Assembly: GCA_963841565.1 (NCBI GenBank)
Contig: CAWJCY010000005.1
Coordinates: 1-44,630, forward strand
Direction of reading: 5' to 3'
DNA from: an uncultured Nitrososphaerales archaeon
GTDB lineage: Archaea > Thermoproteota > Nitrososphaeria > Nitrososphaerales > Nitrososphaeraceae
Length of the DNA stretch: 44,630 bases
Below, in pieces: positions 1 to 44,630 of this stretch. The notes beneath the pieces are model-generated. The model made no database searches and was not told the DNA's origin. It was given only the letters and a program-made list of their open reading frames with translations. Each line of letters begins with the position of its first letter. Within the stretch, counting starts at the first letter, position 1. The position numbers and the translations under genes are program-made.

Positions 1-110
1 TATATTATAGAAGAAAACTAGATAAGGTTATACTATATTTGGTGTTGATTCGTCAGCAGCAGAATGTATAATATTATTGTAAAAAGCGAGCTGCGTAATT
101 AAGATTGAAT

Positions 111-284
111 CTAGACCTCAATTGCCGCCTTATCTATGTTTGAACCCACAAGGATAGTGTATTGCGCAAAATAGATTGAAAACGAGAGGGGCGCAGCAAT
201 GAATAACATGAAAGGATTTGACCGCCACATATCTGCCATATTAATGACAGTATTGATGAAAAGTATCTCTAATTTTTTTGACAT
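111..284 (-). CDS. possible 57-aa hydrophobic microprotein
   Basis: Hand-translated ORF, ATG at 284 to TAG at 113-111: MSKKLEILFINTVINMADMWRSNPFMLFIAAPLSFSIYFAQYTILVGSNIDKAAIEV. One hydrophobic stretch; no homology recognised. Confidence 0.25.
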   Translation of the reverse strand: MSKKLEILFINTVINMADMWRSNPFMLFIAAPLSFSIYFAQYTILVGSNIDKAAIEV

Positions 285-304
285 AGCATAATAATATTAT
301 AATA

Positions 305-395
305 TGAAAGGATAGAGCGACCCAGCCAGTTACCCACCTGGATCGCCCTACAATGTCAATAAGGAGCGTAGAAATCGCAGGGATTTCTACTTATT
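305..395 (-). ncRNA. putative structured RNA (two hairpins)
   Basis: 9-bp perfect inverted repeat (368-376/382-390) plus a 13-bp stem (313-325/338-350) that pairs fully only on the minus strand (two G-U pairs), with a GUAA (GNRA) loop. TATA-like ATATTATG at 420-413. Confidence 0.45.
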
Positions 396-833
396 ATAGA
401 TACTCCCTGCTTCATAATATGTTCTCAACACAGTAACTGTTTATTTGGTATTAGTAAATAGAATCAATCATTCTAGCTTATTAGTTTCTTGAAGCATATT
501 GTTTGTGCCCGAGTTTAACAAGAGAGTAGAGGCCCATGGAAGAAATTCTGCAAAAGCCAGGGAGTTGTAGAATTCAGTTAATCGTACCAATGCCATTTAA
601 CAAGGAGCAAGTTTACCTGTTGCAAGAGCTACAATCATGAGTTAGTAGGAAAATACTCAGAATGCATACATCGATGCTTATTCCTGCTAAATCAAGTAGC
701 TTCTTGCGGTATTAAATTTGTTGCTCCTACCACCTTCTAAATATGAAACCTCACAATGTTTTACCTATCATAGGTACACGGCAGGGATGATAAATTATAA
801 ATGGTCAAACAAAATCACGAAACTCTCTCCTCT

Positions 834-1631
834 TCAATTATACCGAGTTTCACTGATACAGGAGTACATCCTACTCATAGATAGATAGTTATTTGGAGGT
901 GGTCGGGGATTGAACTGTTCCAAAATAACATCCGTTACCATCGCAATGATCTTCGGAATAGTTCTTGCGGCCTCAATGATTTCCTTTTGTAATGATGCAT
1001 CGGATTCAATTACCAATGAACCCTGCATAATTGTAACATTGATACCAAAAGAATTATCATACCTTTTCCATTTAAGAATTGAAACACCAGAATCATTGAT
1101 TTTTCCTACCCATCTAAGATTTTCGAACCATTTCCCTGTTAGCTTTGAGGTTATACTATCAATATCAAATTTAGTAAAATGCATATCCAAATACGCTAGT
1201 TGAGTATATTTTTTGTCCCTTTTGTAGTTATTCATTGAAGTTGAAGTTGTGTCCATGCCTAGATGTCGTCCTAATTTAGTTAATCGAAATCCATAGTGTT
1301 TGATTTGTTCAATTAGGCCCAAATCAATGAGTCTCTTAATCGATCTACTAAGGCTTTGCTGATGCATATTAAGCTCCCTTACTAATCCATTGAAAGTATA
1401 GCTTGGGTCACCATTTGCATTGCCTTTTAGAAGTAACAGAATCTTGTTATCGTTGTCGTGTAATCCATTGAATGCTGCTGAATTTATTGCAAAGGACTTG
1501 TTGCCATCAGTGCCATCAACTAACAGTGCCTGTTGACTTGGTAAGCCACCACGTGATTCAGAATAGATGTCATCTGGTAATCTAGTACCATCTCCATCAT
1601 TCTCCACTGGAATATCTGATTCGTTGGACAC
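834..1631 (-). CDS. MarR-like winged-helix transcriptional regulator with C-terminal extension
   Basis: wHTH motif YTFNGLVRELNMHQQSLSRSIKRLIDLGLIE...GFRLTKLG; GTG start. Confidence 0.7.
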   Translation of the reverse strand: MSNESDIPVENDGDGTRLPDDIYSESRGGLPSQQALLVDGTDGNKSFAINSAAFNGLHDNDNKILLLLKGNANGDPSYTFNGLVRELNMHQQSLSRSIKRLIDLGLIEQIKHYGFRLTKLGRHLGMDTTSTSMNNYKRDKKYTQLAYLDMHFTKFDIDSITSKLTGKWFENLRWVGKINDSGVSILKWKRYDNSFGINVTIMQGSLVIESDASLQKEIIEAARTIPKIIAMVTDVILEQFNPRPPPNNYLSMSRMYSCISETRYN

Positions 1632-1974
1632 TAGTTTATGATTTCTACCATTTTCTCCAATATTAGCCTTTTCGCTTCATTATGGAGCTTCGACTTAATT
1701 TCAAAGGCAGGGTGAAGATCTATATGATGGTATGTACGAAATAACACCAATATGGTAAGTTTACAATTTTGTCGCAGATGGATGAAGTGAATTTATCCGC
1801 CAACTGCAGGTGGTGGAAGACATCAGAATACAATTTTCTTAGTTCAGAGAACGTCAAATTGAATCTTTTCATGTTCCCTTACAATAGTCGTCTTAGAATT
1901 ATAAAAAATATAGTATAATCCCTCATAATACGTATAAATCATTTTTGCTAACTAATTTAGGGGAGATTGAGATA

Positions 1975-2217
1975 ATGAAGGAATTAATTGGACGTAAATT
2001 CTTTGTAATAAATCTGCTTTTTCTTGTTGGCGCCCCTTTTCTAATTCTTGCCGAATATGGACAAGTTGAAATCAGAGCCCTGGTTGAACCTAGTTTCATT
2101 TCTCTAAATTCAAGCAGCACAAACAACGATGAAAATGATACCGATGTCTTGAGTAATGATAGCCTGTCTGATGAAAAAATGCAGATACAGATCTGTGATG
2201 CATCTCATCCTTGCTGA
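1975..2217 (+). CDS. small secreted/membrane-anchored hypothetical protein
   Basis: ATG at 1975 preferred over track start 1945. N-terminal basic + hydrophobic segment, acidic tail ending CxxxxxC. Confidence 0.5.
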   Translation: MKELIGRKFFVINLLFLVGAPFLILAEYGQVEIRALVEPSFISLNSSSTNNDENDTDVLSNDSLSDEKMQIQICDASHPC

Positions 2218-2312
2218 ATTCATTGCCAACATAGAACACTATACATAAATCACTTAACATTTCCTGAAACATATGGTAGCAATATATATGTGCATTATCC
2301 CTTACTAGTAAC

Positions 2313-2438
2313 ATGTCCGAATACGTCGACGGCACCTTTAGGTGTACGATATGCGCAAAGGAATTCCTTACGAAAAAGGACGCTGATTCTCATTACCGCG
2401 AGGATCACTCTACCGAAGTCGTCGATATCCATGAATGA
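2313..2438 (+). CDS. 41-aa C2H2 zinc-finger microprotein
   Basis: Hand translation MSEYVDGTFRCTICAKEFLTKKDADSHYREDHSTEVVDIHE = F-x-C-x2-C-x3-F-x8-H-x4-H. TATA-like AATATATAT at 2281-2289. Confidence 0.8.
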   Translation: MSEYVDGTFRCTICAKEFLTKKDADSHYREDHSTEVVDIHE

Positions 2439-2868
2439 AAATCAAATTTGGTTAGCACCACCCGGCTAGAACGATTATGATTAAGTAGGTTTCAAGATGT
2501 GTCATTTATCTTATTCACTTAGAAGTAATCGAAATATGAAATTTTTAAGCCGCCGATGGTGCACCCTTTTCTCCATATCATACCTAACTTGCTTGTAGAG
2601 ATAGCGGATTAGTTACGGACAACTGCCACGAAAACGTAAAAAATGACCTACTTTCTTTCGTACCCTAAATCCCTACCTTTTTGTGTCTGCTGTCTGATTT
2701 CTATCAATAGAAACCGATAGATTTACCTGTCATATCAATATTAACCATGGCAAATAAATGACTCACAACTTCCTGGTCTCTTACTATAGGATCAAGACGT
2801 GAATTGGTTCATATCTATCCACTATGATATTCAATACTAATAATTCTTACATCATTTATTATAGCATC

Positions 2869-2923
2869 TCAATTGAAACTAATAATATAACATTCAATTG
2901 AAACTAATAATATAACATTCAAT
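2869..2923. repeat. 25-bp tandem duplication (TCAATTGAAACTAATAATATAACAT x2 + partial)
   Basis: Identical copies at 2869-2893 and 2894-2918, followed by TCAAT. Confidence 0.9.
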
Positions 2924-2955
2924 CGAACCTGTTAATATATCCAAAATTTCATCCA

Positions 2956-3390
2956 TTGAATATAATTATGCTGGAATGCAACAACAACTATGGAAATAAT
3001 AGTAGAAATGATTTGCGCAAAGTTTGTGAAGCGGCTTTATCTGCTAGTAGAAACGTAATATTTGCCGCTTTGGTGAATACAAACGGGATACTGATTGTTG
3101 GTAAGTATAGATGTGATCATCTTTCCAAGTTATCTAGGTCATCTTCTGAAAAGATTAGTACAGATGTATCTAAGGGTTGTGTATTCTATCTGGAACGATT
3201 GCTGCCATATTTAATGGGGGCAGGGAGGATAAACAATAAAACTAACAAGAATGGCGGGAATCTAACAAAAAGGGATGGAGAACGAATAGAATTAGATCTG
3301 TTAAATGTAGATGGAAAAGTCAAGACGGCCATTACCCGGATTCCAGAACTACCAAATATGTTTTTGTGTGTCGAGTACATTTCAAGTTAA
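2956..3390 (+). CDS. roadblock/profilin-like (DUF6659-like) hypothetical protein
   Basis: VCEAALSASRNVIFAALVNTNGILIVGKYR resembles the N-terminus of the thaumarchaeal roadblock-like family; start codon uncertain. Confidence 0.5.
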   Translation: MNIIMLECNNNYGNNSRNDLRKVCEAALSASRNVIFAALVNTNGILIVGKYRCDHLSKLSRSSSEKISTDVSKGCVFYLERLLPYLMGAGRINNKTNKNGGNLTKRDGERIELDLLNVDGKVKTAITRIPELPNMFLCVEYISS

Positions 3391-3867
3391 GAATCCCTAC
3401 AATTGAATTTCTGATTGAGAATCGATCACGACATTCGCAATTTTTTTGCCTTTTGAGGCCAGTGACATTTGTTTGACGTAGAATCGGCAGTCATTTTGCA
3501 TCAACTACTATCAAAGAATTAAATAGAATCATACAATAGACGATGACTGATTGTAACATATAGTGAATAATCCAATTGCTGTTTGTTTGTTAAATACTTC
3601 CATCGCTAAAACCCAGAGCATCGTTCGCAAAAACCCAGTTGTTGCAAATAGTTATGTTTATCAATGTCTTGCTTAATCATTCAGCGCCTAATCAATCAGC
3701 TGAAATAGCTCCCTACGAAAATTGTAAAATTGAACAATACAAAAAATAAATCTATTTTTATTAGATAAGAGGCGGGCAATTTTTATAGGAGGACAAAGTA
3801 CGAACAATATGAGCGTATATTAAGAGCAAGGATTAGATAGCCTTTAAGAGGGCCAAACAGGTCGGTT

Positions 3868-5139
3868 TTGATGTTAAATTCCATTGCTACTAAGAAAGCG
3901 GTTATTTCGTTAATGCTTGCAAGAATATTCTATACTGTAAATTGGTTTAATATCCCCGCTATTTTCATTTTCATAGCTGTTGATTTTGACGAGGATATCT
4001 CTGTATTAGGACTAATAACTGCGAGTTTTTTTATCGGCGTTGGTCTCTTTCAAGTTCTCGCGGGAATTCTCGCTGCCAAATATTCTCCAAGAAAAATTGC
4101 CATTCTTGGTATTGCAATCGCTTCTACAGCAGTTTTTTTCTCTTCATTCTCCATAGATTTGTTGTCTATTGCAGTACTAAGATTTATCGTAGGCTTAGGG
4201 ATGGCTTTTTTCTTTGGTCCAAGTGTTATACTAGTTTCAGAATATGTGGGAAAGCAATCTGAAGGCTTAGGCATGGGGCTACTCAATTCAGCCCATGCAA
4301 TTGGTGGAATCATAGGCCTCTTTGTATGGGTTTTAGTGGCGGAGTTCCTTGGATGGAGATTAAGTATAGTTCTGAGTGCAATAGCTGGTCTCATAACCTT
4401 AATAATCCTACAAATGTGGTTACCGAAAATAACTGAACCGCGTCCGAATCAACGGGGGAAAATAAGACCTGACATAAACAGTGAACACAAGAAAAAGACC
4501 CAAGACATGGGTAGCGAAATTGACGTTGAACAACGAAGATTTAATTTTAAGATCAAGTTTGGCGACGTACAAAATATACTGCTTAATAAGTCGCTCATTA
4601 AACTAGGTCTGGTATTACTTGGATTTCAAGTTGGTTCAGGCCTGATCTGGTCTTTTATCGTATTTTATCTCGCAGACCACATTAAGATAGATCCGGCAAT
4701 AGCAGGTCTAATTGGAAGTCTCAATCTGATTGTGGCCCTAATATCCTCTCCGATAATTGGAAAAGCATATGACAAACTAGGAAATGCAAGAAAACTGCTG
4801 GCGATATCTGGAATCATATCTGCAGTTAGCATAATGATGATTGGAGTCCTGCAATCTCAAGTTTTCCTCATTGGTATTTCTGTAGTTGTGGCAGGTTTCT
4901 TTCTATCGTGGGGTTTTGTAATAGTCTATGTTAAGGCTAAACAAGTGAACACACAATCTCCTCCAGCCTACCAGACGCTTTCTGTAAGTTATGTTAACGG
5001 TATTTCCTTATTTGGTGCCTTTTGGATACCCATACTTATTGCTCACATAATCAATCAATTTGGATACGTGAGCGCTTGGATTGTAGGAGGAGTGATATTT
5101 CTTGCATTGGTCATTCCAATCTTAACATTAGAAGAATGA
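3868..5139 (+). CDS. MFS transporter
   Basis: About 12 hydrophobic segments in 6+6 arrangement with a central loop; motif-A-like GILAAKYSPRK and GKAYDKLG; LRFIVGLG. Confidence 0.9.
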   Translation: MMLNSIATKKAVISLMLARIFYTVNWFNIPAIFIFIAVDFDEDISVLGLITASFFIGVGLFQVLAGILAAKYSPRKIAILGIAIASTAVFFSSFSIDLLSIAVLRFIVGLGMAFFFGPSVILVSEYVGKQSEGLGMGLLNSAHAIGGIIGLFVWVLVAEFLGWRLSIVLSAIAGLITLIILQMWLPKITEPRPNQRGKIRPDINSEHKKKTQDMGSEIDVEQRRFNFKIKFGDVQNILLNKSLIKLGLVLLGFQVGSGLIWSFIVFYLADHIKIDPAIAGLIGSLNLIVALISSPIIGKAYDKLGNARKLLAISGIISAVSIMMIGVLQSQVFLIGISVVVAGFFLSWGFVIVYVKAKQVNTQSPPAYQTLSVSYVNGISLFGAFWIPILIAHIINQFGYVSAWIVGGVIFLALVIPILTLEE

Positions 5140-5573
5140 TTTTGTGTGTATTAAAGTTGAGGAGGCAGATAATAAAAGTAGCTCGGGCCATTGTGCACAT
5201 TCGTAATTTTTTGTAAAGTTTGGTCAAGAAAAAACCCAATATAGAAGTGTCAATATGTCATTTAGTCTACCTTGCAGAAGCATACGAAAATAAATAAAAG
5301 AGACACGATAATGGCAATTTCGTAATCAAAGGGCGCATAATTTGTTATGATGGCATAATTTGTACCGTTTGACTCAATGACTACCGATAAATTGATCAAT
5401 AAATATGCTCATTCATAACTATTAACAAGCATTAGACCAAGATGTAGTTGGTGAGCTAGATATTAACTAACGATACAACAGAGGAGCTTACAACATATCA
5501 CAATATAGCTTGCAGTGCGGGAAATGTTAACGGTACAGGAGCATACGAAAACACAAATCAATTAAAGAATATC

Positions 5574-5984
5574 ATGCTTGGTGAGCACGACTCGTCATTT
5601 GAAAGTATAAAATATGATATGGTGGACGTGGTGGATCCAATACGGCTGGCTGCGGTGGGTGACCGGTATCCTTATCATACCTCTACTCAAGGCGTCGTGC
5701 TTTACAAGAAACGAGGTAGTGAACATAGCTTCTTAATGCTCCACTGGACTATTTTAAAGCTGTCGTACCAAGCGAGCAATGAAGGAGAACTTCAAACCAA
5801 AAGATCTCTACTTAAGGCAATCCCGCCACATGATCCAGAAAATACGTTAGTGTCCTGTACTGAAGAAGAAGCGTTTGACTTTCTGTACAGCCTGTATGGT
5901 TCTAACAGGAATTCGGACGTTACTGATGAAGAAATAGATCAGATTCTGAAAATTTATCTTCCAAACAAGTCCATTTCAAGATAG
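5574..5984 (+). CDS. hypothetical protein
   Basis: 136-aa ATG-started ORF, no competing ORF, protein-like composition. Confidence 0.55.
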   Translation: MLGEHDSSFESIKYDMVDVVDPIRLAAVGDRYPYHTSTQGVVLYKKRGSEHSFLMLHWTILKLSYQASNEGELQTKRSLLKAIPPHDPENTLVSCTEEEAFDFLYSLYGSNRNSDVTDEEIDQILKIYLPNKSISR

Positions 5985-6239
5985 GTTCTGCAATATACCA
6001 AGGACTGGTTCAAATAAGCTTGTTTTTTGGACGTTTGCAAAAATCGTCAAGTGGGATGCAGCGTATAATTCTAAACTACCTCCTATAAGCTGTCGAATGG
6101 GTTGTAATAATCTGAGTCATGAAATTATGTTATAATCCTCTATTTGGTTTAAATCCAATGCGAAAAATAATTGTCAGTAAATGAAAAAATTCATGATTAG
6201 GCTCCAAAAAATTCATTAAAATTATGGAGAGTATAACTT

Positions 6240-6623
6240 ATGTCGTTGTCTATTGATGAACTACAAGAGATGCGAATTGCTTTTCAAGGATTACAAACCT
6301 TGTATCAAACATATCTTCCTAAGGCAGATCCAATACTAGTAAATGACTTACTAGTTCATGAACAAAAAAAATACCGACCAAATAATCCACTATCTCCATC
6401 TGATTACTACACGGTTGAAATTTCAACTAAAGACGGAAAAGAGTTTGAGAGAATGAGAGAAATGATTCAAAAGAAAACTGGCTTATTTCCGTCAATATAT
6501 GACGACGGTACCCGTTTCGTGCTAAACATGGAGTTGAATCTAGAAATATTAAGAGGAATTTGCAATTCTGATGAGAATATAATAAAGGTGACCGGGCATT
6601 ATGCAGGGGCAAACCAGAAGTAA
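6240..6623 (+). CDS. hypothetical protein
   Basis: 127-aa ATG-started ORF with upstream AT-rich promoter-like sequence. Confidence 0.65.
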   Translation: MSLSIDELQEMRIAFQGLQTLYQTYLPKADPILVNDLLVHEQKKYRPNNPLSPSDYYTVEISTKDGKEFERMREMIQKKTGLFPSIYDDGTRFVLNMELNLEILRGICNSDENIIKVTGHYAGANQK

Positions 6624-6922
6624 GTAAATCCTCTGTTCTCGCACGCACGAAACCCTAAAGAGATACGGGCAGGGTGCCGAACAAGAATAATTATCATTTT
6701 TGAGAGATTGCAATTGCGCTCTACCAAAAATAACGACAATGTTCAGTCGCTCTATTCTATACACAATAAAGCATAGCTGTAAATGTACGACATTAAGCAG
6801 CAGATATTAGTTCATCATGTTTATGTCGAATACGTATCAGTGAAATTTAGGAATTATCTCATCGAATTCATTATAACAGGCAATACTAGTCTGCTTATCG
6901 CATTTGGCCGTCTGAGAATGTC

Positions 6923-7423
6923 CTAAAGGTGAGCCCTTAACATCCAGGCCATCTTCTCATGGATTTCCATCAATCCGGTTAGGAAATCGTTTGTACCAAT
7001 GTCATGATACTTTGTGTCACATATTTCGAGATCTGAACGCAGACTGCGAATAATTTGTTCGTGATCCCCTAATAATTTAGAAATCATCTTGAGGTCACCT
7101 GGATACTCTCCAGGACTCTCTTTGAGTCTGGACTCCTTGACAAATTCAGTCAATGTAGCTATTGACATTCCTCCGAGTGTCCTTGTACGCTCGGCTACGT
7201 CATCAATCAATTCATCAAGTTTTTCATATTGTTCTTGAAAAAATTTATGTCTATCGTTAAAATGAGATCCTGTCACATTCCAATGATAATTTCTTGTTTT
7301 AGTATACAAGATATACTCGTCTGCAAGTAATGTGTTTAGAATCTTGACAACACCTTCTCTATTATGTTGAGAAATTCCTATATTCAAGTCACTCTTTGTC
7401 TTTTCAAGCGTTCTTAATGTCAT
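6923..7423 (-). CDS. dps: Dps DNA-protection / ferritin-like protein
   Basis: Dps signature LYTKTRNYHWNVTG..F...H..F...Y......D..AER and C-terminal HEKMAWML. Confidence 0.95.
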   Translation of the reverse strand: MTLRTLEKTKSDLNIGISQHNREGVVKILNTLLADEYILYTKTRNYHWNVTGSHFNDRHKFFQEQYEKLDELIDDVAERTRTLGGMSIATLTEFVKESRLKESPGEYPGDLKMISKLLGDHEQIIRSLRSDLEICDTKYHDIGTNDFLTGLMEIHEKMAWMLRAHL

Positions 7424-7682
7424 TCTATTATACCATATTTATAATATCAATGTATAAAAAGATCTCAGACCTGGTTCGCACCTATATAAGATCATTAAAC
7501 ACTTGGCATTCCAAATCTGAATATCTTACCGTACTAGATTAATGTCCCCTGATCTTGTTGATGTTATCATAAATCAATCTGTGGCAGCAACAAATGAGAT
7601 AAAATTCTTAGCGTAAAATTATAGAAAACTTTTATAGAATTTATAATACATTTGTTAATATTATTCTAATAATATATTATTT

Positions 7683-7979
7683 GTGATGAAACAACTAAGA
7701 CAACAACATAGAAGCCGGTCGGAGATAATAGCGTCTATTCTTGCAACAACAAACGGCAATCAGATAAGGCAAACCGAAATACTCTACAAAACATATCTCT
7801 CACATACGCTCTTGAAGGACTATTTGTTGTTCTTAATTGAGAATGATTTAATAGAATATGCTACTGGAGATAGAACATTTAAAACCACTGAGAAAGGTAT
7901 GCGTTTTCTTAGAATGTACTCACAGATGAATGACCTGATGATTTTGAAGCAGCAGCAAGTAGTGCAATTTACTAAATGA
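7683..7979 (+). CDS. small winged-helix protein (HTH_45-like)
   Basis: RSRSEIIASIL...TEILYKTYLS...LKDYL..L....LI...FKTTEKG pattern. Confidence 0.85.
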   Translation: MMKQLRQQHRSRSEIIASILATTNGNQIRQTEILYKTYLSHTLLKDYLLFLIENDLIEYATGDRTFKTTEKGMRFLRMYSQMNDLMILKQQQVVQFTK

Positions 7980-8153
7980 AAGCATCTTGAAATGCGAATC
8001 AAATTGTAACAAGCTGTCGGATTTTCATAGGCGTTGAATTACTGTCATAAACCCGCTTACTGCAAACTTGAATACAAACATTTTTCTGTAAATTCTCACT
8101 GCATTTTCTTAGCGTATTATTATATATTCTAGATCAACAACTAAATTATTATC

Positions 8154-8618
8154 GTGGGCTCACTAATGGATAAATTTTCAGAATCCCGAAGCAATAGTTT
8201 ACGGAATCGAGGGGTCACGAAATTGCTATTGGTCAATAATGATTTTGAACCTGCGATGAGCTTGAAGAAAGGTTTAGAGGATTATGGCTTCAAAGTTTAT
8301 TATTTTGCGAATGTACTCGCAGCACTCCACGATATTGAGAAAAGCAAAAAGGTCAATTACGATATGATATTATTTGACATCAATCCATCTAATACTGAAT
8401 ATTTACTCTTTGCCAAACAAATTAGGGAATTGAGCCACACCGTGAAGATGTTTCTTATGAGTTCGCGTGAAATTGAAGACAAGGTTATACGTAACGCTAT
8501 GACGGCAGGTATTAATGAGATAATAATGAAACCAATTTCAGCCGAAAACCTCAACATAGTGTTACAAGACTACATCGATGGAATCAACAATCCACTAGAT
8601 TCAGCACTTAAACTTTGA
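8154..8618 (+). CDS. single-domain response regulator (CheY-like receiver)
   Basis: LLLVNND, YDMILFDI (phosphoacceptor Asp), FLMSS, IMKP. Confidence 0.8.
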   Translation: MGSLMDKFSESRSNSLRNRGVTKLLLVNNDFEPAMSLKKGLEDYGFKVYYFANVLAALHDIEKSKKVNYDMILFDINPSNTEYLLFAKQIRELSHTVKMFLMSSREIEDKVIRNAMTAGINEIIMKPISAENLNIVLQDYIDGINNPLDSALKL

Positions 8619-8888
8619 TACTCGAATTTCATTGTTGGCTGTTGCGTAATGAACACTCAAATGAAGTAATAATTATTGGAATTGAGGTCAAAAACGCCAA
8701 GATGAAGGAATAGTTGCGCCCCAAGCCTTTCATGAAGGGGGTTAGCAAACTATAATTAATATTCGTAATACAGAAATCACGACTGTTTTTCAAACGTCTT
8801 AAATAAAGTCCTAGTATATCTTCACTATCAATTAGCTAAGAGGATATTTGCGTAGTATATAAAAGAATTATGAATGCAAGTATCATAG

Positions 8889-9125
8889 GTGCAAATGTCC
8901 AGGAATACTCGAATTGAAATCTTGTCGAACAAACCCATCCCCTTGCAAGGGATGGTTGAAGAGGATGTATTTGTAGATCAACAGCCTAATCCTCAGACAT
9001 TAATTTCGCAACTGGATATTGAAATTGAATGTCCTCGATGTAATGAGGTCTTGGAGCTTTATTCCGATTTTGATAGATTATATTATTGTTGCGAGAGTTG
9101 TAGTTTGCATCTGCACGTTGGATAA
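8889..9125 (+). CDS. small Zn-ribbon protein
   Basis: C-terminal CPRC...CESC. Confidence 0.7.
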   Translation: MQMSRNTRIEILSNKPIPLQGMVEEDVFVDQQPNPQTLISQLDIEIECPRCNEVLELYSDFDRLYYCCESCSLHLHVG

Positions 9126-9476
9126 AGAGCCGAAAACTTTGATATATGCAGCATTCCAGTCGTAAAATCTTCTACTCTACAAAACACGCTCGTTTAACTG
9201 CCGCATATGAAATTAATTGCAGCAAATAATCATTTCACTACCCCACAACATGCCTAATTTCCTCGGAAGCTCGGAGATCCAGTGCTGCACTCGAACTAAG
9301 CCTCCATACTGGATAAATATAATTATGCATATATTCCTTCCAGATAATCTCATAAATGATTTTAGGATAGAATTACTATATAGAAAAATCTGTTAAATGT
9401 ACTAAAAAAAACGTATTATCTTATCTTAGAGACATTCTTAATGCTTAAATAATATATATCGTTCTTGCAGACGAAG

Positions 9477-10703
9477 ATGAAATCTGAATTCGCATTAATA
9501 TTATCGGCGATACTAGTTTTAGGTGGATTGGTACCTGGACTTACTTTGGGTTCACAGATAGCTTTTGCAGACGACGCTAGTGGCGGCGGTGAAAGTAGCG
9601 GCGGTGAAAGTAGCGGCGGTGAAAGTAGCGGCGGTGAAAGTAGCGGCGGTGAAAGTAGCGGCGGTGAAAGTAGCGGCGGTGAAAGTAGCGGCGGTGAAAG
9701 TAGCGGCGGTGAAAGTAGCGGCGGTGAAAGTAGCGGCGGTGAAAGTAGCGGCGGTGAAAGTAGCGGCGGTGAAAGTAGCGGCGGTGAAAGTAGCGGCGGT
9801 GAAAGTAGCATTAGTAGTAGCAGCGGCGATGGTGGCAGCACTGGCAGCACTTTACAAAGTAGTAGTACGAACTTTAGGGGCAGCGCTAGCAGCAGCGCTT
9901 TCGGTCTTCCTCCTCCAGGCGGCAGTAACGAAGATTTTGACTGGAAGTATGGCGATCCTGACTGGAAGTATGGCGATCCTGACTGGAAGTATGACGATCA
10001 TGACTGGAAGGACAAGGGTCATGATGACAAACACAAGGACAAGGGTCATGATGACAAACACAAGGACAAGGGTCATGATGACAAACACAAGGACAAGGGT
10101 CATGATGACAAACACAAGGACAAGGGTCATGACAAGGATTGCAAGGACAAGCGTCATGACAAGGATTGCAAGGACAAGCGTCATGACAAGGATAAGAATA
10201 AGCACCATGACAAGGATCATAAGAAAGATCACAATGGCGACGACAACAATAGTCATCATAACAACAATCATGACAAGAATTGCGACTATGACAAGAATGG
10301 CGACTATGAAAAGAATGGCGGCTATGACAAGGATGGAGACTATTGCGAATGCGACTACGACAAGGATGGCGACTACGACAAGGATGGCGACTACGACAAA
10401 TATGGTGACTATTGCGGTGATGGCGACCACAATGGCGACAACAATGGCGACCACAATGGCGACAACAATGGCGACCACAATGGCGACCACAACGGTGACG
10501 GTTCGGAAGCAGCTGCAGTAACGACAGCTAGCGGTACTGCATCATCATCTTCAGTTGCAGCTGGCGGTGTGGTAATTCAGGATGCGACTATTGGCAACGG
10601 AGCAGCATCAGCAGCAACTGACGGCATAGGAATAACACCAACGGGAATAACACCAACAGGAATAACACCTGCAAACGGCGGTTTAGCAGGAGCATTGTCC
10701 TAA
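9477..10703 (+). CDS. secreted low-complexity multi-repeat protein
   Basis: ATG at 9477. Signal peptide ending AFA, then GGESS x15, DWKYGDP, KDKGHDDKH, YDKxGD, GDHN/GDNN and GITPT repeats; T-rich terminator immediately after the stop. Confidence 0.85.
   Translation: MKSEFALILSAILVLGGLVPGLTLGSQIAFADDASGGGESSGGESSGGESSGGESSGGESSGGESSGGESSGGESSGGESSGGESSGGESSGGESSGGESSGGESSGGESSISSSSGDGGSTGSTLQSSSTNFRGSASSSAFGLPPPGGSNEDFDWKYGDPDWKYGDPDWKYDDHDWKDKGHDDKHKDKGHDDKHKDKGHDDKHKDKGHDDKHKDKGHDKDCKDKRHDKDCKDKRHDKDKNKHHDKDHKKDHNGDDNNSHHNNNHDKNCDYDKNGDYEKNGGYDKDGDYCECDYDKDGDYDKDGDYDKYGDYCGDGDHNGDNNGDHNGDNNGDHNGDHNGDGSEAAAVTTASGTASSSSVAAGGVVIQDATIGNGAASAATDGIGITPTGITPTGITPANGGLAGALS
9585..9809 (+). repeat. 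perfect 15-bp tandem repeat GGCGGTGAAAGTAGC x15
   Basis: 15 nucleotide-identical units counted directly. Confidence 0.95.
9939..10010 (+). repeat. 21-bp tandem repeat (DWKYGDP), about 3.4 copies
   Basis: GACTGGAAGTATGGCGATCCT x2, a variant copy, then GACTGGAAG. Confidence 0.9.
10008..10200 (+). repeat. 27-bp tandem repeat (KDKGHDDKH x4, then KDKxHDKDC variants)
   Basis: AAGGACAAGGGTCATGATGACAAACAC x4 followed by diverged units. Confidence 0.9.
10265..10500 (+). repeat. degenerate 18-bp (YDKDGD) and 12-bp (GDHN/GDNN) repeats
   Basis: Visible in both DNA and translation. Confidence 0.85.
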
Positions 10704-10707
10704 TACT

Positions 10708-10722
10708 CCCTTTTACTTTTTT
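10708..10722 (+). terminator. oligo-T archaeal terminator
   Basis: CCCTTTTACTTTTTT directly after the stop codon at 10703. Confidence 0.6.
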
Positions 10723-11291
10723 AACATGCTTCGAATATGCAAGAATTACGACCGTCCCTATAGACTGACCTATTGAATCGAATACGAATAATAGTCCAAT
10801 AGTATGATATTTTCGCTATGAACTCGTACTAAATATCACTTCTGCAAAACTTTGAGCCTTGACGACATGAAGATAGAATCTCTGACAGCTAAGTGCATCA
10901 TCCCGAGTTAAAGTCTTGAAATGCAATTCGAGCTCCAACCTTTTAGTCAATGAGACAACGAGACGATATTCTAATTATTCAGAGCTTACAATGGTTAGGC
11001 GTACAATTTCTGACACTCATGACAAGAGTAAGTAGGTCTACCCACATTACTCGTAATTCAGGTGTCTTCACTGCCGAAAAATACCCTTTAAATTAAATAT
11101 TCAAATTCGGTCAACAGGCAACAATATAAGGCCACATTAATTTAGTTGGGTAAATGCCAGGATTTTTTGGCGTAAATTGTCGAGGTTTAATTTACTGAAA
11201 AAACATCAAGACCAATTTTCTTAGACTAGCCGTGACCACCATGCCATTTGATAGGATTATCTATATATTGATTAAAGTTTAATCTCATTTC

Positions 11292-12629
11292 ATGGGTACC
11301 CAAATGAGTTCTGCTAGGCAGGGTCAAGCCACAGAAGAAATGATCCGTGTTTCTAAAGATGAAGGGATCAACCTAGAGACCCTAAAACACGGGGTGGCTA
11401 AAGGGAGTATAATTATTCCTAGAAATCTCGCCAGGAAGCAAGAGAATGTTCGGGTTGTTGGAATAGGAAATGGGTTAAAAACTAAAGTGAATGTGAATAT
11501 TGGAACTTCAACTTTATATCAAAATCTCGATGAGGAAATAACCAAAGCAAGAATTGCTGTAGATCACGGTGCAGATACCATAATGGATTTGTCAGATGGG
11601 GGCGACCTTGATCTAATAAGAGAAAAATTATTGGAAGAGGCACTGATAACTTTTGGCTCAGTACCGATTTATCAAGCATATGCATATGGCGTTCAGAAAT
11701 ACAAAAACCCACTTAATATTACCGAGGATGATTTTTTGAAGGCATTTGAAAAGAACGCTAAAGACGGAGTTGATTATACCACAATTCATTCTGGTATAAC
11801 TAAGGAGCTCGCAAAACGAGTATTGGAAGTCAGAAGACATGGCGGGATAGTTTCTAAAGGAGGTACCATAACAGCAGCATGGATGCTAAAGTATGAAAAA
11901 GAAAACCCTTATTTCAAACACTTCGACTATCTCTGTGAAATTGCCAGAGAGTATGATGTTACGTTCAGCTTGGGAGATGCATTACGTCCTGGATCGATAC
12001 TGGATTCCCATGATGAATTGCAGGTTGAAGAGATGTTGAATGTATCAAGACTTACAAAGAAAGCTCATGAACAAGATATTCAAGTTATGGTAGAAGGTCC
12101 GGGTCACGTTCCGCTGAATGAAGTTGCTGCAAATGTACGACTCGCGAAATCGCTCATAGGGAATGTTCCATATTATGTTCTAGGTCCTTTAGTAACAGAC
12201 ATAGCAGCCGGGTACGACCACATTGCTAGCGCGATTGGAGCCGCTGTTTCGGCCGCTGAAGGTGTTGACCTCCTTTGCTATTTGACACCCGCAGAGCACT
12301 TGGGACTGCCTACAGCCGACGAAGTAAAGGAAGGTCTAATAGCGTATAGAATTGCCGCACATGCAGGGGATCTTGTCAGGCTGCGTGAAAAAGTGATCAA
12401 TTGGGATAAAGAGATAACTGAGGCACGACGAACTCTGAATTGGGAAAAGCAGATATCACTGTCTATAGATCCTGAGCAGGCTGCCAAGATACATTACCGA
12501 CGGCAAGGCCAGCTAGATGGCAACAATGTGCCTTGTACTATGTGCGGAGGAGCTTGTGTATACATAATGTTACCACAACAACGTAGGAATGAAGAAGCAA
12601 TTGAGAAAAAAACTGGCAATGATGACTAG
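11292..12629 (+). CDS. thiC: phosphomethylpyrimidine synthase
   Basis: TKVNVNIGTS, GADTIMDLS, SLGDALRPGS, VMVEGPGHVP, GYDHIASAIG, LLCYLTPAEHL and C-terminal CTMCGGAC Fe-S motif. Confidence 0.97.
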   Translation: MGTQMSSARQGQATEEMIRVSKDEGINLETLKHGVAKGSIIIPRNLARKQENVRVVGIGNGLKTKVNVNIGTSTLYQNLDEEITKARIAVDHGADTIMDLSDGGDLDLIREKLLEEALITFGSVPIYQAYAYGVQKYKNPLNITEDDFLKAFEKNAKDGVDYTTIHSGITKELAKRVLEVRRHGGIVSKGGTITAAWMLKYEKENPYFKHFDYLCEIAREYDVTFSLGDALRPGSILDSHDELQVEEMLNVSRLTKKAHEQDIQVMVEGPGHVPLNEVAANVRLAKSLIGNVPYYVLGPLVTDIAAGYDHIASAIGAAVSAAEGVDLLCYLTPAEHLGLPTADEVKEGLIAYRIAAHAGDLVRLREKVINWDKEITEARRTLNWEKQISLSIDPEQAAKIHYRRQGQLDGNNVPCTMCGGACVYIMLPQQRRNEEAIEKKTGNDD

Positions 12630-13164
12630 AACCATTATGATTTCATTTATACCCCATGAGAGAATTTACTTAAATCGAGTCAGCTGTTACCAAAATCCTA
12701 TTCCAACTTGATCCACGAATTCAAACAGGAATAATTCTGCGAATTACTATGTTTTCGTGTAATAAAAATTCTTTGAAGAAGCATTACTATTGACAGTATC
12801 AGAATGCACACTACACTACTTGAGAAAATCTTTTTGAGAAACCTTATTGCGTCACCATTTATATCACAGTACGAATATCCAGGTTGACTATGAATCTTTG
12901 TTAGTATTGTATGTAAAATCCACAAATAATCTGATTATCAGTCTACTGATCAGTAGTTAAGGGAGCCACTGCATAGTAAATAAAATGGGCTATTCAACAT
13001 GGGTTTATGAACTGGCTGCTATAAAGTGTCAAGTGCCTTGTTTCATTCTACCAATTTGTTTGCAGTACAACACCGCTATCTCTCAGCCAGGTATTCCATA
13101 TGTTTAATGGAGCATACCCAGAGATCAGACATTATACCATCATATTTATTTGTCACGGATCTAA

Positions 13165-13740
13165 ATGAGAGACTTGTGTATGAGTGATAAAGCAGAACTA
13201 GTCTCTGTGGTGTATGATGCTATAAATGAGATTGGCAAACACAAGATCCGCTCGGACGTAATTTCAAATATAAAAATAGCCGATGAGTACATGATAAGCA
13301 TCTTCAATAAATCAACGGAACAATTCATCAACAGACAGGATAGCAATTCATTAATTACTATGTATGAGATATTACTGCACTTTATGCTCACAGCATGCAC
13401 TATTCCCTCCCAGCGAAAGGTCAAAATTTCACAACTCACCATTGATCTCGTTATACCTAATCTTCATATCTTGTCAAGAATTCCTGGTGATGCGATACTT
13501 GTACAGTTTATCCGGAGTGATAAAGATATGACAACAATCGATAAACTACTGTCCTTACTCGGGCTCAAAACTGAAGACCTGAATATGTGGTTAATTACAA
13601 CCTTAGATTTGCATGTAAAGGATACGACGCATGTTATTAACTTGAACAGTTCGAAGATCGATTGCTCATATATTATGAGAGATATTGATACCTTTTTGAA
13701 GGAGAGAAGGGATAAAAGCTTCAGATTAGTACACTTTTAA
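13165..13740 (+). CDS. hypothetical protein
   Basis: 191-aa ORF; LLHFMLT....PSQRKV....IDLVIP looks like a conserved alpha/beta core. Confidence 0.7.
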   Translation: MRDLCMSDKAELVSVVYDAINEIGKHKIRSDVISNIKIADEYMISIFNKSTEQFINRQDSNSLITMYEILLHFMLTACTIPSQRKVKISQLTIDLVIPNLHILSRIPGDAILVQFIRSDKDMTTIDKLLSLLGLKTEDLNMWLITTLDLHVKDTTHVINLNSSKIDCSYIMRDIDTFLKERRDKSFRLVHF

Positions 13741-14022
13741 TCTATAAGACTAGATGAATTATGTAACTAAGGAGACTAAATGAAAAGCATGTTATTCAAT
13801 ATTCAATCATTGTATTTTCTGTAAATGAAAAGTGATAGAATACTTCAAAATTCTGCGCGTTGCCTTATCAAGAATTTTCGATGCTCTCGTTCTGGATAAC
13901 ACTTTTCTTCTATAGATTGTCTATCCTCAATAAGTATACCATTAAAAGCAGATTTATTTCCAAGTAGTTACTTAAAATTTACCTAAATACTTGTATTCAT
14001 TTCTAATACTGGACATAGAAAA

Positions 14023-14292
14023 ATGAAAAACAGGGATAGAGCGGAAATAAATGCGATGATCCTTGACATTGCAAGCCACGGTAGAGTTACCAAGACAAAG
14101 ATAATGTACAGAGCATATCTATCGTATAACAAACTTGAAGAATACTTAACCGATCTGGGGGAAAGTGAGCTATTGGAAGTATATGAAGTTGGAGCTCAGA
14201 CCTATCGTACTACGGAAAAAGGAAAACGCTATCTAGAGATACATAGTAGAATGAATGAACTGATCTCTATCAATAGAGAAACAGTATATTGA
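14023..14292 (+). CDS. small winged-helix protein (HTH_45-like)
   Basis: RDRAEI..MILD...TKTKIMYRAYLSY..L.EYL..L...YRTTEKG; paralog of 7683..7979. Confidence 0.88.
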   Translation: MKNRDRAEINAMILDIASHGRVTKTKIMYRAYLSYNKLEEYLTDLGESELLEVYEVGAQTYRTTEKGKRYLEIHSRMNELISINRETVY

Positions 14293-14411
14293 ATTTGACC
14301 TGTACTAGGTTAGTGAAATATTTTAGTTAGTAAGGGAATCAGGAAAAGAATCGCTGGTGACAGGACTCAATACAAAGCCCAGATCCAAGGACTTTATTAT
14401 GCACAATAGAC

Positions 14412-15581
14412 TCATTCGTGGGGTAGAAAAAATTGGATTACTATACTTACGATATACATTGATAACAACATCATACCAGTCTTTAATCCTATTTCTTTTT
14501 TGAACATTGGTATTAAAGCTATTATCGTGACCACAGTCACAAGTACTACTTGAAATGCGAGTACTGGAGTCAATTCAATCACAGTAAAAAATCCTGCATG
14601 ATACATTGCTCCAAAAACCGCTACTGCGAGAAGCAACGTATTGTTTAGTATTTTAGATCCTAACACGTTGGCTATTGCAATGGATGCACCTAATGCGCCC
14701 TTTCTTGCAAGTATCATCAATGATATTTTCTCAGGCATTTCTCCGGCAATAGGGCTAATTACTACTGCAAGAATTATCGCAGAAACTCCTATATCAACTG
14801 AAAATCCTTCAAGTGCATGGATGAAAGGGCCTGCTCCTACTACGATTCCGATTGTTCCTGCCACAAATACCAATACGGATCTTAGTGTACGTCTTCTTAA
14901 TCTCGCAGTGTCGCTACTATTTCCGCTAAAGTCTTGCTTTTCCCTAATCGAATCCTTCGTACTACTTTTTAAAACCTCCTCTTGCTGCTTACTAATCTCA
15001 TTCGACATTCCTCTAGCTCTGACCAATGTATCATTTCTTTCTGATCTCATTTCAAACAGGGCTACTATAAGATACGCAATGAAGAATCCGGTGAAGATCA
15101 AACCATCCAAGAAATTATATCCATCAATGAACAGTAGTGCACTCACAATAGCAGTAACAAGCAGAAAAATCTTGTCTAGTTTGAAAGTACTGACATTGAT
15201 TCCCTTCAATGGAGATTTGGATATCCGGGTTGTTGCAATGATTAGCATAAGAGATAACCCCAGCGTCATCATCAATAGATTGCTTCCTAATCCTGCTCCT
15301 ATGGCTACTCCGTAAGATCCGGCTGCGGCAGCATAAATAACGATTGCAATTTCAGGGAGGGTCGTTGCCACACTTAAGATCGTCCTTCCTACAAACTTAG
15401 CACCGTATCTAGCTGAAAGGTGTTCGGCCCCATAGGAGAGAGCCCAGCTTGCAACGATTAATTCTGCTAACCAAATGACCATCGAAGTTAGATTTTCGGA
15501 ACTCAAAATAAGGCTCGCTATCTGATCTAAGTGATAATACCAATGTAATATATTGATTTCTTGTTCCATATGATCAAGCAT
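14412..15581 (-). CDS. sodium:calcium exchanger (CaCA) family membrane protein
   Basis: Two alpha-repeat-like motifs (SVATTLPE...GAGLGSNL; PIAGEMPE...ANVLGSKILN) and about 10 TM segments; true start may be 15482. Confidence 0.85.
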   Translation of the reverse strand: MLDHMEQEINILHWYYHLDQIASLILSSENLTSMVIWLAELIVASWALSYGAEHLSARYGAKFVGRTILSVATTLPEIAIVIYAAAAGSYGVAIGAGLGSNLLMMTLGLSLMLIIATTRISKSPLKGINVSTFKLDKIFLLVTAIVSALLFIDGYNFLDGLIFTGFFIAYLIVALFEMRSERNDTLVRARGMSNEISKQQEEVLKSSTKDSIREKQDFSGNSSDTARLRRRTLRSVLVFVAGTIGIVVGAGPFIHALEGFSVDIGVSAIILAVVISPIAGEMPEKISLMILARKGALGASIAIANVLGSKILNNTLLLAVAVFGAMYHAGFFTVIELTPVLAFQVVLVTVVTIIALIPMFKKEIGLKTGMMLLSMYIVSIVIQFFLPHE

Positions 15582-15968
15582 TATCTAAATAGCTATGATC
15601 GTAACGATGGAGCCTTAATAGTGCAACATATCTGGTGTCGTGATTTATACATAAAGTACCGAATTATTGAGCCTTCTCTCCCCGTATGAATTATTTTGGT
15701 ATTGAGCTGGGTATACTTATCTACTTTATACGAGCCATGCAAGTACTACGTGATTACCACACTAAGTAACAGAACCTTGAATTAGAACCCAGGACAGCTT
15801 CCCTCTTAAGTCTTCGGATCGATCTCTAGCAAGACACCGAACGTGGCAATTTCTTGCTAGATGCTGTAGGATAGTGACTTAAACTTCAAATTATAACTCT
15901 TCACATGCATATTTCATGCCAAAATTGACCTAGTACTGTCTAACCTTTTTATTACCTAAGGGTATAAA

Positions 15969-17138
15969 GTGCCATATATGCCAAATAAGGTTTGCGTCCT
16001 CGGTGCAGGTAGTACGAAATATGGTAAGCTAAATGAAAGTGTTGTAGAATTAGCGTTGGATGCCTCAAAGGATGCTATCACTTCTGCCGGTATAACCCCA
16101 AAGGAGATACAGTCAGGCTACATTTCAAATGTCTTTGGAGTTTCTGACAAGCAGGTTCATATGGCACCTGTTATAATGAGCAACTTAGGCATTCCTTATA
16201 CTCCAGGCCTAACCATAGAATCAGCATGTGGATCTGGCTCTGTAATGTTACGAGAAGCATATGCTAATGTTGCTGCAGGTTTTTATGACTGTATTTTGGC
16301 GGTAGGTGTTGAGAAAATCACTCAGGTAGGAACAGTTCAGAGTACTACACTTTTTTCATATTGTTCAGATTTCTTTTATGAGGGAGGAAATGGAGCTTCT
16401 TTTCCCGGGCTTTTCGCATCTATCGCGAGGGCTTATCTTACTAGGTACAAAGCAACAGAAGAAGATTTAGCTTATGTGGCGGTCAAGAATCATGAGAATG
16501 GAATACTTAACCCCAAAGCACATGTTCGTAAAATAATAACGATCGAAGATGTGATGCAATCTCCTGTCGTGGCATCTCCGCTAAAACTTTACGATTGTTG
16601 TCCATTCTCCGATGGCGCCTCCGCACTGATTCTTTGTAGCGAAGAATTTGCGAAGAAAAAGGGCAGAAGCTATATAGAAATAATTGGATCAGGCCGTGGT
16701 GCCTCCCCAGCCGCAGTACAATCGCGCGAGGACATTACAACTATACCCAGTACCGTAAATGCTGCCCGACAGGCGTATGAAATGGCAAAGATAACACCCA
16801 AAGATGTAGATTTTGCTGAAGTACATGATTGCTTTACCATTGCCGAAGTCATAGATACTGAGGACTTAGGCTTTTTTAGGAAAGGCGAAGCTGCAGAAGC
16901 CATAAGGTCTGGCGCCACAAAGAGGACAGGAGAGATTCCAATTAATCCATCAGGAGGATTAAAATCTAAAGGTCATCCGATCGGAGCTACAGGGATTGGT
17001 CAAGTTGTTGAAGTATTTGAACAATTTACAGGGAAGGCAGGAGAGCGAACAATACACGACGCAGAAATCGCAATTACCCATAACTTTGGTGCCACTGGGG
17101 CAAGTGCGACAGTACACGTTTTCAAGAAAGTTAAATGA
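15969..17138 (+). CDS. acetyl-CoA C-acyltransferase (archaeal thiolase)
   Basis: ESACGSG (catalytic Cys), VAVKNH, DCCPFSDGA, AEVHDCF, NPSGGL.SKGHPIGATG. Confidence 0.93.
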   Translation: MPYMPNKVCVLGAGSTKYGKLNESVVELALDASKDAITSAGITPKEIQSGYISNVFGVSDKQVHMAPVIMSNLGIPYTPGLTIESACGSGSVMLREAYANVAAGFYDCILAVGVEKITQVGTVQSTTLFSYCSDFFYEGGNGASFPGLFASIARAYLTRYKATEEDLAYVAVKNHENGILNPKAHVRKIITIEDVMQSPVVASPLKLYDCCPFSDGASALILCSEEFAKKKGRSYIEIIGSGRGASPAAVQSREDITTIPSTVNAARQAYEMAKITPKDVDFAEVHDCFTIAEVIDTEDLGFFRKGEAAEAIRSGATKRTGEIPINPSGGLKSKGHPIGATGIGQVVEVFEQFTGKAGERTIHDAEIAITHNFGATGASATVHVFKKVK

Positions 17139-17144
17139 ACTAAT

Positions 17145-17543
17145 TTGTCTGACTCTAGGGATCCAAATCAAGTCATGAACAGGAGAAACAGGTTCATAGA
17201 AGCAGCTAGTCGTGGAAAGATTCTGGCAAATAAATGTGCAAAATGCAATTATTCCACTCTTGAAACAGCATATTTCTGTGAAAAGTGCTCGTCCGATGTA
17301 TTTACTACAGAGGAATACGACGGGCTGGGCAATGTGGTTACATTCACAATTCAATCTGTTGCCCCAGAGGGATTTACTGATGCGGGCTTATATGCATGGG
17401 TCGTTTTTAAAGTTGATGGCGCCCCTTTCAATGTGTCTGGATTTCTTAAGGATACTCATGCGCCATCAGATTTACCAATCGGTTCAAAAGTGCAAGTGAC
17501 TGGTTTTGACGAGAAACATGGGTTGCTTTTAAAGCGTGTTTGA
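17145..17543 (+). CDS. DUF35 Zn-ribbon/OB-fold thiolase partner
   Basis: CAKC...CEKC followed by OB-fold-like strands; 6 bp downstream of the thiolase. Confidence 0.88.
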   Translation: MSDSRDPNQVMNRRNRFIEAASRGKILANKCAKCNYSTLETAYFCEKCSSDVFTTEEYDGLGNVVTFTIQSVAPEGFTDAGLYAWVVFKVDGAPFNVSGFLKDTHAPSDLPIGSKVQVTGFDEKHGLLLKRV

Positions 17544-17720
17544 TACATTGTAATAATACCTCTCGTGAACCGCCTTCGCGTTCATAATCCATCAGTCGAT
17601 TGATCAAGAAGCAAACCTGCATTTTATGTGATTTGCCTAGAACAGGAAATCCTTTAGCTTAGCTTAAACAAATTTGTAGGTACATAGAATTTAACATTTG
17701 TTTTTACATCACATTTTTTA

Positions 17721-18362
17721 ATGTATTTGCGACAGATGGAACAGCATCGTCAGCGATTCAGTGGAGAGATTACAAACGCAAGTGCAGTTGTAAATACCCA
17801 ACTTTCTAAACTGACTATGCTGGAGAAAAAATTCTCGAACATGGATGATAAATTCAGCAATGAAATTTCCAATCTTATGAAGAATGGTAACAACGCGCGG
17901 GCAAAAGCACTTGCAAACGAACTCGTGAACATTCGACGAATAAAGAATATTACTCGAAACATGAACCTTACACTAGAGATGCTAGTAATCAGGTTTAGCA
18001 CTCTCAAAGATTTTGGGATGATTATGGATACTATTGAACCTACAGTAGATATGATAAAGAATATTCAGCTTGATATATCAGCCATCGTGCCTGCCGCAAA
18101 CGGAGTACTCTCCGAAATGTCTGAGATTTCATCTGAGGTTCTAGATGAAAGCACGAAGATAGACGGAAACTATGCAATCCCAACTAGTGTAGATTCCGAT
18201 GCACTGGATATCCTAACAGAAATCGAGTCAGTAATGGAACAGGATGCTAAAACAAAATTACCTGAAATACCTACAGAGATAAACGAAACAATAATCCAAT
18301 CAACCGATAATATTAAGATGAGGAGCTTATTGAAGGAAAGTCGGGTACTTGTCGAAACTTGA
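17721..18362 (+). CDS. ESCRT-III / Snf7 family (CdvB-like paralog)
   Basis: Long helical hairpin, RAKALANELVNIRRIK, LE....RFSTLKDFG, acidic C-terminus DALDILTE...KLPEIP. Confidence 0.8.
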   Translation: MYLRQMEQHRQRFSGEITNASAVVNTQLSKLTMLEKKFSNMDDKFSNEISNLMKNGNNARAKALANELVNIRRIKNITRNMNLTLEMLVIRFSTLKDFGMIMDTIEPTVDMIKNIQLDISAIVPAANGVLSEMSEISSEVLDESTKIDGNYAIPTSVDSDALDILTEIESVMEQDAKTKLPEIPTEINETIIQSTDNIKMRSLLKESRVLVET

Positions 18363-18456
18363 ATAAATAGCAGAAGCTAAGGTAGGCCATATTATATCGA
18401 TAGTAAAATATAATTTACAAAGTAGTTTTAATTGTCTAGGCTGAATATCGGGTGCA

Positions 18457-20574
18457 ATGGAACAGTTGAGTCATGATTATTCATTTCAAACAGAGAACAA
18501 AAGGTATGGGATTCTCGAATCTGCCTCAAAACGAGTGCGGATGATCTTCTCTGTTATGGCCAGTCCTAACAGAATTGATATACTTAGAATATTAAATTCA
18601 AAGGGGCCACTTACCTACTCTGAATTGAAATCTCTTGCCGGGTTCAAATCGAAAAAGGAATCTGGAAAATTTGCCTATCATTTAAGGAAACTGCTTAGGC
18701 AGTCGTTAGTTGCTTTGAATAAAGGAGAACGAAGATATACAATAACTAACTTGGGGAAATTAGTCTTGAGCCTTGCAAGACAAATTGAAGAAAGGTCAAT
18801 AGTTGAAAGTGGCAAAATGTATGTTAGGACAAGCCATAATTCGATTGAGGAGTTTAATTCTCACAAGATAATCCAATCTATCGTTAGGGAGGCTGGAATG
18901 CCTTTAGAGCAAGCGCAGAAAATCACGGAGGAAGTGGAGAACAAGATTTACAAGTTCCAGGCTGCCTATCTTACATCTTCTCTGGTTCGTGAAACAGTCA
19001 ATTCCGTGCTTATAGAGCATGGCTTTGAAGAGTATCGGAGTAGAATGTCCAGATTGGGCATGCCTAGTTCTGATGTTCTCGATCTGATAAACAATGCGGA
19101 AGGAATTACAAATGGAATAGAGGGAATTATCAATAACGCTTCCATGTCAGTGTTTTCGGAGCACCTATTATTGAATTCTCTACCCAAGGACATTTCAGAT
19201 ATGCATCTAGGTGGCGAGTTAAACATCTCAAATCCTGGGGTATGGGGGATACTTCCTGATGTGGTCTTCCTAAACATCAATGAATTTTCTGAAGGATTAC
19301 AAAAATTAAACGGCAAGTATTTTAACGTATCAAGGGTACGCTTCGATGAAAAGTCCAAGTTTTCGGCAGCATTGCAATTACTTTTGGCTTTGATGAGCAG
19401 GGAGGCATCATCGGAGGTAGTTCTTGAAGGCATCACAGACTTTCTCTTGAATGACACTTTGGATTGTGAGGATATCGCGTCATCTTTTGCAAAGGCTCTT
19501 ATCTCGTCATCTGCTACAAGCTCCTATTCTGAAGGTCTACCTTCCTTTACGATTCTATTGCCTGTAAGTACTCTTGATAAAAAGACATTTGGGGCCTTAC
19601 TTGATGGCTACACAAAGTATACAGACTTAACTCCTTTACCAAGGGTTGGTCTGGCATTAAATTACAATGGAGATTCCAATACGTTGGGAGAAGACTCGCA
19701 GACGATATCATCTGTAGTTAGGTCGGGAGGTAAGATAGTCATCATGCAAAATGGAAAGCGAACGAGTAATGGCATTCGAAAATCATTAGATGGTAAGGAT
19801 ACAGGGAGCGTTGCATCTTTACAGTCGATGTCGATTAATCTTCCTAGACTCGCGTATCAGTCAAACAAAGATGAAACATATTTCAGGGCAAAACTCGCGC
19901 TAACAATAAAACCCGCATTGGAGGCGATGTATATAAGAAAGAAGAATATCCTGAGCACAATCAGAAAGGGGCTATGCCCGGTCATGGGAAGTGCTAATTT
20001 TGAACATTTCGGCACAACTAACATAATTCTCAATCTCACCGGCCTAAAGGAATCAGTATATGATATCTTGGGATATAATCACAATTCTGCCGGAGATGAT
20101 GTCCTGAGAAAAGTACTGAAGACCTCAGGTGATGTAGCTTTAGATCATGGGAGGCAAATGGATAGTGAATCGGTAGGTATCTCGATGATAGATGATGACA
20201 GTAGCATAAGATTTTCAACCTTGGATTCAGAAAAATATGGTAGGACTCTACTATCAACTGGGGCCGAGTCGGCAAAGCACTACTCTCAAGGGATTACTGT
20301 GAACGGAAAGGAACTTTTGTTACAACCTCAAAAAGGATTAGAAGAATGTATTTCCATTGATAGTCTCCTAAGGGGTGGGTTGTCGACGTCAATAGATCTA
20401 ACTGATATTTCGGCTCAGGATGAATTGAATAAGGCAATAGCCATCAGCACTGGACTCACATTCTTCCGGCCATTCGTTCGATCCCTGATCTGTAGAGGGT
20501 GTAGCAGACGCTATGTTGGGTCAGATGTTAAGAAATGCGAGACCTGTGGATCAGTATATTTAAGGACAGGTTGA
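18457..20574 (+). CDS. ArsR-type wHTH + ATP cone + degenerate class III RNR (NrdD-like) fusion
   Basis: N-terminal wHTH (MASPNRIDIL..TYSELK..FAYHLRKL..YTITNLG); ATP cone (VRTS..IEEFNSHKI..YLTSSLVRE); NrdD-like LPKDISDMHLGG, SINLPRLA and C-terminal CxxC-x11-CxxC. Confidence 0.85.
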   Translation: MEQLSHDYSFQTENKRYGILESASKRVRMIFSVMASPNRIDILRILNSKGPLTYSELKSLAGFKSKKESGKFAYHLRKLLRQSLVALNKGERRYTITNLGKLVLSLARQIEERSIVESGKMYVRTSHNSIEEFNSHKIIQSIVREAGMPLEQAQKITEEVENKIYKFQAAYLTSSLVRETVNSVLIEHGFEEYRSRMSRLGMPSSDVLDLINNAEGITNGIEGIINNASMSVFSEHLLLNSLPKDISDMHLGGELNISNPGVWGILPDVVFLNINEFSEGLQKLNGKYFNVSRVRFDEKSKFSAALQLLLALMSREASSEVVLEGITDFLLNDTLDCEDIASSFAKALISSSATSSYSEGLPSFTILLPVSTLDKKTFGALLDGYTKYTDLTPLPRVGLALNYNGDSNTLGEDSQTISSVVRSGGKIVIMQNGKRTSNGIRKSLDGKDTGSVASLQSMSINLPRLAYQSNKDETYFRAKLALTIKPALEAMYIRKKNILSTIRKGLCPVMGSANFEHFGTTNIILNLTGLKESVYDILGYNHNSAGDDVLRKVLKTSGDVALDHGRQMDSESVGISMIDDDSSIRFSTLDSEKYGRTLLSTGAESAKHYSQGITVNGKELLLQPQKGLEECISIDSLLRGGLSTSIDLTDISAQDELNKAIAISTGLTFFRPFVRSLICRGCSRRYVGSDVKKCETCGSVYLRTG

Positions 20575-20953
20575 CTTGCAGTTAATAGGTAATAGTGTTG
20601 CTGACTACCTTCTGCATCCTTTCAATAGCAGAACACAAAAGCGCAGCGATAGTGAAATAGGCTTAGATTCTCATTGGCGACTGAAACTTACATTATCAGT
20701 AACTGAATCAGATCCTGGATTATTTTCCCTGATCTTCTCCGATTGTCTAAGCCCTTTTTGAAAAGGCTCATAGTCGATTCAAAGCAATACTTGAGGGCCT
20801 TTGCCATCTAAAATGTGAAAGTTATTCATATCAAATAACTATGCTTGTCGGCAACCATATCTGCCTTAGCTATTTAGATTGGTACTTTATGAAAATCTAA
20901 TATGAGCATCATTTGCTTCTCATATAAAATAACATACACATCAATCAGTTTCC

Positions 20954-20973
20954 AAAACAAAAAAAGAAAAAAA
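20954..20973 (-). terminator. oligo-T terminator of amoC
   Basis: A-runs on the + strand (AAAACAAAAAAAGAAAAAAA) read as T-runs about 55-70 nt after the amoC stop. Confidence 0.65.
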
Positions 20974-21025
20974 GAGCGTGTATGTATAATATTTTGTTTT
21001 TGTCTTTGTCTTGTTGTTGCTGTTG

Positions 21026-21589
21026 TTATGGGATTGATCTGCTGTACAGCTTTCCTTCTAATGCTAGTTTGTACATCTCTGCTACGTACGGGTTCTTGGC
21101 TGGTGTTTCAGCTCCAAGTTCAACCAATCGTGCATATACTCTTACGACATATGCTAGAGCGCCCATGAAAGCTACAACAACTCCCATGTTAAACATCCAG
21201 TGGTTTGGAACTGAAAATATTTCTTCTACAAACCAAAAGTGCCACAGCTCATTGATACCTATAGTAAACATGGTTGCCAAATATCCAAGAATGGTCATCT
21301 TTAGACCGGTATTCATGGAGTTGTTTGGTCCTCTTAGAATAGGTACTTTTCTGTCATACATTGCTACAAATCCCCAACCTAGAGGAAGTGCAATGAAGTG
21401 ACTGTATAGCCACCAATGAGCTGGTGTGAATGCACTATCTCTGATAGCAGTTTGATGCAATGATCCATCTACAAAGTTATCTACTTCTACTGATGCTGCA
21501 ATTGAACCTAACATTATAACCATTATGTATATTTTCTTTAGTCTCTGTATCTCTACTTCTTTTGGAATCAGTGCGGGCATCTGTGCCAT
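21026..21589 (-). CDS. amoC: ammonia monooxygenase subunit C
   Basis: MAQMPALIPKEVEIQRLKK start (ATG at 21589); EVDNFVDGSLHQTAIRDSAFTPAHWW metal-site motif; NELWHFWFVEEIFSVPNHW. Confidence 0.97.
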   Translation of the reverse strand: MAQMPALIPKEVEIQRLKKIYIMVIMLGSIAASVEVDNFVDGSLHQTAIRDSAFTPAHWWLYSHFIALPLGWGFVAMYDRKVPILRGPNNSMNTGLKMTILGYLATMFTIGINELWHFWFVEEIFSVPNHWMFNMGVVVAFMGALAYVVRVYARLVELGAETPAKNPYVAEMYKLALEGKLYSRSIP

Positions 21590-21905
21590 TATCTTCTTCA
21601 ATAATGAAGATGCAACAGATCTATATTAAGTTGCGAGTATCAGAATCTGATTCTTTCATCAATGTTTGATAGTGAATTGGATGATATCTTATGGAATGTA
21701 TATATAATTATGTTATTTATATGATTTATCATACCTGAATGTAGATAAGCATTAGTGATTAGCACAAGTGATTAATGTAATGTGTGGCTATTTTTGGATA
21801 CCTTAAACACTAATTTGTGTTCGAAGAGCGAAGGGCCCATCCATGGCACAATTTTTCAGCAAGCTAATATTTTTAAAGCAAAGGAAAACTAATGTATAGA
21901 TTGGA

Positions 21906-24629
21906 ATGGCGGGGGTTACCGAATTTAATTCTAAAGAAAATTTGATTTCACAGATAAGGAAACGGGATGCAAGAATAGTTTCTTTTGTTCATACGAAGAT
22001 CTCCAATGCAATCTATAAGGCGTTGGTTGCAACTAGGAAACCTGATTACGAGTTAGCTGAGAACTTGGCTAACAAAGTTCTCCAGAAAATGGTTGATCAT
22101 GGCTATGGAGCGTCGGAAAAGGAAGCAATTCCGAGTGTGGAAGACGTTCAGGATATGGTAGAATCAATACTCATCGAAGAAGGTTTGTCCGAGACAGCAA
22201 AGGCCTACATCCTCTACAGACACGAACGAAGAAAAATTAGAGATGAAAAAATGAAAATCCTGAACAAGAAAGATCTAGATGAAATCGATAAATCATTCAG
22301 TGTTAATTCACTAAGAGTCTTAGCGTCTCGATATCTGTTAAGAGATGATAGCAACGAGATAATAGAAGGACCACGCCAAATGTTTGAAAGGGTTGCCATT
22401 CTAGCAACTCTGCCTGACCTGGTACACGATTCGAGTATATTTGACATCGAATCTAAACATAGTAATTACACAGATGAAGCAGAGAAGTACTACGATAAAA
22501 TCGATGATTTCCATCTCAAGCTTAAGATTGGTGAATTCTATCTCAATAAGTACCATTTTGAATCTCTTATTCGTCTTTACATAGATCTCGCTAAAGACAG
22601 ACACATGAAATGTAGTTTCAAAGACTTGCTAAGGCTAATCGCTGAAGGAAAGATGTCTGCTTACGAAAGCAGAATTCGCGAATACTATAATTTAATGGTA
22701 TCAAAGGACTTTTTGCCTAATACACCAACTTTAATGAACGCGGGCGCGAGATTAGGACAACTTTCAGCCTGCTTTGTCCTCGACATGCCAGATGATATGA
22801 ACCAGATCATGAAGTCGTCTACCGATGCGGCGATGATCTTCAAATCAGGAGGCGGAGTAGGCATCAATTATTCTGATTTGAGGCCAGAGGGTGATATCGT
22901 AGCATCCACATCTGGAGTAGCATCTGGACCTTCATCTTTCATGAGAATAATTGACACAATCACGGATGTTGTGAAACAGGGAGGAAAGAGACGTGGTGCA
23001 AATATGGGTATTCTGGAAGCATGGCATCCGGATATTGAAAAGTTCGTGACTGCAAAGACAAAACCGGGAGTATTTGAAAACTTTAATGTGAGCGTTGGTA
23101 TCTCTAATGATTTCTGGAAATCTGTTATTGATAAACAGAACCATAAGTACATGTTAAGAAATCCGAGAACCCAAGAGCCCATTAAAAACATTGATTCGCA
23201 ACAGCTATTGGATCTGATAGCATTTAGTGCATGGAAGAGTGCAGAACCAGGTGTAATTTTCTTTGATAATATCAACAAATATAATCCATGTATGGAAGCC
23301 AAGGGTGGACCATTGCGTGCAACAAATCCTTGTGGAGAACAGTCTCTTTATCCATATGAATCATGCAATTTGGGTTCGATAAATCTGGCAAATTTTGTTA
23401 AGAGGAAAGCTGATGGAATGTACGAATTTGATTGGCAACGTTATGAACAAGCGGTACGATTGTCAACCAGATTGCTAGATAATGTAATTGATGCTAACAA
23501 GTATCCTGTAGACGAGATCGATAAAAATACTAAACTTACGCGTAGAATCGGTCTCGGTATTATGGGCATAGCCGACCTACTATTCTTGTTAAGAATACCA
23601 TACATATCTAAAGAAGGGTATGAGTTCATGAACAAGTTAGCGGAGGCGATCTCATATTACAGCATGGAGGAGAGCGTTGCTCTGGCTAAAGTACGAGGGC
23701 CATTTCCACTGTTTTCAAGAACTGATTATGTCAAAGGTAAGATCCCGGTAGCCGGATACTATGAAATACCGAAGGAGAATCATTCATTTGACTGGGACTC
23801 ATTAATCATGAAAATCCGAAAATACGGTATAAGAAACTCATGGACAACAACGATTGCACCTACTGGAACGTTATCTATGATAGCAGATACTTCTAACGGT
23901 ATTGAACCCATTTTCGCTTTAGTTTTCGAAAAGAGAGTAACAGTTGGCAGATTTTTCTATACAAACAGGGTTTTCGAAAATGTTCTAATGGCGAGCGGTC
24001 TGTACGACGACGAAATACTTACAAGAATTGCAAATAACTACGGATCTGTACGAGATATGAATGAGATTCCTCAGTGGATGCAGAAACTTTTCGTAACAGC
24101 AATTGATATTCACTGGACAGATCATCTTATGGCTCAGGCTGTGTGGCAGAAATGGATTAGTAATGCTATCGCAAAGACTATTAATATGCCTGGAGATACG
24201 ACCGCCGATGATGTGAAATCTGCATACTTGCTTGCCCATGAATTAGGATTAAAAGGTGTTACAGTTTATCGGGATGGGTCAAGACACGAGCAGGTTCTGC
24301 ACATAACAGGTGATACTGGAAAGGAAAAAAGGTTTATGGTAAATCCGAGTGCCTACGTAGCAGATTTTATTCGAGACAATATCAATGAACCATTCGTAAG
24401 GGAACAGATAGCACAAATATACCAATACACTCAGAATTTTGAGGAACCCATGACACCTCCTCGTTATGAAGAGAATCAACAGATTACTTCTGTAAAAAAA
24501 TCAAGTCTCCAATCTTCAGTTATGGAGAATTATGACAATATGTGTCCTTCCTGCAAATCAAAACTAATAGTTACAGAAGGATGTAATATGTGCATTGAGT
24601 GTGGGTTTAGTAGCTGCGGCTCGGGATGA
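21906..24629 (+). CDS. nrdJ: adenosylcobalamin-dependent (class II) ribonucleotide reductase with N-terminal ATP cone
   Basis: IRKRD ATP cone, PNTPTLMNAG, LSACFV, GGKRRGANM, ATNPCGEQ, CNLGSIN, TIAPTGT, KGVTVYRDGSR, C-terminal Cys cluster. Confidence 0.95.
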   Translation: MAGVTEFNSKENLISQIRKRDARIVSFVHTKISNAIYKALVATRKPDYELAENLANKVLQKMVDHGYGASEKEAIPSVEDVQDMVESILIEEGLSETAKAYILYRHERRKIRDEKMKILNKKDLDEIDKSFSVNSLRVLASRYLLRDDSNEIIEGPRQMFERVAILATLPDLVHDSSIFDIESKHSNYTDEAEKYYDKIDDFHLKLKIGEFYLNKYHFESLIRLYIDLAKDRHMKCSFKDLLRLIAEGKMSAYESRIREYYNLMVSKDFLPNTPTLMNAGARLGQLSACFVLDMPDDMNQIMKSSTDAAMIFKSGGGVGINYSDLRPEGDIVASTSGVASGPSSFMRIIDTITDVVKQGGKRRGANMGILEAWHPDIEKFVTAKTKPGVFENFNVSVGISNDFWKSVIDKQNHKYMLRNPRTQEPIKNIDSQQLLDLIAFSAWKSAEPGVIFFDNINKYNPCMEAKGGPLRATNPCGEQSLYPYESCNLGSINLANFVKRKADGMYEFDWQRYEQAVRLSTRLLDNVIDANKYPVDEIDKNTKLTRRIGLGIMGIADLLFLLRIPYISKEGYEFMNKLAEAISYYSMEESVALAKVRGPFPLFSRTDYVKGKIPVAGYYEIPKENHSFDWDSLIMKIRKYGIRNSWTTTIAPTGTLSMIADTSNGIEPIFALVFEKRVTVGRFFYTNRVFENVLMASGLYDDEILTRIANNYGSVRDMNEIPQWMQKLFVTAIDIHWTDHLMAQAVWQKWISNAIAKTINMPGDTTADDVKSAYLLAHELGLKGVTVYRDGSRHEQVLHITGDTGKEKRFMVNPSAYVADFIRDNINEPFVREQIAQIYQYTQNFEEPMTPPRYEENQQITSVKKSSLQSSVMENYDNMCPSCKSKLIVTEGCNMCIECGFSSCGSG

Positions 24630-24743
24630 GGAGTGCAAAACATACACTTTCCCCTTACCATTAAGGCATTTTTTAATTAGAAACCCCAAAATTTCGCCTA
24701 TTCGATAGCCAAGGTTCGGTGGACCGATAATAATCGATCTCGC

Positions 24744-26921
24744 TCACCTATAGTGAGGCATAACTACCCTATCGCCGGGCTTCATTTCTCTCTGCGTCTT
24801 GATCTTTTTAATAGCCTCTTCAAACTGCTTCATTGAAACCAAAGCCTCAGATGTATGTTTAGCAGCTTCCTCTGGAGTATTGTATTTTGCAAGATACTCT
24901 TGTAATACCACTGAGATTGCGGTATTAGCAACGGCTGACATGTCAGCTCCACTAAAGCCATCAGTCAGATCCGCTATCCTGCCTAGGTCTATGTCATTAC
25001 TTACAGGTTTGCCCTTGATGTTAATCTCCAGGATTCTCTCCCTTGTATTTCTGTCAGGATTAGATACTAGCACTATCTTATCAAATCGTCCCGGTCTCAG
25101 CAATGCGGTGTCGATCATGTCTACCCTATTGGTTGCAGCAATTATCACAACTCCTTGCATTTCTTGTATACCGTCCATCTCCGTGAGTAATTGTGACATC
25201 ATTCGCTCTGTGCTTGCATGGACCCCCTCCATTCCTCTGATAGGTGCAATAGAGTCTATCTCGTCAAAAAACACCACACAAGGTGAAGCCTGTCTAGCTT
25301 TCCTAAATATCTCGCGGATTCCTTTTTCTGATTCTCCAACCCACTTGCTAAGTAGTTCAGGACCTTTAACACTAATGAAATTCGCTTCAGATTCAGTAGC
25401 TACAGCCTTTGCCAATAGTGTTTTTCCGGTGCCTGAAGGACCGTATAGTAGTATTCCTTTAGGAATATTATGCTTGAGCTCTTTGTACAAGGCTGGATAT
25501 TTTAATGGCCATTCCACTGCCTCTTGTAATTCCCTCTTAACGTTGTCTAGTCCACCAATATCTTCCCATTTGACATCGGGAGGTTCTACGTAGACCTCTC
25601 TCATGGCAGATGGGGTTATCTCCCTTGTAGCATAGTCAAAATCATTCATGTTTATCACGAGCTTATCCAGTGTTTCGGGAGCAAGTTTTTCATCCTCCAT
25701 GTTGAGTTCAGGTAGAAGTCTTCTCAAACACTTCATAGCTGCTTCTTTACACAAATATTCAAGATCTGCACCTACAAACCCATGAGTTACACCAGCAATC
25801 TTATCTTGATCTACATCAGTATCCAGAGGCATATTACGGGCATGAATCTGTAATATCTCCAGTCTACCTCGTTTGTCAGGAACTTTGATCTCAATTTCTC
25901 TGTCAAATCTACCTGGTCTGCGTAATGCTGGATCTAAGGCATTTGGCCTATTGGTTGCAGCAATGACTATAACCTTTCCTCTAGCTTCTAAACCATCCAT
26001 CAATGAAAGTAATTGAGAGACAACTCGTCGTTCCACCTCACCAGTTACCTCTTCTCTCTTTGGTGCGATTGAATCTATCTCATCAATGAATATTATCGAA
26101 GGTGACTTCTCTCTTGCCTCCTTAAAGATTTCCCTTAAACGTGCTTCAGATTCTCCATAGAATTTACTCATTATTTCAGGTCCTGATATACTGATAAAAT
26201 GTGAGTTACTTTCATTGGCAACAGCTTTTGCCAACAGTGTCTTACCAGTTCCAGGGGGTCCAAATAGAAGCACACCTTTAGGAGCTTCAATTCCTAATTT
26301 CTCAAATATCTCTGGATGTCTTAAAGGAAGCTCAATCATCTCACGTACTTTTTGAATCTCGTCCTTCAAGCCACCTATGTCTTCGTAGGCGACGATATGC
26401 ATACCTCTGTCCGCTGATGCTTGGCCAGCCGTCGTTATGTTAAATGCCGTCTTTTGAGTGACCAACACTGCATCACTACCGGCTGGTGTAACCCCGATAA
26501 CCTGGAAAGTAAGTCTTCCACCAAAATATGGAACCATGACATTATCGCCTTTGATCAGAGGTACACTTTCAAGTGCATCTGCAAGATACCTTTCATCAAT
26601 AGGTGGAATTGCTTCAAGCGGTGCTACTATTACCTTTTCAGCTGGAACTGCCTTTATCTTTCTTACAACTACTGTATCACCTATAGCAACACCTGCATTA
26701 TTACGTACAAGACCATCAACACGAATTATTCCCTTACCTTCATCAGAGGGGTACAGCGGCAAACACTTTGCCACCGTTCGACGTTTGCCTCTAATCTCGA
26801 TAACATCTCCTGTAGAAGCGGTGAGAGAATCCATCGAGTCATAATCAATACGAGCTACTCCTCTGCCAACGTCTCTAGTATAAGCTTCAAGTACTTTAAG
26901 ACTCGAATTAGTGTCTCCCAT
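24744..26921 (-). CDS. cdc48: CDC48/VCP family AAA+ ATPase
   Basis: N-domain plus two AAA modules ([15 protein letters not shown]; [15 protein letters not shown]) with [12 protein letters not shown] and LLRPGRFD. Confidence 0.96.
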
Positions 26922-27118
26922 TGTACTAATAGATAATCATTAACTCCTTATACATTTTATTAATTTTATTGAACTTGATATCGAATTGTGTAGCAGCGCA
27001 GCTGTTCCAATTGAGAGCAATGCCTTACAGATAACCGTTGTAAATGGTTTGTTGTGAAAATGAATCCCAGAATCTACAATTGGATGGAATATATTAGATC
27101 TGATAAAGCAAGGTACAA

Positions 27119-27286
27119 ATGCAGGACAGATCGTACCAACAAAAAAAGGCTTTGGTAAGGAGATTCATTAGGAAGAAGAAAACGACTGATACCTCACGTA
27201 TTCTAAATGAAGTCAATATTGACTACGATACCTTGATGTTGGTTCTTGCAGATCTGAGAAACGAAGGCGATCTCCGAAGTGGATGA
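27119..27286 (+). CDS. 55-aa basic HTH-like microprotein
   Basis: Hand translation MQDRSYQQKKALVRRFIRKKKTTDTSRILNEVNIDYDTLMLVLADLRNEGDLRSG; TATA-like AATATATT about 25-30 nt upstream. Confidence 0.6.
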   Translation: MQDRSYQQKKALVRRFIRKKKTTDTSRILNEVNIDYDTLMLVLADLRNEGDLRSG

Positions 27287-27401
27287 TTTCCATCTCCATG
27301 GCTGCCTTAGGGCGAGACACACTAAGAAGTAGCAGCGGATACAGGTTTGTCAGGTTAAAAGGCGAAATGCGGCAAAATATAATACCCATAAACTAACAGA
27401 A

Positions 27402-27548
27402 ATGACTGTGATCATCAATACACATAGGTCATGCCTGTTTTGTGAAAAGAAAATATCTGCGAGTGAAAGCTTGTGCGAAGAATGCATGAGTAAATATAGG
27501 ATCAAACAACAGAACTATGACAATGACGGTTGTGACTGTGATCGGTAG
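27402..27548 (+). CDS. 48-aa Zn-ribbon microprotein
   Basis: Hand translation MTVIINTHRSCLFCEKKISASESLCEECMSKYRIKQQNYDNDGCDCDR (CxxC-x10-CxxC plus C-terminal CxC). Confidence 0.65.
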   Translation: MTVIINTHRSCLFCEKKISASESLCEECMSKYRIKQQNYDNDGCDCDR

Positions 27549-27590
27549 CTGTTAATTCTTTTAGTCCATTTGCTTACTAGTTTAGCCATA

Positions 27591-27899
27591 TTATGGTGGC
27601 TCGGCGGCAACCGTAAATTGAAGATTCGTTACGTTGCCATTTATGTTTGACAAGTCATACTGCACTTCCTCCAATGACCTCATAGCTTCAGCCGAATCAT
27701 TTTGTTGTATCGCTTGCATTGCATCATTTACATGCATATTAGCACTTTCAATAGAACTCGAGATCATATCGCTTTCTTGGGACTCATCGAATGGTGGCTG
27801 AGGACTGGTTGAATATGCATACATAGGTAAAATCAGCACTACAAAAATAGCAACAGAAAAACTAGCAACAGCAGCGAAAAACCCTTTAGCTCGATCCAT
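27591..27899 (-). CDS. small secreted helical hypothetical protein
   Basis: Signal-peptide-like N-terminus ending AYS, acidic amphipathic helices; TATA-like TTTATATA upstream. Confidence 0.7.
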   Translation of the reverse strand: MDRAKGFFAAVASFSVAIFVVLILPMYAYSTSPQPPFDESQESDMISSSIESANMHVNDAMQAIQQNDSAEAMRSLEEVQYDLSNINGNVTNLQFTVAAEPP

Positions 27900-28068
27900 T
27901 AAGATAAGAATTAATTGAAGTAAATATATAAACCTATTATTATTCAGAATAGATCACCCATATATTGCCTGACGTGTTGTACTGACTTCTAAGAAGTCTG
28001 TCGTGAGGATCTTTTTTCTTTTTCAATTAACGAAAAATCCTATATTGTACCAAGTGTTATTAGCAAAC

Positions 28069-28500
28069 ATGTTAGCTACAACACTCAACCTACCTACTCT
28101 CCAAGACTTACGTACGCTCACTAGATCTGACATAGCGATAATGAGTACATTGTCAGATGTATTCCGGCATAGTCTTGAACTGTATGTCAACATTGATCCC
28201 TTTACTACAAAGGATCCATTCGAAGATCAAGATGATTTTGATTATTACATCATAGTCGATAGAACTGAACCTAGGAGAATTGTGTCGTTAATTGCAATAA
28301 AAAAAGACCCTCTTCCACAACTTTCATGGGGCAATATATTAGGTAACCATCTGACGAAACTCACGATCTCAAAATCTGATGCATACACCTTGAAAACTGA
28401 AATCATGCCAAAAGATACTAATAATTTTTATACTTACAGACGTTCAGGTGTAATATCTGGACTGGTAATGTTCGCATATCAAATATGCGGACGTAAATAA
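28069..28500 (+). CDS. hypothetical protein
   Basis: ATG at 28069 preferred over track start 28003; protein-like composition. Confidence 0.65.
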   Translation: MLATTLNLPTLQDLRTLTRSDIAIMSTLSDVFRHSLELYVNIDPFTTKDPFEDQDDFDYYIIVDRTEPRRIVSLIAIKKDPLPQLSWGNILGNHLTKLTISKSDAYTLKTEIMPKDTNNFYTYRRSGVISGLVMFAYQICGRK

Positions 28501-28550
28501 CTACGAGTAATATACGATTTCCCAAACGGACACTAGCCTCAGGTACTAGT

Positions 28551-29237
28551 CTACATGACCGGTTCTCTCTTCACATACAGTTTTCCTGTGCGATCCTCCG
28601 CTAATCCCATTATGTTAAGAATCTGCCTAGAGTTAATGATGCCTTCGTGTCTTACTATTTTCTCTGCCATCTTTAGCCTGTAATTAGGCGTCCAGTGCTG
28701 ACCGATCTTATACTTTCCTCGTATATCCTGGGGGACAACTTTAATCACACTGACTGCACGTACTGATCGCATGGACTGATTTAGTGATTCATAAAATCCT
28801 TCAGTTTGGTATTTCTCCATCAACATGTTTAATGCAAAAGCCTTTTCGATGGCGTTATCAATCATGAACGCGTTACCCTTTATTACAACACTAATATAGA
28901 GAGTATCTGCTTGTGATGCATCTGTTGGATGAAAATAATACGAGGGCAGAAAGCAGACATGCTGATCCACTTCAAAACCGACTTTTGAATTTCTTTTAAT
29001 ATTTTCAATTTTCTCTCCAAATGGATGCGAATGCATATAGATCGCATCCGAATTGAGCGGAGTAGAATGTTTATTCATTTTCATCTCGTGCTGTGTCTTT
29101 GCGAAAACGAAATTCATGGGTATAACTTGAGGAAATCCATCAATATCAATAGAACATATTCTTCCAACTGGTTGACTATTCAAGAAATCAATTATTCGAT
29201 GCTCGGATTTTATCTGAAATCTATTTGTCAGTTGCAT
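28551..29237 (-). CDS. pyridoxamine 5'-phosphate oxidase-like FMN-binding protein (NimA-like)
   Basis: VGRICSID.DGFPQVIPMNFV, IYMHS...GEKIENIK.N.KVGFEVD, YISVVIKG, GKYKIGQ. Confidence 0.88.
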   Translation of the reverse strand: MQLTNRFQIKSEHRIIDFLNSQPVGRICSIDIDGFPQVIPMNFVFAKTQHEMKMNKHSTPLNSDAIYMHSHPFGEKIENIKRNSKVGFEVDQHVCFLPSYYFHPTDASQADTLYISVVIKGNAFMIDNAIEKAFALNMLMEKYQTEGFYESLNQSMRSVRAVSVIKVVPQDIRGKYKIGQHWTPNYRLKMAEKIVRHEGIINSRQILNIMGLAEDRTGKLYVKREPVM

Positions 29238-29863
29238 CTCATGTTACTTCCTGTTTATTATGCCCTTTCTAATAAACTAGTATCCAGACAGGGCTCCATG
29301 TTCACCTCATATCACTGTCTATTTATTGGGGGGAGATCATGAGCTTGTGCAAATGCATGTACGGATCCAAACTCAAATTTTGGGATTTTGCGCTTGTATT
29401 GTTCCATACTTTGTGTCGACATATTTAATCTCAATCTAGAGATTTAGTCCTGTGAACGTCACAGCATTAAAAACCATTTGAAGTTTCATATTTCATTATC
29501 GAGGATCTAATCTTTGTTTCTCAAGGCAAGATAAACAAAATTTAGAGAAAAACTCAATTTCTCAACCTAACCAAGATTAAGTGCTGAAGGTCTTCACTGT
29601 TTAAAATATCACTAGAGGGAGGAACTCAACATCCTTACCATAATATAGTATGAGGTTCTGTTGTAATAGAAAAGGTTCTGTAAGAAATATTCTGTTGTGA
29701 AGAAAATTCTTAGTGCAAGAACAGATCCTTACGGATTATTTTCTTGATAATTTTCTCATTTGTAGGAAACTAATCACCAATACGGTAAAGGATCCATATA
29801 TCACAAAGACAAAACTTGAAGAGTAAAACAATCCTAATTGTATTTCATTGAACATAACTTAAA

Positions 29864-29881
29864 TAATGATAATTATCATTA
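29864..29881. promoter_or_regulatory. perfect 18-bp palindrome, Fur-box-like
   Basis: TAATGATAATTATCATTA; 29862-29880 matches GATAATGATAATCATTATC at 15/19; overlaps TATA-like CTTAAATA upstream of the MarC ORF. Confidence 0.35.
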
Positions 29882-29888
29882 ATCTGTT

Positions 29889-30695
29889 ATGTTTAACGTT
29901 GAAATGTCAATTTGCATGGATTTTCTTTTCCAATTTTTGAATCTAATTCAAAATTATTCTCATTCATTCCCTTCATCGATTTCATTGGTTGCATCTGGAT
30001 CTCTTAATTTTATGAATATCATAAATGTCCAAGACCTTCTTACCTCCACTATTGCCTTATTTGTAGTAATGGATCCTATCGGCGTAATACCTTTATATGT
30101 TTCACTTACGAGAAACATGCCAAACAATGAGCGTAAAGTAATTTCCTCTAACGCAGTAATAACCACAGGTATTTTGTTGCTGGTATTCGCAATTGCTGGG
30201 ACTACGATCCTGAGTATATTTGGAATAACCATTTCCAGCTTCATGATAGCTGGCGGTATCCTTTTGTTTATAGTTGCAATTGAATTACTGACGCGGGGAG
30301 AATGGACCCTTGGCAATCCTAGAACTATTGCAAATATTGGAAAGAAATCTCCAGATACGGCAAAAAATCTGAACCCTGATACTGAGAGCGCGCCTGGAGG
30401 TGAATCAGGGGTAGTTCCTCTAGCATTTCCATTGCTTGCAGGGCCAGGAGCCATTACATCAGTAATGATCTCTTATCAATCTAACGGGCTGTTGACTTCA
30501 ATATTGTCAATTGCAATTGTCATTGGTCTTACTTTCATGATCCTTAGAATAGCTGAATCTATAAACAGATTACTTGGGCAACGGGGATCTATGATCGTTA
30601 CGAGGGTTTTTGCAGTGATTGTTGCAGCTATAGCAGTTCAATACATTATACAAGGAACAGGTCAAACCATTGTTGACTTGCGACTTAATATTTAA
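29889..30695 (+). CDS. MarC family integral membrane protein
   Basis: LFVVMDPIGVIPLY, SFMIAGGILLF, VVPLAFPLLAGPGAIT; start uncertain. Confidence 0.92.
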   Translation: MFNVEMSICMDFLFQFLNLIQNYSHSFPSSISLVASGSLNFMNIINVQDLLTSTIALFVVMDPIGVIPLYVSLTRNMPNNERKVISSNAVITTGILLLVFAIAGTTILSIFGITISSFMIAGGILLFIVAIELLTRGEWTLGNPRTIANIGKKSPDTAKNLNPDTESAPGGESGVVPLAFPLLAGPGAITSVMISYQSNGLLTSILSIAIVIGLTFMILRIAESINRLLGQRGSMIVTRVFAVIVAAIAVQYIIQGTGQTIVDLRLNI

Positions 30696-31193
30696 GCTAA
30701 AACAAGCCACCGTTGCTCTTTTGAGGATTATTGCTTCCAACGTTAGAAGTCTATCGGTCTATCCCAGGGAGTAAGAGTTTGCCTGAACTATTTAGTCATC
30801 ATTGCTTAATGTCTACCATCCAATTAATCGCTGTATATTAATAATGTGCAAACCGGTGCATCAACGATGCCTGGTAAGGGAATTTAGAGTGTATTAACTC
30901 GTGCTTAAGTAGAGAACGTAAGGGTAAACTTGAATGAGCTGCCTGTTCTTGAATCACTGTGAGAATCACTGATTCTTGTCTTAGAATCAATTATTCTTGG
31001 GCAATTATTATGAGTCGTATTTATTTGATTGACCGTTCCAATATCATCATCCTAGTATGTCGAACCTGAGAATTAGAATTTCATGCTACGATAAAAATTA
31101 CCACTCTTATCTAATATTTCGAAGCGGTTTGTAAGATGGCAAACAAGGAAAATTTAATAGTAAGCCTAGAAAAATTGGAGATCTCGCACCAAA

Positions 31194-31901
31194 TTGATCC
31201 TATTCTACCTTTTCCCGATCATTCTCTCAGAATTAGTATTTGCTACATCAAATACTGTATCGAATACAGCTGATCACGGCATTTTCGGGAATATGATTGA
31301 ACTAATAACTGGTTGGATAGCTAATTATGGATATCCATCAGTATTCGCTGCTGCTTTATTAGAAAATCTTTTTCCGCCTATTCCTAGCGAATTAGTATTT
31401 CCATTGGTCGGTTTCTCTGCTCAGACAAATGATCTTGGAATTGCAGGAGCAATAGGGATGGCTCTCATAGGGGCAGTCGGCTCCACAGTCGGAGCAATAA
31501 TAATATACTATATCGCTTTAAAGATAGGACTGCCGGCTATAACCAGGATTGGTAAACGATACCACCTAATTTCAGAATCAGATATAAAAAAGACAGAGAC
31601 ATGGTTTGTTAGACACGGTGAACTAGCGGTATTCCTTGGTAGGATGGCTCCAGGGATTCGTGAATTGATTTCCATACCGGCAGGGATTGCTGAAATGAAT
31701 ATTGTTAGATTCACATTTTTTACATTTATAGGATCATGTGTTTGGAGCTTATTTCTAACATTAATAGGATTTTTCATTGGAGATGCATGGATTAGATTTT
31801 ACGGTGATTATTCTCAAATCTTTGATATAGCAGGGATCACATTGATTCTGGTAATAGTTGCAATTGTCGCTCTAAGATATTATAAGGGAAGACAGGAGTA
31901 A
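31194..31901 (+). CDS. DedA family membrane protein
   Basis: LLENLFPPIPSELVFPLVGF, GSTVGA, WFVRHG..AVFLGRMAPGIRELISIPAG. Confidence 0.93.
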   Translation: MILFYLFPIILSELVFATSNTVSNTADHGIFGNMIELITGWIANYGYPSVFAAALLENLFPPIPSELVFPLVGFSAQTNDLGIAGAIGMALIGAVGSTVGAIIIYYIALKIGLPAITRIGKRYHLISESDIKKTETWFVRHGELAVFLGRMAPGIRELISIPAGIAEMNIVRFTFFTFIGSCVWSLFLTLIGFFIGDAWIRFYGDYSQIFDIAGITLILVIVAIVALRYYKGRQE

Positions 31902-32245
31902 CATATGTATTGACTGTTTAGCAGACTTGCATGCCTTGGTTGAACCTCCTTAGGATGATTGCTAAGCATATGGTTTCCGTCTATTAGTATCATCTGGTTG
32001 ATTCAATCGTATGTTAGTCAAATATTAGGTTTTGTTCGTAACAGTTACAAATATCACTAATGTTGTATTCGAATTGGGGACTTTTCACATACAATTGCTT
32101 CACTAAATTTTGGCAGGAGGTTAAACAGGTATCAAAATAAGGTCCGACGCAAAGGTCGGATATTTGTTTTAACCCGTTTTTCGGTAAGAGTATTACAATG
32201 TATTCAATATTTATAATAATGGCTTTTGTCTAACATAGTTGGATA

Positions 32246-32530
32246 ATGTTCGGAAATATCTTTAGAAGATGGAAGCCCAAAGGAAGCATGTACAGTCTAA
32301 AATGTGCACAATGTGGCAAGGGTTTTCTTTCCAGTTTAAAACTCGAAGCTCCTATATGTGGGAAGTGTCTTCAGAAGGTGAAATCACTGGATTCAACAGT
32401 AGATCAAGAGAAAAAATGCAGCAATTGTGGAAAGAATGGAGTCCTCTATGGAAAAAGTATGTGCTCCCAGTGCTATTTTGGTTTTTCAAATCCTACTGAA
32501 AGTAAGGAGCAAGGAACTAGAATACAATAA
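32246..32530 (+). CDS. small double zinc-finger protein
   Basis: Four CxxC pairs (CAQC, CGKC, CSNC, CSQC); TATA-like TTTATAA upstream. Confidence 0.7.
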   Translation: MFGNIFRRWKPKGSMYSLKCAQCGKGFLSSLKLEAPICGKCLQKVKSLDSTVDQEKKCSNCGKNGVLYGKSMCSQCYFGFSNPTESKEQGTRIQ

Positions 32531-32846
32531 AGCTCAACAATACCCCCTCTATGCATTTGAGATCTGGGGCGGCACATTCAAAGCACGAGGGAATTGTGGC
32601 GTAATATCAATCAATATTTGCGAGGGGGACTAATTAAGAATGCCCTAATGTAAAGTGTGTCTAGTTGGAATATTTTACTAAAGATTCATATTTCTGTTGC
32701 TGATTCTATTTGTATTTGCGTTGAATGTTGACAGACCTTGCTATCTAAATATCCATGACGAGTCCTGCCCGGTCTCCCTAAACGGTCATATGGCATTTTG
32801 CTGAATAAATGTGTAATTTCTGGGCCAGGACTAGAACTTTACAAGT

Positions 32847-33824
32847 CTAAGAGGGGGCAAACACCTGGACGCGGCTGTTCCCTGCATCAACCACATAAAC
32901 TTTCCCTGACATGTCTAAAGCTATACCCAGAGGATCAATAAATTGCCCTTCACTGCTACCTTTAGATCCCCACTTTGTTATAAAATTGCCTTCGCTGTCA
33001 AACTTCTGCACCCGGCTATTACCTTGATCAGTAACATAGGTATTTCCTTCTGAATCGACTGCAACATCACCTGGTCGAGTAAACTGTCCATCTCCAGAAC
33101 CAGGTGTTCCCCACTTTGTTATAAAATTGCCTTCGCTGTCAAACTTCTGCACCCGGTTATTGCCTCCATCAACTACATAGATATTGTTTGAGGAATCAGC
33201 AGTTAAGCCAGCAGGATTAATAAACTGTCCATCACCAGTGCCTGGTGTTCCCCACTTTGTTATAAGATTGCCTTCGCTGTCAAACTTTTGTATTCTATTG
33301 TTTTCACCAAAGTCCCCTACGTATATGTTGTCAGAACTATCCACAGTCAAACCTCCCGGGTTAATGAATTGACCGTCGCCCAAACCAAATGAACCCCACA
33401 TTCTTAGAAAATTGCCTTCGTTCGTGAACTCTTGTACTGCTGTATCTGGACTACCAAAATCAGCGACATAGACATTTCCAGAAGAACTAACACCTATACC
33501 GCTGGGACTGGTGAAGAGAGCAGGACCAAAACCCAATGTTCCCCAAGAAGTGAGAAGGGTGCCATTGTTAGTAAACTTCTGTACTTTGTTAGACACACTT
33601 GTAAAGTCCGTGACATACACATTGTCGTCCTGATCTACAGTGATCTCAAGGGGTTGTTTGAAAGTACCAAAGCCAGTACCAGTTGAACCCCATTGTGTAA
33701 CAAATGAATATTGTTCCTGCCCTAAAGCTGTCATCGCGGTATACAAAGTGGTTCCTAGTATCAGAGTCAATGTGATACCCATAAATGTCGCCAATGCCAT
33801 TCTAATGGTGACAAAGCTTTTCAT
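32847..33824 (-). CDS. secreted NHL-repeat six-bladed beta-propeller protein
   Basis: Signal peptide plus six WG..G.G.GQF..P.G.AVDS.GN.YV.D..N.RVQKF repeats. Confidence 0.92.
   Translation of the reverse strand: MKSFVTIRMALATFMGITLTLILGTTLYTAMTALGQEQYSFVTQWGSTGTGFGTFKQPLEITVDQDDNVYVTDFTSVSNKVQKFTNNGTLLTSWGTLGFGPALFTSPSGIGVSSSGNVYVADFGSPDTAVQEFTNEGNFLRMWGSFGLGDGQFINPGGLTVDSSDNIYVGDFGENNRIQKFDSEGNLITKWGTPGTGDGQFINPAGLTADSSNNIYVVDGGNNRVQKFDSEGNFITKWGTPGSGDGQFTRPGDVAVDSEGNTYVTDQGNSRVQKFDSEGNFITKWGSKGSSEGQFIDPLGIALDMSGKVYVVDAGNSRVQVFAPS
32967..33290. repeat. 141-bp period internal repeats of the NHL gene
   Basis: 49-bp identical blocks at 32967-33015 and 33108-33156; near-identical third copy from 33249. 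Confidence 0.85.
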
Positions 33825-33984
33825 ACTAAATCAAGTTATGATTGTTTTATATAAATGAATACTGTGTAGTGAAGGAGTACGAATACTATTTTAGATCGTT
33901 CTGCGGACACGATAAAGGCTGGATATAGGAAATAAATAAGATTTATGAATTGTTTTATTGCTGCTTTATCAGATTCATATTTTC

Positions 33985-34590
33985 CTATCTGCCTATTTGT
34001 GTACTATTCGCTTTCAACATAGGTCGCATATCTTTACGATCATCCATGACCAAGCCATAGATTGGAGTATTCCCATAATGATTGCTTACCTTTGAAGGGT
34101 CAAGCAATATGCTTATCACTTTATCTCCGGTGATCGTTATGCTCGAAGGGATGTCTGTAACCGGTCCTTCCCTCATACTTGCAGTTGCAGTACCATTAAA
34201 TATCATCGTTGAATTGTTTACCTGGGAAGAATTTGAAGCAACAAAATTAGTTATAGTGTGTGTATGTCCCGCGCTTCCATTAAGCCTTACCATCTCAAAC
34301 TGCGCATTGAAAGATTCTCCTCCTAAAGTTCCATTTCCTTGACCTTCAACTAATGATTGGTTGTTCGCCAAATTGCTTTTCCAATGCCCGAAAAGAACCC
34401 ATGCCGGATTCCCATTTTCACCATTCTGTACGCTGGATATTGTTCCAAATTCATACCCTCCTGTATCATTACCATATGGATAAGCTCTGGCCTGATTAAT
34501 CGGGTAGGTAGCTATCAAGACTGCTGATATAACGACAAAAGAAGCGAATATAGCAGAGCCTATCACTCGTTTTTCATCTCTTCTATCCAT
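33985..34590 (-). CDS. secreted hypothetical protein
   Basis: Signal peptide ending ARA; motifs GTISSVQN, WVLFGHW, HTHTITNF, HYGNTPIYG. Confidence 0.75.
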   Translation of the reverse strand: MDRRDEKRVIGSAIFASFVVISAVLIATYPINQARAYPYGNDTGGYEFGTISSVQNGENGNPAWVLFGHWKSNLANNQSLVEGQGNGTLGGESFNAQFEMVRLNGSAGHTHTITNFVASNSSQVNNSTMIFNGTATASMREGPVTDIPSSITITGDKVISILLDPSKVSNHYGNTPIYGLVMDDRKDMRPMLKANSTQIGR

Positions 34591-35014
34591 AAAATAATAA
34601 TGGTCGACACCATTATTTGTACCTTCGTTCTAATTTTACAAGTTTATCTATCCTCTTTCGACTTTCGTATGAATCTCATCTAGTTACAAGCTAGCAATAC
34701 GTCCACCGAAAATCCAAATCCTGTAAGAGCAGTGAGGAGGAATTCAGGAAAATCCAAAATGTAATCCGGATTAATTAGATTAGGATCGGATTTATTCACC
34801 TGACAATGCAATTAATTTCTGGGTCTCTCCTTATCGTAGGTATAGTGAAAGAAAAATGTAGACAAAATTTGGAGATCAGCATAGCATTGTTAGAACGAAT
34901 TTTCAAGCAAAAATCAGTAGGTAGACTATCGAATTAAAATAGAATTAATCCGATGCAAAACACAATTAGGCCTTCACTTAATATATGGCCGTATTTTAAA
35001 GTGATCAGCACTCA

Positions 35015-35614
35015 ATGCAGGTATTGATCGCTGAGGACGACCTTGACATAGCTACACTTTACAAAAAGGCTTTAGAGAGAAGAAGTCATAGTGTCACCAT
35101 TACTTCAAATGGAGAGGAATGTCTTAAGAGATATCTAGACGCGTTGCATCATATTACTTTTGGAATCTCATTAGCAAGTACGTACATGTCTGAAAGAACA
35201 GCAACAAGACCGGATCCCTCTTTATCGACCAGGTTTAGTAGATTCAGATCGGTCAACAAGTCCGCACCATATGATGTTGTGATTCTTGATTACAGCATGC
35301 CAAGCATCAACGGAATGAATGTAGCCAAGGAAATCTTAGCAATAAATTCCCATCAAAGAATTATTTTTGCTTCCGCATATGTTAAAGAAACCCTTGAACA
35401 TTCTATTAAGGAACTCAAGCAAGTAGTAGAACTGATTCAGAAGCCCTTTTCATTGAACAAACTAGTGGACATCATCGAAGACAAGGAAGTATATGAAGAT
35501 TTGAGAGCTCTTAACATTGATGTTGACCTTGTGAAAGCAACGAATCCGACCCATGAGCAAATCCTCGACCTTTTAGAAAGATTAAAGAGGATCCAGAAAC
35601 ATAGGACAGTTTGA
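35015..35614 (+). CDS. response regulator receiver protein with internal insertion
   Basis: VLIAEDD, YDVVILDYSMP..NG, IIFASAY, IQKPF. Confidence 0.9.
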   Translation: MQVLIAEDDLDIATLYKKALERRSHSVTITSNGEECLKRYLDALHHITFGISLASTYMSERTATRPDPSLSTRFSRFRSVNKSAPYDVVILDYSMPSINGMNVAKEILAINSHQRIIFASAYVKETLEHSIKELKQVVELIQKPFSLNKLVDIIEDKEVYEDLRALNIDVDLVKATNPTHEQILDLLERLKRIQKHRTV

Positions 35615-35919
35615 TTTTATTGTCGCGTCTCACTAGTATCTGGTCCTCACGAAGGTGGTCACTAATTAACAGAACAACCAGAATAACAAACAAGGTTATC
35701 TGAAAGAAGTAGAGGTATACTAAAGCATAGAATGTATCCTAACCTGTCCGCAAACAAGGTTTTTCCAATTTTGGGTATCCAAAAAGGAAAGTCTAAATGG
35801 GTTTTAACAGTGTTTAGTGTAGTTATGAACGCTAGGAAATGCGTTATGTCATCTGTTCTTGCGACCATAATAATTATTGTGAGATATGAAACTGAAAAAC
35901 GAGAGGATAGCTAAAATAA

Positions 35920-36183
35920 ATGTCTTCTTATAAAAGCAAAAGGCTTCCTAGGTCAGCCAGAAGGTCGCGTAAGCCGTTGCAGGAAAATTGGATAAGAGGT
36001 CCAGGGAGGGGGACCACGCTCAAATGTACTTACGTGAAGTGTTCTTATGAATGGGAATATTTTGGTCGCCGGAAATGGGCGCAGTGTCCCGCATGTCACA
36101 GTGTGTTGAAAGTTGCATTGGCCAAGAAGAATTTAATTTATCATCAACAAGCTTTGAATTCTAATGAATTCAAGAATGAATAG
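35920..36183 (+). CDS. small basic Zn-binding protein
   Basis: Arg/Lys-rich N-terminus, then C-x4-C..EWEY.G.....CPAC. Confidence 0.6.
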   Translation: MSSYKSKRLPRSARRSRKPLQENWIRGPGRGTTLKCTYVKCSYEWEYFGRRKWAQCPACHSVLKVALAKKNLIYHQQALNSNEFKNE

Positions 36184-36238
36184 GTTGAAAATCATGTATA
36201 ATCCCAGATAAAACTATCAACACCCGATGGTGAAGGCT

Positions 36239-37054
36239 TTATGGTCTCCAGGTAAACTTGCTCGACTGTCTAAAGAATTCGTAAGCGTTGTAAAAAGTCA
36301 CCTTTTCTATTTGCTCAATATTAAATTCTCCTGATTTTCTCATTTCTCTTGCCATTAGTGGAACACTCAAAGGGTCTGAAACTCCCCAATCAGCTGCACT
36401 ATGTACCATGATTTTTTCAGTACCGTATTTTTTTATTATATTGATTGCTCTATCAGGAGAGAGCTTAGTATATGGATATACTGACAACCCTGCCCATAAT
36501 CCAAGAGCTAAAGTTTTTTCAATGGTTTCTTCTACATTATGGTCTACCAAAATCATTTTTCTTCTATATTTATTAGAACTATTCAATATTTTCTCAATCC
36601 TATTGATCCCTTCCACTTTGTTATTGTGCGGTAGGTGTATTGTCATTAGCAAATCTTTATCCGCCGCTATGTCCATCTGTTTGATGAATACCTCTTCTTC
36701 TAGTTCGTTTATAAGATTATAGCCAATTTCGCCAACTGCCACAACTCGTTCCCTGTCAAGATATCCTTTTTTTGTCATTGCGTCAATTGCATCGAGTCCT
36801 AACGGTCTAGCATTTGCCTCCTTAGGATTTACTGAAATACAAACATAATGTTCGATGGCAAATTCTCTTGCTCGTTGAGTTTCAAAGGTGATCATATGCT
36901 CCCAATAATCCTCAAAAGTCCCAACAAACCTTCTCGGTCCTCCGAGCCAAAATGATGGTTGTACTATGACCTCGATGCCGGCCTTTGACATCAGATCATA
37001 ATCATCTGTCGTACGAGAATACATGTGAATATGGGGATCGAATAATCTTGTCAA
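36239..37054 (-). CDS. TatD-family metal-dependent hydrolase (EboB-like)
   Basis: FDPHIHM.SRTTDDY..M..AG, FWLG.PR, VNPKEAN, AVGEIG, IH.PH..K, DHN.EET, SAADWGVSDPLSVP. Confidence 0.85.
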   Translation of the reverse strand: MTRLFDPHIHMYSRTTDDYDLMSKAGIEVIVQPSFWLGGPRRFVGTFEDYWEHMITFETQRAREFAIEHYVCISVNPKEANARPLGLDAIDAMTKKGYLDRERVVAVGEIGYNLINELEEEVFIKQMDIAADKDLLMTIHLPHNNKVEGINRIEKILNSSNKYRRKMILVDHNVEETIEKTLALGLWAGLSVYPYTKLSPDRAINIIKKYGTEKIMVHSAADWGVSDPLSVPLMAREMRKSGEFNIEQIEKVTFYNAYEFFRQSSKFTWRP

Positions 37055-37481
37055 TTATGCTGAACTGTCTTTCTCTCACATATATATGGATGTAGTATAT
37101 CAAATATTGTATTCAAGACTACAATAGAGGGATCTTGGATGTTAGCGGTGATTCCAACGCAACTTTGTAACCTAAAGATAGGACATGTACAAATTTCATA
37201 TTTTGATAAACGAACCACTAACTATTTCGAGAATATTTTTAGAAACTTTGGCGTCAACTCTTTTCGTCTGTTCTCTTGAGTCAAGATTAAGAAATTTGGG
37301 CTATTCTGGAGCAGTTAGACGCTAAAATCATTGCACTAGCTATTCTACATATTTTATATCTGCGAGCAGAATAGTATAGATCTTAGATTAGATATATTTT
37401 ATAGTTAGAATTAATACACTTACTATGAGCAATGAGATCAAATTTATATATTTCAACATTCACAATATTATCTAATAGGCC

Positions 37482-37712
37482 ATGTCGAATGAGGATATAA
37501 TGTTTGCGGATTGGGATAAGATCATTCTTAAGAATGCACGGTCGAGGGATAGTAAAGAATTGGGTAATATTATTGCTGTTGATGATGACAACATTATTTT
37601 GAATCAAGATAACATCGAATTTAAGATACCAAAGTCTTATGTGGAAGGATATAGAGGGAACGCTGTCTTTCTCGGTCTAAATGGAAAAGATATCCAGTAC
37701 TATCAATTTTAG
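37482..37712 (+). CDS. small PRC-barrel-like hypothetical protein
   Basis: ARSRDSKELGNIIAV...FKIPKSYVEGY...VFL pattern; TTTATATA upstream. Confidence 0.65.
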   Translation: MSNEDIMFADWDKIILKNARSRDSKELGNIIAVDDDNIILNQDNIEFKIPKSYVEGYRGNAVFLGLNGKDIQYYQF

Positions 37713-37739
37713 GACTGATACTCATTAAACCATGATACA

Positions 37740-38492
37740 TTGGTCCTACGCAAGATGACTATTTTACCGCTATCCATTATCCAATGGTTAAATTCTAATC
37801 AGATTCTCCTACTTGCAATGAGCTTATTGAGTGTGTTACTTTTGCTCTTTGTTAATGTATCCGTAGTACAAATGTTCAATTCGATTTCATCTATTCCGGA
37901 TAGTTCGATAATCTCAAAGTTTATAATTGCACTGACACTTGTATTGATAGCGATTATCCCTCTCCCAATAGTACATAAGGGAATAGTTCCAATTGCAATA
38001 GCCGGCATAGGATTGCCTCTATTATATGCTGGTACGGTAATCCCTATTACAACCACATCATCACCTGGCATATCTGGAAATTCCGAAGAAATATTGTTCA
38101 TTGCTGAGGGATACTTTCTACTTGGAGTGTCAATGATGGCATTTAGTATTATCAGTGCATACAAACCTTCCATACTATATGTCAAGAATAGGCCAAAAGA
38201 TACAGGAGATATGAGCCAAGAAGAATATCCGCTGTGGGATAAGATGCATGGAGGAACAAACCACATTCTTTCCGTAGGTAGATTCGACGATGAGGTGAAT
38301 ATTCCTCTCAAAGATTTGATGAGCGAGATAGAGACGTATTTATTATGGCGATATTCGTATGTCTTGGTCTCAATTCGTGGAATCCGTTATCTCGCCAATC
38401 CCAATAGCTATGTTCCATATAGTTCAATTATCTTGAGAGACGAAAACGGGCGGATGATTGGGAAGGGCAAATTTAGCAGCTATCTAGTATAG
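37740..38492 (+). CDS. membrane hypothetical protein
   Basis: Four hydrophobic segments followed by a soluble C-terminal domain. Confidence 0.65.
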   Translation: MVLRKMTILPLSIIQWLNSNQILLLAMSLLSVLLLLFVNVSVVQMFNSISSIPDSSIISKFIIALTLVLIAIIPLPIVHKGIVPIAIAGIGLPLLYAGTVIPITTTSSPGISGNSEEILFIAEGYFLLGVSMMAFSIISAYKPSILYVKNRPKDTGDMSQEEYPLWDKMHGGTNHILSVGRFDDEVNIPLKDLMSEIETYLLWRYSYVLVSIRGIRYLANPNSYVPYSSIILRDENGRMIGKGKFSSYLV

Positions 38493-38799
38493 CTAAATCA
38501 AATTTCGTAGATCATTCATTTATTTGGCCACAGTGTGGGACCAGGATGTGAAAGATTAGCATATTCGATAACGTTCCCATAAAAGGTCCATTCTATGATC
38601 TATGAAATCTATTTGACTCCCCCTGAGGTCGGTATTCAAATCTTCATAGTGCCACGTTGTATTTGTTTTGGAACAAACTAGAAAAGCATTTTTTAATTAG
38701 GTTGGTTCACTAACTCGTAAGGGTAGTTAGTAAATAAATAAACAAATCTTTTAAGCAAGATGACGGAATACGATAGCTATTTGAAAGATGGGAACATAA

Positions 38800-39369
38800 T
38801 TGGTTAGTAAAAATAACAATAATTTGGATTTAATTAGGCAGATATCGGATGATGTGATCCGTTGTACTAATTGCGAACTCTGTCATGCAAGGAAAAATGC
38901 GGTACCTGGCGAAGGATCTGCATCTGCAAAGGTCGTGTTTGTAGGAGAAGCCCCCGGTAGATTTGAGGATATCCAAGGCAAGCCATTTGCAGGACCCGCA
39001 GGAAAGATCCTAGAAGCAGCACTGTTAAACGCGAATATATCCAGGTCTCAAGTTTTCATAACCAATATTGTAAAATGTAGACCGCCTGGAAACCGAAGGC
39101 CCAAACGTGATGAAATCATCATGTGCAATGACTACCTCAACAAGCAAATATCAGTCATTAACCCCAAAATTGTATGCATCTTAGGAGCGACAGCATATTC
39201 GTCACTTCTGGGTGGTAAAGAAATCACATTAAATCGAGGAAAATTGCTAAACATCAATGGACGAGATTATTTCTTGACGATTCATCCTGCAGCGACTTTG
39301 TACAGAAGAAGTTTGCTTCGCGTCTTGGAGGAGGACTTGTTGAAATTGTCAAAATTGATTTTTGAGTAG
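38800..39369 (+). CDS. udg: uracil-DNA glycosylase family 4 (Fe-S)
   Basis: CTNCEL, VGEAPG, G.PFAGPAG, ITNIVKCRPP.NR.P, TIHPAA. Confidence 0.93.
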   Translation: MVSKNNNNLDLIRQISDDVIRCTNCELCHARKNAVPGEGSASAKVVFVGEAPGRFEDIQGKPFAGPAGKILEAALLNANISRSQVFITNIVKCRPPGNRRPKRDEIIMCNDYLNKQISVINPKIVCILGATAYSSLLGGKEITLNRGKLLNINGRDYFLTIHPAATLYRRSLLRVLEEDLLKLSKLIFE

Positions 39370-39637
39370 TGATGGGAATAACAGATGACATCTTAGGGTC
39401 AGAAGATCACCTGGTCACATTCTGCAAGGGCGTCAGGGGGATTGATAAGAAGTCAAGTTTTTGATCTTGTTATTATCGGGCCTGGACCAGTGCATGTCGA
39501 TGTCGATATGCACTCTTTAACCACAGTACATTTTACGGCAGCTCTAAGAATGAATTAAAGGTACGGCCAATGGAAAAAAATGGGAAATGCGCTAATCTGC
39601 AGTACTACATTTATCCCAGGATATCTTGTTCACACCT

Positions 39638-40603
39638 ATGAAAATAGGTGTGATTGGAACCGGAAAGATGGGAGCACAATTAGCGATCAGGCTAGCAAAG
39701 AGCGGACATGAAGTCATAGTCTTTAATAGGGACAGATCGAAAGCACAGATTGTACAGCATTCTATTGCTAAAAACAAGATCAGGATGGCGAGCACACCAG
39801 CAGAAGTAGGAAATAATTCTAAATTCGTGATAATTTGCGTGAAGGACCATCAAGCCATTTTGGATATAACTACTGCTAAGGGAGATGCAGGCCTAATTGA
39901 TTCTCCGAGAAGTAATCGGATTGGCAAGGATTTCATTGTAGTTCAATGCAGTACAATATCTCCCACCGAATCAAATCATGTGGCAGATCTTTATGGCAAT
40001 AAGAGCATCAAAATGGTCACTGTGCCAATTATAGGGGGGATAAGTGCCGCAGAAAGAGGAGAACTAATTTTGATAGCTGCTGGTCCAAAAAAATCGTTCA
40101 ATCAGACCAAGTCATTACTTAAGGACCTTAGCAAGCAAGTATTCTATGTTGGGCCAAATCATGGTACCGCAAGTACGCTCAAACTTGCAGTCAACATTAA
40201 CATTGCATTAATAGCTCTTGCACTTGCAGAAGGTTTGGCATTTGTGAAAGGGTCTGGGTTGGACCCAGATATTTTTATCAAGATTTTCAATTCTACCTAC
40301 TTCAAGACTGGTGTGAGTGAAAACAAGGGACCAAAAATTATTCATGATGAGTACAGCCCCTCTTTCTCTGTTGCGAATATGGCAAAAGATCTAAAATTAA
40401 CCTTGCAGACAGCGTATAGTTCAGGTCTTACACTCCCAGCTACTGCTTCATCTCATGCTATTTACAAGGCCTCGGAAGCAGTTGGCCTATCGAATTTGGA
40501 TTACACCTCAGTAGCTTCTTTCATATTAAGGCTAAATGGAATCAGTCGCTTCGGAATAAGGAAAGGGCAGAGTAGAGATACTGATTTTCTACTGTCGTCC
40601 TAA
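39638..40603 (+). CDS. NAD(P)-dependent beta-hydroxyacid dehydrogenase (3-hydroxyisobutyrate dehydrogenase family)
   Basis: MKIGVIGTGKMG Rossmann motif, CSTISP, PIIGG...AERG.L, LKLAVN, MAKDLKL. Confidence 0.9.
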   Translation: MKIGVIGTGKMGAQLAIRLAKSGHEVIVFNRDRSKAQIVQHSIAKNKIRMASTPAEVGNNSKFVIICVKDHQAILDITTAKGDAGLIDSPRSNRIGKDFIVVQCSTISPTESNHVADLYGNKSIKMVTVPIIGGISAAERGELILIAAGPKKSFNQTKSLLKDLSKQVFYVGPNHGTASTLKLAVNINIALIALALAEGLAFVKGSGLDPDIFIKIFNSTYFKTGVSENKGPKIIHDEYSPSFSVANMAKDLKLTLQTAYSSGLTLPATASSHAIYKASEAVGLSNLDYTSVASFILRLNGISRFGIRKGQSRDTDFLLSS

Positions 40604-40973
40604 TAGCTCAACGTTGATTTCGACGACTCGCGTCTTTTCGGACAGTTAAAGTCGTCTAAAGTTTCGGAATGCATTTTTTTCCCCGCTGCAACGTTCAACC
40701 GCAAAATACCATTAAACATCAAGTGAGATAAATCGGAAGTGTGCGATTAATCCTATAATTATTGAGTTTCTTTATGATTGTTTCTCTACAGTAAAATGAA
40801 TTCTCATGTTGGCCGTTGGTTGATACAATTCAGATTTGTGAGATGCATGAAAAAAGTGAATATGTCACTCTTGAATGGATTTATGTACTATTCATCATCA
40901 TTGACAATATGATATTCATCAATAAAACACAAAAAATAGTTTCAGGGAGGTCTTCTAAGAAATGACCATCGAT

Positions 40974-42155
40974 TTAACCTGAGGCCGCCAAGAGCTCCTC
41001 TGCTTGATTCAAATTGCTGTTGATCTTGTCTACGTGCTCTTGAATCTCCTCTATTGGTGCATGGGATTGGATCAACTGTCTTAAGTCTTCTCTGAGCATC
41101 AATTCAGTTGTCTCCATTAGGGTCCTATTCTGTTCCGCTAAAGGAGCTTCTATAAACTCATAGTTATCTAGATATGCTTGTATAGCTAGAGTGTCAGCCT
41201 GGTCATAGTTCTGATTTTCGTATGCATCAAGTGTTTGATTTAGCAAATTGCGAATCTCAGGGATATACGCCGAAGTATCACTACCAGTACCAGAGATATT
41301 TCCTTCGTTAATACCGGTCGATAATACCTCTGAAATCTCATGTATAATCGATCCAATTGCATTAGATACTATTTCAGGATTTGACTTTTCCTGAACAGCG
41401 TTTCCAAGATCTGCAAAGAATCCATTTATCACCGGAACGTCAGCCGACTTTTCTTGAGGGATCAAAGGAGATGATTCATTGAAAATTGCTCGAGCTCTTG
41501 AAATAAATGCCTGTCCATCCTGATACTCCACTATTTCCTTTAATTGACCATTCTCTATTGCTTCTTTGTATTCGTTATCTGCTACAGATAATAGGTTTCC
41601 AACGACCATGAGATTGAATGCACTGTCATTTATCGCTTGAGCTGGAATGATCTTGCCAACAGTATCATTGAGTAATCCATTGATATCCAGAGCCTTGGTC
41701 GTAAATTCTTGTACAGTAGAATTGTCTACAATATTTGAAAGCTGACCCAAAGAGGATGATAACGATTGATTCAGACTTGGATCTGTGGCATCTATCTGGA
41801 CCTCGATGCTACTGTAAATCTCTTCGATTGGATGAAGAGTGTGTGCCTTTGCCAGAGTCGTATTTCCAATCTCTTTATTTGAAATAGCCTGGTCTAAATG
41901 TCCCCTGATCTGCTCTATATTTGAATCAAAACCTACTAACGAGCTATTTGAAGTACTAGAACTCATATTCGTGGCATTTTGAATTGCACCAACTTCTGTT
42001 CCCCCTGATTCTTGTCCATTCACAAATCCAGGGTTTAGAGATACTGATGCAAAAATGGCCATAACAGCAGCAGCGAAGCAAGCGACAAAAAGGATAGAGT
42101 TGATATGTTGTTGTTTACTTGAAGTCAAACTTTTCGATTCATCTTGCATTTTCAT
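40974..42155 (-). CDS. secreted/membrane-anchored helical protein, putative iron/metal uptake component
   Basis: N-terminal TM/signal; EQIRGHL, HTLHPIEE, EYQDG and AYLDNYEFIE motifs reminiscent of extracellular domains associated with FTR1 permeases. Confidence 0.6.
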   Translation of the reverse strand: MKMQDESKSLTSSKQQHINSILFVACFAAAVMAIFASVSLNPGFVNGQESGGTEVGAIQNATNMSSSTSNSSLVGFDSNIEQIRGHLDQAISNKEIGNTTLAKAHTLHPIEEIYSSIEVQIDATDPSLNQSLSSSLGQLSNIVDNSTVQEFTTKALDINGLLNDTVGKIIPAQAINDSAFNLMVVGNLLSVADNEYKEAIENGQLKEIVEYQDGQAFISRARAIFNESSPLIPQEKSADVPVINGFFADLGNAVQEKSNPEIVSNAIGSIIHEISEVLSTGINEGNISGTGSDTSAYIPEIRNLLNQTLDAYENQNYDQADTLAIQAYLDNYEFIEAPLAEQNRTLMETTELMLREDLRQLIQSHAPIEEIQEHVDKINSNLNQAEELLAASG

Positions 42156-42156
42156 A

Positions 42157-42170
42157 TTAGTTGAACCTAA
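42157..42170. promoter_or_regulatory. DtxR/MntR-type box TTAG-N6-CTAA
   Basis: TTAGTTGAACCTAA, ending 2 bp from the ATG at 42155. Confidence 0.55.
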
Positions 42171-42332
42171 CTCTAAATATATGCTATTTATCTCATTTGA
42201 TGATTCTCGATCCGGAGAATAACAAATTAAATTTTGGTATTTAATGTCTCTTCGTTGGATATCACAATTAATAGATGAAAAATATACTGATATCTCATTC
42301 TATGGACAGAAAATCGGCATAGGTAATATATA

Positions 42333-42360
42333 TTAGTTTAGACTAATTAGACTGGGCTAA
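42333..42360. promoter_or_regulatory. two abutting DtxR/MntR-type boxes
   Basis: TTAGTTTAGACTAA (42333-42346) and TTAGACTGGGCTAA (42347-42360), next to TATA-like AATATATA. Confidence 0.55.
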
Positions 42361-42897
42361 TATCAAAGAAGTGGAGAATAGATGATGACTGTGAAATGTC
42401 TGGATAACATGCAATTGGCATCTGTATATTTGTATGTTTACAGTCACCTTTGGAACATTCGAAATCTAACCTACAATCCTACTCGGCAACAATACTGGCG
42501 TATCCCGCTCTAGCTTCTTGATATTATACTGACCAAATCCTTGCCGGGTAGGATATTATTATCCTATACATGATAGCAGTTCAGGAAATATAGCAGAGGC
42601 AATGATCTTATGTATCTTCACAATTGCTAGAACCTGAATTCCTTGGATTGACATGTACTTTTCAATTGAGGACCAGATCATGAATCGAAGGAAAGATAAA
42701 AGTTTCGACAGGGAAGTCGATTTTTCAAAGGTTGTTTCCATCCCTAGTTTCCGATTTCAATCGAAAGTCACAATCATCATCTGTTGGGGAGGAAGGAATA
42801 AGCAGATCATATTCAACTCAACTCTACTATCAGACTGCTCCGAGTCAGAAAAGTACACCGGTAATGCGTATCGACATTAAAAGTATGAATGAATGTG

Positions 42898-43161
42898 TTA
42901 GGATGGACAACCTTCCATTTGTTGAATATAATACCCTTTGGCTGTAATCTCTTTTTCTATCCTTTCTGGAGCTTCTTGAATATGGCAGAATTGACACTCT
43001 TCCTGTGTCATCCTTTGGCCGCTCTTCCCAACGCTGTCTAAATACTTCTTTCCATATTCTATCGCTTTTTCTTGAGGAGTATCAGCCTGTACTATTACAT
43101 CAAAATGCATTACTCGTTTATCCTTTTTTGTAACATACGTATCATAAACAGCGCATTGCAT
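42898..43161 (-). CDS. DUF2024 family protein
   Basis: VYDTYV.KKD..VMHFDVIV, A..YGK.YL, ECQFCH..EA; ATG at 43161 preferred. Confidence 0.85.
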   Translation of the reverse strand: MQCAVYDTYVTKKDKRVMHFDVIVQADTPQEKAIEYGKKYLDSVGKSGQRMTQEECQFCHIQEAPERIEKEITAKGYYIQQMEGCPS

Positions 43162-43547
43162 TATAGTAGTTTCTTGCCATATCAATATTTATTCCGTATT
43201 ATCATTCTCATCACAGAAAATATCCCTCTGATCTGATAGATATATCACCTACACTTTCCACGAGCTTTTTTGACTAGATTCCAACATGTAGCAGGATTTA
43301 ACAGAGCAATTCCTTCCATAATTATCTCGGTTTTAGGCAAAGGATCCAGATGCGAATATAGTTTTAGATGAATTGTGTGACATTGGTTGTTTTATCATTT
43401 CCCAAACTACAATACTTGTTTATCCATAGAGAATCCTGGTTAAGTACCACTAGAAATATGGCGTAATTTGCAAACCACACCACACAACATCAGACGTATC
43501 TCATCATCATAATTATTTTTAGATTGCTAGAACGGTACCTCAATTTA

Positions 43548-44582
43548 CTAGATGATCCTATGCTTTGTATTTAAGGTTGAAAATATCTGAATTGATAATT
43601 TATTGTACTTGTTGGTACTGTTTTTTAGAAACGACAGCGTTTTGTTCCATGCATCTGCGGTTTGATCAGGGGCATAACTGTCCCTTGATGGGTTGGCAAA
43701 CGCGTGCCCTACTCCTTTGTAAACATATATCTCGTTAGGAATTCCAATGGAATCTAATGCCGCTTTAAAATTGGTCACATTCTCAACCGAGATTGAATCA
43801 TCTTGGTCGCCAAAGATTCCCAGTACCGGCCACTTTATCTTAGAGAGTTCAACCGGGTCAGAAACTAACCTTCCGTAATAAATTACAGTTGAAGACAACG
43901 GATATTTCGGTTCTGTGTTTAACGCTAGTTGCAGAGACTGCTGACCACCGAAACACCACCCTAGTGATGATATCTGAGATGGATTAACATTCTCTAAGGA
44001 GGCAAGATATCTGACAGCAGCACGGAGATTTGCGATGGCCTCAGTCGGATTCTCCCTCACTGCACCTGATAATAGACCAGCATCTTCCTGACTTGTAGCA
44101 ACTTGACCGTTGAACAAGTCCACAGCAAGAACAACGTATCCTTCCTTTGCTAGAGTATCAGCCATCATCTTAATATGTTCATTTAAACCTCGATTCTCAT
44201 GAATCATAACTACCGCTGGAAATTTGTTACCGACTAACGATGAAGATGATGATGATGATGTAGTTGTTGTTGTTGTTGGTGAATCAGTATTATTTGATTT
44301 TATCAGTGTAGCGTCAAAGGATTTAGGAAAAACAAGGTATCCCGATGTATTGCCATAATATTTAACCGTTTCATTTTCCAAAGACTGTGTACTGTTTTCT
44401 TGAATGATGTCACCACTTGTAGAATTTGCCGAAATCCCAATTGCATTTGATGAATCAGTGTCATTCGAGGAAATCATTGATGCGTTAGTTTCTTGTGCAA
44501 ATGCAGTACCCGTATAGTGAATTTGTGTCAATAGTACATATAAAACAAATGATATCATTAGCCACATCCGAAATATTTTCAA
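43548..44582 (-). CDS. secreted dienelactone hydrolase family protein
   Basis: Signal peptide ending AFA; PAVVMIHE..GLN, GWCFGG nucleophile, FGDQD, GHAFAN. Confidence 0.9.
   Translation of the reverse strand: MKIFRMWLMISFVLYVLLTQIHYTGTAFAQETNASMISSNDTDSSNAIGISANSTSGDIIQENSTQSLENETVKYYGNTSGYLVFPKSFDATLIKSNNTDSPTTTTTTSSSSSSSLVGNKFPAVVMIHENRGLNEHIKMMADTLAKEGYVVLAVDLFNGQVATSQEDAGLLSGAVRENPTEAIANLRAAVRYLASLENVNPSQISSLGWCFGGQQSLQLALNTEPKYPLSSTVIYYGRLVSDPVELSKIKWPVLGIFGDQDDSISVENVTNFKAALDSIGIPNEIYVYKGVGHAFANPSRDSYAPDQTADAWNKTLSFLKNSTNKYNKLSIQIFSTLNTKHRII
44238..44278. repeat. trinucleotide microsatellites (GAT)n(GTT)n encoding a Thr/Ser linker
   Basis: Translates to TTTTTTSSSSSSS in the minus-strand ORF. 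Confidence 0.8.
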
Positions 44583-44630
44583 CTTATTTTCTCACCCGAT
44601 AATACACCGTATTCTATTTGAATGATGCGG

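Follow-up and report, generated by a model that had tools for sequence, protein, structure and literature searches.

In bacteria, the control of ribonucleotide reductase (RNR) expression is well understood thanks to NrdR, an RNR-specific repressor that joins a zinc ribbon to an ATP-cone. Among the reductases themselves, class III RNR (NrdD) is an oxygen-sensitive enzyme that supplies DNA precursors, and in genuine NrdDs the activity is controlled by ATP-cones. According to the accessible portions of PMC9110341 and PMC12176259, a nucleotide-dependent change of the NrdR oligomer controls RNR transcription, and the accessible text of the former (PMC9110341) describes NrdR as rare in archaea. Likewise, in our searches the NrdR profile TIGR00244 scored over its cut-off in one of the 121 genomes searched in the class Nitrososphaeria and gave no match in the genome studied here.

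The window analyzed in this work, a stretch of 44,630 nucleotides from an uncultured Nitrososphaerales archaeon, carries a gene (18457..20574, + strand) whose 705-aa product consists of a winged helix-turn-helix (wHTH) domain, an ATP-cone, a dead NrdD barrel, and a zinc ribbon, as judged from the ORF call, domain searches, and a structure model. An earlier note on this DNA had proposed that the protein is an enzyme scaffold repurposed as a (d)NTP sensor. Our preferred reading, which we hold with moderate confidence, is that the gene product is a pseudoenzyme that regulates RNR genes in response to nucleotides, as a functional analogue of NrdR.

Like NrdR, the protein has both a DNA-binding module and an ATP-cone, and its gene is associated with RNR genes; by analogy, a nucleotide-dependent oligomer change is proposed to control RNR transcription. 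However, its DNA-binding module is a wHTH, whereas that of NrdR is an N-terminal zinc ribbon. It also carries a dead RNR barrel of 450 residues and, at the C terminus, a zinc ribbon of NrdD origin, its ATP-cone derives from the archaeal NrdD cone (the VRTS variant) and not from NrdR, and no shared operator resembling an NrdR box was found here. Outside the cone, the window protein is an analogue of NrdR and not a homologue. With the NrdDs of known structure (T4, T. maritima, P. copri, and S. thermophilus) it shares the fold, the ATP-cone, the NLPR motif, the zinc ribbon, and the predicted dimer surface, and it is most closely related to genuine NrdDs of archaea, namely those that anaerobic Thermoproteota encode in the adjacent gene. 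Unlike these enzymes, it has an extra N-terminal wHTH; it lacks the radical cysteine, the first-strand cysteine, the NxN flap, the HxHD motif, and the glycyl-radical domain; and no NrdG scores over the cut-off in its genome. The N-terminal 80 residues resemble ArsR/SmtB regulators (HTH_20), but in this protein an ATP-cone and an RNR barrel follow the wHTH in one chain, and metal sensing is not implied. A description of this family was not found in the literature, where supplements, which lay outside the search, could hold such sequences; word searches of the accessible text of PMC3019208, PMC2795772, and bioRxiv 10.1101/2022.04.23.489257 returned no mention of it.

Domain architecture and predicted fold

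The ArsR-type wHTH occupies residues ~30-110 (18544..18786, + strand), where Pfam HTH_20 (residues 34-86, 32.5 bits, cut-off 27) and DUF7347 (residues 30-104) both matched above their cut-offs. The domain missed the cut-off of NCBIfam HTH_metalloreg (23 versus 55 bits), and a profile match with E = 0.003 points to a weak resemblance to the ArsR/SmtB-family HlyU structure 3jth. Its recognition helix, GKFAYHLRKL, is near-invariant, with G70, F72, Y74, H75, and L76 invariant or at least 90% conserved among the 65 family members. The ATP-cone follows at residues 121-194 (18817..19038, + strand; Pfam 42.6 bits, cut-off 25.8) and precedes an NrdD-fold alpha/beta barrel without catalytic residues (residues ~215-668; 19099..20460, + strand), for which the family profile matches PDB NrdD chains. 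Pfam NRDD matched residues 433-699 with 44 bits (cut-off 26.2). Within the barrel, the motif NLPR (N461-L-P-R464; 19837..19848, + strand), common to solved NrdDs, is retained: N461 is invariant in 65/65 members, and P463 and R464 are conserved in at least 90%. The C-terminal alignment places a zinc ribbon at C679, C682, C694, and C697 (20491..20547, + strand), and all four cysteines are kept in 64/65 members. Pfam and alignment together bear out the earlier description of the reading frame as an ArsR-like wHTH, an ATP cone, an NrdD-like body, and a four-Cys zinc site.

In searches of the PDB, the family profile matched the NrdD entries 9d3x, 8p23, 4coi, and 1h78 with E values from ~1e-40 (best 1.3e-40) to 1e-32. 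The family profile was required for these matches; the single sequence of the window protein returned chance matches only. The structure prediction suggested in the earlier note led to the same fold, the 10-stranded barrel of the NrdD type: the AlphaFold model of the window protein had a pLDDT of 89.3 and a pTM of 0.83, and its top PDB matches in Foldseek were all class III RNR, with target-normalised TM values of 0.55-0.65. Because the family profile finds solved NrdDs and the top matches of the model are class III RNRs, ORF 18457-20574 is not a chance reading frame.

Modeled as a homodimer, the barrel was predicted to adopt an NrdD-like arrangement, with an ipSAE of 0.73 (best control 0.00), contacts agreeing by at least 93% between runs, and a partner pLDDT of at least 83. 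In calibration, the homodimer mark was reached by 20/30 solved homomers and by 1/23 proteins solved as single chains, counts that apply only approximately to the alignment used here. As NrdD dimers have already been solved, the high score may stem from resemblance to known structures. The model thus presents the barrel as a predicted homodimer scaffold.

Loss of the class III catalytic residues

The finger-loop tip of the window protein reads S437-N-G-I-R441 (19765..19779, + strand). As the earlier note had read it, the codon of Ile440 lies at 19774-19776; in the alignment with the SQCCR and QCCA loops, G439 and I440 stand in place of the radical cysteine(s), opposite the CC of the genuine archaeal SQCCR. 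These columns hold no cysteine in 60/65 family members and a stray cysteine in 5/65, none of which has RxxGY. The second NrdD cysteine, on the first barrel strand, corresponds to PcNrdD Cys171 in the accessible portion of PMC11226230, which also assigns substrate binding to the NxN flap and triphosphate binding to HxHD. At the strand position, the window protein has LPDVVFLN and genuine NrdDs have RPFCQEHD; again, cysteine is absent in 60/65 members and occurs as a stray in 5/65. The NxN flap is deleted in 26/26 pseudo rows of the alignment and present (ENANLQ) in 8/8 genuine rows. The HxHD motif is found in 0/65 members, and where genuine neighbors read IHIHD, the window protein reads LNISN (N256-I257-S258-N259; 19222..19233, + strand).

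The glycyl-radical loop R-(V/I)-x-G-Y, whose absence had already been noticed, occurs in 0/65 members; a long subfamily keeps a vestige of it with Ala, Ser, or Thr replacing Gly. The whole glycyl-radical domain is missing from the window protein because the chain stops 8 residues past the last zinc cysteine, C697. On the NCBIfam NrdD equivalog TIGR02487, the protein scored 39.3 bits (cut-off 326.35), and genuine neighbors in relatives scored 520-527 bits. The earlier report of no NrdG activase in the window extends to the whole genome (88% complete), in which TIGR02491 and TIGR02495 reached at best 21 and 38 bits, all below cut-off, and TIGR02826 gave no match; across the order, TIGR02491 was over cut-off in 0/81 genomes. 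We dropped the spacing of I440 and N461 as a match to that of Cys290 and Asn311 in T4 NrdD, as N461 is the asparagine of NLPR and not the strand-six asparagine.

By alignment, the window protein is an NrdD derivative without any tested catalytic determinant of class III RNR. It is highly unlikely that it is still an enzyme, whether as a class III RNR that works by an unconventional radical chemistry or with the old barrel put to a new, non-radical activity on nucleotides. Such an enzyme would account for the retained barrel fold, NLPR motif, and zinc ribbon and for the reductase names in databases, but every tested catalytic and substrate-binding determinant is gone, no activase was found, and the barrel is the least conserved part of the protein. 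Moreover, the ammonia-oxidising archaea that host it are aerobic and carry an intact nrdJ.

The loss of the catalytic residues and the gain of a DNA-binding domain together make a nucleotide-sensing switch for the nearby working RNR gene probable. The proposal of a repurposed (d)NTP sensor stands insofar as the protein is a dead NrdD derivative, conserved and linked to RNR genes, but it does not extend to the former substrate site, which cannot be the sensor because neither the NxN flap nor HxHD survives. With this site excluded, any sensing would have to proceed via the ATP-cone or perhaps via a remnant site at the dimer interface.

Conservation of the ATP-cone

The ATP-cone is the most conserved module of the protein, with a mean pairwise identity of 54.7% versus 23.9% for the barrel. 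In the pseudo family, identity is 59-65% in the ATP-cone and 30-34% in the barrel, whereas the genuine NrdD neighbors show 56% and 64%, respectively; in these comparisons, the constraint pattern of the pseudo family is inverted relative to that of the enzyme. In the sensor and DNA-binding modules, conservation is about twice that of the once-catalytic barrel. In the alignment of homologs that the earlier note had called for, the catalytic Cys and Gly are not conserved in the 65 members, and the ATP-cone is more conserved than the barrel.

The cone begins with VRTS, a variant of the canonical V-x-K-R, and hhalign pairs T125-S126 with K19-R20 of the NrdJ encoded in the window. The nucleotide-binding hairpin of the cone is therefore without the canonical Lys-Arg pair, which counts against the regulator reading; the VRTS start is common to 6/8 genuine neighboring NrdDs. 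A separate hairpin in the barrel, G-K-x-L-x-V-S-R at residues ~287-294, is conserved in the rows of the ammonia-oxidising archaea (AOA) type and is located in the predicted dimer interface of the homodimer model.

Genomic distribution and neighborhood

The gene was found in 180/201 Nitrososphaeria genomes and in 158/160 high-quality ones. A decaying relic without function would fit the lost catalytic residues, but the conservation data already contradict this idea, which is extremely improbable: the frame is full-length and intact in those 158/160 genomes, the wHTH and ATP-cone are strongly conserved, and so is the promoter.

In the window, an intact class II (B12-dependent) RNR gene with its own ATP-cone, nrdJ, lies at 21906..24629 (+ strand) and is the presumed regulated gene (TIGR02504, 752.9 bits, cut-off 399.95; Pfam Ribonuc_red_lgC, 505 bits; Pfam ATP-cone, 65.7 bits). 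It is located on the same strand 1331 bp downstream, in agreement with the 1.3 kb given in the earlier note. This spacing is an outlier because an amoC copy (21026..21601, - strand; Pfam AmoC, 51.4 bits) has been inserted between the two genes, as it has in L016 and L017, the two closest relatives with enough downstream sequence. Upstream in the window, Pfam recognized a CdvB/Snf7-like cell-division gene.

Across 134 genomes, which are related and not independent, the gene immediately precedes nrdJ on its strand in 122, with a median gap of 233 bp, and within 1.5 kb in another orientation in a further 5. The link to RNR, for which a synteny check had been suggested, is stronger than the earlier note knew. 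Counting against it, the two genes are far apart on one contig in 3 of the 134 genomes and on different contigs in 4, and in 7/80 genome-contig loci, nrdJ is missing from the 1.5 kb or more of sequence that follows the gene. In the non-AOA loci, the gene is directly upstream of a genuine nrdD in 8/20, all from anaerobic Thermoproteota, in a sample biased by the 7 loci that were chosen for showing two adjacent matches. The genuine nrdDs downstream encode an SQCCR or QCCA finger loop and an RITGY or RVTGY motif and account for the TIGR02487 scores of 520-527 bits. Moreover, pyrB and/or pyrI were confirmed adjoining the gene or the gene pair in 6 non-AOA loci. The most consistent neighbor across the phylum is, in the loci compared, the RNR gene; synteny appears to track it across enzyme classes, and this neighborhood is suggestive.

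The same neighborhood might also reflect a partnership at the protein level, in which the dead paralogue modulates the activity or allostery of NrdD as a heterodimer in anaerobes, or of NrdJ as a complex in ammonia oxidisers, and the wHTH serves protein contacts or nucleoid tethering, not promoter recognition. While the adjoining RNR genes, its place as the closest paralogue of the neighboring NrdD, the NrdD-type dimer surface in the model, and the empty operator search (see below) all agree with such a role, the partner would have to switch from a class III to a class II enzyme with an unlike dimer arrangement. In addition, family f7 has nrdJ in 14/14 genomes and the gene in 1/14, a distribution more in keeping with an accessory regulator than with an obligate subunit, and the near-invariant ArsR-type recognition helix is what would be expected for DNA reading. 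We consider a protein-level partner unlikely.

Promoters and candidate operators

The gene is preceded by a conserved promoter block, TAGTAAAA-N5/6-TTTACAAAGTAGTTTTAAT (18400..18434, + strand), that is near-invariant between variable flanks in 43 unique Nitrososphaeraceae upstream sequences. In the window, it has one match with at most 3 mismatches versus 0 expected, and it is unique in the genome (PWM score of 49.9 bits versus -1.8 for the second-ranked site). The block contains a BRE/TATA-like TTTTAAT ~24-30 nt ahead of the ATG, which points to a transcript that is leaderless or nearly so. The divergent amoC/nrdJ promoter region (21602..21905, no strand assigned), a candidate target region, contains a TATA-like TTTTTAAAG at ~21870-21878.

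Several results count against the regulator reading. The own-gene promoter block was not found upstream of nrdJ in the genome PWM scan, and nrdJ promoters differ between genera. When an operator common to the own-gene and nrdJ promoters was sought, the best 14-mers were no better than shuffles in 27/28 representative genomes, 1/28 exceeding the maximum of its 20 shuffles. An EM motif derived from 36 RNR-gene upstream regions was rejected as consisting essentially of BRE/TATA-like promoter motifs; its scores above those of 686 control upstream regions are inflated because it was trained on the same set, and they are not evidence. A direct repeat, TACA[AG]-N6-8-TACA[AG], is present upstream of genuine nrdD in 4/8 anaerobic loci, three of them close relatives; in ammonia oxidisers, none of the upstream regions examined (28 of nrdJ and 28 of the gene itself) contains it, and this repeat is only a lead.

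In another interpretation, the protein would bind DNA and either respond to a signal other than an adenine nucleotide or serve a broader regulon (pyrimidine synthesis, replication, or cell cycle), with RNR as one target or none. It would accommodate a promoter block not found elsewhere in the genome, the variant binding hairpin of the ATP-cone, the pyrB and pyrI neighbors in non-AOA lineages, and the CdvB/Snf7-like gene upstream in the window. However, the VRTS cone is also present in genuine NrdDs, where ATP-cones control activity, and the RNR gene is the steadiest neighbor across the phylum. We regard this interpretation as rather unlikely.

Discussion

In the reading that we prefer, a nucleotide-responsive regulator of RNR genes, an archaeal nrdD would have been duplicated, and one copy would have gained an N-terminal ArsR-type wHTH and lost its radical chemistry and substrate site, as the tree and alignments suggest. 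The former barrel would then serve as a dimer scaffold holding two wHTH domains, while the ATP-cone would read the adenine-nucleotide state, that is, ATP versus dATP. This state may set the oligomer geometry and, through it, DNA binding, which in turn would set the transcription of the adjoining RNR gene, which is nrdJ where the host is an aerobic ammonia oxidiser and nrdD in the anaerobic relatives. The targets may extend to pyrB and pyrI in some lineages. What the data show directly is the architecture, the lost catalytic determinants, the conservation, the synteny, and the unequal constraint on the domains; DNA binding, the identity of the ligand, the target genes, and the direction of regulation are what we infer.

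A more far-reaching version, which we think doubtful, is an archaeal master switch of DNA-precursor supply with two inherited allosteric sites, the ATP-cone and a remodelled specificity site at the dimer interface. The case for the second site is the conserved G-K-x-L-x-V-S-R hairpin in the predicted interface. If it were true that both sites were inherited, promoters of RNR and pyrimidine genes across Thermoproteota would be occupied according to the ATP/dATP ratio and the dNTP balance.

Thousands of database entries name the protein an anaerobic reductase. The earlier note had expected misleading labels, and among those in use are "ribonucleoside-triphosphate reductase (formate)," "anaerobic ribonucleoside-triphosphate reductase," and "DNA-binding transcriptional ArsR family regulator." The anaerobic-reductase label can falsely imply anaerobic DNA synthesis in aerobic nitrifiers. 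The family also offers an evolutionary case in which the chemistry would have been lost, the allosteric sensor and scaffold kept, and a DNA-binding domain gained. In archaea, the control of RNR has been a gap, NrdR being scarce, and an RNR-linked gene found in nearly all Nitrososphaeria provides a concrete and testable candidate to fill it. The candidate role would cover the ammonia-oxidising archaea, which are of global importance, and many other Thermoproteota.

A conserved, catalytically dead NrdD derivative in the window

The open reading frame at 18457-20574 (+) is intact and encodes 705 amino acids. Pfam models match it over their cut-offs at an ArsR-type winged helix (HTH_20, residues 34-86, and the winged-helix region DUF7347, residues 30-104), an ATP-cone (residues 121-194), and NRDD (C-terminal half of the model, residues 433-699), which bears out the ArsR-like wHTH, ATP cone, and NrdD-like body described in the earlier note. 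On TIGR02487, the NCBI equivalog model of the class III ribonucleotide reductase (RNR) subunit NrdD, the protein scores 39.3 bits versus a cut-off of 326.35, and a PDB search with its sequence alone gave no meaningful match. An alignment of 65 diverse relatives (A1) was used as a profile and for AlphaFold. The profile matched solved class III reductases over the entire barrel, including those of S. thermophilus (E = 1.3e-40), P. copri (E = 6e-38), T. maritima (E = 2e-34), and phage T4 (E = 1e-32). The structure prediction that had been proposed yielded a confident AlphaFold model on A1 (pLDDT 89.3, pTM 0.83), and all of its best PDB matches are class III RNRs. The profile and model matches together establish that the body of the protein is an NrdD barrel.

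Two copies of residues 215-705 were predicted to form a homodimer with an ipSAE of 0.73 (median of three runs; best control 0.00), with at least 93% of contacts agreeing between runs and a partner pLDDT of at least 83. The predicted interface is NrdD-type and involves residues 217-233, 283-316, 342-355, and 388-396. When the tool was calibrated, 20 of 30 solved homomers passed the mark, as did 1 of 23 proteins with single-chain structures; these counts are only approximate here because our own alignment was supplied. As NrdD dimers have already been solved, this pass may reflect only likeness to known structures.

To compare catalytic positions, we aligned 10 members of the short (Nitrososphaeria) type, 16 of the long type from other Thermoproteota, and 8 genuine NrdDs encoded beside long-type members, three of which were scanned and scored 520-527 bits on TIGR02487. 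Functions are assigned to the flap, HxHD, Cys171, Cys416, and Gly711 according to PMC11226230. While the genuine NrdDs carry ENANLQ at the NxN substrate flap, IHIHD at the HxHD triphosphate motif, RPFCQEHD at the first-strand cysteine, SQCCR or QCCA in the finger loop, and RITGY or RVTGY as the glycyl-radical motif, the window protein has the flap deleted, reads LNISN (residues 255-259), LPDVVFLN, and SNGIR (residues 437-441) at the next three sites, and has no glycyl-radical motif. The SNGIR reported earlier indeed occupies the finger-loop position, with G439-I440 aligned onto the two cysteines of genuine NrdDs, and the R-(V/I)-x-G-Y loop is missing as claimed, the protein ending 8 residues past the Zn ribbon.

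Scoring of homologs agreed with this picture. Neither RxxGY nor HxHD is present in any of the 65 A1 rows; a stray Cys lies near the finger-loop tip in five rows and on the first strand in five, and no row combines a finger-loop Cys with RxxGY. The four Zn cysteines are complete in 64 of 65 rows, and Asn461 of the NLPR motif is kept in all 65. Of the 91 representatives that are 600 aa or longer, only P0155 matches RxxGY at its extreme C terminus, and it is without a finger-loop Cys. Long-type members keep a vestigial loop (e.g., FSRSSAKYLPL), in which the glycine position is Ala, Ser, or Thr. The absence of the activase NrdG, noted earlier for the window, extends to its genome (88% complete), in which no NrdG family reaches cut-off, and the NrdG family model TIGR02491 gives no match over cut-off in any of 81 genomes from the order. 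Judged from these residues, the window protein is catalytically dead, and a residual enzyme, with the Zn cysteines and Asn461 kept and the finger-loop cysteines and radical glycine gone, is highly improbable.

Of 201 genomes of the class, 180 encode the protein; among the high-quality genomes it is present in 158 of 160, and every sampled genome of the window's order has it, while one family of the class (f7) mostly lacks it (present in 1 of 14 genomes). We found 937 relatives at E <= 0.001 among 1.84 billion cluster representatives, the named ones belonging to Nitrososphaeraceae, Nitrosopumilaceae, and Bathyarchaeota and Thermoprotei bins. The A1 profile has full-length matches in many further families of the phylum; its tally of 263/301 genomes is not a count of the wHTH pseudo-NrdD family because genuine NrdDs are included. 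No description of this family was found in the literature, including RNR surveys, supplements aside.

Constraint was measured as mean pairwise identity per module. Across all A1 rows, the wHTH, ATP-cone, and barrel share 41.8%, 54.7%, and 23.9% identity, respectively, and 67.1%, 58.5%, and 28.0% in the short type only. The cone thus exceeds the barrel in A1, whereas the order is flipped in the 8 genuine neighboring NrdDs (cone 55.7%, barrel 64.4%; wHTH not applicable). Moreover, the recognition helix GKFAYHLRKL contains several invariant columns in A1. The earlier observation of a dead class III RNR fused to a DNA-binding domain is therefore correct: the window protein is a conserved, NrdD-derived pseudoenzyme. 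Beside this distribution and constraint, a relic is barely credible.

Origin and ATP-cone variant

A quick maximum-likelihood tree of 35 rows, in which E. coli NrdD was the only outgroup, places the 8 genuine archaeal NrdDs (SH-aLRT 99) apart from all 26 wHTH forms, the grouping of which is not strong (SH-aLRT 91). The short Nitrososphaeria-type clade (SH-aLRT 100) has a long stem and is nested within the wHTH forms. VRTS, an unusual start of the ATP-cone, is found in 6 of 8 genuine NrdD rows and most pseudo rows. The tree and the common cone fit a scenario in which archaeal nrdD would have duplicated once, one copy would then have acquired the wHTH by fusion and lost its chemistry, and the pseudo-NrdD would have decayed further in the aerobic lineage. 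On TIGR02487, the long-type copy of locus L095 scores 304 bits versus 39 bits for the window protein.

When the cone is aligned by hhalign with that of NrdJ from the window, which is canonical, T125-S126 fall on NrdJ K19-R20, so the usual Lys-Arg pair is missing, and R124 lies one position before it. As the genuine neighboring NrdDs carry the same variant, VRTS is probably a working cone type.

Genomic linkage to RNR genes

Positions of the gene and nrdJ, the class II RNR gene (21906-24629 (+) in the window), were compared in 134 genomes where both are listed. The gene lies directly upstream of nrdJ on the same strand in 122 (median gap 233 bp; one, G132, is an unpublished genome), a count that is not a statistical test because the genomes are kin; the tandem spans several families. 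The two genes are convergent within 1.5 kb in four genomes, divergent within 1.5 kb in one, far apart on one contig in three, and on different contigs in four. Among 80 contig loci, the tandem appears at 59, and the sequence stops <600 bp past the gene at 13; one (L017) has an amoC insertion, and seven continue for at least 1.5 kb past the gene with no nrdJ. The window's own gap, noted earlier as about 1.3 kb, is the widest of the 122 (1334 bp by match coordinates). It holds an amoC copy at 21026-21601 (-) (191 aa, Pfam AmoC 51 bits), an insertion common to the closest relatives, L016 and L017, and not seen in other Nitrososphaeraceae loci. This insertion creates a divergent amoC/nrdJ promoter region.

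An Snf7/CdvB-like (ESCRT-III) gene at 17721-18362 (+) lies 94 bp directly 5' of the gene and may also be conserved, since the upstream flank is similar across 48 Nitrososphaeraceae loci. Further out, ThiC (11292-12629), a Na/Ca exchanger (14412-15581), and CDC48 (24744-26921) form an ordinary housekeeping context. Likewise, a thiolase gene followed by a small ChsH2-like gene (zinc ribbon and OB fold) at 15969-17543 (+) is presumably the usual archaeal thiolase-partner pair.

We also fetched 20 loci from outside the ammonia oxidizers, 7 picked for two adjacent A1 matches, and hence biased, and 13 solely by a strong full-length match. The wHTH form is directly upstream of a genuine nrdD on the same strand in 8 of the 20 (6 biased and 2 unbiased picks). 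At L100:3177-7428, degeneration affects both of the adjacent paralogues; the one that lacks the wHTH has no finger-loop cysteines, reads RSIAFY at the glycyl-radical position, and scores 260 bits on TIGR02487, under cut-off. L107 runs on into an nrdJ-like ORF at the contig end. In addition, pyrB, pyrI, or both were confirmed as neighbors of the gene or gene pair at L095, L101, L103, L106, L108, and L110. Small CPRC-motif ORFs between the wHTH form and genuine nrdD in two anaerobic relatives (L102:3733-4130 and L104:5230-5786) look by eye like a glutaredoxin or NrdH-type redoxin.

Given the nrdJ tandems in ammonia oxidizers and the nrdD tandems elsewhere, the constant partner is an RNR gene of the host's own class, in a nucleotide-metabolism neighborhood. 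A protein-level partner of the reductase would share this neighborhood with a regulator of its gene, and we consider such a partner unlikely.

Promoters and predicted role

The promoter that precedes the gene (18400-18434) hardly varies among 43 unique Nitrososphaeraceae sequences and occurs only once in the genome. Two sites in the window's genome, C3:20838 (-) and C6:79574 (+), have AAAAGCAATTTACAAA in common; against the 5' half of the promoter PWM, they score 17-18 bits. As nrdJ has its own TATA-like element ~30-47 nt 5' of its ATG, the two genes are probably under separate promoters. No box common to these two promoters was found, and motif discovery on promoters returned generic promoter-like motifs only. 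A direct repeat, TACA[AG]-N6-8-TACA[AG], occurs 5' of genuine nrdD in 4 of 8 anaerobic loci (intergenic; L096-L099, L102), against a background expectation of ~0.005 per 200 nt; it adjoins a 3' CTAAAAA/TTTAAG promoter-like element, is absent from the ammonia-oxidizer promoters examined, and is a lead only. A regulator with a different signal or a broader regulon is rather doubtful.

NrdR, the bacterial ATP-cone repressor of RNR genes, has no match in the window's genome; among 121 genomes of the class, a single one has a match over cut-off. The most likely reading, which we favor with modest confidence, is that the window protein would serve as a nucleotide-responsive regulator of RNR genes.
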